This document shows positions 1 through 64,000 of a stretch of DNA of 64,000 nt, piece after piece; positions within the stretch are counted from its first letter, which is position 1; each line of letters begins with the position of its first letter. Location: NCBI GenBank assembly GCA_963794945.1, contig CAWCFT010000002.1, forward strand, positions 32,001 to 96,000, read 5' to 3'. The stretch is from Endomicrobiales bacterium (lineage in GTDB: Bacteria; Elusimicrobiota; Endomicrobiia; Endomicrobiales; CAWCFT01). The translations under genes were made by a program, and so were the position numbers. The notes below the pieces were generated by a model. The model saw only the letters and a list, made by a program, of their open reading frames with translations, made no database searches and had not been told where the DNA came from.

Positions 1-491
1 ACCGGATCACCGCGTTTAAAATACAAAATAAAACTACCCGACAAAAGGCCTATGCCGCCCATCGCTATCGAGTTTAAAATGAATAACGGGATGAACAGAA
101 AAAGATTTAAGTTGAGATCAGCCTTTAACAAAAACTTTCCTAAAAATAGAAGGCAAGCGGTCTCTATGGCCAGAAGAGCGAATTTAAACGCTGTAGAAGA
201 AAGAAGCACAAACAATGGCCTGTTGGGGGACAGGAAAACATGTTCGATCGTGCCCCAGTACTGCTCCTGCCGGATATTCTCGGCAAAAACATTAAGCCAG
301 AACTGAAAAAATCCGCTGAACACGAGCCCGATAAAAACGAACTTGAAATAGCCGTGATTACCAAGGAAACGGCTTATGAAAAAGAATATAATAAGCTGCG
401 TAACAAGGCCGATGAGCTTAAGAACTAGATGGAAACGGTAAGTCCTTTCGATAGCGGTATCACGAAAAATGAAGGCCCATAATATATTCAT
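1..491 (-). CDS. ABC-2 type transporter permease (3' end runs off the window)
   Basis: Manual translation from ATG at 491 (ATGA overlap with the ATPase stop): MNILWAFIFRDTAIERTYRFHLVLKLIG...IRQEQYWGTIEHVFLSP...YFKRGDP. Hydrophobic, with an ABC-2-like 'E..GT.E' motif. Absent from the ORF track because it is open at the edge. Confidence 0.85.
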   Translation of the reverse strand, partial: MNILWAFIFRDTAIERTYRFHLVLKLIGLVTQLIIFFFISRFLGNHGYFKFVFIGLVFSGFFQFWLNVFAENIRQEQYWGTIEHVFLSPNRPLFVLLSSTAFKFALLAIETACLLFLGKFLLKADLNLNLFLFIPLFILNSIAMGGIGLLSGSFILYFKRGDP

Positions 492-1144
492 AATAGCGCC
501 TCTATTCTGCCCCCGGAAAGAATACCCGAACGGTTTGAATATTCTTTGGCCCACAACCTGTCGTGGGTGACCACAACGCATGCGGCATTGCTTTCCAGGG
601 AATAATCTTTAATGTATGTGGAAACTTTCTCTGACGAATCCTTATCAAGGCTTCTTGAAACTTCATCAACAAGCAATATCCCGGGAGCGATCAGCATCGC
701 CCTCGCGAGGGCCAGCTTCTGCCTCATCCCAGATGAAAGATGGCTGAATTTTACTTTTCTGAAACTATCGATACCTAATCCTTCAAAAATGCGTTCTATT
801 CGTCTTTTCGGCACATTACCGTAAAGTTTCGCAAAAAAACCGATATTGGCTTCAACTGTCATCATCTGGTAAAAGCTGTTTTCAGCCCCGCACATAAGCC
901 CTATCCGCGATTTTGCTGCTTCAGGGGAACTCACAACGTTAATACCATCAGCAAATATCCCGCCAGAAGAAGGCAGAACAAGAGTAGAAATTATTTTCAG
1001 CAAAGTTGTTTTTCCTGAACCGTTCGCGCCCATTAAAGCGTAAACTTCACCCGGGGCCACTTCGAGTGAAAGATCATTAAGCACGTTTTTCGTGCCGTCA
1101 GGTGTCTTGTACGACTTAGATAAATTAGTAACACTTAATCTCAT
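488..1144 (-). CDS. ABC transporter ATP-binding protein
   Basis: Walker A GANGSGKTT, signature LSSGMRQK, Walker B LLVDE, H-loop VTHD. Start moved to the ATG at 1144 (MRLSVTNL); the track starts at 1216. Confidence 0.92.
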   Translation of the reverse strand: MRLSVTNLSKSYKTPDGTKNVLNDLSLEVAPGEVYALMGANGSGKTTLLKIISTLVLPSSGGIFADGINVVSSPEAAKSRIGLMCGAENSFYQMMTVEANIGFFAKLYGNVPKRRIERIFEGLGIDSFRKVKFSHLSSGMRQKLALARAMLIAPGILLVDEVSRSLDKDSSEKVSTYIKDYSLESNAACVVVTHDRLWAKEYSNRSGILSGGRIEALL

Positions 1145-1327
1145 TTTAATGGTCCAACATGAATCCAAACCCAAACATTTTAAACCGAATTCACGATTTA
1201 ACAGCTTATATGTCAAAACACTATAATTTTATATATGATTGTTGATATTTTGCAAGATTGAGCTCAAAATACGTATTTCAGCACAATAATATATGTAAAA
1301 ACCTTGGTGTATTGTATCTAATTTTGC

Positions 1328-1356
1328 TTGACAAATCAATTTTATTCTTATATACT
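1328..1356 (+). promoter_or_regulatory. sigma70-type promoter for the polysaccharide locus
   Basis: TTGACA(1328-1333)-N17-TATACT(1351-1356), 10 nt before the ATG at 1367. Confidence 0.7.
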
Positions 1357-1366
1357 TCATTTGTAA

Positions 1367-1849
1367 ATGAATACTTTTTTAAATGTCTTTTTCAAGGACC
1401 CAGTAATGCTCGCGGCTGGTATAGTTCTGGCAGGCACGGTGGGTATCGCGCTTTGGGCCCTAAAATCCTTGAATGAAGGTTCATCTGCACCCGAAGAAAT
1501 ATCTTACGAAGATATCCCTCAAGATGACGAAGATACATCACACGTTGACAATTCCGGGCTTACCGAGGCAAGGCTCCAGGCTATTGTAAATCAGCTCAAT
1601 GATATCAGCCAGCGCCTTATCGATATAGAAAAATCCATTAAGAACGCTAAACCTTCAGATCAGACGATACCGTCACTGCTCAATCCGGCTAAAATAGATG
1701 AGTCTTTCAAACGCCTCGAAGCCAAGATCGATGCAATGTCTTCAGTGAAGATCGTTCCCGAATCTACTCCGACCGATATTTCCGCCCTTGAAACAAAACT
1801 CGAGGGCATACACAAACTCCTTATCTACTTAACGGACAGCGGAAAATGA
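1367..1849 (+). CDS. Hypothetical single-TM protein with acidic linker and coiled coil
   Basis: N-terminal hydrophobic helix, heptad-like segments; overlaps the next gene (ATGA). Confidence 0.75.
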   Translation: MNTFLNVFFKDPVMLAAGIVLAGTVGIALWALKSLNEGSSAPEEISYEDIPQDDEDTSHVDNSGLTEARLQAIVNQLNDISQRLIDIEKSIKNAKPSDQTIPSLLNPAKIDESFKRLEAKIDAMSSVKIVPESTPTDISALETKLEGIHKLLIYLTDSGK

Positions 1850-2394
1850 CAAGAAAGAACCTCATTTCACTCATGGTGCTTGACCTCATAGTTATGGCGC
1901 TTGCAATAGCCCTTATGGCATACAGATACCAAGCCTTCTCAAGCCTTCCGATATCTTCTCTTAAGCAAAATACCAAACAGCTGTCAGATGAACCGGAAGC
2001 TGCTCCGCAAGCCATGCCGCAAGCAGCGCAAGCCGATATTGAAAAACCAGCCGAAAAACCTGATATTGAAACAGCACGCGAAGAAAAAACTGCTACAGCT
2101 GCCACGGCTGAGAAAAGGAACATATCTTTCACCTACAAGAATTCAAAGGTGAAAAAGGTTGAAATAATAGGTGATTTTACGGATTGGATACCTAAGAAAA
2201 TGTTGAAAGGCGCGGCGGGTTTGTGGAGGATCAACCTTGCGCTTGCTCCAGGCGATTACGCTTATAATTTTGTGATCAACGGCAAGCCAAAACGGGACCC
2301 GAACAACGCCAAGATATGTAACGCCGGTCGCGGTTTCCCTAATTCGTTCTTGAAAGTCAAACCTCTTTCAAATGATAACAATAAAGCGGAATAA
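1846..2394 (+). CDS. Membrane-anchored glycogen-binding (CBM48/AMPK-beta-like) domain protein
   Basis: N-terminal TM, Ala/Glu linker, C-terminal 'VEIIGDFTDW...GLWRINLALAPGDYAYNFVING...DPNN'. Confidence 0.8.
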   Translation: MTRKNLISLMVLDLIVMALAIALMAYRYQAFSSLPISSLKQNTKQLSDEPEAAPQAMPQAAQADIEKPAEKPDIETAREEKTATAATAEKRNISFTYKNSKVKKVEIIGDFTDWIPKKMLKGAAGLWRINLALAPGDYAYNFVINGKPKRDPNNAKICNAGRGFPNSFLKVKPLSNDNNKAE

Positions 2395-4060
2395 ACTTCT
2401 CGCACTCATCCTGTTCACTACATTCTTTTTCTGCCTACCGGCTTTTTCGGATGTTTTGTCAGACCAGACCCTCGCCAACGACCTGAACTATTACAGAAAA
2501 GTATCGAAGCAAAAAAATCTAAACGCCAATGACCGCACTTTTATCCTGAATCGTATTGAAGAAAAATACGATGGGTCCGGCATAGATACAACTCCAATTC
2601 AACAGGAACTGGATAAAACCGGCAAAGACGGCGCATCCGAAGACAGCCCTCTGCCGGAAAAGAAACCTATAGCTGTCAAGAAAAAAAATAACACAAAGGC
2701 AAAGGGCGCCAAGGGGAAGGTCGAGAAAATATTTATTTCGGAAACGAGAGATAGTTCTAAAATATTCATAGCGGCAGAGGGCGTTTCGAGGTCAAATTAT
2801 TTTCTCATGAAAGACCCCGCTGACGGCAAACCTTCTAAAATAGTGCTCGACCTTTACGACGTCCAGAACAAACTCTCGGCCGCAGCCAGTAATATTTCAC
2901 CCCGCGAGGGCTTGTTCTCAAACGTTTCTTCCAGCCAGTTTGAAGGCCCGCCAAACAACGTGGTACGCGTTATAGCAGAGCTTCGAATTGATGCCTCTTA
3001 CACGGTTAAGAGAGAAAAGAACCTCTGGATCATCACCGTTAACAAAACAGAACAGGATAATAAGCCCGATAAAACAGTTCAGGCTGCGGTAGCAACACCT
3101 CCAGCCGGAGACCCTGCCGTCAAGGTAATTGCAGGAGGCCCGCCGGTATCAGTTCCTGTTGAGATTAAGTCTGATTTACGGGATACTGCAAACACATCCC
3201 AACCGGAAAAGACGAATAAGAGCGTAGCTGATGATTATAAGATAGAAAACTCTGATATCCTCGGAGTTACGATTTATCCGGCGGATGAACTTTCAAGAGA
3301 GGTTGTTGTGCAGCCCGACGGGAACATTCCTTTTCCTCTCATAGGAGCTATCCAGGCAAAGGGCCTTACGATAAAGCAGCTAGAGAATAATCTTTCAAGC
3401 GAGCTTGGCCGTTATATCTCCTCACCGCAGGTCTCAATAACCGTAAAACAGTTCAGCAGAAGGCAGATCTTTATTACCGGTGAAGTAAAGGGAGTCGGGG
3501 CATACAGCTATAAGGAGAACCTTAGGCTGATGGAATTCATATCTTCAATAGGCGGTTTTACCGACGCGGCGAACAGGAAAGAAGTTAAGATATACCGCGG
3601 CCCTCCCACAAAACGCCAGGTCCATCTAGTTGATGTTGAAGACTTGATAAAATCAGGTGACTTTACAAAAGATTTTCTGCTCGAGCCAGGAGATATTATA
3701 GAGGTGCAGAAAGGACAGCCAAGGATCGCTATACTGGGAGAGATCAAAGTTCCTGGCTATTACGACTACAAAGAGAACATGCATCTTGTCGATCTGGTAT
3801 CCAGCGCCGGAGGATTTACGGACAACGCGAAAATAACTGATGTCAGTATCATACACCCTTCTCCGGACAACAAAATGACCGTGGTTAAGGTGAACCTCAA
3901 GAAAATACTTTCTGGAAAAGATAGAGATGTGGCAGTCCTGAGCGGTGACACAGTTTTCTTTCCTAAAGGAACCGTCGCCTCAGGAAGCCTTTTTATTACC
4001 AATATTATGCCGTGGATAACCCTTCTAACACTGGTTTTTGCTGTCAGAGGCGGAATATAG
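2372..4060 (+). CDS. Polysaccharide export protein (Wza/OPX family) with N-terminal AMIN-like domain and SLBB repeats
   Basis: Signal peptide; AMIN-like 'KIVLDL...SQFE...VVRVIAEL'; Poly_export 'YKIENSDIL...VQPDGNIPFPLIG'; two SLBB repeats (GEVK..G.Y...GGFTD); C-terminal hydrophobic helix. Confidence 0.88.
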   Translation: MITIKRNKLLALILFTTFFFCLPAFSDVLSDQTLANDLNYYRKVSKQKNLNANDRTFILNRIEEKYDGSGIDTTPIQQELDKTGKDGASEDSPLPEKKPIAVKKKNNTKAKGAKGKVEKIFISETRDSSKIFIAAEGVSRSNYFLMKDPADGKPSKIVLDLYDVQNKLSAAASNISPREGLFSNVSSSQFEGPPNNVVRVIAELRIDASYTVKREKNLWIITVNKTEQDNKPDKTVQAAVATPPAGDPAVKVIAGGPPVSVPVEIKSDLRDTANTSQPEKTNKSVADDYKIENSDILGVTIYPADELSREVVVQPDGNIPFPLIGAIQAKGLTIKQLENNLSSELGRYISSPQVSITVKQFSRRQIFITGEVKGVGAYSYKENLRLMEFISSIGGFTDAANRKEVKIYRGPPTKRQVHLVDVEDLIKSGDFTKDFLLEPGDIIEVQKGQPRIAILGEIKVPGYYDYKENMHLVDLVSSAGGFTDNAKITDVSIIHPSPDNKMTVVKVNLKKILSGKDRDVAVLSGDTVFFPKGTVASGSLFITNIMPWITLLTLVFAVRGGI

Positions 4061-4091
4061 ACGCATTTGAGATTTAGTACCTGGAGACAAG

Positions 4092-6011
4092 ATGGCCCAA
4101 TATGAGCTAAACGTTCAAGATTATGTCAGGATATTCAAAAAGAGGCGCTGGGTAATTATACTCACGTTTTTTTCTATACTCGGTTCCGTAATAGTTTTTA
4201 CTAACCTGCAAACCCCGATATATCAGGCATCCGCGACCGTAAAAGTAGAGGCAAGCCTCATAATACCCGGCGTCGGCGTAGACCAGGCCGGCTGGGACAT
4301 GATAACGGTTCTGAACACGGAAGTAAAGATAATCAAATCCGAAATAGTATGCAAAAGGACCGCAAACAAGCTTAACATGATCACCCCTGATATGTCCGAG
4401 CAGCAGATACAGGCCATAGTCGGAGCTATCTCATCAAAGATAAACGCCGAGCGCGTGGGGGACACGAATCTCGTAAACATTTCCGCCATGTCTTCTGACC
4501 CAAAAGAAACCGCAAGGCTTGCCAACGCCACAGCAGAGGTCTATATCGAGAAAGGTATTGAAGACAGGAACAGGCGCGCCAGGGAGCTCAGGCAATTCAT
4601 CGAAGTACAGGTAAATGATGCAAAGGCAAAGCTGAGCCAAACCGAAGACGCTTTACGCAGGCATACTGAAAAGTCTGGAGCTACAGGTGTCGGTGGATAT
4701 ATGACCTCGCACCTTATCGAATTGCAAAATAAGAAAAGTGAACTTCAGAAAAGATACACTGAACACCATCCTGAAGTAGAAAAACTGAATGAACAAATAG
4801 AAGAGGTCCAGGCGCAGATGAAGCAGCTGCCCGCGGAAGAGCTTGAGTATGCGAGGCTGTCCCGCGATGTATCGATAAATAACGAACTATACACACTACT
4901 TGCCAAACGCCTTAAAGAAGCTCAGATATCGGAAGCCGACCGCGTACAGTCAACTTTTATAATCACCCCAGCAGTTGAACCTTCCGCTCCTATAAAACCC
5001 AACAGGAAAATGAATATCGGTATCGGAGCATTTCTGGGTATATTCCTGGGCTTTGTTTTCGCTCTTGCCATTGAGAACCTCGACACGTCTATAGGCACTA
5101 TCGAAGACGTAGAAAAGTACCTTAATCTTCCTGTAATCGGCATTATACCCCACGTTGACGTTGAAGGAAAGATCAAGACACTTTATTTGAAAGGTTCAAG
5201 CCGTGACCAGCGAATAAACATGATGCGGTCAAAACTTGTAGTCTATCAATCGGCAAAATCACCGTTTGTAGAAGCTTATCACACTCTGATGACAAATATG
5301 AAGTTTGTTAAAGGAGAGAATGTAGGAGGCGGCTCAAAAACGCTGCTATTTACCAGCGCCGGCATAGGGGAAGGTAAAACCATCACTTCTTCGAATTTCG
5401 CGCTTGCCGCTGCCCAGAGCGGGTTAAAAACCATAATTGTTGAAGCTGACTTGAGGCGCCCCACCCTGCACTGGATATTCGGGCTCCAGCGCGGGCCGGG
5501 ATTTTCTGACTGCATTATAGGCTCCAGGAACTGGAGAGATGTAATAAAAGGCACTACGGACTTCATCATGAGCGATATGGGATCGGATAAGATACTGCAT
5601 TATCCGGGTATCGAGAACTTAAGCCTTCTTACTTCAGGCCACATAACCCCTAACCCGATCGACATGCTCAACTCGCCCGAAACCGTAAGAATACTCAAAG
5701 AAATGGCGGAAGTTTACGACATAATTATACTCGACTGCCCTCCTGTGCTCCTTTTTGCGGACGCGCTTATTTTGGGCAACCACGCATCAGGATCGATACT
5801 GGTGTACCAAGTGGGAAGGATGGCAAGGCGCGCCTTAAAACGCGCCAAGGAACAGATGGCCAACGTAAAGGCGCCGATGCTGGGCGTAGTCCTTAACAAC
5901 GTCAAAACCACAGAAATCGGGTCTTACTATGGGTACGGTTACTACTATTCATATAAGTATTATGCCAAAGACATCCCTAAAGAAAAGGCCATGGGAATGC
6001 ATAATAAATGA
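4092..6011 (+). CDS. wzc: Polysaccharide co-polymerase / tyrosine autokinase (Wzc family)
   Basis: Two TMs with periplasmic coiled coil, Walker A 'TSAGIGEGKT', 'EADLRRP', 'IILDCPP', C-terminal Tyr cluster YYGYGYYYSYKYY. Confidence 0.93.
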   Translation: MAQYELNVQDYVRIFKKRRWVIILTFFSILGSVIVFTNLQTPIYQASATVKVEASLIIPGVGVDQAGWDMITVLNTEVKIIKSEIVCKRTANKLNMITPDMSEQQIQAIVGAISSKINAERVGDTNLVNISAMSSDPKETARLANATAEVYIEKGIEDRNRRARELRQFIEVQVNDAKAKLSQTEDALRRHTEKSGATGVGGYMTSHLIELQNKKSELQKRYTEHHPEVEKLNEQIEEVQAQMKQLPAEELEYARLSRDVSINNELYTLLAKRLKEAQISEADRVQSTFIITPAVEPSAPIKPNRKMNIGIGAFLGIFLGFVFALAIENLDTSIGTIEDVEKYLNLPVIGIIPHVDVEGKIKTLYLKGSSRDQRINMMRSKLVVYQSAKSPFVEAYHTLMTNMKFVKGENVGGGSKTLLFTSAGIGEGKTITSSNFALAAAQSGLKTIIVEADLRRPTLHWIFGLQRGPGFSDCIIGSRNWRDVIKGTTDFIMSDMGSDKILHYPGIENLSLLTSGHITPNPIDMLNSPETVRILKEMAEVYDIIILDCPPVLLFADALILGNHASGSILVYQVGRMARRALKRAKEQMANVKAPMLGVVLNNVKTTEIGSYYGYGYYYSYKYYAKDIPKEKAMGMHNK

Positions 6012-7423
6012 ACAATAAATGGCGCTACGCGTTCTTTGTTCTCGCGGCAGTCCCTGTACTTATCCTCACCGCGCAGTCAATAACCGCTACACCCTTCCTT
6101 ATCACAGCCATAATAGCATCCATAATTGTAGCTGTTGTAACCTTTCAAAACCCCGAAAACGGCCTGACTATTATTGTATTTTCGATGCTGTTGTCGCCAC
6201 AGATAACCGTAGCCAGCGTACCGGGGCGCGATGTAACCATAAGAGTGGACGACCTTTTGATAGTTGTAATGCTCCTCGCCTGGCTCGCCTACACTGCCAA
6301 GGAAAAAGACTGGAAAGGCTTCATTAAAACGCCACTGGATTCAAATTTAGTTTTCTTGACCGTTATCTATGTTACCAGCACTGCTCTGGGCATAATAATG
6401 GGCGGCCTCAACCCCGTTAAAGGCGCTTTTTACATGTTTAAATACCTGGAATATTTCGTCCTGTTCTGGGTTACAGCCAACATAGTTTCAACTATCAAGA
6501 ATTTTCCGAGATTCCTGATCTCCGGAGCGGTAACAGCGGTTATCGTGGCGATTTTCGCGTACAGCGTTATGGGATCAGTGGAAAGAGTCTATGCCCCTTT
6601 TGAGTCCAACGGCGGAGAACCTGCATCGCTGGCGGGGTATTACCTTGTCATTTACGGCATGCTGTTCAGCTTTTTCCTTAACTCGGACATAAAAAAAGTC
6701 CGTTACTCCTGCATGGCCATAGCGTTGTTCATCCTGCCAACTTTCATAAAAACACTTTCTCGCGCGTCATACCTGGCGTTCGTACCCATGATATTAACCT
6801 TGTTGCTTCTAACAAAAAAACGAAAAGCTACTTTCGCGCTTTTGCTTATAGGAGGCACGGTTCTATTTCCTATAATTTTCAACGACCTATATACGCAAAT
6901 GGTAAGGCGTATCAATACGACGTTTGTCGGCGCATCTGAGACCAGCCGAGGGGAGAACCTAGCGGACAAAAAGATCAGGGACCCGTCAGCCACCGACAGG
7001 ATAGACAGCTGGAAAATGATCGTCAACGACAGATTAATGACTGATTTCAGAACAATGTTTATAGGCCACGGCGTCACCGGCGTGGGATTTATAGATGGAC
7101 AGCTTTTCACGTTCCTGGGCGAGATAGGAATTGTCGGTACGATAGCTTTTTACTGGATGATGTTTAAGATTATGTTTATAAGCTACCGAACCTATAAGAA
7201 TATAGAGAATGAAACTATAAAGTGCATCTCTCTGGGATTGATCGGCGGTTTAGTTGGGATGCTTTTCCAGTCAGCGACCACTAACACGTTCATCATAGTC
7301 AGGATAAACGAACCGTTCTGGTTCATCACGGCCCTGGTGATGATAGCACCGGACCTGTACACGTCTGAAACGACAGCCGCAGCTACTGGCCCCAATAACG
7401 AGAATACTTTAACGGTTGCTTGA
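6008..7423 (+). CDS. O-antigen ligase / Wzy polymerase family protein
   Basis: ~12 TMs, 'TLSRASY', periplasmic loop 'SATDRIDSW...GHG', 'GEIGIVG'; follows wzc. Confidence 0.8.
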   Translation: MNNKWRYAFFVLAAVPVLILTAQSITATPFLITAIIASIIVAVVTFQNPENGLTIIVFSMLLSPQITVASVPGRDVTIRVDDLLIVVMLLAWLAYTAKEKDWKGFIKTPLDSNLVFLTVIYVTSTALGIIMGGLNPVKGAFYMFKYLEYFVLFWVTANIVSTIKNFPRFLISGAVTAVIVAIFAYSVMGSVERVYAPFESNGGEPASLAGYYLVIYGMLFSFFLNSDIKKVRYSCMAIALFILPTFIKTLSRASYLAFVPMILTLLLLTKKRKATFALLLIGGTVLFPIIFNDLYTQMVRRINTTFVGASETSRGENLADKKIRDPSATDRIDSWKMIVNDRLMTDFRTMFIGHGVTGVGFIDGQLFTFLGEIGIVGTIAFYWMMFKIMFISYRTYKNIENETIKCISLGLIGGLVGMLFQSATTNTFIIVRINEPFWFITALVMIAPDLYTSETTAAATGPNNENTLTVA

Positions 7424-7472
7424 AAAAATTCCCCGGCAGAGACTATATTGCTGACTATGACCTTTATGAGCA

Positions 7473-8195
7473 ATGACACGAATTCAGAACTTGAACTCAA
7501 AAGACTGGTGGAACAGCTTCTTTACAGAGTCCGGCGGCTGGGAGAAAAACACCGGGCGCCTTCAAACCAGGACTTTTGCTGAATGTTTCAACCGGGTAAT
7601 AGACATACCCCTGAGCGGCTTCTCACTTCTTGATGCCGGGTGCGCTCTTGGCGACGCTTTACCAGTATTTAAAAACAAGTACCCGGATGCGAAATTATCT
7701 GGCTGCGATTTCTCCGAAACGGGTATCGCACGCTGTCAGAAACAATTCGGCGACATATCATCGTTCTTTACAGCATCCATCGATTCCCTCAACGGCGAAT
7801 GGGACGTTATTTATTGCTCGAACGTCCTAGAGCATTTTCCTGATCCGGTAGACCTGGCGGATAAAATGCTCGGCCACTGCCGTATACTTTACCTGATGCT
7901 GCCTTACAGGGAACTCAACGGCGAAGAACTTCTTACTCCTGCCACAATGAACAAGAACGGTCACATGTATTCGTTCTTTAAAGATAGTTTTGACGGTCTT
8001 ATTGCGAAAGGCTCGGCTAAAACCATCAATGCATTCATAGATGACTGTCCCAAAGCCTGGGGATGGAAATTAAACAAAAAGATCTTCCATGTTTTGAGCG
8101 CTATCCGGCACTTTCACAACCTGAAAAGTATTTTCAGGTTCCCAAAAGAGATAATTTTTGAGATACACAGCAAGGTAATTAACAAAAATGGATAA
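7473..8195 (+). CDS. Class I SAM-dependent methyltransferase
   Basis: LLDAGCALG motif I; 'CSNVLEH'. Confidence 0.85.
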   Translation: MTRIQNLNSKDWWNSFFTESGGWEKNTGRLQTRTFAECFNRVIDIPLSGFSLLDAGCALGDALPVFKNKYPDAKLSGCDFSETGIARCQKQFGDISSFFTASIDSLNGEWDVIYCSNVLEHFPDPVDLADKMLGHCRILYLMLPYRELNGEELLTPATMNKNGHMYSFFKDSFDGLIAKGSAKTINAFIDDCPKAWGWKLNKKIFHVLSAIRHFHNLKSIFRFPKEIIFEIHSKVINKNG

Positions 8196-9787
8196 AAATA
8201 TTACAACACAAGATAAAGCTTTATTATCACTATTTCCCGTGATGTTATTTATCATGATAATCGCAAGTGCATTATATGCATATTTCGGCCATGGAATAAT
8301 CGAAGCAATGTATTATAAAAGGATGCCTTTTGCTGCTCTAAATGTATTTATAAGAGGCCAGGCCACACATCTTTTGGGGTATTATTTTAAAGAATCGGAT
8401 GAGTTATTCCGGCAGAGCATTGCTATAGTACTAATTAATCTATTATGCGCATTCTTTGTCAGGCACAGGCTTATACTGTTGGTTAGAGAAACATTACAGC
8501 TGCCGGTCAAAATTAAACGCGGATTTGCGTTTTTCCGCGCCTTCCTATCGCGGAATATTGTCTTTGTCATGTTAACAACACTATTATTTACTATTTTTTA
8601 TTCTGTGTACTATGTGACAGGCACCTCGCTTTCAAAAACACGGGCCTTTAACGAAACGGATATTCTGTTCCAGGCGGATGTTCCCCGAGTTATAGGAGAT
8701 ATAACTGATTTTTCATTTAACCATTACCGCACAAAGGTTCATCCGCTGTACGTGCTGCTGGTGAACCCAACCGGCATTTTTCTCAGGTCTTTAATTCATT
8801 CTCAGGTCAACACGGCCGTGGCTTTAAATGCTTTTTTCGGATCAGCCGGAGTAGCTCTGGGTTTTGTCTTTTTCTACTTGTTTAACAAAAGTTTAGCGGA
8901 TTCATTTATTTTAGCGTCAATTTTTGGTTTAACCATGAGTCATCTTTATACATCGGCAGTACCCGAAACCTATTCCCTTGCTGTCTGCAGCCTTATCTTA
9001 ACGTATATTCTGTTTATTTACAGTTTACGGAACAAACGTTTGTCTTTTGGTCTCTGGGTTGCCGCGGGTATTATATCGCTGGGTGTCACATCAACTAATT
9101 TTGTTCAGAACTTTTATTTGTTTCACTGTCCTTACCGTTGTATTAGTAAAAGATGAAAGAAGATATACGACCATGATATATAACATAGGCGCCTTCGCTG
9201 TGGCCACGATGCTTATAACTGAACTTTTATCTGTATTACAAAAGTTTTTTTACCGTTCTTCGATCCTGTTCTTTTTTCCAAACCCGTACGCTGAGGAAAT
9301 CAATTATTTTAGCATGCTTGTATTCCAACACCCGCTCGCAGCGGCAAAGCTTATCTCAAAACATTTCTTTCTGGTTAATTTTGTGGCTCCCCTGCCGCAT
9401 GTTTTCGCTATGCAAGGCATGGTGAATCCGGCTGTAACATTTTCAGCTCCGACCGCCTTCACTTTAATCGGGCTAGTCGCAGCCGCCCTATGGGTATTTC
9501 TATTGCTAACTGGCGTTCTAAAAAGTATTTTCTCTTACCAAAATAGCGCGTTTTTTATCGGAGCCGCTCTATGCCTGCTATTTAATATGGCCCTGCACAG
9601 TATTTATGGAATCAACGAAGACTTATTTCTATACACTGGTGATTTCACCTTTTTGGTCCTGGCATTCGCCGCTGCCCACACTTTATCAAGAAATTATTAT
9701 ACAACGGCATTTCTTGCCGTATTCTTGATTTTCCTGGCTAGTAACAACCTGACAATAATCGGGGGAATATTAAAACTGTATTCTTAA
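8188..9787 (+). CDS. Multi-TM membrane protein (GT-C-like/DUF6080-like), split by one frameshift near 9110
   Basis: ORFs 8188-9156 and 9047-9787 overlap in different frames and join into one hydrophobic protein; 'VHPLY' and 'PETY' motifs. Confidence 0.6.
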
Positions 9788-9794
9788 ATTCACT

Positions 9795-11327
9795 ATGATA
9801 ATTACTCTACTGCATTGGCTCAAAACAAAAGAAAAACAGATACTCGGTGGAAGTTCTAACGGTGCCCGGTTCATGCGCGGAACATTTTGGATGTCCGCGA
9901 GCACTGTCGCAACGCTCATCCTCGGAATGACAGCTTCCATAACCGTCGCCCGAATGCTCAACAAAACGGATTTCGGCAAGCTGGGTATGATAGTGAACAC
10001 CATAGCAATGCTCGGCACGTTCGCGGGGCTCGGCCTGGGGCTCACTTCTCTCAAATACGTCGCCGAGTACAGATCAAGTGACCCGGCAAGAGCTTCGCGC
10101 ATCATTAATCTCTGCAACCTGCTTGCCGCGTATTCAAGCGGAATAGTCTGTATCCTTCTTTTCATTTTTGCTAAACAACTATCTTCACGTGTGCTTAATG
10201 CCCCGGAACTCACCAATGCCTTGCGCATGGGCACGGTGCTTCTTTTCTTCTATACGGTTAATGCCACCCAGTCCAGCTCACTTTCCGGGCTTGAGGCTTT
10301 CAGGTCGCAGGCAAAGGTAAGCGTTATGAGAGGCGCGATAAATTTCCCTGTTATGATCATAGGCACCTATCTGTTTGGTTTATACGGCGCCGTGGTTGGA
10401 TCGGTGATATCAAGCGCGTTTGGATGGTTCATGAACCATATGGCCCTGAGAAAAGAACGCAGGATAGCTAATATTCCAGAAGACGGGGGGAAAGCTTTCA
10501 GTGAATTTCCAGTATTATGGAAGTATTCGCTGCCGGCGCTTATTAGCGGAGCCCTCGCAGGGCCTGTTCTCTGGATAGCCAACACGATCCTTGCTAACCA
10601 GCCCGGAGGGTACGGGGAGCTTGGCCTGGTTAACGCGGCCAACCAGTGGCGAAACCTAATAACATTGCTTCCGTCAATATTTTGCGGCGTAGCGCTGCCA
10701 ATACTCTCTTCGGAACAGAGTTCAACGTCCGACAACCGCGAAACGCTCGACCTCACCCAAAAAGTTACTATATCAATTGTGATCCCGGTTTACACAGTCA
10801 CGCTGTTCCTTGGGGACTACATCATGGGCCTTTACGGGAGATCCTTCGCGGGAGGCTACCCGGTACTGGTCGGAATAACGTTCGCGATCTGCATAATGAC
10901 AATAGCAAACGTTGGCGGGACTAACCTGGCCGCGGCTGGAAAAATGTGGACAGGCCTTTTTTTCAATCTCGCGTGGGGAACGACACTGGTCGGCTTCGTG
11001 TATAAATTCGCCCCGGCCGGCGGCGCAAGGTCTTACGCTTTGGGGTACGTTATAGCGTATCTAGTTCTTTTCTGCCTGATGATATGGTATTTAAAAGATA
11101 TTTTTTCGCGCAAGACCTTAGTGCTGTCTCTGGCATCCGTATTGTTCCTGGGAGTTCTGACGCTTATAAGCCTCAAACTTTCTATGAGCAGCAGATTGAT
11201 GCTTGCCGCGCCTTTCCTCTTGTTCAGCCTGGCCGCATCGTTCGTTGTCCTAGGAAAGGGTTATTCCATAAGGATCCTTGACAAAATAAAGACCATTTTA
11301 TCTACAAAGAAAACGCTTTCAGTTTGA
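9795..11327 (+). CDS. wzx: Oligosaccharide flippase (Wzx)
   Basis: ~14 TMs, 'ARML..TDFG', 'GLGLTSLKYVAE', 'LWKYSLP'. Confidence 0.88.
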   Translation: MIITLLHWLKTKEKQILGGSSNGARFMRGTFWMSASTVATLILGMTASITVARMLNKTDFGKLGMIVNTIAMLGTFAGLGLGLTSLKYVAEYRSSDPARASRIINLCNLLAAYSSGIVCILLFIFAKQLSSRVLNAPELTNALRMGTVLLFFYTVNATQSSSLSGLEAFRSQAKVSVMRGAINFPVMIIGTYLFGLYGAVVGSVISSAFGWFMNHMALRKERRIANIPEDGGKAFSEFPVLWKYSLPALISGALAGPVLWIANTILANQPGGYGELGLVNAANQWRNLITLLPSIFCGVALPILSSEQSSTSDNRETLDLTQKVTISIVIPVYTVTLFLGDYIMGLYGRSFAGGYPVLVGITFAICIMTIANVGGTNLAAAGKMWTGLFFNLAWGTTLVGFVYKFAPAGGARSYALGYVIAYLVLFCLMIWYLKDIFSRKTLVLSLASVLFLGVLTLISLKLSMSSRLMLAAPFLLFSLAASFVVLGKGYSIRILDKIKTILSTKKTLSV

Positions 11328-11346
11328 TCACGGAGGCCCAATAGAT

Positions 11347-12087
11347 ATGCCTGAAAAACAACTCGACAGCAAACAGTGGCATAACGCTATAATAGGCGAC
11401 GCCTCTCCTGAAGACATTGCTGGAAGGATCTCGTCCGGGCAAACACCTGAATGGCTGAAACCCGTGCTAGAGCTTTCAAAGCCGGGCGATTCTGTTCTTG
11501 AGTTCGGCAGCGGGACAGGGCTTCTGTCTGGAGCACTGGCAAAGAACGGGAGATCGGTAACACTTATCGATTACAGCCCCGACAGCATAGAATTCTGCAA
11601 AAATGTTTTCAAGTCGGCCGGGCTGGACGCTTGCTTTCTGGTTGCCGATGTTCTCAACCCGCTCCCTATAAAAGACAGCTCTTTCGACTGTGTGTGGAGC
11701 GGCGGCCTGCTTGAGCATTTCACTGACGAAGACATAACACGCATATTAAAAGAATCTTGCAGAATATCCCGGAAATATGTCGTTTCGCTTGTCCCTAACG
11801 CTTATTCCTGCGCTTACAGGGCGGGAAAATGGTATCAGGAAAAGCACGGCTTATGGTCCTGGGGGGCCGAAGGCCCTAAGGGGTCCCTGAAGCCCCTGTT
11901 CAAGAGATCAGGTTTGAAAAATGTGAGTGAATATACTATCGCCCCTAAAGCATCGATAAATTTCCTGGCTCCGGTCAAGCCGGTATTGTTGGCAAAAATA
12001 GCCGCTAAGCTTTTTAATATGATCCCGGACAGGGCCATGAAAGCGTTAAAACAGGGTTATCTGCTTGTTACGATAGGAGAAAAATGA
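11347..12087 (+). CDS. Class I SAM-dependent methyltransferase
   Basis: VLEFGSGTG; 'FDCVWSGGLLEHF'. Confidence 0.88.
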   Translation: MPEKQLDSKQWHNAIIGDASPEDIAGRISSGQTPEWLKPVLELSKPGDSVLEFGSGTGLLSGALAKNGRSVTLIDYSPDSIEFCKNVFKSAGLDACFLVADVLNPLPIKDSSFDCVWSGGLLEHFTDEDITRILKESCRISRKYVVSLVPNAYSCAYRAGKWYQEKHGLWSWGAEGPKGSLKPLFKRSGLKNVSEYTIAPKASINFLAPVKPVLLAKIAAKLFNMIPDRAMKALKQGYLLVTIGEK

Positions 12088-12127
12088 GGAGATAGCACGT
12101 AAGCGGCTATGCTGTTTTTTCAATAAC

Positions 12128-15116
12128 ATGAACAAGTGTTTAAAACTTTTTGCAATTCTTTTTATTTTTTCTTTGTCGTTCACTTGTTTAATTCAAAATG
12201 TTTACGCTGTAAAATTAGTGATAAAAGTAGTTGACCAGCAGGGCAGGGAGATCGCGGGTTCCAAGGTCAACGTGGCGAACATAGGCACGTTTACAACAGG
12301 ATCTACGGCGGACATACCCGCAGGGCAATATAGTGTTTCGGTTGCGCCCGGACGCTCCGGAAAAGCCGGAGATTTCAACTGCCTTGCCAGGAACGAAACT
12401 GTTAAAATTAATGCTGCCATGTCTTTATTGGAGTTTAAGTGGGTAATTTCGCCCGTGACAGTCAACATAGTTGACCAGAACGGTAATCCAGGCTGCTCGA
12501 TGATAACGGGTATAATGAACGATTATTTGTCTAAAACATATACTTTCTATTTGCCTGCCACGGATAAAATGATTTATCCCACAATTCGGGGCATCTGCTC
12601 TAATGGTTACACTCTCAAGAGCCCTGATTTCTTAAATAAAAATGAGGTATTCAAAGTTTCAGACCGTCCTCTGGCTATCAAAAGGACCTGGAATAACCCG
12701 TATTTTCCTGGTAACGGCATTACCACTGGAAGATTCGCGAAGATCATCGAAGGACGGGATGTAGACAAGGCTTTAAGGAAGCAGAACGAAGACTCCGTCA
12801 CGCCGTCCGAAGTACCCAGGCTTTACGGGAAACCGGGCGGCTTTACTGTTTTCGATGACGGCGTAGATATATGTTCTAAAGAATACGCCGACTTGAGAGG
12901 GTTCGAAAAGCCACTGGCTCCCGTGTACCAGGACCTTTCGAAAGGCTGGCCTAATCCGAAGGTTAAGTCTGGCAAACTGGCTATTGATCCAGCTAGCGGC
13001 CGGTTCGCACTATTTTCAGGCAACTACCCAACAAAATCTCTTATTTCCAGCAAAGGTTTTGCTTACACTGGTTTTGCGGTGCCCGGGAACGGTGAAGTCA
13101 TAGTGCAGGGGAATTATGCTTATATAGCTCCCGGGGAAGGCAATTTCCAGGTTTTTGACATAACTGATAAAAGAGCGCCGAAGCCTGTTGGCCATTTTAA
13201 CGCCGGCTTCAAGTACAACCCCGCAGTGTACAAGAACACAGCTTATCTTCTAAGGAAAAGTATTTATCCAGTTGATATAAGCCGGCCGGAAAACCCGAAA
13301 TGGCTTGATGGAAGCACACCATGGACGCCGCCTTCCGGTGGGGGCGCGGGAAATATAGTTATACATAACGGATATGCTTTCGTAACGGCGGCGGGTTCTA
13401 ATATTGGGTTTTATGTTCTGGATATTTCGAATCCCGGAAATTTAAAAGTGTTGGCCTCTTTAGACATAGGCGACCCAATGGGAGGCAGCGAGCTGTTTAT
13501 TGAGGGCGACAGGGCGTATGTCGCCATTCCCGGCAGGCGTGCCGATTACTCCGAACCGAAAGGCGGAGGTGTTGTGGCGATAGATATCAGCCGTCCGCTT
13601 TGTCCAAAGGTGTTAGGATCTTATAGGCCAAAACCCGGAGATGATGTTTATAGCTCGCCATACCTTATAGGGTGTAAAGGTAATATCATGGTCATGACCA
13701 GCGACTGGCGCCCTCCAAATTTTCCTCCCGAAAGACCGGGCAGTCTTATGCTGGTTGATATGTCCAACCCCGCAAGGCCGGTAAAAAGAGGGGTATATAC
13801 GTTCCTTGATGATCATGGAAAGATACAGGGCAACCTTAAGCTAATTGATTGCGCCACAAAAGACAATTGTATCTACGTGACCGATTGCAATTACGATTAC
13901 AATCAGGACTCAATGAGCAGGAACAACCCGCCAACGCGCCTTTTCACGTTCGATATCAGTAACCCGGGAAAACCGCTTTTAGTCGACCAGATCGAGCAGA
14001 AACCGGCCAGGTATTTCTTCGTATCGCGCTATGGCAATTACCTGTATGTGAACGATTACAACTACGGCATACGGATATTCGATGTCACCAACTCCAGGAA
14101 GCCTGCGTATGTTGGAGGAACGGTTACCGCGGGCGAAGGCCATTGGGCATGGACAAACGAAGATGAGACACGCTCATATATAAGCCAGACTTTCGGCGGT
14201 TCGATATTTTGCGCGGATGTCACAAATACTGGTAGCCCCACCGTTATTGGCAAACAATACTGGGATGGCGACTGTGTTGAAAACCCGATAAAGGGAAAAA
14301 ACAGCACCCTGTATGTGCCTCAGCTCTACAGCGTAAGTGTCGTTGATTTCAGCGACCCTTCCAACCCCGTTAAGACCTGTGAGCTGCCAGGACTGCCCGA
14401 GGGCATGACAGTTCCAAGGATAGACGTTGCGGGGAACAAGCTTTATGCGGTTTTGCGGGATCCGGCTAAAGCAAAGAACAGGCTTATAATATATGATATT
14501 TCCAGCCCGAACAAACCTGTATTCGTATCCGACACTGTTATTGGGTCCGGTAAACATGCCCCAAAAGTGTGCGTAAAAGGCGAATACGCATATATTATGT
14601 GCGGCGACCAGGACAAACTGTTTGTGTTTGAGATTAGCAACCCCAAAATCCCGGCCTTTTGCAGCGAGTTGTTCTGACGAACGGATTAATATCAATTTTG
14701 GCCCGGCTTACGCGGGCGACCTTGCTATCTCCAAAGGAACATTGTACGTTCTTTCAGGCCTGACGGGTGGCACAACACCGTTCTATGTTGTAGACGTTTC
14801 AGATCCTCAAAATCCATCATTTTCTAAGGCATATTGCGATAAATTTCAGCACAATGAACCGGAAAGCTTACTTGTGTATAGGGATTTCCTCATTCTAGAT
14901 GACTACTATTCCATTCATATATACAGCATTAAAGACAAAATCAACCCTGAATATATTGAAAGTACGCCTACAGGAGGCGTCGCATCTTGGAGTTTGGGGA
15001 ACATAAGAGGCTCAAACTTATATTACCCGACACTTGACGGTTTGAAAAGCGCCGCACTACCGGCAGTTAACGAGGGTTTGAAAGGCACTGTGGCAGTTCA
15101 GGCTAATTTCGAATAA
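12128..15116 (+). CDS. Large secreted LVIVD-repeat (beta-propeller) protein, frameshift near 14650
   Basis: Signal peptide; more than 10 repeats of the type 'YAYI...FQVFDIT/DISNPxxP'. ORF 14622-15116 continues the same repeats in another frame. Confidence 0.8.
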
Positions 15117-15131
15117 TTATTGGAGTAATTA

Positions 15132-16729
15132 ATGAAATCTTCCAGTCAATGGCTTGTATTTATTGTTGTATCATCCATATTTATAACTGTACTTAACCTG
15201 TCATCATTTTTCTCTATGCCGAATTTGCAAAAGATGAACGTTTTCCCGGATGATGCGTTCTATTATCTTATGCCTGCCCTGAATATAGCTAAAGGCAATG
15301 GGCCGACGGCTGACGGAACAAATCTCACAAGTGGATACCACCCTTTATGGATGGGAATACTGGCTTCAGCGGCCAGGCTTAGCGGAGAGAATAAACAAAA
15401 ACTGTTTGTTTTTTCAGTCACTTCCGGGGCATTGCTCCATACTTTGACGGCCGTCATAGTTTATATAACGGCGACAGCCGTTTGCCCGCCCTACATATCA
15501 GGCATTTTGAGTCTAATGTACCTCCTGTGCGCCGATGCCTTAAAAGAATCGATCGGAGGATCTGAGGCCGCTCTTCTCGCTTTTCTGATAGCACTATTTA
15601 TTCTATTAGAATCCAAAAAAGACGGTCTTCGCATACTTAAAGGAATAGTATTGGGCTGTATTTTTCTTGCTCGGACCGACGCGTTCATGTTCGTAGCACT
15701 GTTCTATTTCTTTTCGTTTATAAAAGGATCTATAGCTAGCGGTATGCCGTCAGCAATAAGGAAACTTGGGCTTAGCGCCGTGTTTACACTGCTGACAGCT
15801 TTACCATGGTTCCTTATATCGAAAGCAGTTTATGGCACCCTGACACAAAATTCCATGATGATGAAGCTGCTTTGGCGGGCGCGCTATTTTTCCGGTAAGA
15901 CTTTTTTTGACAAAGCCTATTTCTCGCTGGCGATGTTCAAGAGCTGGCTAGTGGCGCAGCGGACATGTACCCGTTTTTACTGTTTCTGCTTGCCGTACTG
16001 GCAGGCTACCTTGTTTATCAGTATGCTTCAGGCATTCGAAACGAAGAGCCGGCTTCACAGACAAAACAACGCTTATTAGTAAGCCTCGCCTCGCTCCTTG
16101 GCTATATCATTTTCGCTGGGATGTTTTACTCGATACGTTTCTATTTTGTGCGTTCCTGGTATTTTGCTCCTGCACGGCTTTTTTGGCCATTAGCTACGGC
16201 TCTTCTTTTATCGTTCGTTGCTTTTGACGCTAAACTTAAGGCAGCCAGGTTGATAAACAGGATAGTGATTACCGGATTGATATTAATAATTTCTTACAAC
16301 TCCCTACTGGCGGTTAAGAACTGCAAGTTAGCATCTGAAGCGACAAACAATGCCGCACAGTTTGTCGTGATGTCCGATTGGATAAATGAGAACCTTCCCA
16401 AAGACACCGTAGTTGGCGCCTATAGTTCCGGAATTCTTTCGTATTTCAGCGAAAGAAAAGTGGTAAACCTTGACGGTTTGTCTAACAATTCGATTTATAT
16501 GGCCAGCAGAAACAGGGCTATGGACAAATTCATTGACTCCATGAATATCGATTATCTTGCCGATTACGAATCTATCACCATGCCGAACAGAACCTGCGGG
16601 CTGCTGATGGATGGAGACCCTTCATTCGTAAAGAACAGGCTTAAAGAGGTATACAGGATGAAATGCAGCAGCGAGTACGGCGACCTGGTCGTTTATAAAA
16701 TACTTCCCAAAATAAATGATGAACAATAA
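15132..16729 (+). CDS. Integral membrane GT-C-fold glycosyltransferase-like protein, frameshift near 15960
   Basis: 'DDAFYY...NIAKGNGPTADG...TSGYHPLW', 'LARTD', and C-terminal 'GILSYFS...VVNLDGL' in the second frame. Confidence 0.7.
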
Positions 16730-18737
16730 AGTCAGTATAATTTTACCAACCCATAATGGCGAAAAGTTTATCGGCGAGTCTATTGACAGCTGCCTTGCGC
16801 AGACGTACAGCAATTTTGAGCTTATAATTATCGATGACGCGTCTACGGACGGCACATCCGCCGTTATAAATGAATACGCTCGCGGGGATAGCAGGATACG
16901 CTTATTACACAACGACACGAACCTCAAATTACCGCGTACGCTCAACAAAGGATTTGAGTCTTCGACCGGTGAATACCTGACATGGACCTCAGATGATAAC
17001 CGCTATGCACTGAAAGCAATTGAACATATGGTCTCTTATCTTGACGAACACCCAGATACTGATTTTGTGTATTCGAATTTCTATTATATCGATGAAAAGG
17101 GGAACATAACAGGAAAGACCAGCCTGCCCGGGCCGCGCATGCACCGTATCGGCCCGTGTTTTATGTACCGGAGAAAAATTTACGCGACAATTGGCGGCTA
17201 CAACCCTGATGTTTTTCTGGTAGAAGACTACGAATACTGGCTTAGGGTATACGATAAATTTAAGATGCGCAGGCTGAATAAATACCTTTACTACCACAGG
17301 CTCCACAAGGACAGCTTGTCCAGCCGCAGCAGCCAGCAAGAGATAACCAGATTGATGGAGCAGGCCAGGGACAGGCTCGTGCGATCAAAATCATTCTTGA
17401 ATTTTCTTAAGGCAGATAAAGCTATTAAGCAAAACGACTATAGCGAGGCGCGTAAATATTTTCTCAAATCTTTCTTTCAGAACCCTTTCAACTTGCCTTT
17501 GCTGCGCATCGGTATCATTCTGTTAACGGGGCCAAAATTAACCGAAAGAATACGCGACATAAAAGACGTACTGAAAGTATTTTTGCGCTTCAGGGGTATA
17601 TCCAAGTACTTATTGATGATGATTGGCAAGTTAGCGGCTCATATAGCGTCCGTGAAGTTTGACGGCCGGACGCTTTTCTTTTTTCCCACGTTTCATATTG
17701 GAGGAGCCGACATCGTGCACCTGCGCATATTCTCGGCGCTGCGTTCATCCGAAAAGGTTTGCTTTTTTACAAATAGGTCTTTCAATAAAGCGCTTAAATC
17801 AGATTTTGACTCCTGTGGGAAAAGCTACGACATACATGCATTGACCGTGGGGCCGATACGGTACTTGATGCTCGGATATCTAACCACGTGTATCAACAGA
17901 TCGTGTGACGTCAAGATATTCTGCGGATCTTCATCGTTTTGTTACCAGCTCATCCCATATATCAACAGTCGGGCGCGTATTTATGACCTTATCCATGCTA
18001 TCAAGACTGAGCCTGAAAAGTTGTGTATCCCTGTAACGAACGTCATTGCCAGGCGCTTTGTAGTAGTAGAAAGAGTCAAGAATGAGCTGTTAAAACGTTA
18101 CGCCGCGTCCGGCATTCCCGCGGATGAGTACGGCAGCAGGATACAGGTTGTAACAAATTACGTCGACGTCCCCGCGACTTTTGTAAAAAACAATATCACG
18201 TTAATTAAGGATGTGCTTTTTGTAGGCAGGTTCGTCCGTCTCAAACGCCCTGAGATATTCGCGCGGGTAGCCCAGAAGTGCGTTTCTGAATTCAACGGCA
18301 TGACATTTTCGATGGTAGGTGATTACGAACGTTTTAAGCACTTTTATTCAGATGATATTTTCAAACACTGCCATATGTACGGAGAGATCGCCAATTTCAA
18401 GGTTTTGGACGATATATATGACAAACACCAGCTACTGCTCGTGACTTCTTCGCAGGAAGGTTTCCCGCTAGTCATAATGGAAGCGATGGCCCGCGGGCTC
18501 GTTGTAATATCAGTTGATGTCGGAGGCATACGCGACCACATAAAGCATGGGGAGAACGGCTTTCTTGTGGACGCCACAAAAAATGAAGATGTAGTGAACG
18601 GATTCGTTAATATTATAAGCCGTATTAAAGACGATCGGGGTGTTATTGAGAAAGTCGCACGCAACGGTTATGACTATGCGTTGAAACATTTTTCGAAAGA
18701 TGTTTTTGAAAGAAAATATAACGAGGCGCTTCTATGA
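16716..18737 (+). CDS. GT2-GT4 fused glycosyltransferase
   Basis: N-terminal GT2 (SIILPTHN, DDASTD, WTSDD, EDYE); C-terminal GT4 (FVGR..KRP, EGFPLVIMEAMARG). Confidence 0.88.
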   Translation: MMNNKVSIILPTHNGEKFIGESIDSCLAQTYSNFELIIIDDASTDGTSAVINEYARGDSRIRLLHNDTNLKLPRTLNKGFESSTGEYLTWTSDDNRYALKAIEHMVSYLDEHPDTDFVYSNFYYIDEKGNITGKTSLPGPRMHRIGPCFMYRRKIYATIGGYNPDVFLVEDYEYWLRVYDKFKMRRLNKYLYYHRLHKDSLSSRSSQQEITRLMEQARDRLVRSKSFLNFLKADKAIKQNDYSEARKYFLKSFFQNPFNLPLLRIGIILLTGPKLTERIRDIKDVLKVFLRFRGISKYLLMMIGKLAAHIASVKFDGRTLFFFPTFHIGGADIVHLRIFSALRSSEKVCFFTNRSFNKALKSDFDSCGKSYDIHALTVGPIRYLMLGYLTTCINRSCDVKIFCGSSSFCYQLIPYINSRARIYDLIHAIKTEPEKLCIPVTNVIARRFVVVERVKNELLKRYAASGIPADEYGSRIQVVTNYVDVPATFVKNNITLIKDVLFVGRFVRLKRPEIFARVAQKCVSEFNGMTFSMVGDYERFKHFYSDDIFKHCHMYGEIANFKVLDDIYDKHQLLLVTSSQEGFPLVIMEAMARGLVVISVDVGGIRDHIKHGENGFLVDATKNEDVVNGFVNIISRIKDDRGVIEKVARNGYDYALKHFSKDVFERKYNEALL

Positions 18738-19753
18738 AAATTTTATTTGCCGGATGGCACAACCCAAATTTTATGTCTTTGACCGAGTATATCGAACACG
18801 CGCTCTCGCGCCTGGGGCACACACTGGAACTATTCGAATACAGACAGTTCATGATCCCGGGCAGGATCAGGAACACAGTACCTTTTCTGCAAAACTACGA
18901 TGTTAACAGGATAAACAACAAATTGATCGACAGGGTGGGCCAATTCAAGCCTGATATTTTATTCATTCTTCAGGGAGATACCATCAAACCGGAGACGATC
19001 GATATAATCAAGAGTAAATTCAAAGTAATTACCGTAAACTGGTACATCGACCAAAACCCTCTTATTGCTAATCTTTCTCTAAAGGCCGCCAAACATTACG
19101 ACCATTTCTTTTACAGTCATTCGGACGGCGTCAGGATGAACCATGAATACGGGAACAAAAACGTCAAATTATTATACTTCGCGTGCGATCCTAATGTCCA
19201 AAAACCTGTTGTTCCGAGCGCAGACGATATAAAACTTTACGGCAGCGACATTGTATTCGTAGGCTCGCATTATCCGGAGAGAGAAAGAACGCTTAGCTTT
19301 CTCGCTGATATGGGCCTGTCTATCTGGGGGCCGCGTTGGTCGTCAATACCGGCAAGTTCTCCACTCCATAAATGCATAAAAGGCGGCACCGTAGACCCAT
19401 CAGTATGGATAAAGATATTCAATTGTTCGAAAATCGTCCTTAACATCCATGCAGGGTTCGATGGAGAAAAGGGATCTCTTGCCCAGCAGGCGACGTGCAA
19501 GGTTTTTGAGATCCTTGCCTGCGGCTCTTTTGAAATCACCGATTCGAGCACCGACGTCAACGCCCTTTTTCAAACTAAAAGGCATCTTATCACATATTCA
19601 TCCAACAGCGAGCTTAAAGAACATGTAATATATTATCTCAGCCATGAAAATGAACGCAAGGAGATAGCCCGAAACGGCTACAACGAGGTAATTGCGAAAC
19701 ATACTTACACTCAAAGGATGAAAGAGATGCTTAAAATAGTCACTGGCGAATAA
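18734..19753 (+). CDS. CgeB-family (Glyco_trans_1_2) glycosyltransferase
   Basis: 'DIVFVGSHYPER', 'SKIVLNIH', 'KVFEILACG', 'HTYTQRM'. Confidence 0.85.
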   Translation: MKILFAGWHNPNFMSLTEYIEHALSRLGHTLELFEYRQFMIPGRIRNTVPFLQNYDVNRINNKLIDRVGQFKPDILFILQGDTIKPETIDIIKSKFKVITVNWYIDQNPLIANLSLKAAKHYDHFFYSHSDGVRMNHEYGNKNVKLLYFACDPNVQKPVVPSADDIKLYGSDIVFVGSHYPERERTLSFLADMGLSIWGPRWSSIPASSPLHKCIKGGTVDPSVWIKIFNCSKIVLNIHAGFDGEKGSLAQQATCKVFEILACGSFEITDSSTDVNALFQTKRHLITYSSNSELKEHVIYYLSHENERKEIARNGYNEVIAKHTYTQRMKEMLKIVTGE

Positions 19754-19850
19754 AATATTCTTATACACAACATGATTGCAAACGATTATGCTAAACTATG
19801 TGACATATGCGGCTGCGGTTGTGATTTAGAACTAATTTAAGGAGGATCAA

Positions 19851-20525
19851 ATGTGCACAACTTTCATATTAACGTTTGGTATGCTTAACCTTACCCCAGA
19901 GGATGTAAAAGGCAAACGTATAATCGATATCGGTTCGTACAACGTCAACGGTTCGTTCAGGCCGATATTCGAGTCTTGGAAACCAGCCGAATACGTAGGC
20001 GTTGATATCGCTGAAGGGCCCGGAGTGGACGTTGTTTGCACGGCAGAAGAAACATTGGCAAAATTCGGGCCTGAAAGTTTTGACATGGTGATTTCCACAG
20101 AGATGATAGAACATACCAGGAACTGGCGCAAAGTCATTTCTAATTTCAAAAACTTGTGCAAACCCGGCGGGGTTATCCTAGTGACAACAAGGTCATACGG
20201 TTCGCATTATCACGCATATCCGAATGATTTTTGGAGATATGAAGCGGATGATTTTAAAAACATTTTTTCTGACCTTATCATCAACAAAATAGATACTGAC
20301 CCCGTGGACCCTGGTGTAGTTATAAAAGCCACAAAACCTGCGGGTTTTAAGGAGATCGACCTGTCAAACTATAAGCTTTATTCAATAGTGACCGGCCAGA
20401 AGATGATTGATATTGATGACAAAACCCTGGAAGCCTTCTACAGCAATTTTAACCGGTACGACAAGGTTAAAGACATCTTCAGGAATATTTATAACTTCAT
20501 TTTCGGTGAAAAAAAGGTCATATAA
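19851..20525 (+). CDS. SAM-dependent methyltransferase
   Basis: 'IIDIGSYNVNG', 'YVGVDIAEGPGVD', 'STEMIEH', 'HAYPNDFWRY'; AAGGAGG RBS upstream. Confidence 0.85.
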   Translation: MCTTFILTFGMLNLTPEDVKGKRIIDIGSYNVNGSFRPIFESWKPAEYVGVDIAEGPGVDVVCTAEETLAKFGPESFDMVISTEMIEHTRNWRKVISNFKNLCKPGGVILVTTRSYGSHYHAYPNDFWRYEADDFKNIFSDLIINKIDTDPVDPGVVIKATKPAGFKEIDLSNYKLYSIVTGQKMIDIDDKTLEAFYSNFNRYDKVKDIFRNIYNFIFGEKKVI

Positions 20526-20551
20526 TAAATCTTAAAAGGATTTACTCATAA

Positions 20552-21845
20552 ATGCCCAGAGATATTTCCATAATAATTCCTTCCTATAATGGTATTGAGC
20601 TTTTAAAAAAATCAATTCCATACGTTATGGAGGAATGCTCTAATTATCACGGCAAGACTGAGATAATAGTCGTTGACGATGGCGGGACGGACGCCACACC
20701 AGACGATATACCACATCGTTTTGCTGGAGTTAAAGTTGTAAAACGGGAGCACAACGGCGGCTTCTGTAAAGCCGCCAATGAAGGGATTCTTAATGCTTCG
20801 TACCCTTTCGTGTTCCTTCTCAATAACGATATCGAGATCACCGGAGGTATATTCAGCAAACTGTCAGAACTGTTTTGACGATCCTTCAGTTTTCGCTGTG
20901 CAGACAAAAATAGTTTCATCGGACGATGAAATAAAAAACAACTTCATAAATGTCTATTATTCGAAATTAGGCGTATTCATATATAAGTACACAAAAGCTT
21001 CAATAAAGAACGACCAGCCGGTTGAGATCGGTTTTGCCTCTGGCGGAGCCTCTATGTTCGATAGGGACAAACTGATAGCGCTCTGCCTTTTTGATGAGAA
21101 GTTCTCGCCTTTTTATGCTGAAGACCTTGACCTGAGTTTCAGGTCCAAGCTATGGGGCTGGAAAACCCTATTTCACCCTTCCGCCGTATCCTATCACAAA
21201 CATGTCGCTTCAACGATCAATACCAATTATTCTTTTGCAAAGAGAAATATAATCCACACCAGGAACATATTCTATTTCTATTGGAAGAACCTTCCTTACC
21301 TTAAGATATTTCCGCTTTGCATCGTGACATTGCCTCTGTATCTTATATACAAACTCCTAAGAGGCAACCCATGGTATCTGCTTGGGTTCATTTCCTCACT
21401 ATTTAGTTATTTTTCAAAAGCAACAGAACCCACAACGGTTTTCAGCAACGTGCTTTATGCGGGCGGCGTGCAGTCTGAATCCGATAAGACGTTATTGGAA
21501 TCCCTGCGGGCGCATCACAATGACGCCACTCATCACATATTTGCCGTTTACAACAAAAAACTAGAAACGGCCATGTCCGGGAACCCTGTGTGTTTCAACA
21601 ATATTTCTCTGCTAAATCCTGTGCCGGGCTTTATTAAAAGTATTTATTTAGCTAAAATTGTTAAGCCTGAGATAATTCATTGCTGTGTTTCCTCACTGCT
21701 ACATGGCCTTGTCTGGATATGTGTCGCAAAAATGCTTAAGATACCGATAGTGCTTCATTTCAGGGAAGATGAAATTAACGGATGGCAAGCCGGGTTTCTA
21801 TCAGGTCTGGCGAAAATAAAAAGGAGTAAAAATGCTCAAATCTAA
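20552..21845 (+). CDS. GT2 glycosyltransferase with C-terminal extension, frameshift near 20870
   Basis: 'SIIIPSYNG...VVDDG...LLNND' in ORF 20552-20878 continues as 'FDDPSVFAV...GGASMF...FYAEDLDLSFR' in the next frame. Confidence 0.8.
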
Positions 21846-22440
21846 CTTTATCTATATTAATTTCATTAAAATTCCCGTGAAGAAGTTTATGTGTTTTTTG
21901 CGAGGGATAAAATCCGGAACAAACACTTATATTTCGTTTAAAGCGGGGTTGAAGAAGCCCGGACAGATAACTCTTGGCACCAACGTAGTTGTAGAAAAAT
22001 ATGCCAGGCTCGAGTGCGTAGGCAAAACAGCCGAAATGAATATAGGAGAAGCGACTTTTATCAGGCCGTACGGTTATATTAAAGCCGATGGCAGCAAGGT
22101 GCGGATCGGCAAAAGGTGCACGTTCAACGATTTTTCATTGATCAACGCGGTGGGCGATGTGACCATTGGTGACGACGTCCACATAGCTTCGCACGTCGTA
22201 ATTGTATCGATGAACCATATATTCAAGGACCCGGCCAAACCCATTGCCTTGCAGGGTTCAAGCAAGGTTGGGATAACTATAGAAGATGATATATGGATAG
22301 GCACTTCAGCGGTAATTTTAGACGGCGTCACGATAGGGAAAGGTTCTGTTATAGCCGCCGGCGCGGTTGTCACAAGCTCGATACCGCCTTACTCAATAGC
22401 TGCCGGCGTTCCGGCAAGAGTTATAAAGAAAAGGGGTTAA
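21832..22440 (+). CDS. Hexapeptide-repeat O-acyltransferase
   Basis: 'IEDDIWIGTSAVILDGVTIGKGSVIAAGAVV...GVPARVIK'. Confidence 0.92.
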   Translation: MLKSNFIYINFIKIPVKKFMCFLRGIKSGTNTYISFKAGLKKPGQITLGTNVVVEKYARLECVGKTAEMNIGEATFIRPYGYIKADGSKVRIGKRCTFNDFSLINAVGDVTIGDDVHIASHVVIVSMNHIFKDPAKPIALQGSSKVGITIEDDIWIGTSAVILDGVTIGKGSVIAAGAVVTSSIPPYSIAAGVPARVIKKRG

Positions 22441-22449
22441 ACAACACTA

Positions 22450-23325
22450 ATGGCGACTAACGAGACATTTGAAAAATTCGAATTCATGAAAACCGACATA
22501 TCGAGGGCAGTCTTTGACAGGCGCGTGATCGATGTATCAGGATATTTTGGCTGGCGCGCCGGCTACCGGGCAGTGCGGTCCGGAATACCGTTCGGAAAAC
22601 TGAATATAATCGAGATAGGCTGCGGAACGGGAACATTTTGTCTTGCGTTCGCGTTAATGGGCGCAAACGTTACGTTATTCGATATCGACAATGATGCCCT
22701 TGAAACAGCAAAACAAGTTTACGCCTTGTACGGCCTTAAACCCACGACCGTCAGAGCTAGCGTGACCGACACTCTGCGCGGAGAATTGTCCGGTGAATTC
22801 GACATGTCCGTTTCCCTCGGCCTGGCAGAACACTTTACGGGAGATGAAAGGATCCGCGTAATTAAACTCCACAGGCAGCTTCTCAATGAAAGCGGCTTAA
22901 CCGTGATAGGCGTGCCAAACGGGATGAGCCCGTTCTACAGCGTTGTAAGATTTGTTAACACAGTCCTCGGACAGTGGAAGATAAAACAAGAATTGCCTTT
23001 TACTCCATCGGAATTAAGGTCTATAGGGAAAAAGGCAGGATATTCGGAAATCAACATCATAGGCAATCACGCTGTTAAGGACGACCTGTCTATCTATTCG
23101 AAAGGGCTTTTGTCCTCCCTATTTCATATTTTGCCTGACAATATACGAAAGTCCTTAAAACGCCCCTTCAACGGAGGAGAACACCCGGAGGCCGCGGCGG
23201 AGGCTGATATTTCAGTTTTAAGAGATAACCTTATCCAGAAAGCAAATTCCCTAAAACAGGATTCAGTAGAATCCGGGAAACTGAAAGACTTGATCAGTTC
23301 AGGACTATATCTCATAGGAAGATAA
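22450..23325 (+). CDS. Class I SAM-dependent methyltransferase
   Basis: 'IIEIGCGTG', 'SLGLAEHF', 'IGVPN'. Confidence 0.85.
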   Translation: MATNETFEKFEFMKTDISRAVFDRRVIDVSGYFGWRAGYRAVRSGIPFGKLNIIEIGCGTGTFCLAFALMGANVTLFDIDNDALETAKQVYALYGLKPTTVRASVTDTLRGELSGEFDMSVSLGLAEHFTGDERIRVIKLHRQLLNESGLTVIGVPNGMSPFYSVVRFVNTVLGQWKIKQELPFTPSELRSIGKKAGYSEINIIGNHAVKDDLSIYSKGLLSSLFHILPDNIRKSLKRPFNGGEHPEAAAEADISVLRDNLIQKANSLKQDSVESGKLKDLISSGLYLIGR

Positions 23326-23330
23326 CATTT

Positions 23331-24203
23331 ATGGACACAAAAGTTGCGGCCCTGATTATAGCTTTCAATAACTCTAAGGGGTTAGATAATGTCCTAACCG
23401 CTTTACATTCACAGAAATTAAAGGCTAGCGAAATAGTTGTTATAGATAATGCCAGCACGGACGACACAAATTCGATGGTCAAGGAAAAATACCCGGATGT
23501 AACTTATATAAGGCTTGATGAGAATGTCGGAAGTGCTGGCGGCTATTATGAAGGTATCAAATATGCCGCCGTGAAAAACGACGTTATCTGGACGCTCGAT
23601 GACGACCTTACTATCTTTCCTGACACTCTATTAAAACTTGTCGAAACATTTGAATATCTTAAAACGATAGAGAATGTAGGAGGGGTTCGCTGTACAGTGT
23701 ATCCTGATACCAGGAGCTATTACGAGGCTGGCGGTTTTGCCTGGCGCGGCACTCTATTAAACAGTGAGGCAGTAAAAAAGATAGGGTATCCTAATAAGGA
23801 TTATTATCTCTATGCGGAAGATGTGGAATATTCCATGCGGATGTATAAAGCGGGATATAAGGTATTTTATGTGACTGCCAGCAAAATGGCCTTCACCAGG
23901 CCGAATCAAACTGTTTACAATGTTTTAGGTTTGAAAACGAGTTTTTATAACGACCCTGACAGGCTGTATTACAGTATCCGCAACTCAACTGCGACATTTA
24001 TAAAATACATCTTAATAATCCAATTATTTTATTTAATCGGTTATTCACTTAAAATATTATTATGCTTGATAAAATATCCTTTAAAGAATAAGGACAAATT
24101 CTTATCGGCTATCCTGCTTGGCTTTTTCCATGGCATTACTTCAAAACTTGGCAAATATAATAGATTTGTGCCAGAAGCAACATCTGAAGGGGGCGCACAA
24201 TAA
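23331..24203 (+). CDS. GT2 glycosyltransferase (rhamnosyl/galactofuranosyl-transferase-like)
   Basis: 'VIDNASTD', 'NVGSAGG', 'WTLDDD', 'YAEDVEYSMR'. Confidence 0.88.
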   Translation: MDTKVAALIIAFNNSKGLDNVLTALHSQKLKASEIVVIDNASTDDTNSMVKEKYPDVTYIRLDENVGSAGGYYEGIKYAAVKNDVIWTLDDDLTIFPDTLLKLVETFEYLKTIENVGGVRCTVYPDTRSYYEAGGFAWRGTLLNSEAVKKIGYPNKDYYLYAEDVEYSMRMYKAGYKVFYVTASKMAFTRPNQTVYNVLGLKTSFYNDPDRLYYSIRNSTATFIKYILIIQLFYLIGYSLKILLCLIKYPLKNKDKFLSAILLGFFHGITSKLGKYNRFVPEATSEGGAQ

Positions 24204-24208
24204 TATCT

Positions 24209-24958
24209 ATGGAAAAATTAAGCGCTGCATTGATAGTTAAAAATTCCGAAGCCCATATTCGCGAGTGTCTTGAATCGCTCAAGTGGGCCGATGAGATAGT
24301 CATCCTCGACGGGTTCAGCACGGATAAGACCGTTGATATCTGCCGGGAATTCACAGATAAGGTCTATCAGAAAGAGTTCACGGGCTTCAACGAGGAACGG
24401 CAAGAACTTCTTTCGAGAACCGCCAACAAGTGGGTATTTATGGTAGACAGCGACATGGTTATTCCGAAAGAACTGTTCGAAGAGATCATGAAAGTGATGG
24501 AGAATCCCTTGTGTTCGGGGTATAATATGAGGGCTCTTACGCTGCTGTGGGGAAAGCCGGTTAAACACAGCGGCTGGTTCGCACCGGGTTATCTTAGGCT
24601 GTTCAATAAAGAAAAAGGCGGATACAATACAAAGCTCAAGTACCTCGATCTTTTTATAGTTAAGGAAGGGGAAACCGGCGTTCTGAAGAATCATTTAGTA
24701 CATTACGGTTATAATAGCCTTAAAGAATATGTTGATAAGGTCAACCGGTATACAACGCTTGATGCTCAGGACCTCAATACTAAAGGTGTTAAATTCTCGC
24801 TATTGAAGATCATCCTCCGGCCGCCCGCTATATTTTTCAACAGATATATTTACAAACTGGGTTTCCTCGATGGTATGACGGGCCTTATAATCGCTATATT
24901 TACAACATACACGTATATAGTTTCATACTTGAAGTTGTGGGAACTGCAGAAAAAATAG
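24209..24958 (+). CDS. GT2 glycosyltransferase (WaaE/KdtX-like)
   Basis: 'CLESLKWADEIVILDGFSTDKT', 'KLGFLDG'. Confidence 0.88.
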   Translation: MEKLSAALIVKNSEAHIRECLESLKWADEIVILDGFSTDKTVDICREFTDKVYQKEFTGFNEERQELLSRTANKWVFMVDSDMVIPKELFEEIMKVMENPLCSGYNMRALTLLWGKPVKHSGWFAPGYLRLFNKEKGGYNTKLKYLDLFIVKEGETGVLKNHLVHYGYNSLKEYVDKVNRYTTLDAQDLNTKGVKFSLLKIILRPPAIFFNRYIYKLGFLDGMTGLIIAIFTTYTYIVSYLKLWELQKK

Positions 24959-24974
24959 TTTTTGGAGAGGTTTT

Positions 24975-25628
24975 ATGGCTGTAGAGAACATGGATGGTGA
25001 ATACCTCTATACGGAAACTACAAGAAAAGAGATATTGCCGCTGATACATGAAAAAGCCGCCACAGCCCTTGAGATCGGGTGCAGCTTCGGCAACACTCTA
25101 ACATGGCTGAAGCAGGAAGGCCACTGCGAGAGAGCATTCGGTGTGGAGATCAATGAGCGTGCCGCAGAAGAAGCGCGCAAGCGACTGGATGGCGTATTCT
25201 GCGGTAATGTTGAGAACATCAAAATACCTTTGGCGCCAGGAAGCGTCAACCTGCTTTTGTGCCTGGACGTCCTGGAGCATCTTCATGACCCCTGGGGAAC
25301 TCTCAGGAAACTTCAGGAACAGCTGCTGGCTCCGGGTGGCATACTTATAGTCAGCGTTCCGAACGTTCAGCACCATTCCGTAGTATTCCCTCTTCTATTT
25401 AAGGGAAAGTGGCCGTACGCGGGTTCCGGATTGCTTGATAAATCGCATTTACGTTTTTTTACCCGAAATACCACAAAGAAAATGATAACCGATGCCGGTT
25501 TCCAGATCGAGGCTGTAACGAATACGAAATTCAGGAGTTCCATGAGGTTGATCAACTTTCTGACTTTTAACCTGTTCAAGCCCATGATGGTATTCCAATA
25601 CTTTATCAGAGCAAGGAAGATCCAATGA
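24975..25628 (+). CDS. Class I SAM-dependent methyltransferase
   Basis: 'LEIGCSFG', 'DVLEHLHDPW', 'SVPNVQH', 'GLLDKSHLRFFT'. Confidence 0.9.
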   Translation: MAVENMDGEYLYTETTRKEILPLIHEKAATALEIGCSFGNTLTWLKQEGHCERAFGVEINERAAEEARKRLDGVFCGNVENIKIPLAPGSVNLLLCLDVLEHLHDPWGTLRKLQEQLLAPGGILIVSVPNVQHHSVVFPLLFKGKWPYAGSGLLDKSHLRFFTRNTTKKMITDAGFQIEAVTNTKFRSSMRLINFLTFNLFKPMMVFQYFIRARKIQ

Positions 25629-26717
25629 TCACAGTCCTCTACTGGTCGAATTATTCATCGTTAACTACGGGCGGACAAAAGAGCCTTTCTTATATACTGC
25701 GTGATATTGACAGGTCCAGGTACAAACCGGTGCTCGCCTGCCAGAACGAAGGCGCTTTGACGGCAAGGGCTCGGGAGTACGGCATAGAAGTAGAACTGTT
25801 AAAGCTGCCAAAGGCGATGCGCCCCTGGTATCTGCCTTCAATAATCCAGTATATCTACGGCCTAAACAAGATAATCAACCGTCATGATGCAAAGATAGTG
25901 CACTCGGAAGAGCTGACCGTAGTATTCATGGCAAGCATTTTAAGGTTGTTTAAAAAATTCAAGGTCATATGGCACGTAAGAGTGCTCTGGGACAACCCTG
26001 CACAGAAAAAGATCGGCCTTTTTCTTTCCGATGCTGTCGTTCTGCGTTTCACGCTCGGTAGCGAACAGCTTCAAGTCATCTTCGGATAAGATCAACGTGG
26101 TTTGCAACGGAATTGACCCGTCAGAGTTCGCTCCGGGCGGTGAAAAAATGTCGTCCGAATTATTTTCGCCTCAAGACACGCTTATCGGTCAGATAGGGAC
26201 GCTCGTAGAGCACAAGAAGACCCATATCCTGGTGAAAGCGGCGCCGCTTGTCCTTAAGGACCACCCCGCGGTAAAATTCCTTATCATAGGCTGTGGCGGC
26301 GAAGATTACACGCTCTACCTTAAGAACCTTGCAAAAGAGCTAAACGTTGAGAAAAGCGTTATTTTCTGGGGTGAAGAGACCAATATCAAGCCCCTGTTAA
26401 ACAGGCTGGATATCATCTGCCTGCTTTCAAAGAACGAAGGCTTGTCCAGGACGCTTCTCGAAGCTATGGCTCTTGAAAAAGTGGTATTGGTTTCGGATAT
26501 ACCGCAAAACACTGAACTTGTCACCCACGGGAAAACCGGGTTTGCGGCAAAGCTAGACTCGCCGGAAGATACCGCGCGCTGCATTAACACTATACTCACC
26601 GATTGGGAAAAGTCCATGGAAATGGGGAAAGCGGCAAGAAAGCTTGTAATAAACGAGTTTTCGCTTCAAAAAACTATATCGCGGATCCACGGACTGTACG
26701 AAAGGCTCGGCTTTTAA
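25625..26717 (+). CDS. GT4 glycosyltransferase, frameshift near 26040
   Basis: N-half 'GGQKSL...WHVR'; C-half 'CVSRSV...NGID...EGLSRTLLEAMA'. Confidence 0.82.
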
Positions 26718-27818
26718 TGATAAAGACTCTGATCAAGCCATTATATTTTTGGTTCAGGCGGCTCTTGTTAAACCTTATTCCTAGGCCAAAACACTTGACT
26801 CTGCTATCATCGGAGAATCCAAGGATACTCGTTATCAGGATTGACCGGGTGGGCGACCTTGCTCTCTCAACTCCTTTGTTCCGCATTCTGCGGGATAATT
26901 TTCCAAAAGCCGACATAAGCGTGCTTGTCAAACCTTTTAACGCTGAAATTATATTGAATGACCCTGCTGTTAACAATGTTGTTCCTTATGAGGGTTTCTC
27001 CAAATTTTTAACCGACTATGGAAGCAAATATGACATTGTCATAGACATGATAAACAGCCACGGCCTTAAGACAGCGCTTCTTGCGAGGTCTGCTCAATGC
27101 CCGTATAACTATAGGGTTTGACGTTGAAAAGAGAGGCATGTTCTTTACCGACCCTGTTGTCCCAAGCAATGAGAGAAAACATTTTGTCGAATTCATCCCT
27201 GACCTCCTTGCCCCATTAAAGATCAAGATAACCGGTGGCCTTGCCCCGAAAGTATTTGCATCGAAGGAACATTTAAATTATGCCGGCACCTTCCTTGAAA
27301 AGAATGGCGTTAAACAGGAAAATTTTCTGATTTCAGTTCATCCGGGAAGTTTCTACCCGTCACAACGCTGGCCATCAAAATATTATGCTGACCTTATCAG
27401 CCGTATTTCAGAGTTCAACCAGAATGCAAAGTTCCTTCTGCTTGGAAGCTCGGCTGAAAAAGAACTCTTGGGTGGTATCTACAAGATGCTAAAACCGGTG
27501 GCGCAGCGTAATACGCTCGTGAATGCAGAAAACGGTATAGGCAAAACAATCGCATTTATATCCTTGTCAAAGCTGCTTATAGGCAACAACTCCGGACTTT
27601 TACATATAGCGACGGCCTTAGCTGTACCGACAGTTTCATTTATGGGCCCGACTGTCCCATGGCTCTGGCACCCCTATGGGCCCGCTTCGAGCAATATAGT
27701 TTTCAGTAAAGGCCTCCCGTGCAGCCCGTGTAATCTGGGCGAGTGCGCCGAACACACCTGCATGGAAACTATAGTTCCAACGGAAGTGTTCGAGACTGTA
27801 AAGGCGTTATTAAAATAA
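26717..27818 (+). CDS. GT9 (heptosyltransferase-like) glycosyltransferase, frameshift near 27085
   Basis: 'ILVIRIDRVGDLALSTP', 'HPGS...QRWP', 'GNNSGLLHIATA...FMGPT', C-terminal CxxC...C...C. Confidence 0.85.
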
Positions 27819-27834
27819 TCAATAGAGGTATATA

Positions 27835-30800
27835 ATGAAGGTATTGGTAACCGACGCCGCACTGAGGACAGCCCTGTACGTTATCCGCTCGCTGGGACGG
27901 CAGAACGTTGATATCACCGCGACAGAAACCAGGATGAACATATTTTCCAATCCGGGTTTCGCATCGAGGTACGTCAAACGCAGAGCGATCGTAGCTGACC
28001 CCATATATAACGAAGATGCTTATATAGAAGGCCTGCTGAAGCTGTGCCGCGGGCATGATGTGCTATTGCCCGTATCGATGTACTCGATCAAAGCCGTATC
28101 TAAACACCTCGACGAATTTCGCAAGATAATCAGGGTTCCGATAGCTGATCACGCCAAGATCATGCAGGTCAACAGCACCGACACGGCCATTAAGACCGCC
28201 ATTAGCTCCGGTATTCCTATCCCGAAATCATATTTTATTGACGAACTTTCCCAGCTGGACCAGATCGCCGAAGAACTGGAGTATCCGGCCTTCATCAAGG
28301 TGAAAGATGAGCTTGAACTGGCGCCGTCTCAAAGGCATAAGGCCGTATTTTCAAGGGAAGATTTTATCAGCAAATATTATACTCTTCACTCGTACCAGCC
28401 GTTCCCTATCGTGCAGGAATTCATAAAAGGGGATGGAGCGGCCTATTTCGCGCTTTTCGATGAGTCAGCTACTCTGAAAGCTGAGTTCGGGCACAGGCGT
28501 ATCAGGGAATTCCCGCTAAACGGAGGCCCAAGCACATACTGTGAGAGTTATAACAACCCGGTAATGTTCGAGCACGGCAGAAAGTTTCTCAGTCATGTTA
28601 AATGGCAGGGGCTCGCCATGGTAGAATTTAAATTGGACACAAGAGACGGAACGCCCAGGTTCATGGAAGTAAACCCGCGGGTGTGGGGTTCAATGCCTCT
28701 TGCGATGGAAAGCGGCGTAGACTTCCCGTACCTCTGGGCAAAAACAGCGATGGGAGAAGATTTTAAACCGGTAACTGATTTTAAAACCGGCGTAAAGGTC
28801 AGGTTTTTCTTCAGTGATATCCGCGCGGCATCGACTTCATTGCTCAACCTCAAGCACATAAAGAAATACTTTTTAGGTTGCTTGATTGACCTTTTTGACC
28901 GCAAGATAAAAGACGGTATTTTCAGCTCGTCTGACCTGCTCCCGTGGATAATTTACCATACCAAAAGCATCCTAATAATGTTTGGATATTTAAAGCAAGC
29001 CGACTCAGAGATACGTTTCGACATACACGTTCACTCCAAGTATTCATACGATTCGGTTAGCGAGCCGAAAGACGTAGTTAGAGCCGCTAAGGCTGGCCGG
29101 GCTCAAAGCGGTGGCCGTGACCGACCATAACACGATAAAAGGCGCGCTAGAGGCTAAGAAATATGAGGCAGCGGATATCCAGGTTATAATCGGCGAAGAG
29201 ATAAGCACGGACAAAGGCGACCTCATAGGACTTTTCATTAAAGAGGAAATCAAACAAAGAGATTTTTATAAGGCGGTAGAAGAGATCAAAAAACAGGGGG
29301 GGATAGCTGTCCTTGCCCACCCGTTCAAACGCACTAGCTCGATAGAGGAATCGGTCCTTGGAAAGCTCGACGCGATAGAATCGTTCAATTCAAGAGCTGA
29401 AAAGAACAATACTACAAACAATAATTTCAAGGCATCGGCTCTTGCAAGAAAGTCAGGGCTTATCGAGCTCGCCGGAAGCGACGCGCATTTCCTGTTCGAA
29501 ATAGGCCGGGCTTTTACTGTAATTAAATCAACTGACGTATCAGCGATAGAAAGCGCCATAAGGTCCGGCAAAACGTATATAAGAGGAACGAAATCATCTC
29601 CTTTACTGGACTTCTTCAGCCAGTTCATCAAGATGATAAAGCTGCGCCGGCCGTCAATGCTGCTGAAAGCCCCGGGGAAACTTTTCAAGCTTTTCGGTAA
29701 ATATAAAGCCCCTGTAACGAACACTGCCGATGTTCCCGCCAAACTGAACGTACTGCTTGTACTTGACGACTTTTCTTTTTCTAATCCCGGCGGCGCAGGT
29801 ACCATGCTATACGAGTACGCGAAAAATCTTTCAAGGAACGGGCATTCGGCTTCCCTGCTGTTCCGCAAAGGCGGCAGCGAAATGCCCTTAAGAGGCAAAG
29901 TTGAAGGCATGAATATTTTCGCGTACGAAAATAACCACCGCAATACATTCCTATATTTCTTTTATTGTATATATAATACTTATTGCACTTACAGAGAAGT
30001 ACTAAAAACAAATAAACCCGATATTATCAACTGCCAGCACCCGCTGCCGGGCCTCGGTATTAGGCTTTTGCGCAGAGCCAGGAATATACCCATGGTATGT
30101 TCTTTCCACGCCTCCTGGGAAGCCGAATATATCTCTCATAAAGTTTTGCCCGGTTCCGGCCCATTAATGAAAATCTGGTTCAAATTGAATTGTCTGGCAA
30201 GGCGTTATATAGAAAAATACTGCATGTTCGAATGCGATAAAATTATAGTCATGAGCGAGTATACTAGAGATATACTTCTGAAAATCCACGGAGTTAGCAG
30301 TGAAAAAGTTAAACTTATCCCTGGCGGCGTAGACACGGATATATTTAAGCCCGCGCCGGACAAAAGTGTTGTAAAGAATAAATTGTTTTTTCCAAAAAAT
30401 AAATTTGTTCTTTTTACGGTCAGGCGCCTTGTTCCCAGGATGGGGCTGGAAAACCTTATCAACGCAGTATCTATTCTATCGAAACAACGCAAAGATATCT
30501 TACTTATTATTGGCGGCATTGGGCCTCTTGAAAAACGTTTAAAAGAACTCACAGCCAGCCTGAATGCGGAAAACTACGTTCGTTTTGCGGGTTTCATACC
30601 GACACAACAGCTGCCGCTCTACTATCAAGCTGCCGACTTATTCGTTCTGCCAACCATAGAACTTGAAGGCTTCGGGCTTGTAACACTTGAGGCGCTTTCT
30701 TCCGGCTTGCCGGTTTTAGGCACAGCGATAGGCGGCACAACCGAGATACTCAGCGGTTTTAACACAGATTACCTGTTCAAGGACCCTTCGCCTGAAACCA

Positions 30801-30967
30801 TGTCCAGGCAAATTTCAGATTTTATATCTCATACAAACAATATATCAATATCCGCCGCCTGCAGGGATTATGCGTTAACGAATTATTCCTGGAGAATTAT
30901 TATTTCACACGTTGAATCTCTATTAAGAGAAGTATTAGAAGCAAAAATAGCAAATGGTAAAATTTAA
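27835..30967 (+). CDS. Fusion: ATP-grasp ligase + PHP phosphoesterase + GT4 glycosyltransferase (one frameshift near 29091)
   Basis: ATP-grasp 'VQEFIKG...HRRIRE..GGPS...MVEFK...MEVNPRVWG'. The PHP motif 'DIHVHS' at the end of ORF1 continues as 'AVTDH...GEEI...LAHPF...GSDAH' in ORF2. GT4 'EGFGLVTLEALSSG'. Confidence 0.8.
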
Positions 30968-31013
30968 ATATCAAAGCTAATGAGTTGCCGGCATTACTAA
31001 AGGGAATGACATT

Positions 31014-32877
31014 ATGAACTCTTTCCACGCCGTTAATGAAACAGAAATGAAGGCCTTCAACGATTTTATAGCCAGCTCGCAAAGAGGCCATATTTTCCAG
31101 ACCTGGGAATGGGGAGAACTGAGGAAAGGCGACGGGTGGAAACCGCTGCGGTTCCTTGTCAAGGACGGCGATATCATAAAAGCCGCCGCAACTGTCTTGC
31201 AAAAGAAACTGCCCGGAGGGTGGTCAATATTCCATGCCCCCAGGGGGCCTGTTCTTGACTATGGCGACACCGTAACTGTCGAGTATTTGTTTGGCGAGCT
31301 CAAATCCTATTTATCCAAGAATAAAGCAATACTCTTTCAGATAGACCCCGACGTCAGGCAGGCCGATGAAGCCGCCAAGAGCCTGCTTCTGAAAGTGGGA
31401 TTCTTTTACAGAAAGGACGGCCTGTTCTTCATCCTGCAGCCGAACCATGTTTTCAGGCTCGACATAAGCAAAGATCTCGATGCCATACACGCGAAGTTCT
31501 CATCTTCGACCCGCAGGAACATCAGGATCGCCCAGAACGCTAATGTTGCTGTAGAGGCACGTGATGACATTGAGGCCGTAGAGATATTTTACCGCATGTT
31601 AAAAATGACAAGCGCGAGAAAACGTTTTCTCATCCGTTCCTTTGGGTACCAGAAGAGGCTGTTCAAATATTTCATCAGCAGAGGTTATGGCAAGGTTTTC
31701 CTCGCGAAGGCCGGAAAAGAATATATAGCGGCGCGCCTGGCGCTTAGGTTCGGCAACAAATGCTGGGACATGTACGCGGGATCAAACAGAAAACACGCTG
31801 AACTGAAAGCTAACCACCTGCTGATCTGGGAAATGATAAAATGGGCAAAATCCTTCGGCTGCACAATTTTTGATTTCCGGGGCGTGGGCGCGTGGGATAA
31901 TCCGAAACATCCTGACAGAGGTATATACGACTTCAAAGTTAAATTCGGCCCTGAACACTGCGAGTTCATCGGCGAGTATTACATGGTGTTCAACGAAGCC
32001 CTTTACAAGAAATATGTATCCATAAACGATATACTGCAAACACTTTTCAAACTCCCGAGAAAAATTAAAAATACTATAAACTCTTCCTATGACACAGAAA
32101 AACTCGCTAAACTTACTTTCGAAAAATTCGGCGAGAAAGAAGAGTTGGATGAGTACTCAAGAAAAGCGCTCAGTGACGGCCTTGGCTTTGAAGAAAAATT
32201 CCTGATGGAACACGTTAAACAACAGAGTAAAACGCTGATTGCAGGCTGCGGGGCGGGCAGGGAAGCTATTGAGCTCTCAAAGAAAGGTTTTAATGCCACT
32301 GGAGTGGATTTTCAACCGAAAATGCTTGAGCTGGCAAAACAGAACTCCGAGAAGCTCGGCCTGAAGATAGAACTTGCGCAGATGAACGCTACAAATCTTG
32401 AGTTCAAAGAAAAAACTTTCGATGCTGTAGTGATGTTCGGTTCTATACTAGCCTACATTCCCGGAGCGGATAACAGGCTGAAGGCCCTGACCGAAGCTAA
32501 AAGAGTGCTAAAAGGGGGAGGCTATATATTCATTTCAGTCCCGTCGAAACACAGCTCTTTAAAACATAACCTGTATTACCTTGCGATGGACAACATAAGA
32601 AGTTTAGCGAATAGATTCGGCTTTAAAACCCTGGAAGCTGGCGACAGGATAGTTAAAAGGGTCAGCGGCAGCCTGCGTCTCAAGAGGAAAGTGCTTCTTC
32701 CACATGTTCTCGCTTTCAGAAATGAAAGACAACCTCAAGGCCGCGGGATTCGAGTTTGTGGAGGCGCGGTCAAGAGAGGAGATCATAAGCGGAAACAATG
32801 ACCCCTCTTCTACAGAGAAGGATTATTTTATGTATATTTGCGGGAGAAAACCGGGTGTTCTGAAAAGAAGAAACTGA
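31014..32877 (+). CDS. Fusion: FemAB/FemX-type aminoacyl-tRNA transferase + SAM methyltransferase (frameshift near 32670)
   Basis: 'HIFQTWEWG', 'APRGPV', 'IDP', 'RRNIR', 'FDFRG', 'FKVKFG'; then 'IAGCGAGRE...EAKRVLKGGG'. The alternative frame gives a plausible C-terminus (CFFHMFS...AAGFE) ending at TGA 32875-32877. Confidence 0.8.
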
Positions 32878-34049
32878 TACACGTCATAACCAGGCTTGAT
32901 AAAGGCGGTTCGGCGGAGTTAGCGCTTCTGGTTTGCCGCAGTATTAACCGCAGTAAATTTGACCCTGTGCTTGCATATGGGCAAAACCCTTCCGCCGATT
33001 ACAACACCTGCGATATACCCTGCGTGTATGTCCCGAGCCTCAAGCGTGAAATATCTCCGTTTAACGATTTCCTTTCTTTGATAAACCTTTACAAACTTTT
33101 CAAGAAAGAAAAGCCCGACATAATACAGACAAATTCGTCCAAAGCCGGCTTTCTGGGAAGGTGGGCAGCGTGGCTTTACAACCTGTCGCTTAGAATATCG
33201 GGCCGCGGCGCTGGGGCTGCCGCCGTTATCCACATGCCGCACGGGCATGTATTTTACGGCTATGGTTTCAGCAAAGCCAAAACAATGCTGTTCCTGGCCC
33301 TTGAGAGGATAAGTACCGCGATCACAGACAAACTTATTGCCATAACAGAAGGCGAAAAAAAGGAATCGCTAGCTTATGGTATAGGAGAACCTGGCCAGTG
33401 GGTAATAATCAACCCGGGGGTCAAATGCGAAGAGTTCGACCCATCTGAACGCAAAGAAAAAATACGTGCCAACCTCGGAATATCAAATGATGCCATAGTG
33501 GTAGGCACAGTTGCAAGGCACGAACCGGTGAAAGGCGTCGGTTATTTGATAGAAGCTGCCGGCCTTATCAAAAAACGTTCGGACAAAGATATCGTGTTTC
33601 TGATAGTAGGCGACGGCGCTTTAAGGAAGGAGCTCGAATCAAAAGCATCTGAGCTTGGCATCAAAGACAAAACTATTTTTACCGGCATGAGAGAAGACGT
33701 CCCTGACATGATGAGCGCTATGGATATTTTTGTTCAGCCTTCCCTTAACGAAGGCATGGGAAAGACCCTCGTGCAGGCGCATTCACTGGGGCTTCCGATA
33801 GTTGCGACCAGGGTGCAGGGCATTCCGGACGTAGTTGTTGACGGTATAACCGGCTTCCTTGTGCCGCCGGCTGACCCAAAGGCGCTCGCGGATAAGATAC
33901 TTGAACTGATAAACAACACCGCGCTGATAGAAAAAATGGGAAAAGCCGGGAAACAACGGGTCACAAGAAAAGAAGATGGCCTGTCTTGTTTCAGTGAAGA
34001 GAGGACAGTCCACCTGCTGGAAAAACTCTATGAAATCGTGTCAAAATAA
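32838..34049 (+). CDS. GT4 glycosyltransferase (start uncertain; possibly fused to the upstream gene)
   Basis: 'LIHVITRLDKGG', 'HMPHGHVF', 'NEGMGKTLVQA'; only a TTG start with no clear RBS. Confidence 0.85.
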   Translation: MREKTGCSEKKKLIHVITRLDKGGSAELALLVCRSINRSKFDPVLAYGQNPSADYNTCDIPCVYVPSLKREISPFNDFLSLINLYKLFKKEKPDIIQTNSSKAGFLGRWAAWLYNLSLRISGRGAGAAAVIHMPHGHVFYGYGFSKAKTMLFLALERISTAITDKLIAITEGEKKESLAYGIGEPGQWVIINPGVKCEEFDPSERKEKIRANLGISNDAIVVGTVARHEPVKGVGYLIEAAGLIKKRSDKDIVFLIVGDGALRKELESKASELGIKDKTIFTGMREDVPDMMSAMDIFVQPSLNEGMGKTLVQAHSLGLPIVATRVQGIPDVVVDGITGFLVPPADPKALADKILELINNTALIEKMGKAGKQRVTRKEDGLSCFSEERTVHLLEKLYEIVSK

Positions 34050-35445
34050 AATATTCATAGCTCTTGCGGCATTACTTATCTCCTGCTCGCCAGTGATATC
34101 CGAAGCCCGCGAAAGCCTTCAAACACTTTCTTGTATCATGCACATTCACTCGTCATACAGCGGCGGGAAGAACGGGAAATCTATCACTGAAATAGTCAGC
34201 GAAGCCAGATCAAAGGGCATTGACGCGGTTATACTGACCGATAAGGATGTTTTAAAGTGGGAATACGGCATATGGCCGCTTTCAAACCTTCTAAAATTCT
34301 CTTATTCACTACCTTCAGTGCTGTCGGTCGGCCCTCAAAAATATTTTGACAACGTGCGTTCGGTGGAAAAAGCATTTCCGGGAATGATAGTCATCCCGGG
34401 CGTTGAATCCGCGCCTTTCTACTACTGGAAAGGCAGCCCGTTCAACGGCACGCTTGAAATGATCGGGTGGCACAAACACATGCTGGTGTTCGGCATGGAT
34501 AAAGCTGATGATTACATCAACCTTCCAGTTGTAGAAAACCACAGCGCCGGAAGTTTCAACATTTTACTGCTCTGGCCGGTATTGCTGTTAGTAGCCGCGC
34601 TTACAGTAAATATGAAGAAAGCGGCAAGGATTGTCATAGCCGTCGCAGCATTGGTATTCCTGATCAACAATTACCCATTCCGCCATTTCGAATTCAACAT
34701 TTATTCAGGAGACCAGGGTGAAAAACCTTATCAGAAACTCATCGACTATGTGAACTCCAGAGGCGGGCTTATTTTCTGGGCGCATCCTGAAGCGCGCAAC
34801 AGGGAGCTGCCGCAAAAATACGGCCGTGTCAGCATTTCAACGTCGCGCTACGCGAAAAGTATTTTAGATACCATAGACTACACGGGGTTCGCTATTTTCA
34901 CGGAAGGCTGGCGGGAAACCGGAGGAGTAGGCGGATACTGGGACAAGGCGCTTGTCGAGTACTGCCAGGGCAAAAGATCGCGTCCGGTTTGGGCGGAAGG
35001 CGAGCTGGATTATGGCGAGAATTCTCTGCCGATGGAAAGTGTCCAGAACATCCTTTGGGTAAAAGAACGGTCTGAGCGGGGTATCTTTGAAGCGTTAAAG
35101 AAAGGTAATTTCTACGTAAAACAGGGTGTGAGCAAATGGAGCTTGCTTCTGGACGAATTTTATGTTTCCAGCGGCGGACAGGAAGCAATATGCGGCCAGG
35201 AGATTACTCATAACGGGCCGGTTCATATTCACATGCGTATATCCGCAACCGATAAATCTTCTCACAATGTAAAAGTCTCTATTGTCCGCAATGGAGCGAT
35301 CGTAAATATATTGGAAGCCGCGACACCAGCGGAACTAGTGTACCAGGACGCTGCCTCATGGCCCGGCACTTCATATTACAGGATCTATGCTGAAAGCGGC
35401 CCCCAAACCATCGCGACTAACCCCGTGTTTGTAATAAAGATGTGA
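34030..35445 (+). CDS. PHP-fold (CehA/McbA-like) metallohydrolase, membrane-associated
   Basis: Signal/TM segment, 'HIHSSYS', 'LTDKD', 'PGVE', 'WAHP', C-terminal 'SYYRI...TNPVF'. ATG at 34030. Confidence 0.7.
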   Translation: MKSCQNKIFIALAALLISCSPVISEARESLQTLSCIMHIHSSYSGGKNGKSITEIVSEARSKGIDAVILTDKDVLKWEYGIWPLSNLLKFSYSLPSVLSVGPQKYFDNVRSVEKAFPGMIVIPGVESAPFYYWKGSPFNGTLEMIGWHKHMLVFGMDKADDYINLPVVENHSAGSFNILLLWPVLLLVAALTVNMKKAARIVIAVAALVFLINNYPFRHFEFNIYSGDQGEKPYQKLIDYVNSRGGLIFWAHPEARNRELPQKYGRVSISTSRYAKSILDTIDYTGFAIFTEGWRETGGVGGYWDKALVEYCQGKRSRPVWAEGELDYGENSLPMESVQNILWVKERSERGIFEALKKGNFYVKQGVSKWSLLLDEFYVSSGGQEAICGQEITHNGPVHIHMRISATDKSSHNVKVSIVRNGAIVNILEAATPAELVYQDAASWPGTSYYRIYAESGPQTIATNPVFVIKM

Positions 35446-35470
35446 CATTACAAGTATTTTTTGTTATAAT
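35442..35470 (+). promoter_or_regulatory. sigma70-like internal promoter (leaderless arrangement)
   Basis: GTGACA(35442-47)-N17-TATAAT(35465-70), with the ATG 6 nt later. Confidence 0.5.
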
Positions 35471-35476
35471 TACACT

Positions 35477-36178
35477 ATGATCCTAGCTGTGCATCAACCG
35501 CAGTACCTACCTTGGCTCGGTTACTTCCATAAGATCGCCAATTGCGATCTATTTCTCTTTCTTGATGACGTTCAATACAAAAAGCGTGAGTTCCAAAACA
35601 GGAACAAGATCAAGACCCCGAACGGCCCGTTGTGGCTGAGCGTCCCAGTGGTTACTAAGGGTCAATACACCCAGAACATACGCGACGTTAAGATCCTTCC
35701 TCAAGACGGCTGGGCGCAGGAACACCTCAAAAGCATAGAACACAACTATGCGAGAGCCGCTTTCTTCAATGAACACAAAGACTTTTTGCACAGCTTTTAC
35801 GCCGCCCCTCATGACACCCTTATTGAAGCTTCCATGTCTATGATAAACTACATCATGTCTTACCTAAAGATAAATACTCCTTTCAAAATGTCGTCAGAAT
35901 ACGGGGTCTCAACAACCTCTTCGGAAAGGATAGTTGACCTCTGCAAGAAGACCGGCGCCGACACCTATCTCTCCGGTGCAGGCGGGCGGGATTACATGGA
36001 CGAAGAACTTTTCCGCAGAAACAATATTAAGGTTATCTATCAGGAGTACAAGCACCCGGAGTATCCTCAGCTGCACGGAGCGTTCGAGCCTTATCTTACG
36101 GTGATGGACCTGATGTTGAACTGCGGGCCGCAAAGCCGCGAAATATTGTTAGGACAAAAACAGGATAAATCTCAATGA
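35477..36178 (+). CDS. WbqC family protein
   Basis: 'HQPQYLPWLGYFHKI..D.F.FLDDVQY...NRNKI', 'YLSGAGG'. Confidence 0.92.
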   Translation: MILAVHQPQYLPWLGYFHKIANCDLFLFLDDVQYKKREFQNRNKIKTPNGPLWLSVPVVTKGQYTQNIRDVKILPQDGWAQEHLKSIEHNYARAAFFNEHKDFLHSFYAAPHDTLIEASMSMINYIMSYLKINTPFKMSSEYGVSTTSSERIVDLCKKTGADTYLSGAGGRDYMDEELFRRNNIKVIYQEYKHPEYPQLHGAFEPYLTVMDLMLNCGPQSREILLGQKQDKSQ

Positions 36179-36247
36179 CCAAATCCCAATCAACAACATG
36201 TTCGGCCTTTGATGTTTTGGGATTTTGGATTTATCTTATTGGGATTT
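36167..36247. repeat. Intergenic AT-rich imperfect hairpin
   Basis: 'aaatctcaat..aaatcccaat' pairs with 'ttgggattt..attgggattt'. Confidence 0.55.
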
Positions 36248-36255
36248 AACAAAAT

Positions 36256-37070
36256 ATGTACGAACAATACTGGAACCTTAAAATCAAGCCCTTCGAGAAC
36301 ACTCCTGACCCGAAGTTCTTATATAACTCTCCCCAGCACGAAGAGGGCCTCAACAGGATGCTCTATGTGGTCAAGGAAAAAAAAGGCGCGGGGCTTCTTA
36401 CAGGCGTGTACGGCTGCGGCAAAACCCTGTTTGCAAGGTCGCTGATGAAAGAGCTTGAAAGTTCCGTTTATAAAGTGGCCATCCTTACGAACCCAAGGCT
36501 TGACGATGTCGAGATGCTCCGCATGATAGCTTACAATTTAGGTATCGCGAGCCGCCCACCCGCAAAGCGGATATTCTTATAACCCTTGAAAGAGTCCTCC
36601 AGAACAATATAAACGACGGAAAAAAGACAGTCGTTGTAATAGACGAAGCTCACACAATTGAAGATAAAAATATATTTGAAGAACTGCGGCTTCTTATTGA
36701 ATTATCAGTCTGACGACAAATTTCTTCTGACTTTACTTATACTTGGCCAGCCGGAACTCAAGGAGAAAATAGAGACCAACAAACAACTCAACCAGCGTAT
36801 AGCGATGAGGTTTTTTCTTGAAGCTCTTAACCACTCCGAAACCGAACTATATCCAGCACCGCATGGATGTGGCCGGGGGAAGTACATCGCTTTTTGATCA
36901 GATGCCCTGGCACCATACATGAACGTTCCGGCGGGATACCCAGAAGGATAAACCAGCTGTGCGATTCGGCGCTTCTGACGGGTACGGAAAGAACTCAAAA
37001 ATTATAGACAGCGAACTTGTGCAGGAAACTATAAAGAGTCTTGTCATTATAAGCTCCAAAAGTGAGGTGA
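36256..37070 (+). CDS. ExeA/GspA-like AAA ATPase, several frameshifts; 3' end approximate
   Basis: 'MYEQYWNLKIKPFENTPDPKFLY', Walker A 'GVYGCGKT', 'VIDEAH' in another frame, 'GQPEL...QLNQRI', 'GGIPRRIN'. Confidence 0.8.
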
Positions 37071-37073
37071 AAA

Positions 37074-37712
37074 ATGAAGATACTTGCGATCGGGGCTCAT
37101 CCGGATGATCTAATGAGTACGGCTCGCGGTGGAGACGCTTTAACAAGCTCGCGTATAAGCGTCCAAAGCGGGCAAGATAAACCTCCTGATAATGACGCGA
37201 GGCGACATTGGCGGCAAACCTGACATGCGCCAGAAAGAACAGGAGCGCTCGGGCAAAATATTGGACGCCAAGCTCTACTGGGGCAGGTTTTCCGATACAC
37301 AGATCCCGCTGCAGAAAGAGACAATTAACACGATCGAGTTCTTTATTAAGAAGATACAGCCGGACATTATATTCACGCCTATTACAATGACACTCACCAG
37401 GACCACAGGGTTGTTTCCCAGGCCACGGTGACAGCGGCCAGGTACGTTCACAACGTACTTTTTTATGAGACACCAAGCACGATCGAATTTACGCCGGCGA
37501 GCGTTTTTGTTGATATCGAACAGGTGCTTAAAAATAAATTAGAACTTTTGAAAGCGCATAAATCTCAGGTCTTCTCCACAAGGATAGCCAACCTGTCTAT
37601 CCTCGAAGCTTCACAGTCAACAGCTTTATTCCGGGGCGTTCAGAACCGCGTAAAATACGCGGAAAGCTTCGTACCGCTGCGGCTTTCAATGGACAATCTA
37701 AATGGATTCTAA
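37074..37712 (+). CDS. PIG-L family deacetylase, multiple frameshifts
   Basis: ATG at 37074 gives 'MKILAIGAHPDD'; 'DTHQDH' in a shifted frame; 'FVDI...K.ELLKAHKSQ...YAESF'. Confidence 0.8.
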
Positions 37713-38853
37713 CACATCCTGGCGTAAAGCCTACTATATACTGCTAGTCATCCTTCTTGTAACGCTCCTGCAGATAAAAGGAGGAACGTGGGCCTGGGCT
37801 TTTAACATTTGGGATACTACCTGGAACATACGCTGGATATATGTGTTCCTGGTATCGTTCATAGTGGCGCAATTGGCAACACCGATCGTGATAAAGCTGG
37901 CCTGGCATTTCAAGGTGCTGGACTACCCCGACGCCAGGAAGCTTCACGGACAACCGATTCCCAGGATGGGCGGCCTCGCTATTTTCGCTTCCATAATAAT
38001 CGCGACTTTGAGAAATTATCAGTTCTCAGCCCAGCTGATGTGGCTCGTGATAGGCGGCTCAATAATTTACATACTCGGGTTCATCGATGACATCCATCCT
38101 TTGCCGGCAGTATTGCGCCTTGCCATCCAGCTGATCGCCTGCCTTGCCGTGATCAACGGAGGTGTGTTTATCACGTCAATACCTTATTACTGGCCGATGG
38201 CTCATCTTATAAGAATAATACTGACCATCCTGTGGCTCATGGGTATGGCGAACGCTATAAATTTTCTCGACGGGGTTGACGGCCTGGTCTCGGGGATGGT
38301 AACGATAAGCGCGCTGCTGTTCTTTATAATCGCCTGGCCCACAAGGCAGAGCTACCTTGCCTACCTGGTCATCGCGATAGCCGGCGCGTGCCTTGGATTT
38401 TTGCCTTACAACTGGAAGCCGGCCAAGACTTTCATGGGTGACGCAAGCGCAACGTTCCTGGGGTTTATGATAGCCGGAACCGCTGTTATGGGTTCATGGA
38501 CGTACCATAACGTAATGATCTCCATAGCCACGCCTCTTTTGATACTCGGCATACCTATTTTCGATATGATCTATACTACTATTTCCAGGTTTTATTACGG
38601 GAAAGTGCACACATTCAAAGAATGGCTCGAATACACCGGCAGGGACCATTTCCATCATCGGTTGATGAACATTAATTTGTCCGAGAAACATACCGTGATC
38701 TTTATATGGATGCTGAATATCTGCCTGGGCATTGGAGCCGTGGTCATCAGGGACACGGGCACTATACACTCAGTGCTTGTGCTTATTCAGTCTACCATGA
38801 TACTGCTTATTATCACAGTGATCATGATAGCGGGAAGGAATTCAAAACAATAA
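37702..38853 (+). CDS. wecA: Undecaprenyl-phosphate GlcNAc-1-P transferase (WecA/MraY family)
   Basis: 'RKLH..PIPRMGG', 'GFIDD', 'NAINFLDGVDG', 'FMGD', 'DHFHHRL'. Confidence 0.9.
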   Translation: MDSNTSWRKAYYILLVILLVTLLQIKGGTWAWAFNIWDTTWNIRWIYVFLVSFIVAQLATPIVIKLAWHFKVLDYPDARKLHGQPIPRMGGLAIFASIIIATLRNYQFSAQLMWLVIGGSIIYILGFIDDIHPLPAVLRLAIQLIACLAVINGGVFITSIPYYWPMAHLIRIILTILWLMGMANAINFLDGVDGLVSGMVTISALLFFIIAWPTRQSYLAYLVIAIAGACLGFLPYNWKPAKTFMGDASATFLGFMIAGTAVMGSWTYHNVMISIATPLLILGIPIFDMIYTTISRFYYGKVHTFKEWLEYTGRDHFHHRLMNINLSEKHTVIFIWMLNICLGIGAVVIRDTGTIHSVLVLIQSTMILLIITVIMIAGRNSKQ

Positions 38854-38861
38854 ATTACGTA

Positions 38862-39026
38862 AAGATAATTTCGAATATCTAAATCCGAATTTCGAAACAA
38901 TAGGCAAAAATCAAACTGCAAAACGACAATATCTAACAAGGCATGCATAAATTGAATTTCTTTGGTTATTGAAACATTTTCTGTTTGTAATTTTTTTCGA
39001 AATTCGTGCTTCGGATTTAGGATTTA
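38862..39026. repeat. ~165-bp long-hairpin intergenic repeat, copy 1
   Basis: 'aagataatttcgaa...aaatccgaatttcgaaac ... ttcgaaattcgtgcttcggattt'; homologous to 45029-45192. Confidence 0.75.
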
Positions 39027-39119
39027 AAGGTACCTAGCCAAAGGTAAGGCACGACACAATCAAGTAAGAAATAATGTTTGGGTTATTACATCAAGATTAA
39101 AATTTGGAGGAAAGTGTAA

Positions 39120-39875
39120 ATGAATAAGTTGTCAGCGTTGTTGTCTTGTTGTATTTTTTTTGTTCTGGCCGCAAACTGTGAAGCAAGGATAAACGTCCTT
39201 GAACTCTGGCACCCGGGAGTTGACGCCTCTATCGGCTTGCCGTCAAGCTACATGTTACGGGCGGCTTTTCTATCAGGTGACCATTTTTTTGAGATCCCGG
39301 CGGAATTCACATATGTAACATCCCAGAATATTGAAGTCGGCGGAAGGTGGGGAGTAAAATCCAACAGCGGCAGCAACGGTATAGACGACCTGATGATCGG
39401 AGGCAAATACGTGTTCGCTAAAGAAACAGGCCAGGCTCCGGGGATCCTTGGCGAGGCCGCCGTATCTCTGCCGACCGGCAGTTTTTCAGACGGCACCGGC
39501 ACCGGCTCAACAGATTTTCTGCTTCACTGGGCAGCCGTAAAACAGATCTCTAAATACGAAGGCACGTTCGGCTTAGGCGTAAGGCTAAACGGAGAGAACA
39601 GCGATAATTTGACAGCGGGCAACGTTTTCTTCTACCACGTTGGAGCGTCCTATCCTTTGCAGAGCGACACCACTGTATATGGAGAACTGAAAGGTTATTC
39701 TCACGGGAAATCGGCGCTTAATGGAGTAACGCTAAATGACGATTACAGGGAACTGTACCTCGCGCCCGGAGTCGATTATTCACTGGACAGCGCCTGGAAA
39801 TTCAGCTGTTCGCTGCTTATTGGGCTGACTTCTCAGTCTAACGACCTTGGTCTTATCGTGAGCACCAAATTTTAA
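39120..39875 (+). CDS. Outer-membrane beta-barrel protein (transporter/MetA-pathway-like)
   Basis: Signal peptide, 'SLPTG', amphipathic strands, C-terminal F. Confidence 0.7.
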   Translation: MNKLSALLSCCIFFVLAANCEARINVLELWHPGVDASIGLPSSYMLRAAFLSGDHFFEIPAEFTYVTSQNIEVGGRWGVKSNSGSNGIDDLMIGGKYVFAKETGQAPGILGEAAVSLPTGSFSDGTGTGSTDFLLHWAAVKQISKYEGTFGLGVRLNGENSDNLTAGNVFFYHVGASYPLQSDTTVYGELKGYSHGKSALNGVTLNDDYRELYLAPGVDYSLDSAWKFSCSLLIGLTSQSNDLGLIVSTKF

Positions 39876-39921
39876 AGAATTATTTAAACTTGGAATTCAA
39901 AACTAAAACACAGGAGAGCTA

Positions 39922-41220
39922 ATGAAAACTTTTGTTCTTGACACAAACGTTTTACTGCACGACCCGGAAGCGATGTTCGCGTTCGGCGACAACCGCGTAA
40001 TAATACCGATGACCGTCATCGAAGAACTCGACAGCTTTAAAAGGCTCAACGATGAAAGGGGAAGAGGGGCCAGGCTCATCTCCCGCAGGCTCGACGGCCT
40101 TCGCACGCAGGGAAAACTTTCAAACGGCGTAAAGCTTAAGAACGGCGGCACACTGGTCATAGCGCTGGATATGCAGGTAAAATTGCCTGACGAGCTGATC
40201 CTTTCTAAGGCTGACCACCACATCCTTGGCGCGGCTATCCAGCTGCAGCAGAAAGGCGAAAAAGTCTTTTTTATCACGAAAGACATAAACCTGAGAATTA
40301 AAGCTGAAGCGCTGGGACTGGAAGCCCAGGATTATGAGAAGGAAAAGGTAAAAGTTGAGGAACTGTACTCCGGCTGGAGGGAGATCAATGTCTCGTCCGC
40401 CAAGATAGACCTTTTTTATAAAGAGGGCAAGCTCGTTATAAAAAACGATTTCTACCCGAATGAAGGCATAATCTTAAAAGATGAGAACGGCTCTTCAAAG
40501 AGCGCGATAACAAAATACAGTTCGCAAAAGAAAGCGCTTATCCCGCTTTTCCATCTCAATTCCAACCCGTGGGGCCTCAAGGCGTTAAATATCGAGCAGC
40601 GTTTCGCGATCGAACTTCTCTTGTGCAACGACGTAAACCTTGTGACATTGATAGGGATACCAGGCGCGGGAAAAACATTATTGTCCCTTGCCTGCGGCCT
40701 CCAGAAAACTGTTGAGGAAAAACAGTTCAGGCGCTTGTTCGTGGCCAGGCCCATTATGCCCGTGGGAAGGGATATAGGGTTCCTTCCGGGTTCAAAAGAA
40801 GAGAAACTGACATCCTGGATGGGAGCAATATATGATAACCTTGAGTTCCTGGTAGACCGCACACGCCCGGAAGAAAGCAGCGAAGACAAAATCCAGTACT
40901 TCTTTACTACCGGACAGATAGAGATAGAGGCTCTGACATATATCAGGGGCCGTTCGCTGCCCAACCAGTATATAATAATAGACGACGCGCAAAACCTTAC
41001 ACCTCACGAGGTTAAAACGATAATCTCAAGGGCCGGTACGGGCACTAAAATAGTTATGACCGGCGACCCATACCAGATAGATAACCCCTACCTGGACGCG
41101 TCATCCAACGGGCTGACTTATCTCGTGGAACGCTTTAAAGGTCAGGAAATGTTCGGCCACCTGAATTTCACAAAAAGCGAACGCAGCAACCTCGCGGCCC
41201 TGGCGGCGGAACTGTTGTAA
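39922..41220 (+). CDS. PIN-domain + PhoH ATPase (PhoH2-like)
   Basis: 'FVLDTNVLLHDP', 'TKDINLRIKA', 'GIPGAGKT', 'YIRGRS', 'DAQNLT', 'GDPYQID'. Confidence 0.92.
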   Translation: MKTFVLDTNVLLHDPEAMFAFGDNRVIIPMTVIEELDSFKRLNDERGRGARLISRRLDGLRTQGKLSNGVKLKNGGTLVIALDMQVKLPDELILSKADHHILGAAIQLQQKGEKVFFITKDINLRIKAEALGLEAQDYEKEKVKVEELYSGWREINVSSAKIDLFYKEGKLVIKNDFYPNEGIILKDENGSSKSAITKYSSQKKALIPLFHLNSNPWGLKALNIEQRFAIELLLCNDVNLVTLIGIPGAGKTLLSLACGLQKTVEEKQFRRLFVARPIMPVGRDIGFLPGSKEEKLTSWMGAIYDNLEFLVDRTRPEESSEDKIQYFFTTGQIEIEALTYIRGRSLPNQYIIIDDAQNLTPHEVKTIISRAGTGTKIVMTGDPYQIDNPYLDASSNGLTYLVERFKGQEMFGHLNFTKSERSNLAALAAELL

Positions 41221-41223
41221 TCA

Positions 41224-41596
41224 AGTCAAAGATCAAATATTAAATATCAAAATTTAGGTTAACAACTTTGATAAAATGAACCTCCGCGCAGCAAGCAGCG
41301 CGGTATCAGATGAATTTTATCTTTCTTCCTCGCCCTAGATGGGAGAGGATTGAGGTGAGGGTGAGCTTTCAAGTGCAGCTTTTTATTTAGCCCCCTCATC
41401 CTAACCTTCTTCCTTATCGGGCCCTTTGGGTTGGCCCTCAAGGCCCAAAGTCTTACCCGCCAGCGGAAGAAGATATATTCGGTAACCCCGCAGAAAGTCG
41501 AAGATCCGCCGGGGCGGGCTGCGGGGAATAGTCAAGTTTAAATAGTTTTGAATATTGATCTGTATTTTTGACATTTGATTTTTGATATTTAATTTT
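41224..41596. repeat. Nested palindromic intergenic repeat, copy 1
   Basis: AT-rich heptamer shell enclosing a ~260-bp GC-rich multi-hairpin unit (41279-41538) homologous to 42555-42811. Confidence 0.85.
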
Positions 41597-41606
41597 TAGT
41601 ATAACT

Positions 41607-42485
41607 ATGACAACCAACAAATACGTTGACCTTCATATACACACGAATTACTCGGATGGGGTACTGACACCGCAGGAAGTTGTGCGCCGCGCGAAAGAGG
41701 TGGGGCTTGCCGCAATAAGCATTACCGACCACGATTGCGCCGACGGTATAGACGCCGCGATCGAAGAGGGGCTGAAAATCGGCGTAGAGATTATTCCGGG
41801 CGTCGAGCTTTCCACCGAAGTTGAGTGCGTTGAACGAAGCGAGATGCACATACTCGGCTACTACATCAACTGGAAGAACGAACAGTTCAAGGACTCTCTT
41901 TCTCTCTTCCGTAAAAGCCGCCAAAAACGCGCCTGCCTTATCCTTGAAAAACTTTCTAAACTGGGTGTATATCTCACGGACGAAAAACTCACGGGCGGGC
42001 CGGAATCATTTGCGATAGGCAGGCTGCATTTCGCAAAAGCGCTGATCAATGATGGTTATGTTTCAACAATAAACGAGGCGTTCCAGAAATACCTCTCTTT
42101 CGGTAAACCCGCCTACGTCCCAAAATTCCATTTGACGCCGGAAGACGCCATAAAAATGATACTCAAAACCGGCGGCATACCTGTTTTGGCGCACCCTTAT
42201 TACGGACATTACTCAAACAAGAACCTTATCAAGGGGCTTGTGCGCGACGGCCTGGCAGGCATGGAAGTCTGGCACACAAAGCACCCGGCTTCGACTATTA
42301 GCCATTTCACTGCTTTGGCCAATGAGTTCGGGCTTCTTGCAACCGGCGGTTCGGACTGCCACGGAGGGTTCAACGGTGAGCCGCCTATAATAGGTTCAAT
42401 TAAAATACCCTACAGTGTTGTTGAAAATCTAAAAAAGTTTAAAGAGAACAAAGACAAACTCAACAGCACAATATTAGACCAATAA
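41607..42485 (+). CDS. PHP-domain phosphoesterase (TrpH/YciV-like)
   Basis: 'DLHIHTNYSDG', 'ITDHD', 'PGVELS', 'HILGY', 'LAHP', 'TGGSDCHG'. Confidence 0.92.
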   Translation: MTTNKYVDLHIHTNYSDGVLTPQEVVRRAKEVGLAAISITDHDCADGIDAAIEEGLKIGVEIIPGVELSTEVECVERSEMHILGYYINWKNEQFKDSLSLFRKSRQKRACLILEKLSKLGVYLTDEKLTGGPESFAIGRLHFAKALINDGYVSTINEAFQKYLSFGKPAYVPKFHLTPEDAIKMILKTGGIPVLAHPYYGHYSNKNLIKGLVRDGLAGMEVWHTKHPASTISHFTALANEFGLLATGGSDCHGGFNGEPPIIGSIKIPYSVVENLKKFKENKDKLNSTILDQ

Positions 42486-42486
42486 C

Positions 42487-42853
42487 AATATCAAAAATTA
42501 AAGATCAAATATCAAAAATACAGGTCAAAACTTAAAAATATAGACTATTTATAGAACCACCGCACAGTCAAGCAAGGCGGGATGCGATATCAAATATATT
42601 TTGTCTGTTCTTCCTCTCCATTGATGGGAGAGGATTGAGGTGAGGGTGAGTTGTCAAATGTAACTTATATTTAGACCCCTCATCCCAACCTTCTTCCTTA
42701 TCGGCCCCTTTGGGCTGGCCCTCAAGGCCCAAAGTCTTACCCACAAGGGGAGAAGATAAATTCGGTAACCCCCGCCGTCCCGCCATGGCGGGATGGGGAA
42801 TTGTCAAGTTAAAGCCGTAGCCTTAATTTTGACATTTGATTTTTGATTTTTTA
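42487..42853. repeat. Nested palindromic intergenic repeat, copy 2
   Basis: Same organisation and orientation as 41224-41596. Confidence 0.85.
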
Positions 42854-42876
42854 TCTCTTCGTTAGCTGGAGGCGTC

Positions 42877-43752
42877 ATGAAAACATTAGCTCCCATTATC
42901 CAGAGCCTTCGCGTTAAACAGTGGACAAAGAACCTGCTTATTTTCGCGGGTATACTATTTTCTCAGAACATTTTCGTCCCGCAGATGTTCTTGAGCGTTC
43001 TTTGCGGCTTTTTGGTATTTTGCCTGCTTTCAGGCGCGGTTTACATATTAAATGACATAGCGGACGCTGACCGCGACAGGAAACACCCCGTTAAATGCTC
43101 CCGGCCGATAGCTTCAGGCGCGCTCAGCGTTAAAACAGCCGTCTACGCTTTCATAGTTATAGTAGTCGCGTGCCTGGCCGCGTCATTCTATCTGGGGCCC
43201 TATTTCTTTGCTGCGGCGGTCACATACCTTTTCCTTCAGGTGGCTTACAGCTTTCTACTTAAACACGTTGTCATACTTGACGTGTTCACCATAGCGGCCG
43301 GTTTCGTGCTCAGGGTAATCGCGGGAGCGGTGGTGATAGAAGTCGAGATATCTTCCTGGCTTATCATATGCACGATCCTGCTTTCCCTGTTCCTTGGCTT
43401 TTCAAAAAGGCGGCACGAGCTTGCTTCGATGGAAAATGGCGCCCACGAGCACAGAAAAGTACTTGAGGATTATTCTGTCTACCTCATCGACCAGATGATA
43501 TCGGTCGTTACTGCGTCCACAGTTATATGCTACGCGCTGTACACAATGGCGGATGAAACCATAGCCAAATTCGGCACTTCCAACCTGATATTCACCGTCC
43601 CTTTTGTCCTTTACGGCATATTCAGATACCTGTACCTGATCCACAAGAAAGGCGAGGGCGGCAATCCCGAAAATATTCTGGTCACTGATGTCCCGCTTAT
43701 CATCGATATCGTACTCTGGGCCGTGACGTCGGGCCTGATACTATATTTATAA
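42877..43752 (+). CDS. UbiA-family decaprenyl-phosphate phosphoribosyltransferase-like protein
   Basis: 'RVKQWTKN', 'NDIAD...DRKHP.K..RPIASG', 'GFVLRV', 'KRRHE', 'FRYLYL'. Confidence 0.88.
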   Translation: MKTLAPIIQSLRVKQWTKNLLIFAGILFSQNIFVPQMFLSVLCGFLVFCLLSGAVYILNDIADADRDRKHPVKCSRPIASGALSVKTAVYAFIVIVVACLAASFYLGPYFFAAAVTYLFLQVAYSFLLKHVVILDVFTIAAGFVLRVIAGAVVIEVEISSWLIICTILLSLFLGFSKRRHELASMENGAHEHRKVLEDYSVYLIDQMISVVTASTVICYALYTMADETIAKFGTSNLIFTVPFVLYGIFRYLYLIHKKGEGGNPENILVTDVPLIIDIVLWAVTSGLILYL

Positions 43753-43763
43753 ACACATATACT

Positions 43764-43914
43764 AAAATTCAAATATCAAAAATCAAAAGTCAAAATTATA
43801 TATCAAAATATAAAAATATACACTATAGAATAGTCTGAAAATATTAATGATTGTCTATAGCCTGTTAAAGCCGTTAACATTATTTTTGATATTTAATATT
43901 TGATTCTTGATATT
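43764..43914. repeat. AT-rich heptamer hairpin shell lacking the GC-rich insert
   Basis: 'caaatatcaaaaatcaaaagtcaaaatt ... tttgatatttaatattttgattcttgat'. Shares 'aaaaatata.actat' and 'gttaaagccgt' with the shell at 42487-42853. Confidence 0.7.
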
Positions 43915-43935
43915 AACAATTAAGGAGTTATCATA

Positions 43936-44977
43936 ATGTCATCTTATCTTATCACCGGCGGAGCCGGATTTCTGGGCATCAACCTTGTGAGGTACCTTCT
44001 TGCGAGGGGCCATTCCGTAGTTACTCTTGATATCGCGGCGTTCGACTACCCCGACGTCAAAGACAAAATTAAGATCATCACCGGGGACATAAGGGACAAG
44101 GCGGCGGTAGAGGCCGCGATGCAGGGCGTCGATATCGTGATCCACACGGCCGCGGCGCTGCCGCTTTACACAAAAGAAGATATTTACACGACAGACGTCG
44201 TGGGCACAAAGAACGTGATAGACTCGGCTTTTGACCATAAAGTTCAGCGGTTCATACAGATATCGTCTACCGCGGTTTACGGCATACCCGACCACCACCC
44301 CCTGCTTGAAGACGACAAGCTTGAAGGCGTCGGCCCTTACGGGCAGGCGAAGATAGACGCGGAAGCGGTGTGCCTAGAGTACAGGAAAAAAGGCATGTGC
44401 GTACCGATAATCCGCCCAAAATCGTTCATCGGGCCGGAAAGGCTCGGCGTTTTTGCCCTGTTTTATGACTGGGCTAAAGACGGCAGGGGCTTTCCTATGA
44501 TAGGAAGCGGCAACAACCGCTACCAGCTTCTTGATGTTGAAGACCTGTGCGATGCTATTTATCTCACCGCCACGCTTGACAAACAGAACCGTCAACGATA
44601 CGTTCAACATAGGCGCCACGGATTTCACGACCATGAAAGAGGATTATCAGGCCGTACTTGACGAGGCCGGCTTCGGAAAGAAAGTAACCGGCTTTCCGGC
44701 CGCTCCCCTTATAATTACGCTGAGGATCCTAGAATTCTTCAAACTTTCGCCTCTTTACAAATGGGTTTACGAAACGGCCTCAAAAGATTCATTTGTTTCA
44801 ACGCAAAAAGCTGAAAAGCTTCTTGGCTTCAAGCCGAAATTCTCGAACAAGGACGCTTTGGTCCGCAACTTCAAATGGTACATTAAAAATTTGGCCCATT
44901 TTAAAAATACCAGCGGAGTATCCCACAGGGTGCCGTGGAAACAGGGGATACTGGGTCTGGCGAAGGTATTCTTTTAA
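43936..44977 (+). CDS. NAD-dependent epimerase/dehydratase, frameshift near 44590
   Basis: 'ITGGAGFLG', 'SSTAVYG', 'YGQAK'; continues as 'NDTFNIG' in another frame. Confidence 0.88.
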
Positions 44978-45028
44978 CTCCCGCGATTAATGCTTTATAA
45001 TTTCTTCAAAGATATTTGGTAGGGCGGG

Positions 45029-45192
45029 AAGATAATTTCGAAATCCCAATATCGAAATCCTAAACAATATCAAATAACCAAAACTGCAAAACAACAAATA
45101 GAGGCCAGGCGCGAATAAGTTGAATTTCTTTGATCATTAGAGTTTTTCTATTTGCAGTTTTTTTCGATATTCGTGTTTCGGATTTCGGATTT
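45029..45192. repeat. ~165-bp long-hairpin intergenic repeat, copy 2
   Basis: Homologous to 38862-39026 ('aactgcaaaac', 'ttgaatttcttt', 'ttcgtg.ttcggattt'). Confidence 0.75.
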
Positions 45193-45283
45193 ATTATAAG
45201 CAGCGAATAAAGTCAAATAAATGCTCATTTAATAGAATACAGGTACAGTTTAATATTGCCGATTAATCAATAAGGAGGGGCAG

Positions 45284-46714
45284 ATGATATCTTTGACAAA
45301 GTATCAGATGCTGGATGCGGAGCTTTCGCAAATTGAGGGAGAAGACAGGCAGTTCCAGTGCAGGCAGGTCAGCGACGCCGATGTCAAGGCAATGGCTGAA
45401 ACGCTTAAAAAAGAGAAGCAGAAGGTGCCGATTTACCTGCTGCGGCGCAGGAACGGCAAATTGCAAATATTGTGCGGGTTTACCAGATATCTTGCGGCAA
45501 AACTGTTGGGCTGGGCAACAATAGTCGCTATAATTATCCCTGAAGAAGACTTTGAGAACGAAAATGAGATATATAAGTTCGGGGTAATAGAGAACGGCAA
45601 GCGCAAGCCGTTAAGTAATGCGGACAAGGGGAATATTTGCAAAAGTATGAGCGCAAGGGGCATGAACAACGTTGAAATTGGGGAATGTTTAGGCATAAGC
45701 GAAAAACAGGTGCGCAGGTATTTAAAGATAGCCAATGCCCCGGCTGAAGTGCAAAAAGGCATGAGCGACAATAGTGTTCCGCTTAGGGCAATAGACAATA
45801 TTGACCCGGCAACCGGCCAGCTCGGCACGCGTGCCGAGCAAATTGTGGATAACCCCAATTCACGCGTAAAATCAGTGAAAAACGGGTTTGACGCAACCCT
45901 GAAATTCCGGCTTGGGCGCGATGGGGCGGATTTGATCAAGAAGTTTAAGGCCAATATAGATGAGGCGTTTAAAGAAGCGCAAAAACCACAACCAGTGTCT
46001 CGGGCCAGCCATGGCGGGCTTGACCCGGCGGCTGTAAAGGCCGCAAAGGCCACGCTCAAGGCCGACAAGATTGAGGCAGACGGGATTGAAGCGGAGATCA
46101 AGCTCGGGCAGGCCGCGGTCAAGAATGCTGAAAAGGGTAAGCTCGATTCGTCCGCCATGAAACAGCAGTTACAGGAAAAGATAGATAAGCTTAAAGCGCT
46201 GAAACTCAAGATCAAAGAAGCAGAGAAGTTTTTGAAACCCGCCTCTGCTAAACCCAAAAAACCCACTATTCAACAAGCCCCAGGCCGATCATCCCAACCC
46301 CAAGTGTCATCCCAGTCCAATGTGTCATCTCCATCAAATATGTCATCTCGACCGCAGGGAGAGATCTTACCATTAGGCAATAACTCCGCTGTCGGTTTTG
46401 ACCTGATAGAATTGAAGCTGTCTTTCGACCCGTCAAAACCGCCCGCGGAAAAGCTAACCGAAATAAGCCTCACACTTAATGAATCCAAACCAATATATGC
46501 AACGGCGCAGGTTATGGGAAACCCAGTTCCGCTGGACAAAAGCAATAAAGAAATAAAGTGGCATGGCGACGGCGTTGAAGTAACGCCAAACTGGGGCCCG
46601 GAGGTAACCATAAAACTGCCCGCGCCGCTTGCCCAGCCCGGCAAGCTGACAGTCTCCTGCCGGATGCCAAACGGCAAAGACATTGAAGCAAGCGCGGTTG
46701 TAAAACAATCCTGA
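45284..46714 (+). CDS. Orphan ParB/Spo0J-like protein with HTH, coiled coil, low-complexity linker and beta-rich C-terminus
   Basis: ParB-N-like 'Q..PI.L......QILCGFTRY.AA..LGW', 'IENGKRKPLS', HTH 'NNVEIGECLGISEKQVRRYL'; AAGGAGG RBS; no parA nearby. Confidence 0.75.
   Translation: MISLTKYQMLDAELSQIEGEDRQFQCRQVSDADVKAMAETLKKEKQKVPIYLLRRRNGKLQILCGFTRYLAAKLLGWATIVAIIIPEEDFENENEIYKFGVIENGKRKPLSNADKGNICKSMSARGMNNVEIGECLGISEKQVRRYLKIANAPAEVQKGMSDNSVPLRAIDNIDPATGQLGTRAEQIVDNPNSRVKSVKNGFDATLKFRLGRDGADLIKKFKANIDEAFKEAQKPQPVSRASHGGLDPAAVKAAKATLKADKIEADGIEAEIKLGQAAVKNAEKGKLDSSAMKQQLQEKIDKLKALKLKIKEAEKFLKPASAKPKKPTIQQAPGRSSQPQVSSQSNVSSPSNMSSRPQGEILPLGNNSAVGFDLIELKLSFDPSKPPAEKLTEISLTLNESKPIYATAQVMGNPVPLDKSNKEIKWHGDGVEVTPNWGPEVTIKLPAPLAQPGKLTVSCRMPNGKDIEASAVVKQS
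45820..45839. repeat. Perfect 20-bp palindrome inside the parB-like gene (candidate parS-like site)
   Basis: GCTCGGCACGCGTGCCGAGC equals its own reverse complement. Confidence 0.6.
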
Positions 46715-46871
46715 GCCCGTGGTCCCTAAGCAGGCAAAGGCCGTAATAGCATGGGATTGTGACAATTGATACAATATGAGTCAAAAAGTTAGAAAAGGGT
46801 GTGGTATGAATCAATAGGTGACCCCATTGAATGCTGGGAGCCTATCTGAGAATCAAGGTTTTGGGATGTAT

Positions 46872-46900
46872 TTGACTTACATTTATTAGCAAAGTATAAT
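46872..46900 (+). promoter_or_regulatory. Near-consensus sigma70 promoter for the ATPase/TOPRIM operon
   Basis: TTGACT(46872-77)-N17-TATAAT(46895-900). Confidence 0.7.
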
Positions 46901-47018
46901 AATATCCATTAATACTTGTCAGGTTGTTTATTTTCATAAAGACTGATGCTAAGAAAAAAGCTTATAAACAGTATTTTTTAATGATATTTTATATTTAGAA
47001 AAACAAGAGAGGTGCGAA

Positions 47019-48125
47019 ATGCTTAAATCTTTTAAGGTGGAAAATTTCAAATGTTTTAAAAATCTTGCGCTTGATGATTTTAGTCGTTTTAATATTATTG
47101 TGGGGAAAAATGCTGCGGGCAAAACTACTTTGCTCGAAGCGATCAAGATAATGCTTGATGGAGCTCCAGGATCTCTACCCTGGCTGAATAGTTTTCGCAA
47201 TATTCCCATTTTTATTCCACAAAATCCTACAGCAGAACAATTCCGGCAACAATTTACCGGATTCTTTCACGGATTCCACCATGAGATACCAATAAAAATG
47301 CATACCGTGGACTTCAACAACAGAAATGCGGCATTATCTATTTATTTTGACCCTAAGAAAGCTATTAGCATTCAGCCGAAAATTGGTTTTCAACAGTCAG
47401 CATCAGTTCCACAGCCAGACACATCATCGGTTTCACCGACAACAGTGGTGCCATTAGCATTTGATAGAATGGATTTTGAAGGTCATAGGGATATACCTCT
47501 TATCACTATCCAACCTGGCGGTCAAGTATTCTATCAACAAGGAAAATCAATGGGAATTTCTTCTGGTTTTATAACAGGCACATATATTGGATATCCCTCT
47601 GAAAATGCTACTTGGCTATCAACATTGAGCGTGCAAAAACGCAGCAAAGATGTCATAGAGGCATTACGTCAACATTTTTCATTTATAGAAAATGTAACGG
47701 TAGAAGCACCGTTTCAAGGACTCCCTCCACTTGTATACGCTGATATAAAAAATATTCCCGAGAAACTACCACTGTTTGCAGTTTCAGCAGGAATTAGCAG
47801 AATTTTTACGTTTATAGTAGCAGTAGTTACGTATGGCAAAGGAGTTTTACTAATAGATGAAATTGAAAATGGAATTTTTAACGATCAATATCAGCTTGTT
47901 TGGAAAAGCTTAATTGACCTCGCCCGGCAAAATAACACTCAATTATTTGTTAGTACGCATAGTAATGAATGTTTGCGAGCCATACTTCCCATAATGAAGG
48001 ACAACGAGGATGATTTTACGTTTCTTCGCGCTGAACATCAAAACGGAAATTCAAGTATTTCCCGATTTGACGGAAAGGAGATGGAAGCAGCTTTAGCCAA
48101 TGGAGCAGAGATACGATCGGCTTAG
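47019..48125 (+). CDS. ABC-type ATPase (AAA_15/AAA_21, AbiEii/OLD/AriA-like)
   Basis: 'FKVENFKCF', Walker A 'GKNAAGKT', signature 'VSAG', Walker B 'LLIDEIENG', 'STHS'. Confidence 0.85.
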   Translation: MLKSFKVENFKCFKNLALDDFSRFNIIVGKNAAGKTTLLEAIKIMLDGAPGSLPWLNSFRNIPIFIPQNPTAEQFRQQFTGFFHGFHHEIPIKMHTVDFNNRNAALSIYFDPKKAISIQPKIGFQQSASVPQPDTSSVSPTTVVPLAFDRMDFEGHRDIPLITIQPGGQVFYQQGKSMGISSGFITGTYIGYPSENATWLSTLSVQKRSKDVIEALRQHFSFIENVTVEAPFQGLPPLVYADIKNIPEKLPLFAVSAGISRIFTFIVAVVTYGKGVLLIDEIENGIFNDQYQLVWKSLIDLARQNNTQLFVSTHSNECLRAILPIMKDNEDDFTFLRAEHQNGNSSISRFDGKEMEAALANGAEIRSA

Positions 48126-48137
48126 AGGTGTGTAATA

Positions 48138-48791
48138 ATGGACAATTTTGAGTTTACTAAATCACACTTTTTAATGTGCGAAGGCGATGACGATAAGGGA
48201 TTTCTGGAGACTCTCATTAAAGAGCGTGGCTTACCTGATTTCCAAGTTTGTCATGCAGCGGAATGTAATGATAAAAATACGGGGGGAAGACCTGGTTTTG
48301 AACATTCTCTTGCCGGTTTCTCGATCATTAAAGGTTTCGCATATGTAAAAGCAATACTTATTGTTTCGGATAATGACACGCCTGCTTCATTCAACGAAGT
48401 CTGTAGTGCACTGACTAATAATAACTATACTGCACCAAGCACACCTAATTCAGTTGGATCAATTAAAACAAAACCAGTGGCAATTCTTATGATTCCACGT
48501 AATAAGAATGGAGATTTAGAAACGCTGTGTCTTCCGTCAATTCATGAAAAGTGGCCAAAGTCATCAGAATGCGTCACGTCCTTTCTTAGATGTACAGGAG
48601 CCGATCAGTGGCAAAAATCTTCTAGTGTTAATAAGGCTCGCGCAAGAGCTGCGACAGTCGGATTCAATGAAGAAGACCCATTTAGAGGAATAGGCCATCT
48701 GTTCAGGCGCGGCACGCTTTCTAGTAAAAATGCCTGCTTTGATGAAGTTGCAGAATTTCTCAAAAATTTCGATAAAATGTGTAATATATAG
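48138..48791 (+). CDS. TOPRIM-fold protein (DUF3226-like)
   Basis: 'LMCEGDDD' (TOPRIM Glu), 'VSDND' (DxD), 'GDLETLC'; 12 nt after the ATPase. Confidence 0.7.
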   Translation: MDNFEFTKSHFLMCEGDDDKGFLETLIKERGLPDFQVCHAAECNDKNTGGRPGFEHSLAGFSIIKGFAYVKAILIVSDNDTPASFNEVCSALTNNNYTAPSTPNSVGSIKTKPVAILMIPRNKNGDLETLCLPSIHEKWPKSSECVTSFLRCTGADQWQKSSSVNKARARAATVGFNEEDPFRGIGHLFRRGTLSSKNACFDEVAEFLKNFDKMCNI

Positions 48792-48939
48792 TTTATAAAT
48801 CCCACAGAAAAACCTATTTATAAATACCTTCTAAGATATATTTTATATTCACAACGCATAAATAAACAGAAAATGTTGTTCAGTGTTCTGTAACTAAACA
48901 AATGGTGTCACCTATGAAAGAAAAAGTCAAGGTGACAAA

Positions 48940-49150
48940 AAGTATCTCCGCAGTAGTTTCTAACTACTGATCTGTTCTGTTAAACAAGTTCTTTGGCCGT
49001 TCGCCCGCTTTGTATCGTAAGAAGCTCCGAAAATATCCGGACTTCAGTCACCTATTGGCAGCTCTGCACTTGGCGGACTGCATGATAGAATCGGGCGACG
49101 CCCCTCCGCTAATCAGACTTGTTGAAGCTGTCAGCCTTGCGGCGGACACT
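48940..49150 (-). ncRNA. Candidate bridge/seek RNA in the 3' non-coding end of the IS1111-type element
   Basis: Several hairpins (GCC-GCAA-GGC; GAAGTCCGGA/TTCGGAGCTTC; CAGTAGTT/AACTACTG) plus segments matching the reconstructed target (CAAGTCTGA) and donor (ATAGGTGA). Boundaries approximate. Confidence 0.65.
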
Positions 49151-50177
49151 TCAGGCACCATTGAGCGCGAGGGACGCCGTAGTCCGTATATAATATGGCC
49201 GCTTATCTTTCAAAACTCGATACACAATTTTCAATAAATCTCTGGCAAGAGCCACTCGCGCCACGTTGGGCGCTTTCCGTTTGGCTATAGCTTCATACTT
49301 TTCTGTTCGTTCAACGCTGCTCTTTGAAAAATGGTGAACTGCCTCAATCAATATCCACTGTAGGTGTTTACGCCGATTCTTATTTAAAGAACCGTGATAT
49401 TCTTTGTCGGCGCTCTGGAATGTTCTCGGTGCAAGGCCTGCGTACGCGCAGAGGCGGTTAAATGTTGTAAAACGGCTAATATCGCCTATCTCGCTTTTAA
49501 TAAGCAATGCACTAAAACTGCCGATCCCAGGAATACTTTCAAGATTCCGTGCGTCGGGATCACTTTCGGCTATTGCATGTAGTTGCCACCCGATACGGTT
49601 TTCACGCGCATTCAAAGCGCCTATTTGCTCAATCCAGTTTTCTGCGGCAATCCGGCACGGTTCAGATAATTTGTTCACCGCAATACCGTTCAATTGCTTC
49701 ATTGAAGTATAGTCACCCGTTGACATCTGTCCATGGCGATCAAGAAGTGACTTTAACCGTGCTGTGTTCCGCGTTCGTTCACTGACAATGCTCATCCGGC
49801 AATGCAACAGTTCTTTAATAGCTCGTATCTTCTTGTCTGGCAGCTCTACTGTAGGTAAATAGCCCTTACGGAGCACATCGGCTATAAGCCGGGCATCTAT
49901 CTTGTTCTGTTTTCTTGTTTCGTTTTGCAAATGCTTTCAGCTCGTACGAATTCGCAAGATACACCTTGTAAGCATATTCTTCGGCGAGATCAACGAAATA
50001 GTACCAATTGTAAGTCGTTTCAACTGCAAGTGTAAATGGTCGTGGGAGCGTTTTATAATATGATCGCAACACTTCTGGCAAATTTGCTATACTCTGGCTG
50101 TCAATCCGTTTGCCCTGCTCGTTCGTCACGTAAAACCAAGAACGCTCTTTGTGCAAGTCTACACCAACATAATTCAT
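49151..50177 (-). CDS. IS110-family DEDD transposase/recombinase, one +1 frameshift near 49905
   Basis: 'YVGVDLHK', 'AVETTYNW', 'KKT(D)KIDA' restored by removing one base, 'IPGIG...EIGDISRF...YAGL.P...QS', 'VALAR.L'. Confidence 0.92.
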
Positions 50178-50436
50178 GGCAACCTCCTCGTTTTGTCTTA
50201 TTGCTCGATACAATAAGTTTAACAAAACTAGATGGAGGTTGCTTTCATATTATCAGGCTTGACTTATTGAACTAAAAAGATTTTGACAAAATCTATAAAT
50301 TGACTCAATGAATAAAAACAGCGGCGATCCTGACTAAGTGATTTAAAGGACGTAAAGGATAATAGTTAGTGAAGCCGAGACAGCATTTTATAATGTCTAT
50401 AAATGAATGGTTTGATTCCGTAATCTCAAGGATACA

Positions 50437-50916
50437 ATGTTTAACTCAATTAAAAGCATCATGGGTTTTTTGGCTGGTGTTGCTATAACAGTAGGATTGT
50501 TGACTAGCCGCCACCTTATCCCGGGAGGTATCGGGTACGGCGCCGGTTACTTGTTAATGCCGTTTCAGATCATTTTTCTGATCATAGGCGGGCTGATAGT
50601 ACTGTCGGCTACATTATGGGCAGCCGGAAAATTGCTCAACGGCGCGGTTACCTGGAAAGAACCGCGCGTCATTATAGCGGCCCTTTCAATCGCGTTCATT
50701 GCGAACGCCCTCTTTATCGCCCTGGTTGATCTGTTCGCCTTAAAAAGCGGGCCGAGGTCATTGATAGCCTTGCTTGGGGTGCCGGTCATTTACGGCAACC
50801 TTTCAGCTGTCCTTTGTAAAACAAGCCTTAAAACCGCCATGCTCAACATCTTCGCCGGCGCGCTTGCCACGATGGGCGCAGGTTTCATTATAACCGCGAT
50901 TATTCGCGGCTGGTAG
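50437..50916 (+). CDS. Hypothetical multi-TM membrane protein
   Basis: About 5 hydrophobic helices; AAGGA RBS. Confidence 0.7.
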   Translation: MFNSIKSIMGFLAGVAITVGLLTSRHLIPGGIGYGAGYLLMPFQIIFLIIGGLIVLSATLWAAGKLLNGAVTWKEPRVIIAALSIAFIANALFIALVDLFALKSGPRSLIALLGVPVIYGNLSAVLCKTSLKTAMLNIFAGALATMGAGFIITAIIRGW

Positions 50917-50948
50917 AAAATAGGCTAAAAGGCATAAAGGATAATGTT

Positions 50949-51383
50949 ATGAAAACATTTTATGCTATGGTATTGATGGTGTCGTTGGCAGCTGCGGGGG
51001 TTGCGCCTTTGGCGGGCGAGTCGGATGAAACGGATAAAGGCAAAACGGAGGAACAGAGCGCGGTTCCGGACAGCGCTGCCATTAGTTCACTGCTCAATAA
51101 CCTCGATAAGATCACGTATTCCAACGGCCAGGTTTTAGTTGACGGGAAGCCTCTCAATATAGGTTCGATCGGCGGCCTTTCAGACATTAAGATAACGGAA
51201 TCAGCAAACGGGCAAACTCTCGCGAACGGGCAGCCTCTCTCATACTATGTCAATATACTGCAGGCTAATTCCAGTTTGCTCGCGGCGTTTGTAAATAATT
51301 CTACCAGGGACGCGTATAACGCCTTGATGGCCCTTATCAGTTCAAAGAAGCAAAATGATAACAGCGCCGCCCAGCCTAAATGA
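50949..51383 (+). CDS. Hypothetical secreted protein
   Basis: Signal peptide; internal duplicate 'NGQ.L..G.PL'. Confidence 0.7.
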   Translation: MKTFYAMVLMVSLAAAGVAPLAGESDETDKGKTEEQSAVPDSAAISSLLNNLDKITYSNGQVLVDGKPLNIGSIGGLSDIKITESANGQTLANGQPLSYYVNILQANSSLLAAFVNNSTRDAYNALMALISSKKQNDNSAAQPK

Positions 51384-51439
51384 ATTTATTAATATAAGTG
51401 GGGCGGTTGCAATTAATTATATGGAGAAGGAGCTTATAA

Positions 51440-51946
51440 ATGAATCAAACCCCGGCAGAAGAAAATGTAAAACTCGCAAAGATATTTAACATTAAGGCAA
51501 CGTGGGCAGGCTTTTTGAAAGCCGGCGCGCTTGGGCCGGGTTCACCGGAAATGCCGACAAGCGGGACTTATGACAGTAAAACGATCGCGGACCGGTTCTG
51601 GTATGTTTGCGACATGGATATTGCATTTGGAGCCGGCAATAACAGCTTGCATTGGAAAGGGCATATGGCCGTTGGCTGGAACGAGATGAACAAAACTTAT
51701 AGCGCGGTTTTAGTTGATAATTTAGGGATATACCTGCCAATGACAGGTGAAATGAAAGGCGAGATTTTTATTCTTACTTCCACAATAGGCAACACTCTTA
51801 ACGGAAAAAAGACAAAGGCGCGTTTTACCTGGGATTTCTCTCAACAGGACAATATCCAGTTCACAAATGAGCACCAGGCCGATGACGGCCCCTGGCAGCT
51901 GTTCGAAGTGGAAACAATTAAACCCGTTTGGGAGTCAAAACTCTAA
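51440..51946 (+). CDS. DUF1579-like beta-barrel protein
   Basis: 'W.G...GP...G...W.G....GW', 'WQLF' pattern; RBS AGGAG. Confidence 0.6.
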   Translation: MNQTPAEENVKLAKIFNIKATWAGFLKAGALGPGSPEMPTSGTYDSKTIADRFWYVCDMDIAFGAGNNSLHWKGHMAVGWNEMNKTYSAVLVDNLGIYLPMTGEMKGEIFILTSTIGNTLNGKKTKARFTWDFSQQDNIQFTNEHQADDGPWQLFEVETIKPVWESKL

Positions 51947-52644
51947 TGTTTATGAAAACAATATTATTTATTGTCACGGTTGTTATATTTATATCCGGCT
52001 GTACGACGCTCAGGCGGCCTGTCACGGTGCCGAACGCATCAGGGATCGAACAGGACTTGAGGTATCAGGCAGTTGAAAAGGCGTGCGACCTTATCACGAA
52101 CAAGCACTCGAGACTCGAAGAAATTACAAAACTGATAATAATGAAAGAAAAAGAGATAGATAATTTCACCAAAAAGGACGCCAGCAATCACAGCAGCGGC
52201 CACAAATACATAATTGAAGTGCTTAGGGAATCGATAAGTGAGTTGACGAACGAAATGGAAATGAAAGCCCGCGTAACCCAAAACATTGAAAGCCTGGTGC
52301 AGAGGTTAAAACCCAACAAACTGTGCGTTGAGATACTGGGCGATTATGACAGGCAGTATATTTACCGTTATATAATAGAAAAGGAGCTCCGGAAGAATGA
52401 ATTGACCAATCTATCCGAAGAAAGAGATGCTGACTACAAACTGCGGGTGGTCTTAAAAAAAGACGGTGTAGACGCGCGGGATTATAATTGTTTGTGGCTG
52501 TACACAACCCACACACTGCAAGCGGAAGCGGACGTTGTATTTGAATTTATTGATATTAAGACTAACACAGTTATATTTACCGAAACAAATCACGGCTATG
52601 CCTCTTACAAGGAGAGCTATTTTGTCGGTATCGGGCCATTGTAA
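51946..52644 (+). CDS. Hypothetical lipoprotein
   Basis: Lipobox 'ISGC' after a hydrophobic stretch; coiled coil. Confidence 0.7.
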   Translation: MFMKTILFIVTVVIFISGCTTLRRPVTVPNASGIEQDLRYQAVEKACDLITNKHSRLEEITKLIIMKEKEIDNFTKKDASNHSSGHKYIIEVLRESISELTNEMEMKARVTQNIESLVQRLKPNKLCVEILGDYDRQYIYRYIIEKELRKNELTNLSEERDADYKLRVVLKKDGVDARDYNCLWLYTTHTLQAEADVVFEFIDIKTNTVIFTETNHGYASYKESYFVGIGPL

Positions 52645-52671
52645 GAACCGTTAAAAATTGTTATTCTGAAT

Positions 52672-52842
52672 TATACTGTCAAATTGGACGACATGTCACG
52701 ACGTAACAGTATGCAATAGATTTATTATAATGAACCGCCCCTCACCTCCCGCCACTAAACCATCGGCGGGCAGGCTTTTCCTCTCCCTCGAGGGGAGAGG
52801 ATGAAAGGTGAGGGTGATAAATGGCTAATTTTGACAGCTATA
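52672..52842. repeat. Nested palindromic repeat (ccctcacc...cctctccc/gggagagg...ggtgaggg type)
   Basis: Outer IR 'ctgtcaaatt/aattttgacag'; the inner hairpin family is the same as at 41.3 and 42.6 kb and contains a small 'cccgcc..ggcgggcagg' hairpin. Confidence 0.65.
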
Positions 52843-52920
52843 ATATTCTTACAATAATATTTCACCCGAGATTTTGCAACAGGAATCGGATTCTTTGAAT
52901 AATGCCGGTTTTGTCCTGTT

Positions 52921-52998
52921 TGTAGCTGCGAAGCTTGCTTCGCCCGTTTGGCTTTGTGGTTTTACAGCAACATCAGCAGAGCAAGCTCTGCGGCTACA
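52921..52998. repeat. GTAG-type REP doublet (REPIN-like)
   Basis: GTAGCTGCGAAGCTTGCTTCGC (52922-43) and inverted GTAGCCGCAGAGCTTGCTCTGC (52997-76). Confidence 0.7.
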
Positions 52999-53044
52999 AC
53001 AGCTTTTATGTCTATTGTAAAATCTGGGTTTTAAGGAGGCACAA

Positions 53045-53239
53045 ATGCCTATTGTACATGTTGAATTGTGGAAAGGAAGGACCAAAGAAGTGAAACAGAA
53101 GATCGCGGAAGATATAACCGGTTCTCTTGTTAAGAACGCGGGATGCCCGGAGGAGTCCGTTATAGTAGTTTTCAACGAAACGCCCGCGGAAGACTGGATG
53201 ATTTCCGGCAAAATGTGCACGGCGCCGGTAAAGAAATAG
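53045..53239 (+). CDS. 4-oxalocrotonate tautomerase family protein
   Basis: N-terminal Pro 'MPIVHVEL..GRT.E.K', 64 aa, AAGGAGG RBS. Confidence 0.92.
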   Translation: MPIVHVELWKGRTKEVKQKIAEDITGSLVKNAGCPEESVIVVFNETPAEDWMISGKMCTAPVKK

Positions 53240-53297
53240 AACTTGCCGCTGAGATATTCCGCTATAGATGGCGTGTAGAAATTATCAGGAGCTAAAA

Positions 53298-53870
53298 ATG
53301 GACAAGTTATCGATCGATAAACTGAGGACAGCCCTGGTTGTTATTGACCTTCAAAAAGGTGTTGTTGAGCGCAAAACTGTTCCTTACTCTACAAAGGTCG
53401 TTGTAAACAATGCTTCAAGGCTTGCCGAGACTTTCAGGATCAGCAATATGCCGGTATTCTTAGTGCGTGTAAATTTCTCCCCTGACGGCAGGAACCGGCT
53501 GAACCTGATCACGGACGCGGCAATGCCGGTACAAACCCCTCCGCAGGAGTGGTCGGAAATCGTCCCCGAGCTTGGGCCCAAGAAAAACGATATCGTGATA
53601 ACAAAGCACCAGTGGGGCGCTTTCTACGGCACTGACCTTGAACTCGAGCTCAGGAGGCGCGGGATAACTACCATAGTCCTGTGCGGCATACACGCTAACG
53701 CCGGCGTTGAGAGCACGGCCAGGTTCGCCTATGAATACGGGTATAACCAGATATTCGCGGAAGATGCGATATCTGCGATGTCTGAAGAGGAATATACTTT
53801 CCCAATAACCAAAATATTCCCGCGCATGGGGCTTGTGAGAAAGACCGAAGCAATACTGGCTGCCTTGTAA
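53298..53870 (+). CDS. Isochorismatase/cysteine-hydrolase family protein (YecD-like)
   Basis: 'TALVVIDLQKG', 'ITKHQWGAFYGTDL', 'GVESTAR'. Confidence 0.9.
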   Translation: MDKLSIDKLRTALVVIDLQKGVVERKTVPYSTKVVVNNASRLAETFRISNMPVFLVRVNFSPDGRNRLNLITDAAMPVQTPPQEWSEIVPELGPKKNDIVITKHQWGAFYGTDLELELRRRGITTIVLCGIHANAGVESTARFAYEYGYNQIFAEDAISAMSEEEYTFPITKIFPRMGLVRKTEAILAAL

Positions 53871-53979
53871 CACAAGCTTGCCATAACAATAATGCTTAAT
53901 TATTCATTTATAAACTGCAACTTTATAATCACGTTAAGTGTCTAAAGGTCTGAACGTAAACACAATTTGCTGCAATAAC

Positions 53980-54044
53980 TTTACAAACCTGTATATAAGA
54001 TGTAAAATAGATGCACTAAAACCACGGGCATACTCGTGGTTTTA
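53980..54044 (+). promoter_or_regulatory. sigma70-like promoter followed by a hairpin
   Basis: TTTACA(53980-85)-N17-TAAAAT(54003-08); inverted repeat TAAAACCACG..CGTGGTTTTA at 54017-54044. Confidence 0.45.
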
Positions 54045-54089
54045 AATCAATATATAACAAACAGCCAGAGGATAAGTTAAGAGGAATAA

Positions 54090-55529
54090 ATGAGAAATGC
54101 AAAGTATTATGTATTTATATTCATAGCTCTGTCAACAATTCTTATAGCGCGGTCAATGGCGCTTGCCAAATGGAGTATTTTTGATATCGGCAAGGCCAAT
54201 TATACGCTGTACGGCATGGCCATGGGCGCCGCCAGGAATGACGGGATCAACAGGATATATGCTACATCCACGGACACAAATATTTATGAATACACATACA
54301 CCGGCAACACCTGGACACATGATTATATCGGGCAAGCCTGGGGAATAATGAACAGCCTCGCTATAGGCAACGGCAGAAATGACGGAATAAACAGGATATA
54401 CGTGGCGGCCGTGAACTCACATATGTATGAATTAACTTATTCAACATCTGTGGCAGGGTCATGGGGCCTGGTTGATTTAGGCTCCGGGTTAGGCCTGCTA
54501 AATGGCGCTCCCATGAACGGAATGAATGGAGTTGCTTTAGGCAACGGAAGAAATGACGGCATAATAAGGGTCTATGGCGCCTGCGACGACGCCCACATGT
54601 ACGAATTTACATATACGGCAGGTGCATGGTACAAAGTTGACATGGGCTCAGCGACCGCGGCTTCAGGTATGACAAAAGTAACGCTGGCTGCCGGCAGGAA
54701 CGATGGAATGATCAGAGTGTACGCGTCGAACGATGATACCCATATGTACGAATTTACATATTCTGGCGGAGCCTGGACCAGCCTTGATATGGGTAGCGAC
54801 GCGTCCCAGATGAGGGGTATAGCCTCGGGCAACGGAAGGAACGACGTTCCTAGTTATGTAAGGATCTATGGCGCTAACGCCGATGGGCGCATGTTCGAAA
54901 ATTCGTATTCGAACGTTAACAGCTCATGGACATTTTCTTGTATGGATAACAGCACACTTTCAAACGCGAATAGCTGGATGGAAGCCGTTATATTAGAAAA
55001 TGGCGAGAACGATGGCGTTTTGAGACTATATGGCGCGGACCACGATACGCATCTGTATGAGTTTACCTATAATACCAGTGTCAGTACGTTCACCAAAGTG
55101 GATATGGGTATGAGCGGCTCCTATATGAACTCTATCACATCCGGGTTCGGCAGAAACGACGGCATAGTGCGCATCTACGCGACAAACGCTAATGACCATA
55201 TTTATGAGTATACGTTCAGCACCAGCACGCTGATCTCAGAAAACCAGAGCAATAACGCGATCGTCAACGCTGTTGTTTACCCGACATTCGCTAATCTTTC
55301 AAAAGGCGATAAGATAAATTTCGCTAACTTCACTCCGGGCGCGAAACTGGTAATTTTCACGCTTGCCGGGCATGTAATCAAATCTATTCAGGCGGATGCG
55401 AATGGCCTCATTCCCTCATGGGACGGCACTATAGACAACGGCGGCAAGGCGGCATCTGGCACATATATAATCCACTCTTCAGACAATGTCGGCAGCTATA
55501 AAACATTTAAGATAATGCTGATCAAATAA
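54090..55529 (+). CDS. Secreted 7-repeat beta-propeller protein with C-terminal sorting-like (T9SS-A/FlgD-Ig-like) domain
   Basis: Seven 'GxGRNDGxxRxY...HMYEFTY...W...DMG' repeats; C-terminal 'VYP...IFTLAGHVIK...WDG...AASGTYI...KIMLIK'. Confidence 0.8.
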   Translation: MRNAKYYVFIFIALSTILIARSMALAKWSIFDIGKANYTLYGMAMGAARNDGINRIYATSTDTNIYEYTYTGNTWTHDYIGQAWGIMNSLAIGNGRNDGINRIYVAAVNSHMYELTYSTSVAGSWGLVDLGSGLGLLNGAPMNGMNGVALGNGRNDGIIRVYGACDDAHMYEFTYTAGAWYKVDMGSATAASGMTKVTLAAGRNDGMIRVYASNDDTHMYEFTYSGGAWTSLDMGSDASQMRGIASGNGRNDVPSYVRIYGANADGRMFENSYSNVNSSWTFSCMDNSTLSNANSWMEAVILENGENDGVLRLYGADHDTHLYEFTYNTSVSTFTKVDMGMSGSYMNSITSGFGRNDGIVRIYATNANDHIYEYTFSTSTLISENQSNNAIVNAVVYPTFANLSKGDKINFANFTPGAKLVIFTLAGHVIKSIQADANGLIPSWDGTIDNGGKAASGTYIIHSSDNVGSYKTFKIMLIK

Positions 55530-55550
55530 AATACCGCACGGGAGATTTGC

Positions 55551-56517
55551 TTGGAATTTAACTATAAATTAGACAAAAATATTCCGCTTCTATTAAAATT
55601 CATATTGATACTAATGCTGGTAGTTGTGACCAATGCGCGTGCCGACATGCCTACTTCTCAGTTCCTGCTAGTCGGACAGGGCGCGCGCGCGGAAGCGATG
55701 GGCGAGGCCGTAGTCGCTGATTGTTACGACCAGAACGGCAACTTTCTGGAACCCGGCAGGGATGTCATTCGCCCACAATCCCGAGATAGGGTTAAACAGC
55801 GTGCCGCTGGTTGGCAACATAATGGTCAACAACCTCAGCCTCATATACCCGGGAAAGAAGTTCAGTTTTGGTTTGAGAGTGATAACGATGTCCAGCGCGA
55901 TGGACAATGTCGATTCAAACGGGGTAATACAGGCGCAGGGCCTGAGCGAAAACGACAACAATACCGATATTTTCGTGTCTTACAAACTGCTCGATTATTT
56001 TTCCATCGGAATAGGCGCAGGGTCTACATCGATGCAATTCGTGACCCCGGGCATGACGTACAGCGCATCGACCACAAACGAGAATTTAGGCGTAGTCTAT
56101 AACAAGAATTTCCTGTCCCTTGCCGCTTCCATCGACAACGTTGGAGATAATGTAAAATTGACCAGCGACAGCCCGGGCGAACCCCAGCCTGAAGTTATCA
56201 GGGTCGGCGCCGCCTATAAAACCCTGGACGCGAACAATCTTACCCTTGCGGCGGCAATAGAAGACTCCGTATTCGATAAGACCGCGAGCGGGTTCAGGTT
56301 CGGTTCAGAGTACGCGTTCAGCCAGTATTTCGCCGTGCGCGGCGGGTTAATAGTTGAAAACAGCGGCGACACGAAACCCACTGTGGGGTTTGGCGCATAT
56401 TACGCCGGTTTCGGCCTGGATTTTTCCACAACCCTGTCACCTTCAAGCATGAGCGATATTAATATTTTCAGGTTCGGCCTTTCATATAAATTCACTGTAA
56501 GTGAACCTGAACAATAA
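55551..56517 (+). CDS. PorV/PorQ-like outer-membrane beta-barrel, frameshift near 55740
   Basis: 'FLLVGQGARAEAMGEA.VA', 'FWNPAG' in the shifted frame, 'RVGAAY', 'FG.EY...AVRGG', 'RFGLSYKF'. Confidence 0.8.
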
Positions 56518-56633
56518 TAACGCGCCGTGCGTATCCAACCCTTCCTGAATTATTTCATCTGAATTGATTTCTCTTTAAAAAAATTATACCTTATATCCAT
56601 ACTTTTGATAACTGCATCAAAATGGAGTCAGCC

Positions 56634-57497
56634 ATGCGCGGTATATTGTTATCGTTCGTATTCCTGATATTTGGGACTGCATCATCCCTATTGGCAGAAC
56701 CCCTTGTTCTTGAACAGGCGGGGAATGTATTGAAGCAGGGGACTCTTGAGGCAGGAATGGCAGACCTCGCCTACCAGATAGGGTCATCAAACGTCACGGA
56801 TGTTTCAGGCAATGTCACCAACAAAATAACCAATACCGCTTTTATCTTCCCGTTATACGCTCGTTATGCCTTCAGTCCCGTAATAGAAGCCTCGTTAGAG
56901 GCCCCGTATTCATCGGTAAGCCTGAAGGAAGAGCCGGCTGGAGGCATGTCACAGATCTTTTCTGATTCAGGGCTCGGCGACCCCACCCTCACAGGCAAAT
57001 ATAGTTTTGTGCTCAAGGGCTGGGACCTTGCAGCCGCGGCCGCGTTCAGGATCCCCGAAGGGAAACAAAGCTCAACCCTTCCTTCGAGCTTCCGCCAGGG
57101 TTTCAACGTTAAACCACTTGTAGCCGCTCGTAAGGTTTATGGATTTACAACTTTAAACTTAAATGTTTCTTATGACCTGGCGGGCGCTTACACTGATGAG
57201 AACAACGTAAGGCAGGAACCCGCGGACGTTCTCAGCGGGGGGATAGGCGCAGAAATTGATTCGCCGGATGTCGACCTTATAGCCGAGTTCATCTATAACA
57301 GTATTTCAAGGTCGTCAACTACCGGTATAAATGCGACTAACAACCCGGGCAGCCAGATGGACTTCGTGTTCGGCTGGCGGCACATTATCGGCAACATCAA
57401 AACAAAATTCGGAGTTGACATCGCGCTTGGCGACCAAATATACCGCACTTATGATTACAGGGTTCTGATAGGGATAACTTATCTTTGGAAGATATAA
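56634..57497 (+). CDS. Outer-membrane beta-barrel protein
   Basis: Signal peptide, 'SGLGDPTLTGKY', 'RIPEG', C-terminal aromatic strand. Confidence 0.7.
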   Translation: MRGILLSFVFLIFGTASSLLAEPLVLEQAGNVLKQGTLEAGMADLAYQIGSSNVTDVSGNVTNKITNTAFIFPLYARYAFSPVIEASLEAPYSSVSLKEEPAGGMSQIFSDSGLGDPTLTGKYSFVLKGWDLAAAAAFRIPEGKQSSTLPSSFRQGFNVKPLVAARKVYGFTTLNLNVSYDLAGAYTDENNVRQEPADVLSGGIGAEIDSPDVDLIAEFIYNSISRSSTTGINATNNPGSQMDFVFGWRHIIGNIKTKFGVDIALGDQIYRTYDYRVLIGITYLWKI

Positions 57498-57515
57498 CCA
57501 GTTAAAACTTCAGCA

Positions 57516-57767
57516 TCACTTATGCTGAAGGGCCGGGTCATCAAATAACGTTTTCTTGAACATCGACGATGAGTTTTGGTCTTTTTGTGATTTTTTCTGC
57601 CGTTGTTTCTTAGCGGATGATTTGTTTTTTCCGGAGTGTTTTTTTGAAGGTTCTGTTGTGGAAGCGGCTGAACCATCATCTGACTTCTTTTTCTTCGCTT
57701 CAACTACAGGCGCTGCTGCGAACGCCAAACAAAAGAAAACTGCAAAAATTGCTGCCAACCTCTTCAT
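57516..57767 (-). CDS. Small secreted Lys/Ser-rich protein
   Basis: ATG at 57767 with GAGGAGG RBS; signal peptide ending VEA; very basic mature part. Confidence 0.7.
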   Translation of the reverse strand: MKRLAAIFAVFFCLAFAAAPVVEAKKKKSDDGSAASTTEPSKKHSGKNKSSAKKQRQKKSQKDQNSSSMFKKTLFDDPALQHK

Positions 57768-57798
57768 GATCTCCTCCTCATAAATACATATTTCAATA

Positions 57799-59316
57799 CT
57801 ACTTAAAATATTTTTCGAAGAAAAAGCCATTAGGGGAATACGGCAGCCAAGAAGGTATGTTGTAATACTTTTCTTTGATATCCTTAAGCACTACGCCGCG
57901 GTAATTCTGGTAATTGAATTTGTAACCCTGCACAAAATAGAACTGAGCGCCGTCGATCATCACCCTTTCGACCTCCATATTCTGAAAAAAAGTAGAATAT
58001 TCGTTAACCTGCGGCTCTGAGCTTCTTACTATAAGTATGTCCTTGCCGTCTATTAGCCTGAAATCGGTCAGAATATCGTCCTGCCTGCCGTGTTGAGAGC
58101 CTCCTCCGAAAACAATAAAATATTCTCCCAGATGGTAAGTGAGCAGCGCCGATTCCGCGTAGCTTGGCGTGGCAAGCACGTACTTGCCCTCGTATTTCTC
58201 GATATATTTGTGCACCTGCTCCGGTTTGGTACCAATTATTATAGTGCCGTAATCCTTGCTCCTGGCAAACCACTTAACCGGCACCGAAAGCACTGCGCCG
58301 ATTATGAACAGGTGGATTATCGTAAACACAGCCGTATATTTCACGGTTTTAACCAGTTCCTCGTCTGTAAAAATAAAGAACAACAGTATGTACATAAAAG
58401 AATAAAAACCCAGTACCCAGTGCAGGCCTATGACCTTTTTTATAGACAGAACCGCGAAAAGAGCGAGCGACGCGGCAAAAACAAATGCGAACACGGCGAA
58501 CCCGGTGCCGAACATGCGGTTCTTTATGGAAGGAAGGCGAACGGACAGTTCCTTATACCTGCGGTAAATGAAATACACTACAGCCGGCGTCATAAGATAA
58601 ACCTGGCTTACAACAAACAGCAATACTTTCAGAATCGAGAAACTCTCGCGCTTGTTACGGTTGAAAACATTGAACATTATGTTGGTCCAGCAGTGCGTGT
58701 AGTTCCAGCCAATATTAAACGCGGCGAAGGGGATAACAGAGGCGAACAGCAGTATGAACCCTTTAGTCCGCTTACTGTCTCTTGGCAGTGAAAAGAAATA
58801 GACAACGTAGGCGAGGCCCAGAAAAACAGCGAAATATTTTGAGAGAAACGCCAAGCCCAGGGCCATGCCGCTAGAAATATAAAAAAGATAACTTTCGGTT
58901 TTTAACGCGTAATAGAGGAAGAATGCGGAAGCGAACGAGAAAAAAATCAACGGTGTATCTGTCGTTATGATAACGTTGAGTACGTTCAGGGGAGAGACCA
59001 GCAGGAAAACCGAAACGAGAGCCGCTTTTGCCTCGTCTAACGGTTTAAGTAAAAAATAGATCCCAAGAGCGATAAGTACGGTAGACAATATCGCGGGCAG
59101 CCTTATTAGAACGACCGAATGGCCAATAAAAGAGAGCAGGTACAATATCCAGCCAACCATTGGGGGGTGGTCGTAATAACCCATATCCACAAAACGGCCC
59201 CAAAGAGTAAAGTAAGCCTCATCGCTGGTTAAAGGAATCGCCACCGCCAGCATGACCTTTACTACAAGAGTTACCAGTACTGCCGGCCAGAGAAGTCTTG
59301 ATATCTTGTTTTCCAT
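57799..59316 (-). CDS. ArnT/PMT-like GT-C glycosyltransferase
   Basis: 'DEAYF..W....GYYDHPPMVGW', 'TTDTPL', 'LSKY'; many TMs. Confidence 0.88.
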   Translation of the reverse strand: MENKISRLLWPAVLVTLVVKVMLAVAIPLTSDEAYFTLWGRFVDMGYYDHPPMVGWILYLLSFIGHSVVLIRLPAILSTVLIALGIYFLLKPLDEAKAALVSVFLLVSPLNVLNVIITTDTPLIFFSFASAFFLYYALKTESYLFYISSGMALGLAFLSKYFAVFLGLAYVVYFFSLPRDSKRTKGFILLFASVIPFAAFNIGWNYTHCWTNIMFNVFNRNKRESFSILKVLLFVVSQVYLMTPAVVYFIYRRYKELSVRLPSIKNRMFGTGFAVFAFVFAASLALFAVLSIKKVIGLHWVLGFYSFMYILLFFIFTDEELVKTVKYTAVFTIIHLFIIGAVLSVPVKWFARSKDYGTIIIGTKPEQVHKYIEKYEGKYVLATPSYAESALLTYHLGEYFIVFGGGSQHGRQDDILTDFRLIDGKDILIVRSSEPQVNEYSTFFQNMEVERVMIDGAQFYFVQGYKFNYQNYRGVVLKDIKEKYYNIPSWLPYSPNGFFFEKYFK

Positions 59317-59393
59317 TAACAAAGCTCCATAATTTTCAAAATTCTTGTTTAGATTATAGTAAAAATTTACATTTATTAAAAGCTCAAAATTAA

Positions 59394-59530
59394 GACTGTT
59401 GAAAAAGTCCTCAACAGTTTTGATTACGGTGATTATTAACTGCGATTACAGCGATTAAAAGCTTTAAATCACCGTAATCTCCGTTTGTTTGTCGCTGTAA
59501 TCTGAGATTTTTAGTGTTTTCAACTGTCTC
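59394..59530. repeat. Intergenic palindromic element with interleaved inverted repeats
   Basis: Outer 'agactgttgaaaa/ttttcaactgtct'; inner gattacggtgatt/aatcaccgtaatc and gattacagcga/tcgctgtaatc. Confidence 0.7.
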
Positions 59531-59614
59531 ATAATTCAACAAAGAATTATTTTTGCGATACGGAAATATCCAATTGATTTTTGCCTCATGTTTTAGTAAC
59601 ATCAATGATACCTT

Positions 59615-61066
59615 ATGAAGACTAATGCTTTGTTTTTCATGTTAATATGCACTTTGGTTCTCGTACCGGCAAAGCTTATCGCTCAAGACGCAGTGGCGGA
59701 GAGCTCTGCCAGTGTAAAGGCCGCGCAACCCGCGGGCGAGGAGGAAATCCCGCCCTATCACTGAAGAGACACCTGAAACAAACCCTGAAAAAGAAAAGAT
59801 AAAGCTCCCCGAATCTGAAGCTGCGGTAACCATTGACACGCAAAAAAAACATCAAAAAATGCTGGCGCGCCAGAAGGCAAGGGAAGCCGAAGCGCTTTTT
59901 GAGCAGGCTGTAAAAAGTTACGAGCAAGGCTCACTTCCTAAAGCTCAGGACAGTTTCAACAGTTCCCTTTTAACCCTTTCATCTTCAGGCATCGACGCGG
60001 GCACTCTTTACTCCATCAGGGACGACTATAAGAATATATTCTCAAAGATCCAGAGAGCCCTAACCGACAACACCACAAGTTACGAAAGGTCCGGCAAAAA
60101 GTACACTATAAAAATGGAATTGGACAATGAGCTGGTGCAGAAATATCTCAAACTGTATTCGGAAGGCAACGCCAAGCCTATAATTAGAAAAGCCCTTGAG
60201 CATTCCGGCAGGTACCGCCGGATGATTCTGGGCATACTGAAGGAATACGACCTGCCCGAAGAGCTGGTCTACCTGCCCGTAGTCGAAAGCCTTTACAATG
60301 TGAACGACTACTCCCGCGCCGGAGCCATGGGCCTTTGGCAGATAATGCCGGAAAAAGCGAGGGACCTCAACCTTAAAGTGAACTACTGGATTGACGAGAG
60401 GAAAGACCCTGAAAAATCCACCCGAGCGGCTGCAAGGTACCTTAAAGAGCTCTACATCATGTTCGATGACTGGCACCTGGCGCTTGCCGCCTACGACCGC
60501 GGAGAGTTCGGGCTGGGAAGGGACCTCAAATTCTCGAAGGCCACCAATATCACAGAGATGAAAACCCGCAGAGCCGTTCCCGCCGAAACACAGTCGTATG
60601 TACCTCAGTTCATAGCATCGACTGTTATTGGAGACGACCCACCGCGTACGGGTTCGACCTGAAATACGATAAACCGGTCGCCTATGATAAGGTGCAGCTG
60701 GGAAAGATAGTTGACTTGAAGATTGCCGCCGAATGCGCAGGAACCAGCCTTGAGACTATAAGGGACCTAAACCCGGCCCTTAAGGCCTGGTGCACCCCGC
60801 ACGGTTATCCGGATTACGAACTCAATATACCGGCCGGGACAAAAGAGAGCTTCCTTGCCAACCTTGCGAATGTCAAGGAACTTAACCCCTCAAGCGGCTA
60901 TATTAAATACAAGATCGTCAAGGGCGATTGCCTCAGCAAGATCGCTAAGAAATTCGGCACAACGGTGAAATCTGTAAAAGAAGACAACCATATAAAGAAC
61001 CAGAACACGCTGAGGATAAACCAGGTTCTTATGATCCGCCCCGGCCGAAAGTATATGGTTAACTAG
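59615..61066 (+). CDS. Lytic transglycosylase with LysM (MltD-like); frameshifts near 59755 and 60640
   Basis: Signal peptide from ATG 59615; SLT 'LPVVES...GAMGLWQIM...DER.DP..ST.AAA.YL...LALAAY'; C-terminal LysM 'YKIVKGDCLSKIA'. Confidence 0.88.
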
Positions 61067-61080
61067 ACGAACCCCTTAGC

Positions 61081-61109
61081 TTGACAAACAGCACCCTTTG
61101 TAGTAATAT
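61081..61109 (+). promoter_or_regulatory. sigma70 promoter of the cob operon
   Basis: TTGACA(61081-86)-N17-TAATAT(61104-09). Confidence 0.7.
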
Positions 61110-61128
61110 TAATCATCTTTGAAATATG

Positions 61129-61299
61129 AATAAACCGAGGAAGTCCCGTAATGCCGAAAGAGATTTAGGCTGATCCGGGCGCTGCCCCGCAACGGTAATT
61201 CTGCAGTAATAAGCAGTAAGCTATAAGTGACAAGAAAAGACACTTAGGGCTTAATACTTAAAGCTTATAGCTGTTAGAGAGCCCGGTCGACGGTTTATT
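61129..61299 (+). promoter_or_regulatory. Cobalamin riboswitch aptamer
   Basis: Closing stem AATAAACCG/CGGTTTATT; 'GGAAGTCCCGT...ATCCGGGCGCTGCCCCGCAACGGTA' and 'GAGCCCGGTCGAC'; lies upstream of cob genes. Confidence 0.85.
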
Positions 61300-61417
61300 T
61301 TCACAAAGCTTGAAAACTGCGGTGCCCGTCATCTCTTTGCCGGGACCAATGTATTTTGAGCGTCCTTTCGCGGGAAAGGTTATACTCTCCTAAGCAAACA
61401 CCGGAGGAGAGTGTATC

Positions 61418-61451
61418 AAACCTCATTTTATCGCGAAATGGGGTTTTTTTT
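61418..61451 (+). terminator. Intrinsic terminator (riboswitch expression platform)
   Basis: AAACCTCATTT-loop-AAATGGGGTTT followed by a U-tract. Confidence 0.75.
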
Positions 61452-61576
61452 ATTTTGCGGTTCAAACTATTAGAACCGCATAATAACCCTCCGTAGCTGT
61501 GTATCAATGCGGCGAATAGCCGCGGCTATTGATAACACGTCCAGCGCAGGAGCGTAATTAATCTTTTGAGGAAGAC

Positions 61577-62062
61577 ATGATACTTATAACAGGCGGAATT
61601 AAATCGGGAAAAAGCACCCTGGCGCTGGAACTCGCACGCAAGTCGAAAAGCCCCAGAGCTTTCATCGCGACGTGCGAGGCCTTTGACTACGAGATGAAAG
61701 AAAGGATAAAACACCACCAGAAGGAAAGAGGCGGAGGCTTTATCCTGTTTGAGGAACCCACCGACATATTCAAGCCGTTAAGAAAAACGAAGGCGAACAC
61801 AGTCGTCATAGACTGTGTTACCACGTGGGTATCAAACCTTATTTATTATAAAAAGGATCTAAACAAATTTTTCAAGGACTTCCTTGAGGCGCTAAAGGGC
61901 AACGAGATAATCGTGACTAACGAAGTGGGCTGTGGAATAATCCCGGATAACAAGCTCTCAAGGGAGTACCTCAACCGAATAGGCGAGATAAACAAACTGC
62001 TGGCTCAGCGTGCCGATGAGGTGTATTTGATGGTTTCCGGCATAAAGGTGAGGATCAAATGA
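61577..62062 (+). CDS. cobU: Adenosylcobinamide kinase / cobinamide-phosphate guanylyltransferase
   Basis: 'LITGGIKSGKS', 'FIAT', 'EM..RI..H..ER', 'IDCVT.W.SN', 'VTNEVG.GIIP'. Confidence 0.93.
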   Translation: MILITGGIKSGKSTLALELARKSKSPRAFIATCEAFDYEMKERIKHHQKERGGGFILFEEPTDIFKPLRKTKANTVVIDCVTTWVSNLIYYKKDLNKFFKDFLEALKGNEIIVTNEVGCGIIPDNKLSREYLNRIGEINKLLAQRADEVYLMVSGIKVRIK

Positions 62063-62700
62063 AGATCGGTTCGGCTTCCTGGATAAAGAGAGGCTCTTAC
62101 CACGATAACTCGCTTGCTCTTGAAGGCCGCGTTGATTTTGTCGAGCTGCTGGTTTATACGTGGGACCGCGATCTCAAGGAATTGCTGACAAAAGAGCTCC
62201 CGAGCCTTAAAGAACTTTCTCTTTTCTACACGGTGCATCTTCCGCTGGACACGTTGGGAAACTGCAGGGATGCTTATTCTTTCTTCAAAGACGCCCGGTT
62301 CCCGGTTAAAAGTTTTACACTTCATCCGCACAAAGGCTGGGAGAAATTCATCTCGGGCAAGCCCGATGTAATACTTGAGAACCTTATAGACATCTGCGAG
62401 CCGTACGAAAGGATGTGCCTCGATATAGGCCACCTAATGCTCTCGAAAAAAGAGGATTTCCTGTTAAGGAACAAGTCATTAAAGACCATCAAGGAGTTCC
62501 ATCTGCACGGCGTAGTAAGGCAAAAAGACCATTGTGTCCTGAACCCATCAACTTTGAAATATTTAAGCGAGCTCAAGAGCCGCTACCCGCTGGTCAAAAC
62601 AGCTCTTGGCAGCAGGGAAACGCTAATGAACTTTGAAATATTCGACTTAAAAAGATTGTTGATATCATTGAGACGTTTACAAAACGGAAAGGTTCAGTAA
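62059..62700 (+). CDS. cbiR: Cobamide-remodelling phosphodiesterase CbiR-like (AP-endonuclease-2 TIM barrel)
   Basis: 'IGSASWI', 'VELL', 'YTVHLPLD', 'ENL', 'CLDIGH', 'HLHG...DH', 'FEIF'; located between cobU and cobT. Confidence 0.7.
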   Translation: MKIGSASWIKRGSYHDNSLALEGRVDFVELLVYTWDRDLKELLTKELPSLKELSLFYTVHLPLDTLGNCRDAYSFFKDARFPVKSFTLHPHKGWEKFISGKPDVILENLIDICEPYERMCLDIGHLMLSKKEDFLLRNKSLKTIKEFHLHGVVRQKDHCVLNPSTLKYLSELKSRYPLVKTALGSRETLMNFEIFDLKRLLISLRRLQNGKVQ

Positions 62701-62865
62701 GGCTGGGAAGTTCATCTTCCCAAGCCGAACGCGGAAGGAAAACTACGTTTTCCTCCGGGAGCGTTCCGGCGAGCTGTTCCTTCAATTCGAGCCGGAACAA
62801 CCCCGAGCGAATGCGAGGGTAAGTTTCGCTATAGCGAAACGCGACATAAGGGAGGTTAAAAGCAC

Positions 62866-63921
62866 ATGCAATTTCCAGAAGTTAAACCTGCAGGCAAGGC
62901 TCTAGAAGCAAGTATCAGTAAGAAGATCGATTTCCTCACAAAACCCGTGGGCAGCCTGGGTATGCTCGAGAGAATAGCGAAACAGCTTTCTCTGGTTCAG
63001 AACACGCTTAAACCCGCGATAACCAAGAAACGCGTCTACGTTTTCGCCTCTGACCACGGCGTGGCCTTGGAAGGCGTCTCGGCCTATCCTCAGGAAGTGA
63101 CCGGCCAGATGGTGCTTAACTTCCTTGGCGGTGGAGCGGCGGTGAACGTTTTTTCGCGCCATACCGGAACCGAAGTATTTGTTGTAGACGCCGGAGTTAA
63201 GTCGGACATAAACGCGACGCACAAGAACCTCATTGTCAAGAAAGTCGGCCGCTCAACAAAGAATTTTTTAAAAGAGCCCGCCATGACCAGAAGCGAAGCA
63301 GAAGCCTGCATAAAGCACGGTTTTGAGCTGGCCGAGGACGCCCTGCGCGATAAGGTTGACATCCTTGTGCTCGGCGACATGGGCATAGGCAACACAACCG
63401 TCACCGCCGCTATTGCCGCCGCGGCCGGGATCGAATTGGACAAGGTGATAGATATCGGCACCGTTATAGACGACAAAACGCTTAACCACAAAAGAGACAC
63501 GGTAATGAAGGCTCTCAAACTTCACAAACCGGATCCCAAAGACGCCATAGACATTCTTTCAAAAGTCGGCGGTTTTTGCATCGCCGAGATGACCGGACTT
63601 ATAGTAAAAGCCGCCTCCCTGCGGATACCGGTCGTGCTCGACGGCTTCCCCGTGACATCAGCCGGCCTGCTCGCCTGCCTCATCAACCCGAACGTAAAAG
63701 ATTACCTGTTCGCCGGCCACCTGTCTTTTGTCAAAGGCCATGGCGAACTGCTTAAACACCTGAAACTCGAGCCCATCCTGAAACTTGAGATGCGCCTCGG
63801 CGAAGGAACGGGCGGAGTGCTCTCTCTTTCCATGATAGAGGCTGCCATAAAGATGATGAACGAGATGGCAACATTTGACACGGCCGGCGTTTCAACCGGT
63901 GAAGAGGTAAAACCTGCTTGA
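62866..63921 (+). CDS. cobT: Nicotinate-nucleotide:DMB phosphoribosyltransferase
   Basis: 'LTKPVGSLG.LE', 'FASDHGV..EGVSAYP', 'GDMGIGNTT', 'LDGF', 'MRLGEGTG'. Confidence 0.95.
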   Translation: MQFPEVKPAGKALEASISKKIDFLTKPVGSLGMLERIAKQLSLVQNTLKPAITKKRVYVFASDHGVALEGVSAYPQEVTGQMVLNFLGGGAAVNVFSRHTGTEVFVVDAGVKSDINATHKNLIVKKVGRSTKNFLKEPAMTRSEAEACIKHGFELAEDALRDKVDILVLGDMGIGNTTVTAAIAAAAGIELDKVIDIGTVIDDKTLNHKRDTVMKALKLHKPDPKDAIDILSKVGGFCIAEMTGLIVKAASLRIPVVLDGFPVTSAGLLACLINPNVKDYLFAGHLSFVKGHGELLKHLKLEPILKLEMRLGEGTGGVLSLSMIEAAIKMMNEMATFDTAGVSTGEEVKPA

Positions 63922-64000
63922 TCAAAGACATTGTGGCTTCACTGACACTTATTACAAAGCTCCCGCTCGGGTTCCTGCACGGCAAGTGCGGAGACTTCGA
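63918..64000 (+). CDS. cobS: Probable cobalamin synthase, 5' fragment
   Basis: TTG overlapping the cobT stop gives 'MIKDIVASLTLITKLP', resembling the CobS N-terminal 'A..FLT.LP'; supported mainly by gene context. Confidence 0.6.
   Translation, partial: MIKDIVASLTLITKLPLGFLHGKCGDF

Follow-up and report, generated by a model that had tools for sequence, protein, structure and literature searches.

The window analysed here comprises 64,000 nt (C2:32001-96000 of the source genome, G000, 2.9 Mb; other positions in this genome are written in the same way), and the locus under study is a two-gene cassette lying between a short site at 46.8 kb and a copy of an insertion sequence (IS) (Table 1). The cassette has a GC content of 37.2%, compared with 46.5% for the genome. 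Its ATPase and DUF3226 pair resembles the AbiL and PADLOC PDC-M38 pairs in two-gene layout and HMM matches and is a candidate defence system, although the partner match is weak here (4e-6) and the defence role is predicted from sequence. The earlier note had labelled the second protein a TOPRIM protein; EGxxD and DxD motifs, which we take to be TOPRIM-like, are visible in it, and a PDB sequence search gave no match. A strong match to the ATPase was found in 1 of 250 other genomes of the phylum (29% identity), and 97 homologues of the DUF3226 protein were found. Plasmid searches returned one 19-bp chance match and DUF3226 homologues at 24% identity only, a literature search for DUF3226 with ATPase and phage yielded no paper, and the synteny comparison proposed by the earlier note found cassette DNA in none of the 41 relatives searched. 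The ParB_N-like gene upstream has about ten paralogous matches in the genome with variable C-termini, at least three of which are followed by a TIR-like site. Further upstream, a repeat-rich imperfect inverted repeat (45034-45192) has many matches in other genomes and sequencing runs.

Table 1. Features of the locus, in window coordinates.
Feature	Position	Strand	Basis or remark
ParB_N-like + HTH gene, upstream of cassette	45284..46714	+	
Inner arm of subfamily-B TIR, GTATGAATCAA	46804..46814	+	like C11:15167, C15:89793, C4:209664, C17:20837
TAGG, probable footprint	46815..46818	+	only clearly IS-right-end-like bases
Core TG + outer TIR end (target-right half)	46819..46828	+	46818-46825 on minus strand: GGGGTCAC
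Sigma70-like promoter of cassette, inside TIR pair	46872..46900	+	11/12 consensus; consensus match only
ABC/AAA ATPase, 368 aa (AAA_15/AAA_21)	47019..48125	+	best PADLOC: AbiLi 2e-48, PDC-M38A 8e-39
DUF3226 protein, 217 aa, TOPRIM-like acidic motifs	48138..48791	+	PADLOC PDC-M38B 4e-6 (weak)
Right-hand TIR outer end + core, subfamily A, split by IS	48901..48910	-	core 48909-48910
IS1111-type element, one of 5 near-identical copies	48911..50255	-	similarity among copies, shared ends
Putative bridge/seek RNA guide segments	49047..49162	-	nine-member alignment A1 against flanks
Transposase of window IS copy	50177-49151	-	+1 frameshift near 49905 in this assembly
IS left junction + inner arm of right-hand TIR	50254..50298	-	core 50254-50255

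Two matches connect the 46.8-kb site with the IS, and both hold as the earlier note had reported them: 46814-46828 (ATAGGTGACCCCATT) is the reverse complement of 48901-48915 at 14 of 15 positions, and 46812-46822 (CAATAGGTGAC) is the reverse complement of 49047-49057, in the guide region, at 11 of 11. None of 100 window shuffles gave two matches at one mismatch or fewer (mean 0.00), an inverted copy with at most one mismatch at 60-2500 bp was found for only 9 of 4000 15-mers drawn at random from the genome, and apart from the guide regions of the five IS copies, the 46.8-kb site holds the sole copy of CAATAGGTGAC in 2.9 Mb of genome. The site is also intergenic, continues into a TIR arm, and lies directly after the point where homology to a paralogue on C1 stops at a degenerate TIR. 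Pure chance, which could appeal to the coding or context-free setting of 7 of 15 metagenome matches to the 18-mer and of 8 of the 29 class matches described below, is thus extremely improbable. The matched 15-mer is a composite, in which only ATAGG is IS sequence and the remainder is a repeat end; the motif count suggested in the earlier note found this end, TGAC(A/C)CCATT, in 12 copies across the genome.

The five IS copies share the ends TG ATAATATGAAAG (left) and CTTTCATAGG TG (right), with TG as the core at both. The transposase carries the PF01548 and PF02371 domains of the DEDD IS110 type; it is 341 aa long in two of the five copies, intact genes being present at C1:142807-143832 and on C3, and frameshifted in three, and since contigs from public sequencing runs lack one base at 49905, the break in the window copy may be an artefact. 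Frame breaks at this position and at ~44530-44660, in an epimerase gene, are probably assembly indels. A non-coding stretch of ~240 bp downstream of the transposase gene (fold z -3.5) is kept in nine elements. Beyond the sTIR the element extends by 7 bp on the left (TGATAAT) and 3 bp on the right (AGG), as in the IS1111 family, and the sTIR (7 bp perfect, 9/10 extended) is shorter than the usual 11-13 bp. In its layout and extensions, the element fits the IS1111 family. Its guide RNA is predicted from DNA sequence, and the guide segments would run in the order right-target (49162-49154), left-target (49123-49112), right-donor (49091-49083) and left-donor (49058-49047), with the top-strand complement before the bottom-strand match in the target guides; segments vary with the flanks in A1, as read by eye. 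The segment first guessed to be the left-target guide, CAAGGCTGAC, proved to be a variable stem in A1 and was discarded for this reason. The left-donor guide reads CCAATAGGTGAC in six of nine clade members, with one-base variants in the other three, and right ends finishing in TCAATAGG occur in five of nine, the resident ending being TTCATAGG. The guide does match the 46.8-kb site better than the element's own end, as the earlier note had remarked, because the resident right end has drifted while the guide is conserved in the clade. About 25 bp inside the IS right end, an inverted copy of the junction motif (48908-48936) gives a strong hairpin across the junction (z ~-4.4), which is also seen in several relatives.

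Four of the five IS copies are inserted in AAGCC-TG-AC(A/T)CC and one in AAGTC-TG-GTACC. The copy at C1:172959 lies in a target that matches the left-target guide exactly and has a non-TIR right half (GTACC). Empty copies of the target are dispersed through intergenic DNA, where TGAC[ACT]CC[AG] occurs 48 times in the genome compared with 23 for the reversed control. A matrix scan, with a matrix trained on 16 of these sites, found 43 sites compared with 4 in the control, and the 46.8-kb site scored 11.0, below the cut of 12. On the opposite strand the copies read GGTGTCAG (most) or GGGGTCAG, giving the motif GGGGWSAS, which passages of PMC3733652 and PMC6006769 present as the consensus of the TIRs flanking TIRYT tyrosine transposases. 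A Y1 transposase gene is found at C15:88240-89124 (294 aa; Y1_Tnp 4e-18; Bac_DnaA_C 3e-5, below cut-off), with a DnaA-like C-terminal HTH and inverted subfamily-A TIRs on either side at 88218 and 89182. Clade relatives mostly share the target class, whether they lie in Candidatus Scalindua, in a gammaproteobacterial MAG or in genomes of the same phylum; L056 is an exception. Judging from insertion sites, which show it for the IS targets here, this IS1111 clade appears to target TIRYT-type TIRs across phyla. The string TGACCCCATTGAAT(GC) was tried as a widespread repeat end and rejected, as none of its 22 viral and 8 other-genome matches carries ATAGG; the one viral match to the 17-mer lies inside a phage gene region.

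Aligned with both families, the 46.8-kb site reads as a hybrid of TIR arm, TAGG, core and TIR end. The upstream arm scores 10-12 against subfamily-B copies and 6-9 against IS right ends, and 46825-46818 on the minus strand is an exact GGGGWSAS. At -4 to -1, the other subfamily-B copies have GGCC, GACC or TACC, and TAGG is present in nine of nine aligned IS right ends. The last four bases of the arm, TCAA at -8 to -5, stand in register with the right ends of sister IS elements. At -20 the site has GTGTG, compared with TTGAC, a -35 box, in nine of nine aligned right ends; BLAST found no similarity to the IS right-end body here, and a genome motif search found no left junction in direct orientation upstream, AAG[CT]CTGATAAT occurring six times, in the five IS copies and at C1:71964. 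Across donor-left, core and target-right, the site equals the right junction of a 57%-identical IS of Candidatus Scalindua rubra (L053) at 19 of 19 positions, and its ACCCC fits the sister guides (GGGGTC) better than that of the resident (GGTGCC). All four intergenic NNGG sites in G000 are TAGG, and two of these are IS ends. A second solo TAGG-core-ACACC site, at C17:91256 near short direct repeats and a tRNA-like end, is probably due to chance. The DNA hairpin at the 46.8-kb site is not significant (z between -1.0 and +0.05); a reading as an attC site, a dif site or a terminator was rejected, with no terminator and no significant hairpin found.

The earlier note had placed the cassette between inverted sites, and the inverted geometry around an AT-rich gene pair stands, but the bracketing is a property of the TIRs for which the IS is not needed. 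Inward-facing TIR pairs surround cargo at five places in the genome (0.6-4.7 kb, 32-46% GC, three without an IS), counted in a hand-picked list of 27 TIR-like sites in which a sixth pair spans 112 bp only, and behind two ParB-like paralogues (C1:74.9-76.4k and C2:123.7-125.4k) there is likewise a TIR-like site, with other cargo genes; bracketing is therefore a TIR feature. An inward pair around cargo is also found in G001 (L204). TIRYT activity may have placed the cargo between TIRs. At C1:137.3-146.5 kb, seven TIR sites, four facing right and then three facing left, with AT-rich cargo, look like a cassette array. Two IS copies lie within TIRs of this array, and its edge carries a Y1 transposase gene.

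The bridge reactions described in parts of PMC13626964, PMC11208160 and PMC11208158 pair LT-RT with LD-RD, or LT-RD with LD-RT. Both cassette borders, the 46.8-kb site and the IS right junction, are donor-left plus target-right (LD-RT) and do not make an LT-RD and LD-RT pair, so that neither supplies the target-left or donor-right half of these reactions; by analogy, a pair of right-type junctions does not form a substrate of the canonical kind. The earlier note had also offered capture or inversion of the cassette alone (46.83-48.90 kb) between matching junctions by the bridge recombinase. The inverted geometry, the AT-rich and patchily distributed cargo, and the finding in a portion of PMC13626964 that the IS621 donor loop alone can support recombination would suit such an event, but with two right-type borders, inward TIR pairs around cargo where there is no IS, here and in G001, and no joint in thin data, we consider it very improbable. 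These data are three public DNA runs from one study (contigs, depth ~2-5), in which a 168-bp piece covers 46795-46962, collinear and with no differences; none of the contigs spans the cassette or holds a joint, and the sample sequenced in these runs may be the source itself; they therefore carry no evidence on inversion.

By the same analogy, the only canonical partner of the 46.8-kb site would be the IS left junction, in opposite orientation, with a predicted inversion of 46.82-50.25 kb through an excision-type reaction, which is weak. The site may act as a weak partner in flipping this segment, although nothing shows that this occurs. On C1, a solo IS left junction (TIR arm, TG and ATAATA) lies at 71962-71975 (+) and is not followed by an IS. 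It stands at the distal end of the cargo that comes after a ParB-like paralogue. We regard as quite unlikely both that this left-type junction and the right-type junction at 46.8 kb are reciprocal products, and that 46.82-50.25 kb is an invertible switch with the IS left junction. In favour of these ideas, the combination of TIR arm, TG and ATAATA is seen three times, including two IS copies, where 0.03 are expected; the C1:71962 arm resembles the right-hand TIR of the window, the 46.8-kb site matches the left-donor guide at 11/11, and IS621 shows donor-like off-target use and rare genomic inversions in part of PMC11208160. Against a reciprocal exchange, GC/AT skew now runs unbroken across both sites (C1 -0.09/-0.09; C2 +0.015/+0.04), where the earlier state that is supposed would show a break, gene orientation is continuous at both places, and C1:71962 could be a collapse footprint that has since decayed. 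Against either version, the ACCCC of the site mismatches the resident right-target guide, and excision-type reactions of IS621 are ~2000-fold weaker than insertion according to the covered part of PMC13626964.

Small residues of this IS clade can be recognised in other genomes. The 15 exact metagenome matches to the 18-mer comprise four full IS junctions, three right-end remnants (two being one sequence), one TIR-context site by a small two-gene cassette (L067), and the seven coding or context-free matches noted above. In L067 the identity covers 21 bases, and the surroundings are those of a TIR whose arms are self-complementary. In G003 (L164) and G401 (L088), a TIR arm, TG ATAATAGG TG and a TIR end make up a collapsed IS of ~10 bp inside a TIR, so loss between short repeats near the IS ends happens. 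No transposase turned up when five genomes of the same order were searched, not even in G001 with its contig-end pieces, and the absence of a transposase in G003 is for this reason weak evidence. A scan for short footprints in G401's class gave nine matches compared with four in the control, with L088 as the only clear footprint. In 132 genomes of that class, CAATAGGTGACMCC occurs at 29 places compared with 2 control matches: 14 with a -35 box, 7 intergenic without one and 8 coding. The 14 with a -35 box are right ends, of which 2 have a transposase, 5 lie near contig ends and 7 have no transposase in the fetched upstream DNA.

Other reduced forms were also seen. L011:1390-1660 (G011) holds part of the guide RNA and an IS right end within a TIR cluster, without a transposase, and resembles stand-alone RNA modules. 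G005 has lone ~40-bp hairpins (L012 ~1490-1535 and L065 ~1495-1540), which inverted TIR ends close and which match the hairpin at the terminus of the IS right end, and a ~35-bp mini-element in G478 (L130 ~580-626) consists of an IS left end, short filler, right-end-like bases and a TIR end. At L127:13267-17920 (G492:C2), a minimal left junction and a solo right end in direct orientation are separated by 4.6 kb, and no transposase match was obtained; this is a possible cargo element.

We lean slightly towards the view that the 46.8-kb site is a TIRYT-type TIR bearing the footprint of a sister IS that was once inserted and later deleted. The ends, core and targets of the IS can be read directly, as can the TIR family and the hybrid nature of the site, while we infer the insertion and loss of the sister. 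A sister element with the right end TCAATAGG and a guide suited to ACCCC would have inserted at the TG core by bridge recombination. Because the TIR arm and the sister right end both carry TCAA at -8 to -5, we propose that a deletion between these in-register repeats, by slippage or by a crossover a few bases off the core, would have taken out the element, so that TIR arm, TAGG, core and TIR end remained. In nearly precise transposon excision, an element is lost between short repeats near its inverted ends and a small footprint remains; the likeness for this clade is drawn from L164 and L088. The ATPase-DUF3226 cassette would then be cargo between two inward TIRs, in a layout older than the IS and independent of it, and the resident IS would have entered the right-hand TIR later. 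Two origins raised in the earlier note thus survive in modified form: a REP-like target of the IS, as a TIRYT-type TIR and not a classical GTAG REP, and, probably, a scar of an earlier insertion, left by a sister element and not by the resident.

Alternatively, TAGG may be ordinary variation of the TIR arm or drift, with its identity to the IS due to convergence or to an IS end derived from a TIR, which is less likely but a serious rival. GGGGWSAS permits G at -1, the majority base in G401's class, and C15:89793 (TACC) differs by two bases only, at -2 and -1, so that the IS signal amounts to four bases, or two when set against this copy. A short hairpin (TCAAT...ATTGA) perhaps helps such a variant, although it is not significant, as given above. 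The TAGG form is found twice inside a repeated ~100-bp unit of L130, once with TGTCCCC, and this duplication and the self-complementary arms of L067 both fit a propagated TIR variant; the seven intergenic TAGG sites without a -35 box point the same way, although none of them is the paired flank of a Y1 gene. The exact TAGG block is, however, ~35-fold above independent column frequencies: 6 of 217 RTCAA-NNNN-TGACCCCH sites carry it compared with ~0.17 expected, where column frequencies were counted by eye among the 150 matches listed, mostly from genomes other than the TAGG carriers, five of the six lie among the 67 sites beyond these and were taken from the CAATAGGTGACMCC search, and one of the six is in a coding frame. 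Also against a native variant, the intergenic NNGG sites of G000 are all TAGG and half are IS ends, and the five same-order genomes hold no TAGG family: of 96 TGACMCCRTT sites, one is preceded by ATAGG and is itself an IS remnant. The footprint has its own difficulties, in that no genome was found with an IS-occupied or non-TAGG allele at the locus, the nearest relatives being of the same order, and the second solo TAGG in G000 looks like chance. A search for a sister transposase in G000, which is 86% complete, found none beyond the five copies and one 28% match. An excision heteroduplex leaving GG at -2 and -1, an idea suggested by the staggered cutting of IS621 in the covered part of PMC11208158, was not adopted, because the guide order is reversed here and non-TAGG NNGG is not raised (6 of the 150 listed).

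Elements of the IS1111 family that target repeats reportedly include IS4321 and IS5075, in the Tn21 IRs, and the IS1111-attC group. The present clade shares with them the targeting of another mobile system's repeat, and differs in having a TIRYT TIR as target, a short sTIR (9/10) and a TG core repeated at both ends. With ISEc11, ISKpn4 and ISPa11, whose seekRNAs are treated in the covered part of PMC11187229, it shares the downstream non-coding region and subterminal IRs with 7 + 3 bp extensions, and with the IS1111 family as described there the ~340-aa DEDD transposase and the top-strand complement placed before the bottom-strand match. The IS621 system (parts of PMC11208160, PMC11208158 and PMC13626964) shares the LT-RD/LD-RT junction logic, a REP-type target and inversion when partner sites are opposed; guide order is reversed in the resident element, and those parts describe neither minimal footprints nor a right x right reaction. 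The ISPpu9/ssr9 modules (bioRxiv 10.1101/2025.01.17.633520, in part) are likewise transposase-less IS110-family pieces in repeats, comparable to L011 and the solo right ends, but arise via circularisation, whereas the remnant at 46.8 kb has only 4-8 bases. With the TIRtrons or TIRYTs (Di Nocera et al. 2013, PMC3733652; subclass 2.1, Quentin et al. 2018, PMC6006769, each in part), the TIRs here share GGGGWSAS and an occurrence as dispersed copies, as dimers and in clusters; in both, repeats flank a Y1 transposase that has a DnaA-like HTH at its C-terminus. They differ in that most copies here read GGTGTCAG; the passages concerned do not describe TIRYT TIRs as IS targets or inward cargo borders. 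Literature searches found neither the targeting of TIRYT TIRs by an IS1111 clade nor the footprints, although the supplements of PMC11208160 and PMC11187229, which list many targets, may include the clade. That IS1111 elements insert into repeats belonging to other systems is already known.

It is also conceivable, though unlikely, that the clade mimics its target, the right end repeating the TIR arm in register (TCAA at -8 to -5, with the G at -1 keeping GGGGWSAS). If so, insertion would leave a usable TIR, and loss would leave hybrid TIRs that double as sites of bridge recombination. Two mobile systems would then serve the defence cassettes that TIRs border, and the resident recombinase could slowly flip 46.82-50.25 kb. 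For the locus itself the yield is modest: the site is a repeat that probably bears an old footprint, and the cassette was not captured on this reading. More broadly, footprints of 4-10 bp would record past visits of the IS and bear on how IS110-family elements exit from chromosomes, and inward TIR pairs around AT-rich cargo suggest a testable role for TIRYTs.

Follow-up and report, generated by a model that had tools for sequence, protein, structure and literature searches.

Elements of the IS1111 group carry subterminal inverted repeats with 7-bp and 3-bp extensions (PMC11187229). In the available portions of that study, ISEc11, ISKpn4, ISPa11, and ISPst6 combine such ends with a DEDD transposase of 330 to 350 amino acids, and the seekRNA elements have a long non-coding region downstream of tnp, a promoter at the circle junction, and a top-strand target match that lies 5′ of the bottom-strand match. 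The ends, the circle, and the junction promoter are defining features of the family that have already been published (PMC11187229). The available text of the bridge RNA studies (PMC11208160, PMC13626964) describes, for IS110 and IS1111 elements, an RNA with target and donor loops, a dinucleotide core, and a promoter across the joined ends, with the bridge RNA of the IS1111 group located in the right end (93% predicted). According to the same text, IS621 differs from the element described below in having its RNA in the left end, a CT rather than a TG core, and the opposite guide order.

The window analysed here, a 64,000-nucleotide stretch of an Endomicrobiales genome, contains an element that shares the subterminal repeats, extensions, and transposase type of these systems (Table 1). 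With a probability of about 0.9, we read it as an IS1111-family insertion sequence, present in five same-ended copies, that is likely mobilised in the form of an excised circle, controlled by a two-loop guide RNA predicted at its 3′ end. The proposal that other copies should be sought in the genome was productive, as four were found with the same boundaries as the window copy and 98.7 to 99.7% identity (C1:137667, C1:143910, C1:172964, and C3:73591) in a search of 2.9 Mb in 19 contigs (85.9% complete). All five copies are about 1.35 kb long and break off from their flanks at the identical two points. A sixth insertion is indicated by a contig of the public run X1 that runs beyond the right end into the opening bases of contig C5, while a contig of run X6 spans the left junction of the window copy together with 52 bp of flank. 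Some of the public runs may be the genome's own source and were not counted as independent habitats.

Table 1. Positions of the element, its predicted RNA, and its target in the window
Feature	Position	Strand	Basis
IS1111-type insertion sequence, 1345 bp in the window copy	48911..50255	-	five same-boundary copies; 7+3 rule of PMC11187229
Left extension TGATAAT (core TG + right half of donor site)	50249..50255	-	identical in all five copies
Left subterminal inverted repeat	50239..50248	-	9/10 match to right repeat
Right subterminal inverted repeat (48923-48914) + 3-bp extension AGG	48911..48923	-	sequence, copy comparison
-35 box TTGACT of predicted circle-junction promoter	48925..48930	-	17-nt spacer in 34/34 parsed right ends
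DEDD transposase gene, split by one extra base near 49906	49151..50177	-	PF01548 + PF02371 on two pieces
Predicted target-loop RNA segment	49097..49178	-	helices 1 and 2: 9/13 and 6/9 pairs with changes on both sides, 24 sequences
Predicted right-target guide GGTGCC, last two codons (Gly-Ala)	49154..49159	-	reverse complement follows right flank
Predicted left-target guide AAGTCTG	49114..49120	-	follows left flank
Predicted right-donor guide TATCA, pairs with TGATA of left end	49083..49087	-	complementarity in sequence; donor half invariant
Predicted left-donor guide ATAGGTG	49049..49055	-	one variable position follows right end
Left half of interrupted target, arm of dispersed TIR-like repeat	50256..50275	-	repeat-family member
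Right half of interrupted target, core TG + ACACC	48904..48910	-	right flank comparison

The minus strand carries both junction strings exactly as an earlier, sequence-only reading of this DNA had written them. The 10/11 match which that reading counted for the subterminal repeats is also present, one base further out than the 7-bp and 3-bp offsets, at which the match is 9/10, a value reached at those fixed positions by 1 of 20,000 random 1345-bp segments. The repeats of the window element are at the short end of the 11 to 13 bp usual for IS1111. Placing one end of the element at 48908 has to be corrected, as by the 7+3 rule it runs from 50255 to 48911, and the proposed TGA core is too long by one base. 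At the right junction, TG is followed by A in 31 of 34 right ends and by G in the other 3, namely those of the C1:172964 copy and the relatives L023 and L062, and as this third base varies, it belongs to the target and not to the core. The shared core is therefore TG, which is invariant over the 34 right ends. The TGATAAT left extension, which together with the next bases holds the -10 box TAATAT at 50252-50247 on the minus strand, is nearly invariant among the parsed relatives, the motif having been required by the parser.

The transposase, of the DEDD (RuvC-like) plus Tnp20 type, is 341 amino acids long in intact copies and is preceded by a ribosome-binding site, AGGAGG, at 50188-50183 on the minus strand. 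An intact sister copy scores 220.5 bits on NF033542 (cut-off 140), and D7, E53, D91, D94, and S255 are invariant or nearly so in an alignment of 26 proteins. The closest homologue with a named source, 76% identical, is from an Endomicrobiales bacterium, while the solved IS621 and ISCro4 enzymes are only distantly related (profile E values of 4e-11 and 4e-13). The sequence near the catalytic serine is GLAP----SA, in contrast to the SG or TG given for seekRNA elements in the available portions of PMC11187229. As in those elements, the longer non-coding segment lies downstream of the gene (240 bp vs 78 bp upstream).

The reading frame is intact in two of the five copies and shifted in three. Programmed frameshifting was rejected as no slippery run is visible and the two intact copies, together with the closest homologues, use one frame. 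The extra base that splits the window gene had been regarded as a single lesion of this copy and as a probable assembly indel. Only the second of these views holds up, since the same base is present in C1:137667. Its presence in two copies, both of which share three further variant positions with C1:143910, at a site that is not a long homopolymer, might suggest that the window copy is truly frameshifted and non-autonomous, moved in trans by an intact sister, with the C1:137667 lesion shared by descent. We consider this improbable. Each copy of the element contains the 8-mer CAGACAAG at two places, and in 5 of these 10 site-copies one and the same spot is changed, either by +A (three times) or by G to A (twice), vs 26 deviating cells of 6730 overall. 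All four short-read assemblies that cover 49905 (X1, X2, X4, and X7) are without the extra base. In addition, uvrA on contig C6 (L095 275-3163, minus strand) is broken into at least three pieces, one of the breaks falling at this motif. The assembly contains unpolished indels, a point to weigh for any frameshift seen in the genome. Outside the insertion sequence, frame-joining at the suspect 9-mer was found in 2 of 45 cases vs 79 of 5403 controls (p = 0.14). Working from assembled contigs rather than raw reads of the window copy, we infer that its frameshift is likely a motif-linked long-read sequencing error and that the window copy is likely intact.

When the two ends are joined, TTGACT (5/6; 48930-48925) comes to lie 17 nt from TAATAT (4/6). 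The spacing was surveyed in 57 loci (52 relatives and the five own copies), of which 39 were parsed and 34 gave a right end; the 17-nt spacer is found in all 34, several of them near-duplicates, even though the parser accepted 16 to 19 nt and the sequence of the spacer differs with that of the repeat. At the five left junctions in integrated form, no -35 box better than 3/6 is found at spacers of 16 to 18, and a promoter scan of the integrated element returned 2 sites vs 3.9 expected, none of them at the left junction. The earlier view that the promoter is absent from the integrated form is correct for the -35 box, which is specific to the junction, but not for TG-n-TAATAT, which is present in the integrated form also. 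We take this to be an extended -10-like motif, and it may give the integrated form weak promoter activity. The predicted circle-junction promoter is thus supported by its conserved spacing.

The circle itself was sought by a pattern search of the genome, which gave 2 matches at two mismatches, equal to the control, and in eight assembled runs (X1-X7 and X10), where the joint was not seen; these are low-depth contigs that drop rare forms, so the data are insensitive to rare circles. Two matches to the junction in viral contigs were dismissed as chance matches inside an unrelated gene. The empty allele of the window locus, whose recovery had also been suggested, was not found among 40 same-order relatives, which held only short matches, and no run covered the right flank. 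In the available text of the published studies, the empty site was restored for IS621 and not detected for ISEc11 (PMC11187229, PMC11208160, PMC13626964). As ISEc11 did not regenerate its empty target (PMC11187229), excision should not be taken to be scarless. At 48900-48934, contigs of runs X6 and X7 contain only the last ~26 right-end bases between a target-like left flank and a right flank; L005 has similar short stretches of right end, and in L021 such stretches are repeated in tandem. It is possible that these remnants are excision scars or assembly artefacts. One contig from an RNA run covers 48920-49112 only, and was not counted as expression because such libraries can contain DNA.

The 3′ tail alone folds only modestly (z -2.08), while the tail plus 30 bases of the gene end gives a two-loop fold of four helices and 40 pairs in 24 relatives. 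Paired cells amount to 95.2%, vs 78.3% after shuffling and no more than 49.8% in slid controls, and changes on both sides are seen in 28 of the 40 pairs, for a structure derived from the same alignment, with six predicted pairs that overlap the donor guides left out and 18 of the 57 loci dropped as not parsable for RNA. An Rfam search gave no real match. The predicted RNA occupies the same right-end position as the bridge RNA in the available descriptions of the IS1111 group (PMC11208160, PMC13626964), and the predicted guides lie in its unpaired loops. The right-target guide (49159-49154) comes ahead of the left-target guide (49120-49114), which is the IS1111 order with the top-strand match first, as in seekRNA elements (PMC11187229, available portions). 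An alternative right-target guide, AGTGTCC, just after the stop codon was rejected as it sits in the covarying inner stem.

Three of the four guides change together with the target or donor in relatives. Using one locus per guide pair, the left-target guide scored 80.5 against the left flank over 18 guide types, vs 56.8 when shuffled (0 of 20,000 permutations), and the right-target guide 68.0 against the right flank over 15 guide types, vs 58.7 (1 of 20,000), p-values that are overstated since the relatives are kin; L021, with its tandemly repeated right end, was excluded from the right-guide test. The change can be followed in individual guide and flank swaps, GTGGTC/ACCAC in L043, AGGGTC/ACCCT in L030, and GGTGCC/GCAC in L023, with a plain swap also in L049. 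In the left-donor guide, one position varies, and it agrees with the right end in 32 of 34 loci (A/A in 24, G/G in 8, and G/A in 2). The right-target guide of the element itself has a C-A mismatch at four of its five natural sites, and the only mismatch-free site, C1:172964, is not in a TIR; L016 has this mismatch too. Together, the five copies, the relatives, and the guide covariation bear out the sequence-only reading in its main claim of an IS1111-type element with a definable donor and target. At a separate locus, L098 (1927-2197, minus strand; G042:C14), the guide-RNA region and right end stand among TIR arms beside Y1 genes in a 6-kb stretch that lacks any transposase match, possibly an RNA-only derivative.

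The predicted RNA also runs into the gene. Its target loop begins inside the last 8 codons of the transposase, unlike seekRNAs, which are mapped downstream of tnp in the available portions of PMC11187229. In 27 of the 34 loci with a placeable stop, the right-target guide coincides with the last two codons of the enzyme and the stop codon opens the inner stem; in the remaining 7 the stop lies 9 to 39 bases earlier or 11 to 28 later. Overlap of guide and gene is common but not required. The protein alignment shows a conserved tail, AxxALxGV, that is missing in several homologues, and therefore the RNA rather than the peptide likely drives conservation of the tail. Our literature search found no report of a guide within coding sequence, though the overlap may be known, as the seekRNA figures giving RNA ends relative to the stop lay beyond that search.

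All five target sites conform to AAGYC-TG-RYWCC, in a single orientation, with a right flank of ACACC in three copies and of GTACC and ACTCC in the other two. Uninterrupted near-copies with a single TG are found at C2:125514, C2:130241, C5:4638, and elsewhere, and comparison of the five sites with these reveals no target duplication beyond the core. A relaxed repeat pattern, drawn from the sites themselves, has 15 genome sites vs 5 in each of two controls. The family includes the arms of a Y1 HUH gene at C15:88240-89124 (NF047646 88.2 bits, cut-off 80; DnaA-like helix-turn-helix Bac_DnaA_C weak, below cut-off), which is bracketed by two target-like arms in inverted orientation. A C15 arm shares 29 of 30 bases with the C1:143910 site and 22 of 27 with the window site. 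Among five other genomes with relatives, four have Y1 genes. In G041 and G042 these are bracketed by arms matching the local targets of the insertion sequence, and a Y1 gene of G041 (L076) has exact GGGGTCAG arms at its flanks; no matching arms were found near Y1 genes in the six loci fetched for each of G043 and G045, in a survey in which 25 of 40 matches were fetched. A second Y1 gene in the Endomicrobiales genome (C1:145821-146477) was rejected as the source of nearby targets because its flanking repeats differ: it is REP-transposase-like and flanked by its own self-complementary repeats.

This arrangement is that of the TIRtrons, or TIRYT, of TnpA-Y1 subclass 2.1, for which the available portions of PMC3733652 and 10.1101/279083 describe a dispersed repeat family and a Y1 gene that encodes a DnaA-like helix-turn-helix at the C terminus and has inverted repeats, in place of REP hairpins, on its flanks. 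The target's reverse strand, GGTGTCAG, fits the TIRtron consensus GGGGWSAS at 7 of 8 positions, a motif given for some TIRs only (PMC3733652). The likeness is one of the target and not of the insertion sequence. A TIRtron-type target differs from the attC or REP targets of the seekRNA elements (PMC11187229), and the available portions of the two TIRtron sources (PMC3733652, 10.1101/279083) make no mention of an insertion sequence inserting into these repeats. Our literature search, with most subscription papers outside its reach, likewise found no report of an IS110 or IS1111 element targeting them. Partridge and Hall reportedly described in 2003 that IS4321 and IS5075, both IS1111 members, target the terminal repeats of another element; those are Tn21-family repeats, whereas the repeats here belong to a Y1 HUH gene.

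The surroundings of the targets could also be viewed as an integron-like cassette array, the targets being its recombination sites instead of scattered transposon-end repeats. At C1:137-145 kb and C2:125-130 kb, accessory genes are framed by the motif in both orientations, and the window copy adjoins an AbiLi/PDC-M38-like pair, but attC sites are palindromic and the arms, from their sequence, are not. That same arm also forms an inverted pair directly round the Y1 HUH gene at C15, the TIRtron layout (PMC3733652), and similar arm pairs flank Y1 genes in two other genomes, so we hold the cassette-array explanation to be unlikely. Transposon-end repeats are the preferred reading, and within it the insertions could still lack a preference for TIRs, occurring at any 12-bp match of which TIRs supply many. 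Base-pairing alone suffices for the data; only three of the five insertions (window, C1:137667, and C1:143910) are in TIR arms, the other two fit the guides only, and a relaxed guide pattern has 45 genome sites. Set against this is the clade-wide tendency of guides to stay near the TIR tip, with a reverse complement of GACCCC in most and of GACACC or GGCACC in few, which from these sequences suggests selection for the TIR target class. Insertion without a TIR preference differs from our own explanation only in why the guide has its sequence, and we regard it as a real though less probable alternative. We would put at even odds a further proposal, that of a widespread IS1111 clade whose members have become specialists in the repeats at the ends of TIRYT-type HUH transposases and encode the right-target guide within the final two codons of their enzyme, with the stop codon as the first bases of the inner stem. 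The records of this clade are named Omnitrophota, Scalindua, Planctomycetia, Endomicrobiales, and others.

In the window, the insertion sequence sits between the AbiLi/PDC-M38-like pair and a membrane-protein-like gene and interrupts neither. The pair, an AAA_15 ATPase and a DUF3226 gene at 47019-48791 on the plus strand, has AbiLi and PDC-M38A as its best PADLOC matches, the second gene also weakly matching PDC-M38B, and is a candidate anti-phage pair beside the target repeat. Two paralogous genes with a ParB-like N terminus, at 45284-46714 of the window (plus strand) and at C2:123759-125375, lie ~46 kb apart, each near a TIR-type repeat. Elsewhere, a KilA-N gene next to a copy of the insertion sequence is enclosed by a direct repeat, at C1:143960 and C1:144947, whose end is the same TIR-tip motif, and a SIR2-like gene lies between two other arms.

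The ends, TG core, transposase family, folded RNA, guide covariation, and repeat identity described above are seen directly in these genomes, and a route of transposition can be proposed from them by taking excision, junction transcription, RNA release, and recombination at TG from the family (PMC11187229, PMC11208160, PMC13626964). Excision would join the right end to the left end, bringing TTGACT to 17 nt from TAATAT, and the resulting promoter would drive both transposase and RNA, the latter being released from the transposase message. The target loop would then pair with the bottom strand of AAGYC-TG and the top strand of TG-RYACC, the top-strand guide coming first, while the donor loop would pair with the joined ends, and recombination between circle and target would take place at TG. 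The 12-bp target forms the tip of the terminal inverted repeat that belongs to a TIRYT-type HUH transposase, and as copies of it lie between genes, most insertions likely land in intergenic, accessory DNA.

If the overlap of guide and gene is as proposed, each retargeting event would rewrite the tail of the protein, and the functional RNA would have to be cut from the transposase message, tying translation termination to guide release. There would be practical consequences as well, as the right-target guide would be absent from RNA cloned from the stop codon onward and would be lost on codon optimisation of the gene end, and pipelines that model only intergenic DNA could miss the target loop. 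The value of the element is as a fully specified bridge recombinase candidate for tool mining, with a TG core, readable guides, and natural retargeting variants. An insertion sequence clade that homes on TIRtron ends would, moreover, mark these little-studied repeats in many genomes.

Follow-up and report, generated by a model that had tools for sequence, protein, structure and literature searches.

A probable bridge RNA in the right end of an IS110-family element organised like IS1111

What is encoded in the non-coding DNA that follows a transposase gene in the genome of an Endomicrobiales bacterium? In the window, the 64,000-nucleotide stretch of contig CAWCFT010000002.1 analysed here, positions 48940-49150 had been predicted from the letters to specify a bridge RNA with guide segments for both a target and a donor. 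Comparison of the locus with its other copies and with its relatives indicates that the region very probably does encode the bridge RNA (seekRNA) of an IS110-family element of IS1111-type organisation, with two of the four guides lying elsewhere than first proposed. The clade to which it belongs is apparently uncatalogued, and the kind of system is already known.

The element that carries the region is an IS110-family insertion sequence, of IS1111 type by the organisation of its ends, its repeats and its guide order (Table 1). Five copies are present in the genome, and their comparison gives an identical span with differing flanks. Direct reading places the dinucleotide TG at both boundaries (50255-50254 and 48910-48909), with a left flank of CAAGCC-TG-A (50261-50253) in the window copy and an element right end of CATAGG-TG-A (48916-48908). 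The left end is 76 nt long (50253-50178), and the right non-coding end of about 240 nt (49150-48911) holds the RNA. A core of TGA had been proposed, yet in the five own copies and more than 20 relatives, which occupy related sites, the two junctions have only TG in common. In three independent junction pairs (L004, L011 and L033) the left and the right junction carry unlike bases after TG, which leaves TG as the shared core. Imperfect equivalents of the subterminal inverted repeats are seen by eye, without a formal count, in the relatives.

Table 1. Positions of the features of the element and its predicted RNA in the window.
Feature	Position	Strand	Remarks
Insertion sequence, IS110 family, IS1111-type organisation	48909..50255	-	about 1.35 kb; junctions read directly
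Left subterminal inverted repeat TATGAAAG	50242..50249	-	direct reading
Right subterminal repeat partner CTTTCATA	48920-48913	-	direct reading; pair 8 bp, perfect
Transposase gene (DEDD/RuvC-like domain and Transposase_20)	49151..50177	-	Pfam PF01548, PF02371
Predicted bridge/seek RNA, covariance-model limits	48996..49187	-	about 190 nt; model R1 152.2 bits, this element being itself among the model sequences
Helix P2, 5' strand	49164..49177	-	last transposase codons; pairs with 49110-49098
Right target guide GGTGCC (putative)	49154..49159	-	complementary to top strand, core-G and right flank, G-ACACC
Hairpin HP1, GCAA-capped	49124..49152	-	distal stem, target-binding loop
Left target guide CAAGUCUGA (putative)	49113..49121	-	same sense as left flank, TG and one base
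Helix P2, 3' strand AGCGGAGGGGCGU	49098..49110	-	partner of 49164..49177
Candidate right donor guide UCUAUCA	49083..49089	-	UAUCA (49087-49083) complementary to core TG and ATA, left end
Hairpin HP3	49058..49081	-	distal stem, donor-binding region
Left donor guide AUAGGUGA (putative)	49048..49055	-	same sense as right end CATAGG-TG-A, 8/8
Hairpin HP4 (GAAGUCCGGA...UUCGGAGCUUC)	49021..49045	-	follows donor module
3' tail	49002..49020	-	single-sequence fold; direct reading
-35-like hexamer TTGACT	48925..48930	-	20 nt before right core TG; direct reading

The transposase matches both DEDD_Tnp_IS110 (PF01548) and Transposase_20 (PF02371), and it scores 221.8 bits against NCBIfam NF033542, 'IS110 family RNA-guided transposase', where the cut-off is 140. 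Protein matches include IS621 at 52.7 bits and ISCro4 at 63.5 bits, and identity to the transposases of ISEc11 and IS4321 is about 22%. Residues D7, E53, D91 and D94 align with those of ISEc11 and IS4321, and an alignment of eight relatives finds these four and S255 unchanged. The motif GL-P----S(T)G of the IS1111 group appears as GLAPRTFQSA, aligned with GLVPKQTGSG in ISEc11 and GLVPRQYSTG in IS4321. Its final G is replaced by A, so that it ends in SA, unlike the SG/TG of IS1111 elements; SG is found in relatives L010 and L039 (L039 by eye).

One extra base near 49905 frameshifts the transposase of the window copy, and three of the five copies, this one among them, are frameshifted at two or more different positions. 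Such lesions would fit a decayed relic, in which the RNA and its guides are fossils of a family that is immobile in this genome. This account is very unlikely, since in two copies (L003 and L005) the reading frame is whole and specifies a 341-aa protein that retains every catalytic residue, identity among the five copies is 98.7-100% with no difference in their RNA regions, and DNA contigs from sequencing runs of other samples hold the element at one further site, without the frameshift at 49905 (the extra base is absent from runs X1 and X4). Some frameshifts may moreover be sequencing errors, because the assembly is a draft of 85.9% completeness in 19 contigs. The window copy, despite its frameshifted transposase, could be mobilised in trans because its RNA is identical to that of the other four copies.

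The fold of the RNA was derived from 31 distinct homologous 3' ends, drawn from genomes and metagenomes, whose transposases are 50-92% identical. A single-protein scan of a genome collection contributed four loci, a 401-genome sample of the phylum contributed three further genomes, and a metagenome scan was the source of most relatives. Their comparison shows that the transcript-sense strand can fold into an RNA of about 190 nt. In the five-helix consensus of the 31 sequences, 94.6% of 1362 cells are paired, against 33.0-48.5% when the partners are slid, and 33 of 44 pairs carry compensatory changes; none of 500 shuffles reached any of these measures. Folding of the single sequence yields the same helices (z = -2.37). 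G.U pairs are frequent, such as the U.G at pair 48/71 in 23 of the 31 sequences. The opposite strand would have A.C at these places, which assigns the structure to the transposase-sense strand.

The predicted RNA begins about 36 nt within the transposase reading frame, which moves the upper limit first given, 49150, by 37 nt upstream into the gene. Helix P2, the closing stem of the target-binding loop, joins coding to non-coding bases through 13 pairs (98.5% of cells paired, 10 pairs compensatory). The GCAA-capped hairpin HP1 has 10 pairs (95.1% of cells, 7 compensatory), HP3 has 9 (95.7%, 6 compensatory) and HP4 has 7 (93.5%, 5 compensatory). Both HP1 and HP4, the latter described as a GAAGTCCGGA/TTCGGAGCTTC hairpin, are thus real and conserved features of the original prediction. 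An internal stem TTAGCGGA/TCCGCCAA was rejected: 48.3% of its cells are paired in the 31 relatives, where slid controls give 24-65%, and its arms belong to the well-supported P2 and HP3. Read by eye, the outer helix, P1, forms 2 of its 5 pairs here and is weak.

In the genome, the covariance model detects exactly one RNA with each of the 5 element copies and none standing alone. Rfam, searched over 48700-50500 at E values up to 10, leaves the RNA unmatched and yields two chance-level matches, both outside it. At E values up to 1, model R1 has no match at the ISEc11 (L110) and IS4321 (L111) loci, and homology of the RNA family with their seekRNAs is unsupported because it finds neither. Across 41 loci with transposases 29-36% identical, together with L015, L046, ISEc11, IS4321 and Ensifer plasmid loci, R1 gives a single weak match (L064, 24 bits, E 2.7e-4), several of these contigs being short enough that they may end before the 3' end, so that absence of the RNA is not implied. 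No paper naming both 'Scalindua' and 'IS110' was found in the literature searched. The original description of the system as uncharacterised is therefore fair for the clade, with no Rfam match, no R1 match at ISEc11 or IS4321 and no such paper found; for the kind of system it does not hold.

Comparison of the relatives also shows where the putative target guides lie. The target loop presents GGUGCC on its 5' strand and CAAGUCUGA on its 3' strand, after HP1. The 3' segment is same-sense as the top strand and would therefore pair with the bottom strand. It was recognised from the outset as a left target match, CAAGTCTGA, and is present as placed, fitting 8 of 9 positions of the window flank and 9 of 9 in the L004 copy, which carries CAAGTCTGA. 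The left donor match ATAGGTGA is likewise present where it was put, with 8 of 8 positions shared with the right end. Chance arithmetic gives p ~0.004 for an exact 8-mer in a 240-nt end and p ~0.025 for a 9-mer with at most one mismatch, and these left matches are therefore unlikely to be fortuitous before any relatives are considered. Among 24 distinct guide/flank combinations, the left target guide forms 108 of 144 Watson-Crick pairs (127 with wobble) against permuted means of 75.4 (106.0 with wobble), a score reached by 0 of 20,000 permutations, and the loci are kin to one another, so that permutation p-values for guide tracking overstate independence.

The right target guide overlaps the final two sense codons, just ahead of the TGA stop (49153-49151). 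Relatives carry GGGGTC with flank G-ACCCC and GGTGTC with G-ACACC (L050), and the guide pairs fully with the L004 flank G-GTACC when one G.T wobble is counted; the L004 site pairs with both target guides throughout, bar the last base of the left one. Watson-Crick pairs occupy 51 of 65 positions against a permuted mean of 45.2, reached by 214 of 20,000 permutations. The fit is imperfect in places. At four of the five own sites the base adjoining the core is mismatched (C opposite A), and in L045 and L049 the right guide fits the right flank poorly.

The original prediction had instead arranged each loop as in IS621, with a left guide, a stem or hairpin, a 3-nt right guide (GTG or TTA) and a TGA core. 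In this element and in L021, its 92% relative, a GTG that complements the right-flank CAC does follow the left target guide on its 3' side. These are two of the only 5 loci in 25 that carry the right-flank complement at that site, whereas 19 of 25 carry it at the 5' strand of the loop. Any given trinucleotide is expected about 4 times per 240 nt, and GTG (49068-49066) sits in the loop of HP3, whose sequence does not track the right flank. As for TTA, it is fairly conserved after HP4 (22 of 31 sequences) and the donor starts TG-ATAA, yet as a right donor guide it fails in relatives. The stem that this layout needs pairs no better than slid controls, the base after TG is unlike between junctions, and the order published for IS1111 seekRNAs is the reverse: in ISEc11, ISPa11 and ISKpn4, as described, the segment complementary to the top strand lies 5' of that for the bottom strand (PMC11187229). 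The IS621-like layout is thus extremely unlikely; here the right guides lie 5' and the left guides 3' of the hairpins.

The preferred target is a REP-like repeat, AAGCCTG|ACACC, which also occurs beside a Y1 (RAYT-like) transposase gene, within 35-nt inverted repeats around this Y1_Tnp gene. Unoccupied AAGCCTGACACC sites number 5, against 0-2 with a control pattern. IS621 reportedly targets REPs, as the title of a 2003 paper by Choi et al. has it. ISPa11 is described as targeting a REP as well (PMC11187229).

The donor module appears to repeat the same order, with UAUCA as the likely right guide, then HP3, then AUAGGUGA, and its guides would match, around the same TG core, the left and right ends of the element itself. 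The left donor guide changes together with the right end in relatives (ATGGG/ATGGG, ATTGG/ATTGG, ATGAG/ATGAG), so that 27 of 30 positions form Watson-Crick pairs where permutation gives a mean of 23.3, and all 30 pair once wobble is allowed; with only 6 distinct combinations, this score was reached by 488 of 20,000 permutations. UAUCA is present in 31 of 31 sequences. Complementarity at this position is longer in some relatives, with ATATTATCA facing TGATAATAT in L010 and ATACTATCA facing TGATAGTAT in L033, the latter a single compensatory case. Overall, the right donor guide does not covary significantly (57 of 70 vs 55.8). The covariance model and guide/site covariation proposed as a check thus bear out both target guides; the left donor guide tracks the right end over its 6 combinations, and the right donor guide gives no significant signal. 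In the tail, UUACGAUA (49020-49013) contains an invariant GAUA that could form a helix with UAUC in the right donor guide; this helix is 77.6% paired, invariant and free of covariation. CGGGCG (49007-49002) can pair with CGCCCG (49097-49092), seen by eye without a formal count, and analogous pairs occur in L032, L045, L049 and L033.

A structured 3' end might also act only as DNA or within the mRNA, as transposase-binding sites, a stabiliser or a terminator, with the guide matches as by-products. Several observations are compatible with this: expression and binding of the RNA in the host are argued from analogy, the left donor guide simply repeats the right end inside the element, covariation of the right donor guide is not significant, and the region is followed by a hairpin at 48969-48951, where relatives have stronger terminator-like hairpins. 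Neither a DNA site nor a terminator, however, predicts a left target guide that tracks the flank, and this guide corresponds to host sequence beyond the element's boundaries and varies with that sequence across the 24 combinations. Compensatory changes in P2 tie coding to non-coding bases, G.U pairs are frequent and strand-specific, and enzymes of the IS110 family are RNA-guided by experiment in the systems reported (PMC11208160, PMC11187229). A role confined to DNA or mRNA is accordingly quite unlikely, and a bridge RNA remains the preferred reading.

Evidence bearing on expression comes from a single 194-nt contig of a metatranscriptome run, identical to 48920-49112, which may be DNA carry-over from the library and, like all contigs, gives neither ends nor strand. 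The same run has no contig across most of the transposase reading frame, and no circle junction is seen in the four sequencing runs compared, all of which consist of contigs; neither absence carries weight. A sigma-70-like promoter for the RNA was not found, the element holding 2 sites against 2.4 expected and none near the RNA, and a scan of the element for promoters and terminators gave counts at chance level. Circularisation would place TTGACT 17 nt from TAATAT (50252-50247) and so create a junction promoter. A TTGAC-like pentamer stands at exactly that offset in 28 of 35 parsed loci, most contigs of the other 7 stopping before the right end.

A comparison with the seekRNAs of the IS1111 group described by Siddiquee et al. 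2024 for ISEc11, ISPa11, ISKpn4 and ISPst6 (PMC11187229) sets an element known from its sequence beside RNAs that were experimentally tested. Common to both, as far as that description goes, are a non-coding region 3' of the transposase gene, subterminal inverted repeats (7-17 bp in the group), a transposase of 330-350 aa (341 here) with the GL-P----S motif, a promoter predicted to form on circularisation and, with ISPa11, a REP-like target. GGTGCC lies 5' of CAAGTCTGA here, as the corresponding segments do in ISEc11, ISPa11 and ISKpn4, and the module of P2 and HP1 is 80 nt (49177-49098), near the 82-96 nt of the short seekRNAs (PMC11187229). In contrast to those seekRNAs as described, the reading frame here takes in the right target guide together with the closing stem's 5' strand. 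Durrant et al. 2024, analysing 274 ISfinder entries, predicted right-end bridge RNAs for the IS1111-group elements ISCARN28, ISAzs32 and ISPa11 (PMC11208160). Judged by the figure legends, the present element resembles these in its short left and long right ends, in having longer subterminal repeats, and in a right-end RNA predicted to offer loops that complement target, donor and core.

The resemblance to IS621, as presented by Durrant et al. 2024 (PMC11208160) and Hiraizumi et al. 2024 (PMC11208158), lies in components and not in their arrangement. In both, one RNA would hold target and donor modules, each carrying a left guide that reads the bottom strand and a right guide that reads the top, both overlapping a 2-nt core. 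Both enzymes have a composite DEDD and serine active site, all of D, E, D, D and S being present here; G.T wobbles to DNA are tolerated, and the target is a REP. Unlike IS621 as published, the RNA occupies the right end instead of the left, the guides stand in the opposite order in each loop, TG replaces CT as the core, the right target guide would pair with the second core base only, the stem of the target loop extends into coding sequence, and after the donor module come an additional hairpin, HP4, and a tail with the conserved sequence UUAnGAUA.

In analogy to IS621 and ISEc11, the intact copies would supply a 341-aa DEDD/serine recombinase that binds the RNA, and the element would excise as a circle. 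Joining of its ends would create both a TTGACT-N17-TAATAT promoter and a donor site, CATAGG-TG-ATAATATG. The RNA would then bridge this donor to the target, and the enzyme would exchange strands at TG. A more elaborate possibility, which we consider improbable, is that the RNA is more than a re-ordered IS621 bridge RNA: multi-branched, with a target loop shut by the final transposase codons, so that a retargeted right guide would alter the C-terminus of the protein, and with an invariant 3' strand, UUAnGAUA, that mimics the donor. This strand would imitate the top strand in the donor's right half, and it could keep the right donor guide covered until the donor DNA binds, serving as an intrinsic switch for excision or insertion. 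Alternatively, it could act as one more guide, the fifth, directed at the bottom strand in the right donor.

If the bridge RNA reading is correct, the locus adds a predicted compact natural bridge recombinase of 341 aa with an RNA of about 190 nt, in which the TG core, the REP-like target and the place of each of the four guides appear readable by sequence comparison alone, together with more than 30 relatives whose guides differ naturally. Reprogrammability, as originally suggested, is plausible by analogy. For engineering and annotation, the lesson is that right guides of IS1111 type lie upstream of the hairpins, here partly inside the reading frame, so that reprogramming only the same-sense match would fail; with CAAGTCTGA changed by itself, the actual right target guide would still be mismatched. 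Biologically, the element would be an ordinary example of a class that was described in 2024 and whose orthologues number in the thousands in published covariation analyses.

The insertion sequence on the minus strand, IS1111-type in its organisation, very probably encodes a genuine bridge/seek RNA. Five copies of the element, 98.7-100% identical and with different flanks, occur in the genome, a draft of 19 contigs that is 85.9% complete. The transposase reading frame contains the Pfam domains DEDD_Tnp_IS110 and Transposase_20; it scores 221.8 bits with NCBIfam NF033542 ('IS110 family RNA-guided transposase'), whose cut-off is 140. Residues D7, E53, D91 and D94 (DEDD), along with S255, are invariant among eight relatives. 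ISEc11 and IS4321, each only 22% identical to this protein, share the four DEDD residues in alignment. Matches to solved structures are weak (ISCro4, 63.5 bits; IS621, 52.7 bits). Subterminal repeats, a 76-nt left end, a right end of roughly 240 nt and a 341-aa enzyme with GLAPRTFQSA together match the organisation by which Siddiquee et al. (2024; PMC11187229) and Durrant et al. (2024; PMC11208160) both define the IS1111 group. The enzyme is intact in copies L003 and L005. One extra base near 49905 breaks the frame in the window copy, a break shared by copy L002 and absent from DNA contigs of other samples, while copy L004 has a different one. These frameshifts affect three of the five copies, in different places, and the RNA regions of those copies are identical; they may reflect real decay or errors of the draft assembly.

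Coordinates of the element, its putative promoter hexamer and the predicted RNA helices (window positions)
Feature	Position	Remarks
Insertion sequence, ~1.35 kb	TG 50255-50254 to TG 48910-48909	minus strand
Subterminal repeats, 8 bp	50249-50242 and 48920-48913	minus-strand element
P1	about 49185-49181 with about 49001-48997	weak in window element
P2	49177-49164 with 49110-49098	
HP1	49152-49124	
HP3	49081-49058	
HP4	49045-49021	
TTGACT	48930-48925	20 nt before right core TG

About 45 related loci, with transposase identities of 50-92%, provided 31 distinct RNA regions. The relatives came from a protein-pattern scan of a genome collection (4 loci, in Candidatus Scalindua assemblies and one gammaproteobacterial assembly), a same-phylum sample of 401 genomes (3 further genomes with relatives) and a metagenome scan (80 loci kept); exact duplicates (L038, L044, L051) and loci on contigs ending short of the RNA region were left out. 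Left junctions were located as TG-AT(A/T)(A/G)TAT. Right junctions were recognised by a TTGAC-like pentamer at a fixed distance of 20 nt from the TG that follows it; 28 of the 35 parsed loci have one.

Five helices were predicted by RNAalifold from the 31 sequences. Standard pairs occupy 94.6% of 1362 cells, compared with 33.0-48.5% for 3' partners slid 1-3 columns out of register; both sides change in 33 of the 44 pairs of this alignment, and none of 500 shuffles reaches any of five structure measures. In P2 the final transposase codons are paired with non-coding sequence, with covariation at 10 of 13 pairs. Because the helices contain many G.U pairs, the structure is assigned to the transposase-sense strand. 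Folded alone, the window sequence recovers P2, HP1, HP3 and HP4 (z = -2.37; 2 of 200 shuffles equally stable). Both hairpins named in the original prediction exist; the internal stem that it drew, TTAGCGGA/TCCGCCAA, does not hold, with 48.3% of cells paired against 24-65% in slid versions and its arms belonging to P2 and HP3. The tail after HP4, UUAnGAUA (alignment columns 195-205, window 49020-49011), has an invariant GAUA that mimics the donor right-half top strand and could pair with the candidate right donor guide, without covariation.

The left target guide adjoins the P2 3' strand on its 5' side and has the sense of its own left flank. It had been placed correctly at 49121-49113 (CAAGTCTGA), where it agrees with the left flank of the window copy, CAAGCC-TG-A, at 8/9 and with the L004 flank at 9/9. 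Guide and flank are identical at 108/144 positions, and 127/144 pair if wobble is counted (permuted means 75.4 and 106.0; GAGGTT/AAGGTC, TGGAGT/GGGAGT and AGGCTC/AGGCTC are examples), and the expected covariation of guide and site in homologues is borne out by 24 distinct combinations, with 0 of 20,000 permutations reaching the observed score, a p-value that, like those of the other guides, is generous given the relatedness among the loci. The right target guide consists of the six bases directly 5' of HP1, complementary to the core G and the right flank. In most loci G-ACCCC is the partner of GGGGTC; GGTGCC pairs with G-ACACC in the window element and, through one U.G wobble, with G-GCGCC in the relative L033, and GGTGTC with G-ACACC in L050. 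Watson-Crick pairs number 51/65 against 45.2 permuted, a value reached by 214 of 20,000 permutations. A different right guide, GTG, had been proposed. Three-nucleotide guides carry no weight alone, as 240 nt should hold about four occurrences of any trinucleotide. The three bases after TGA have their complement at the GTG site in 5/25 loci, versus 19/25 at the position 5' of HP1. The best-fitting site is that of L004, in CAAGTC-TG-GTACC, which pairs with both target guides throughout, bar the last base of the left guide and with one G.T wobble counted.

The left donor guide, ATAGGTGA at 49055-49048, was also read correctly, matching the element right end CATAGG-TG-A at 8/8. It changes along with the right end (ATAGG, ATGGG, ATTGG, ATGAG): 27/30 positions are identical and 30/30 pair if wobble is counted (reached by 488 of 20,000 permutations), in only six combinations. 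The right donor guide had been misplaced: the likely segment is a conserved ..ATTATCA directly 5' of HP3, which complements the left end TG-ATAAT... L033 has compensatory changes here, ATACTATCA with TGATAGTAT, and in the window element only UAUCA pairs; across loci the covariation is not significant (57/70 versus 55.8), both partners varying little. The proposed TGA core was over-extended. In L004, L011 and L033 only TG is common to the two junctions: the preceding base comes from the target at the left junction and is the donor's G at the right one, and the following base is A at the left and G at the right. The shared core is therefore TG, not TGA. The bridge-RNA reading stands for the RNA and both left guides, and fails for both right guides, one stem and the extent of the core.

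In each module a right guide comes first, then a hairpin, then a left guide. IS621 has the opposite order, with its left guide 5' (PMC11208160). ISEc11, ISPa11 and ISKpn4 agree with the order seen here, their top-strand match being 5' of the bottom-strand match (PMC11187229). Siddiquee et al. also give 82-96 nt for short seekRNAs, similar to the 80 nt of the P2 and HP1 module, and 154 nt for the ISEc11 long seekRNA, compared with ~190 nt for the whole RNA model. In a circularised element, TTGACT would lie 17 nt from TAATAT (50252-50247) and may form a junction promoter, as described for ISEc11 and ISEc21 (PMC11187229). A scan of the element brought up no further promoter-like site of note; for ISEc11, Siddiquee et al. 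report no other promoter either and regard the short RNA as a product of a longer form. A 194-nt contig identical to 48920-49112 in one metatranscriptome run is only a hint of expression, since its ends and strand are not visible and DNA carry-over is possible.

Unoccupied AAGCCTGACACC occurs five times in the genome, versus 0 and 2 for a control pattern, and always within a longer repeat. The target is part of a REP-like repeat (..ttagttcaataagtNAAGCCTGACACC), found at L107:1499-2479, on another contig of the genome, and at window 50256-50285. A 294-aa Y1_Tnp gene (IS200-like, RAYT-like) lies between two inverted 35-nt copies that are 94% complementary. Targeting of REP-type repeats is reportedly known for IS621. 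It is also known for ISPa11 (PMC11187229). In a 74%-identical relative (L022:290-345), an unoccupied target copy, GTCAAGTCTGACACC, sits ~30 nt upstream of the left junction, so targets occur in tandem. The right flank of another relative (L010:2220-2270) has three tandem GACCCCTTTGA-like units, from which its target appears to be a short repeat too. Just past the element's right flank, the plus strand encodes a candidate AbiL-type anti-phage pair, made up of an AAA_15/AAA_21 ATPase (47019-48125; PADLOC AbiLi, 163.7 bits) together with a DUF3226 protein (48138-48791; weak PDC-M38B matches).

A covariance model of 190 positions and 48 pairs finds the window RNA at 48996-49187 (152.2 bits), matches each of the five element copies once and nothing else in the genome, and detects loci outside its building set (L035, L055, L008, L014 and truncated L017). 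In the relative at L008:2244-2400, the left target guide and the P2 3' strand are gone, deleted between two repeats of GCTTCC(C)GAG, and an insertion precedes HP3; the locus still scores 99.6 bits and looks like a natural guide-less variant. With E values up to 1 allowed, the model has no match in the loci of ISEc11, IS4321 or the Ensifer plasmid; it has one weak match in 41 loci with 29-36% identical transposases, and Rfam has no match to the RNA. These results mark the RNA as specific to the element's clade at the level visible to these methods. A literature search pairing 'Scalindua' with 'IS110' found no paper. The clade is without description in Rfam or the literature searched, and the kind of system to which its RNA belongs is already known.
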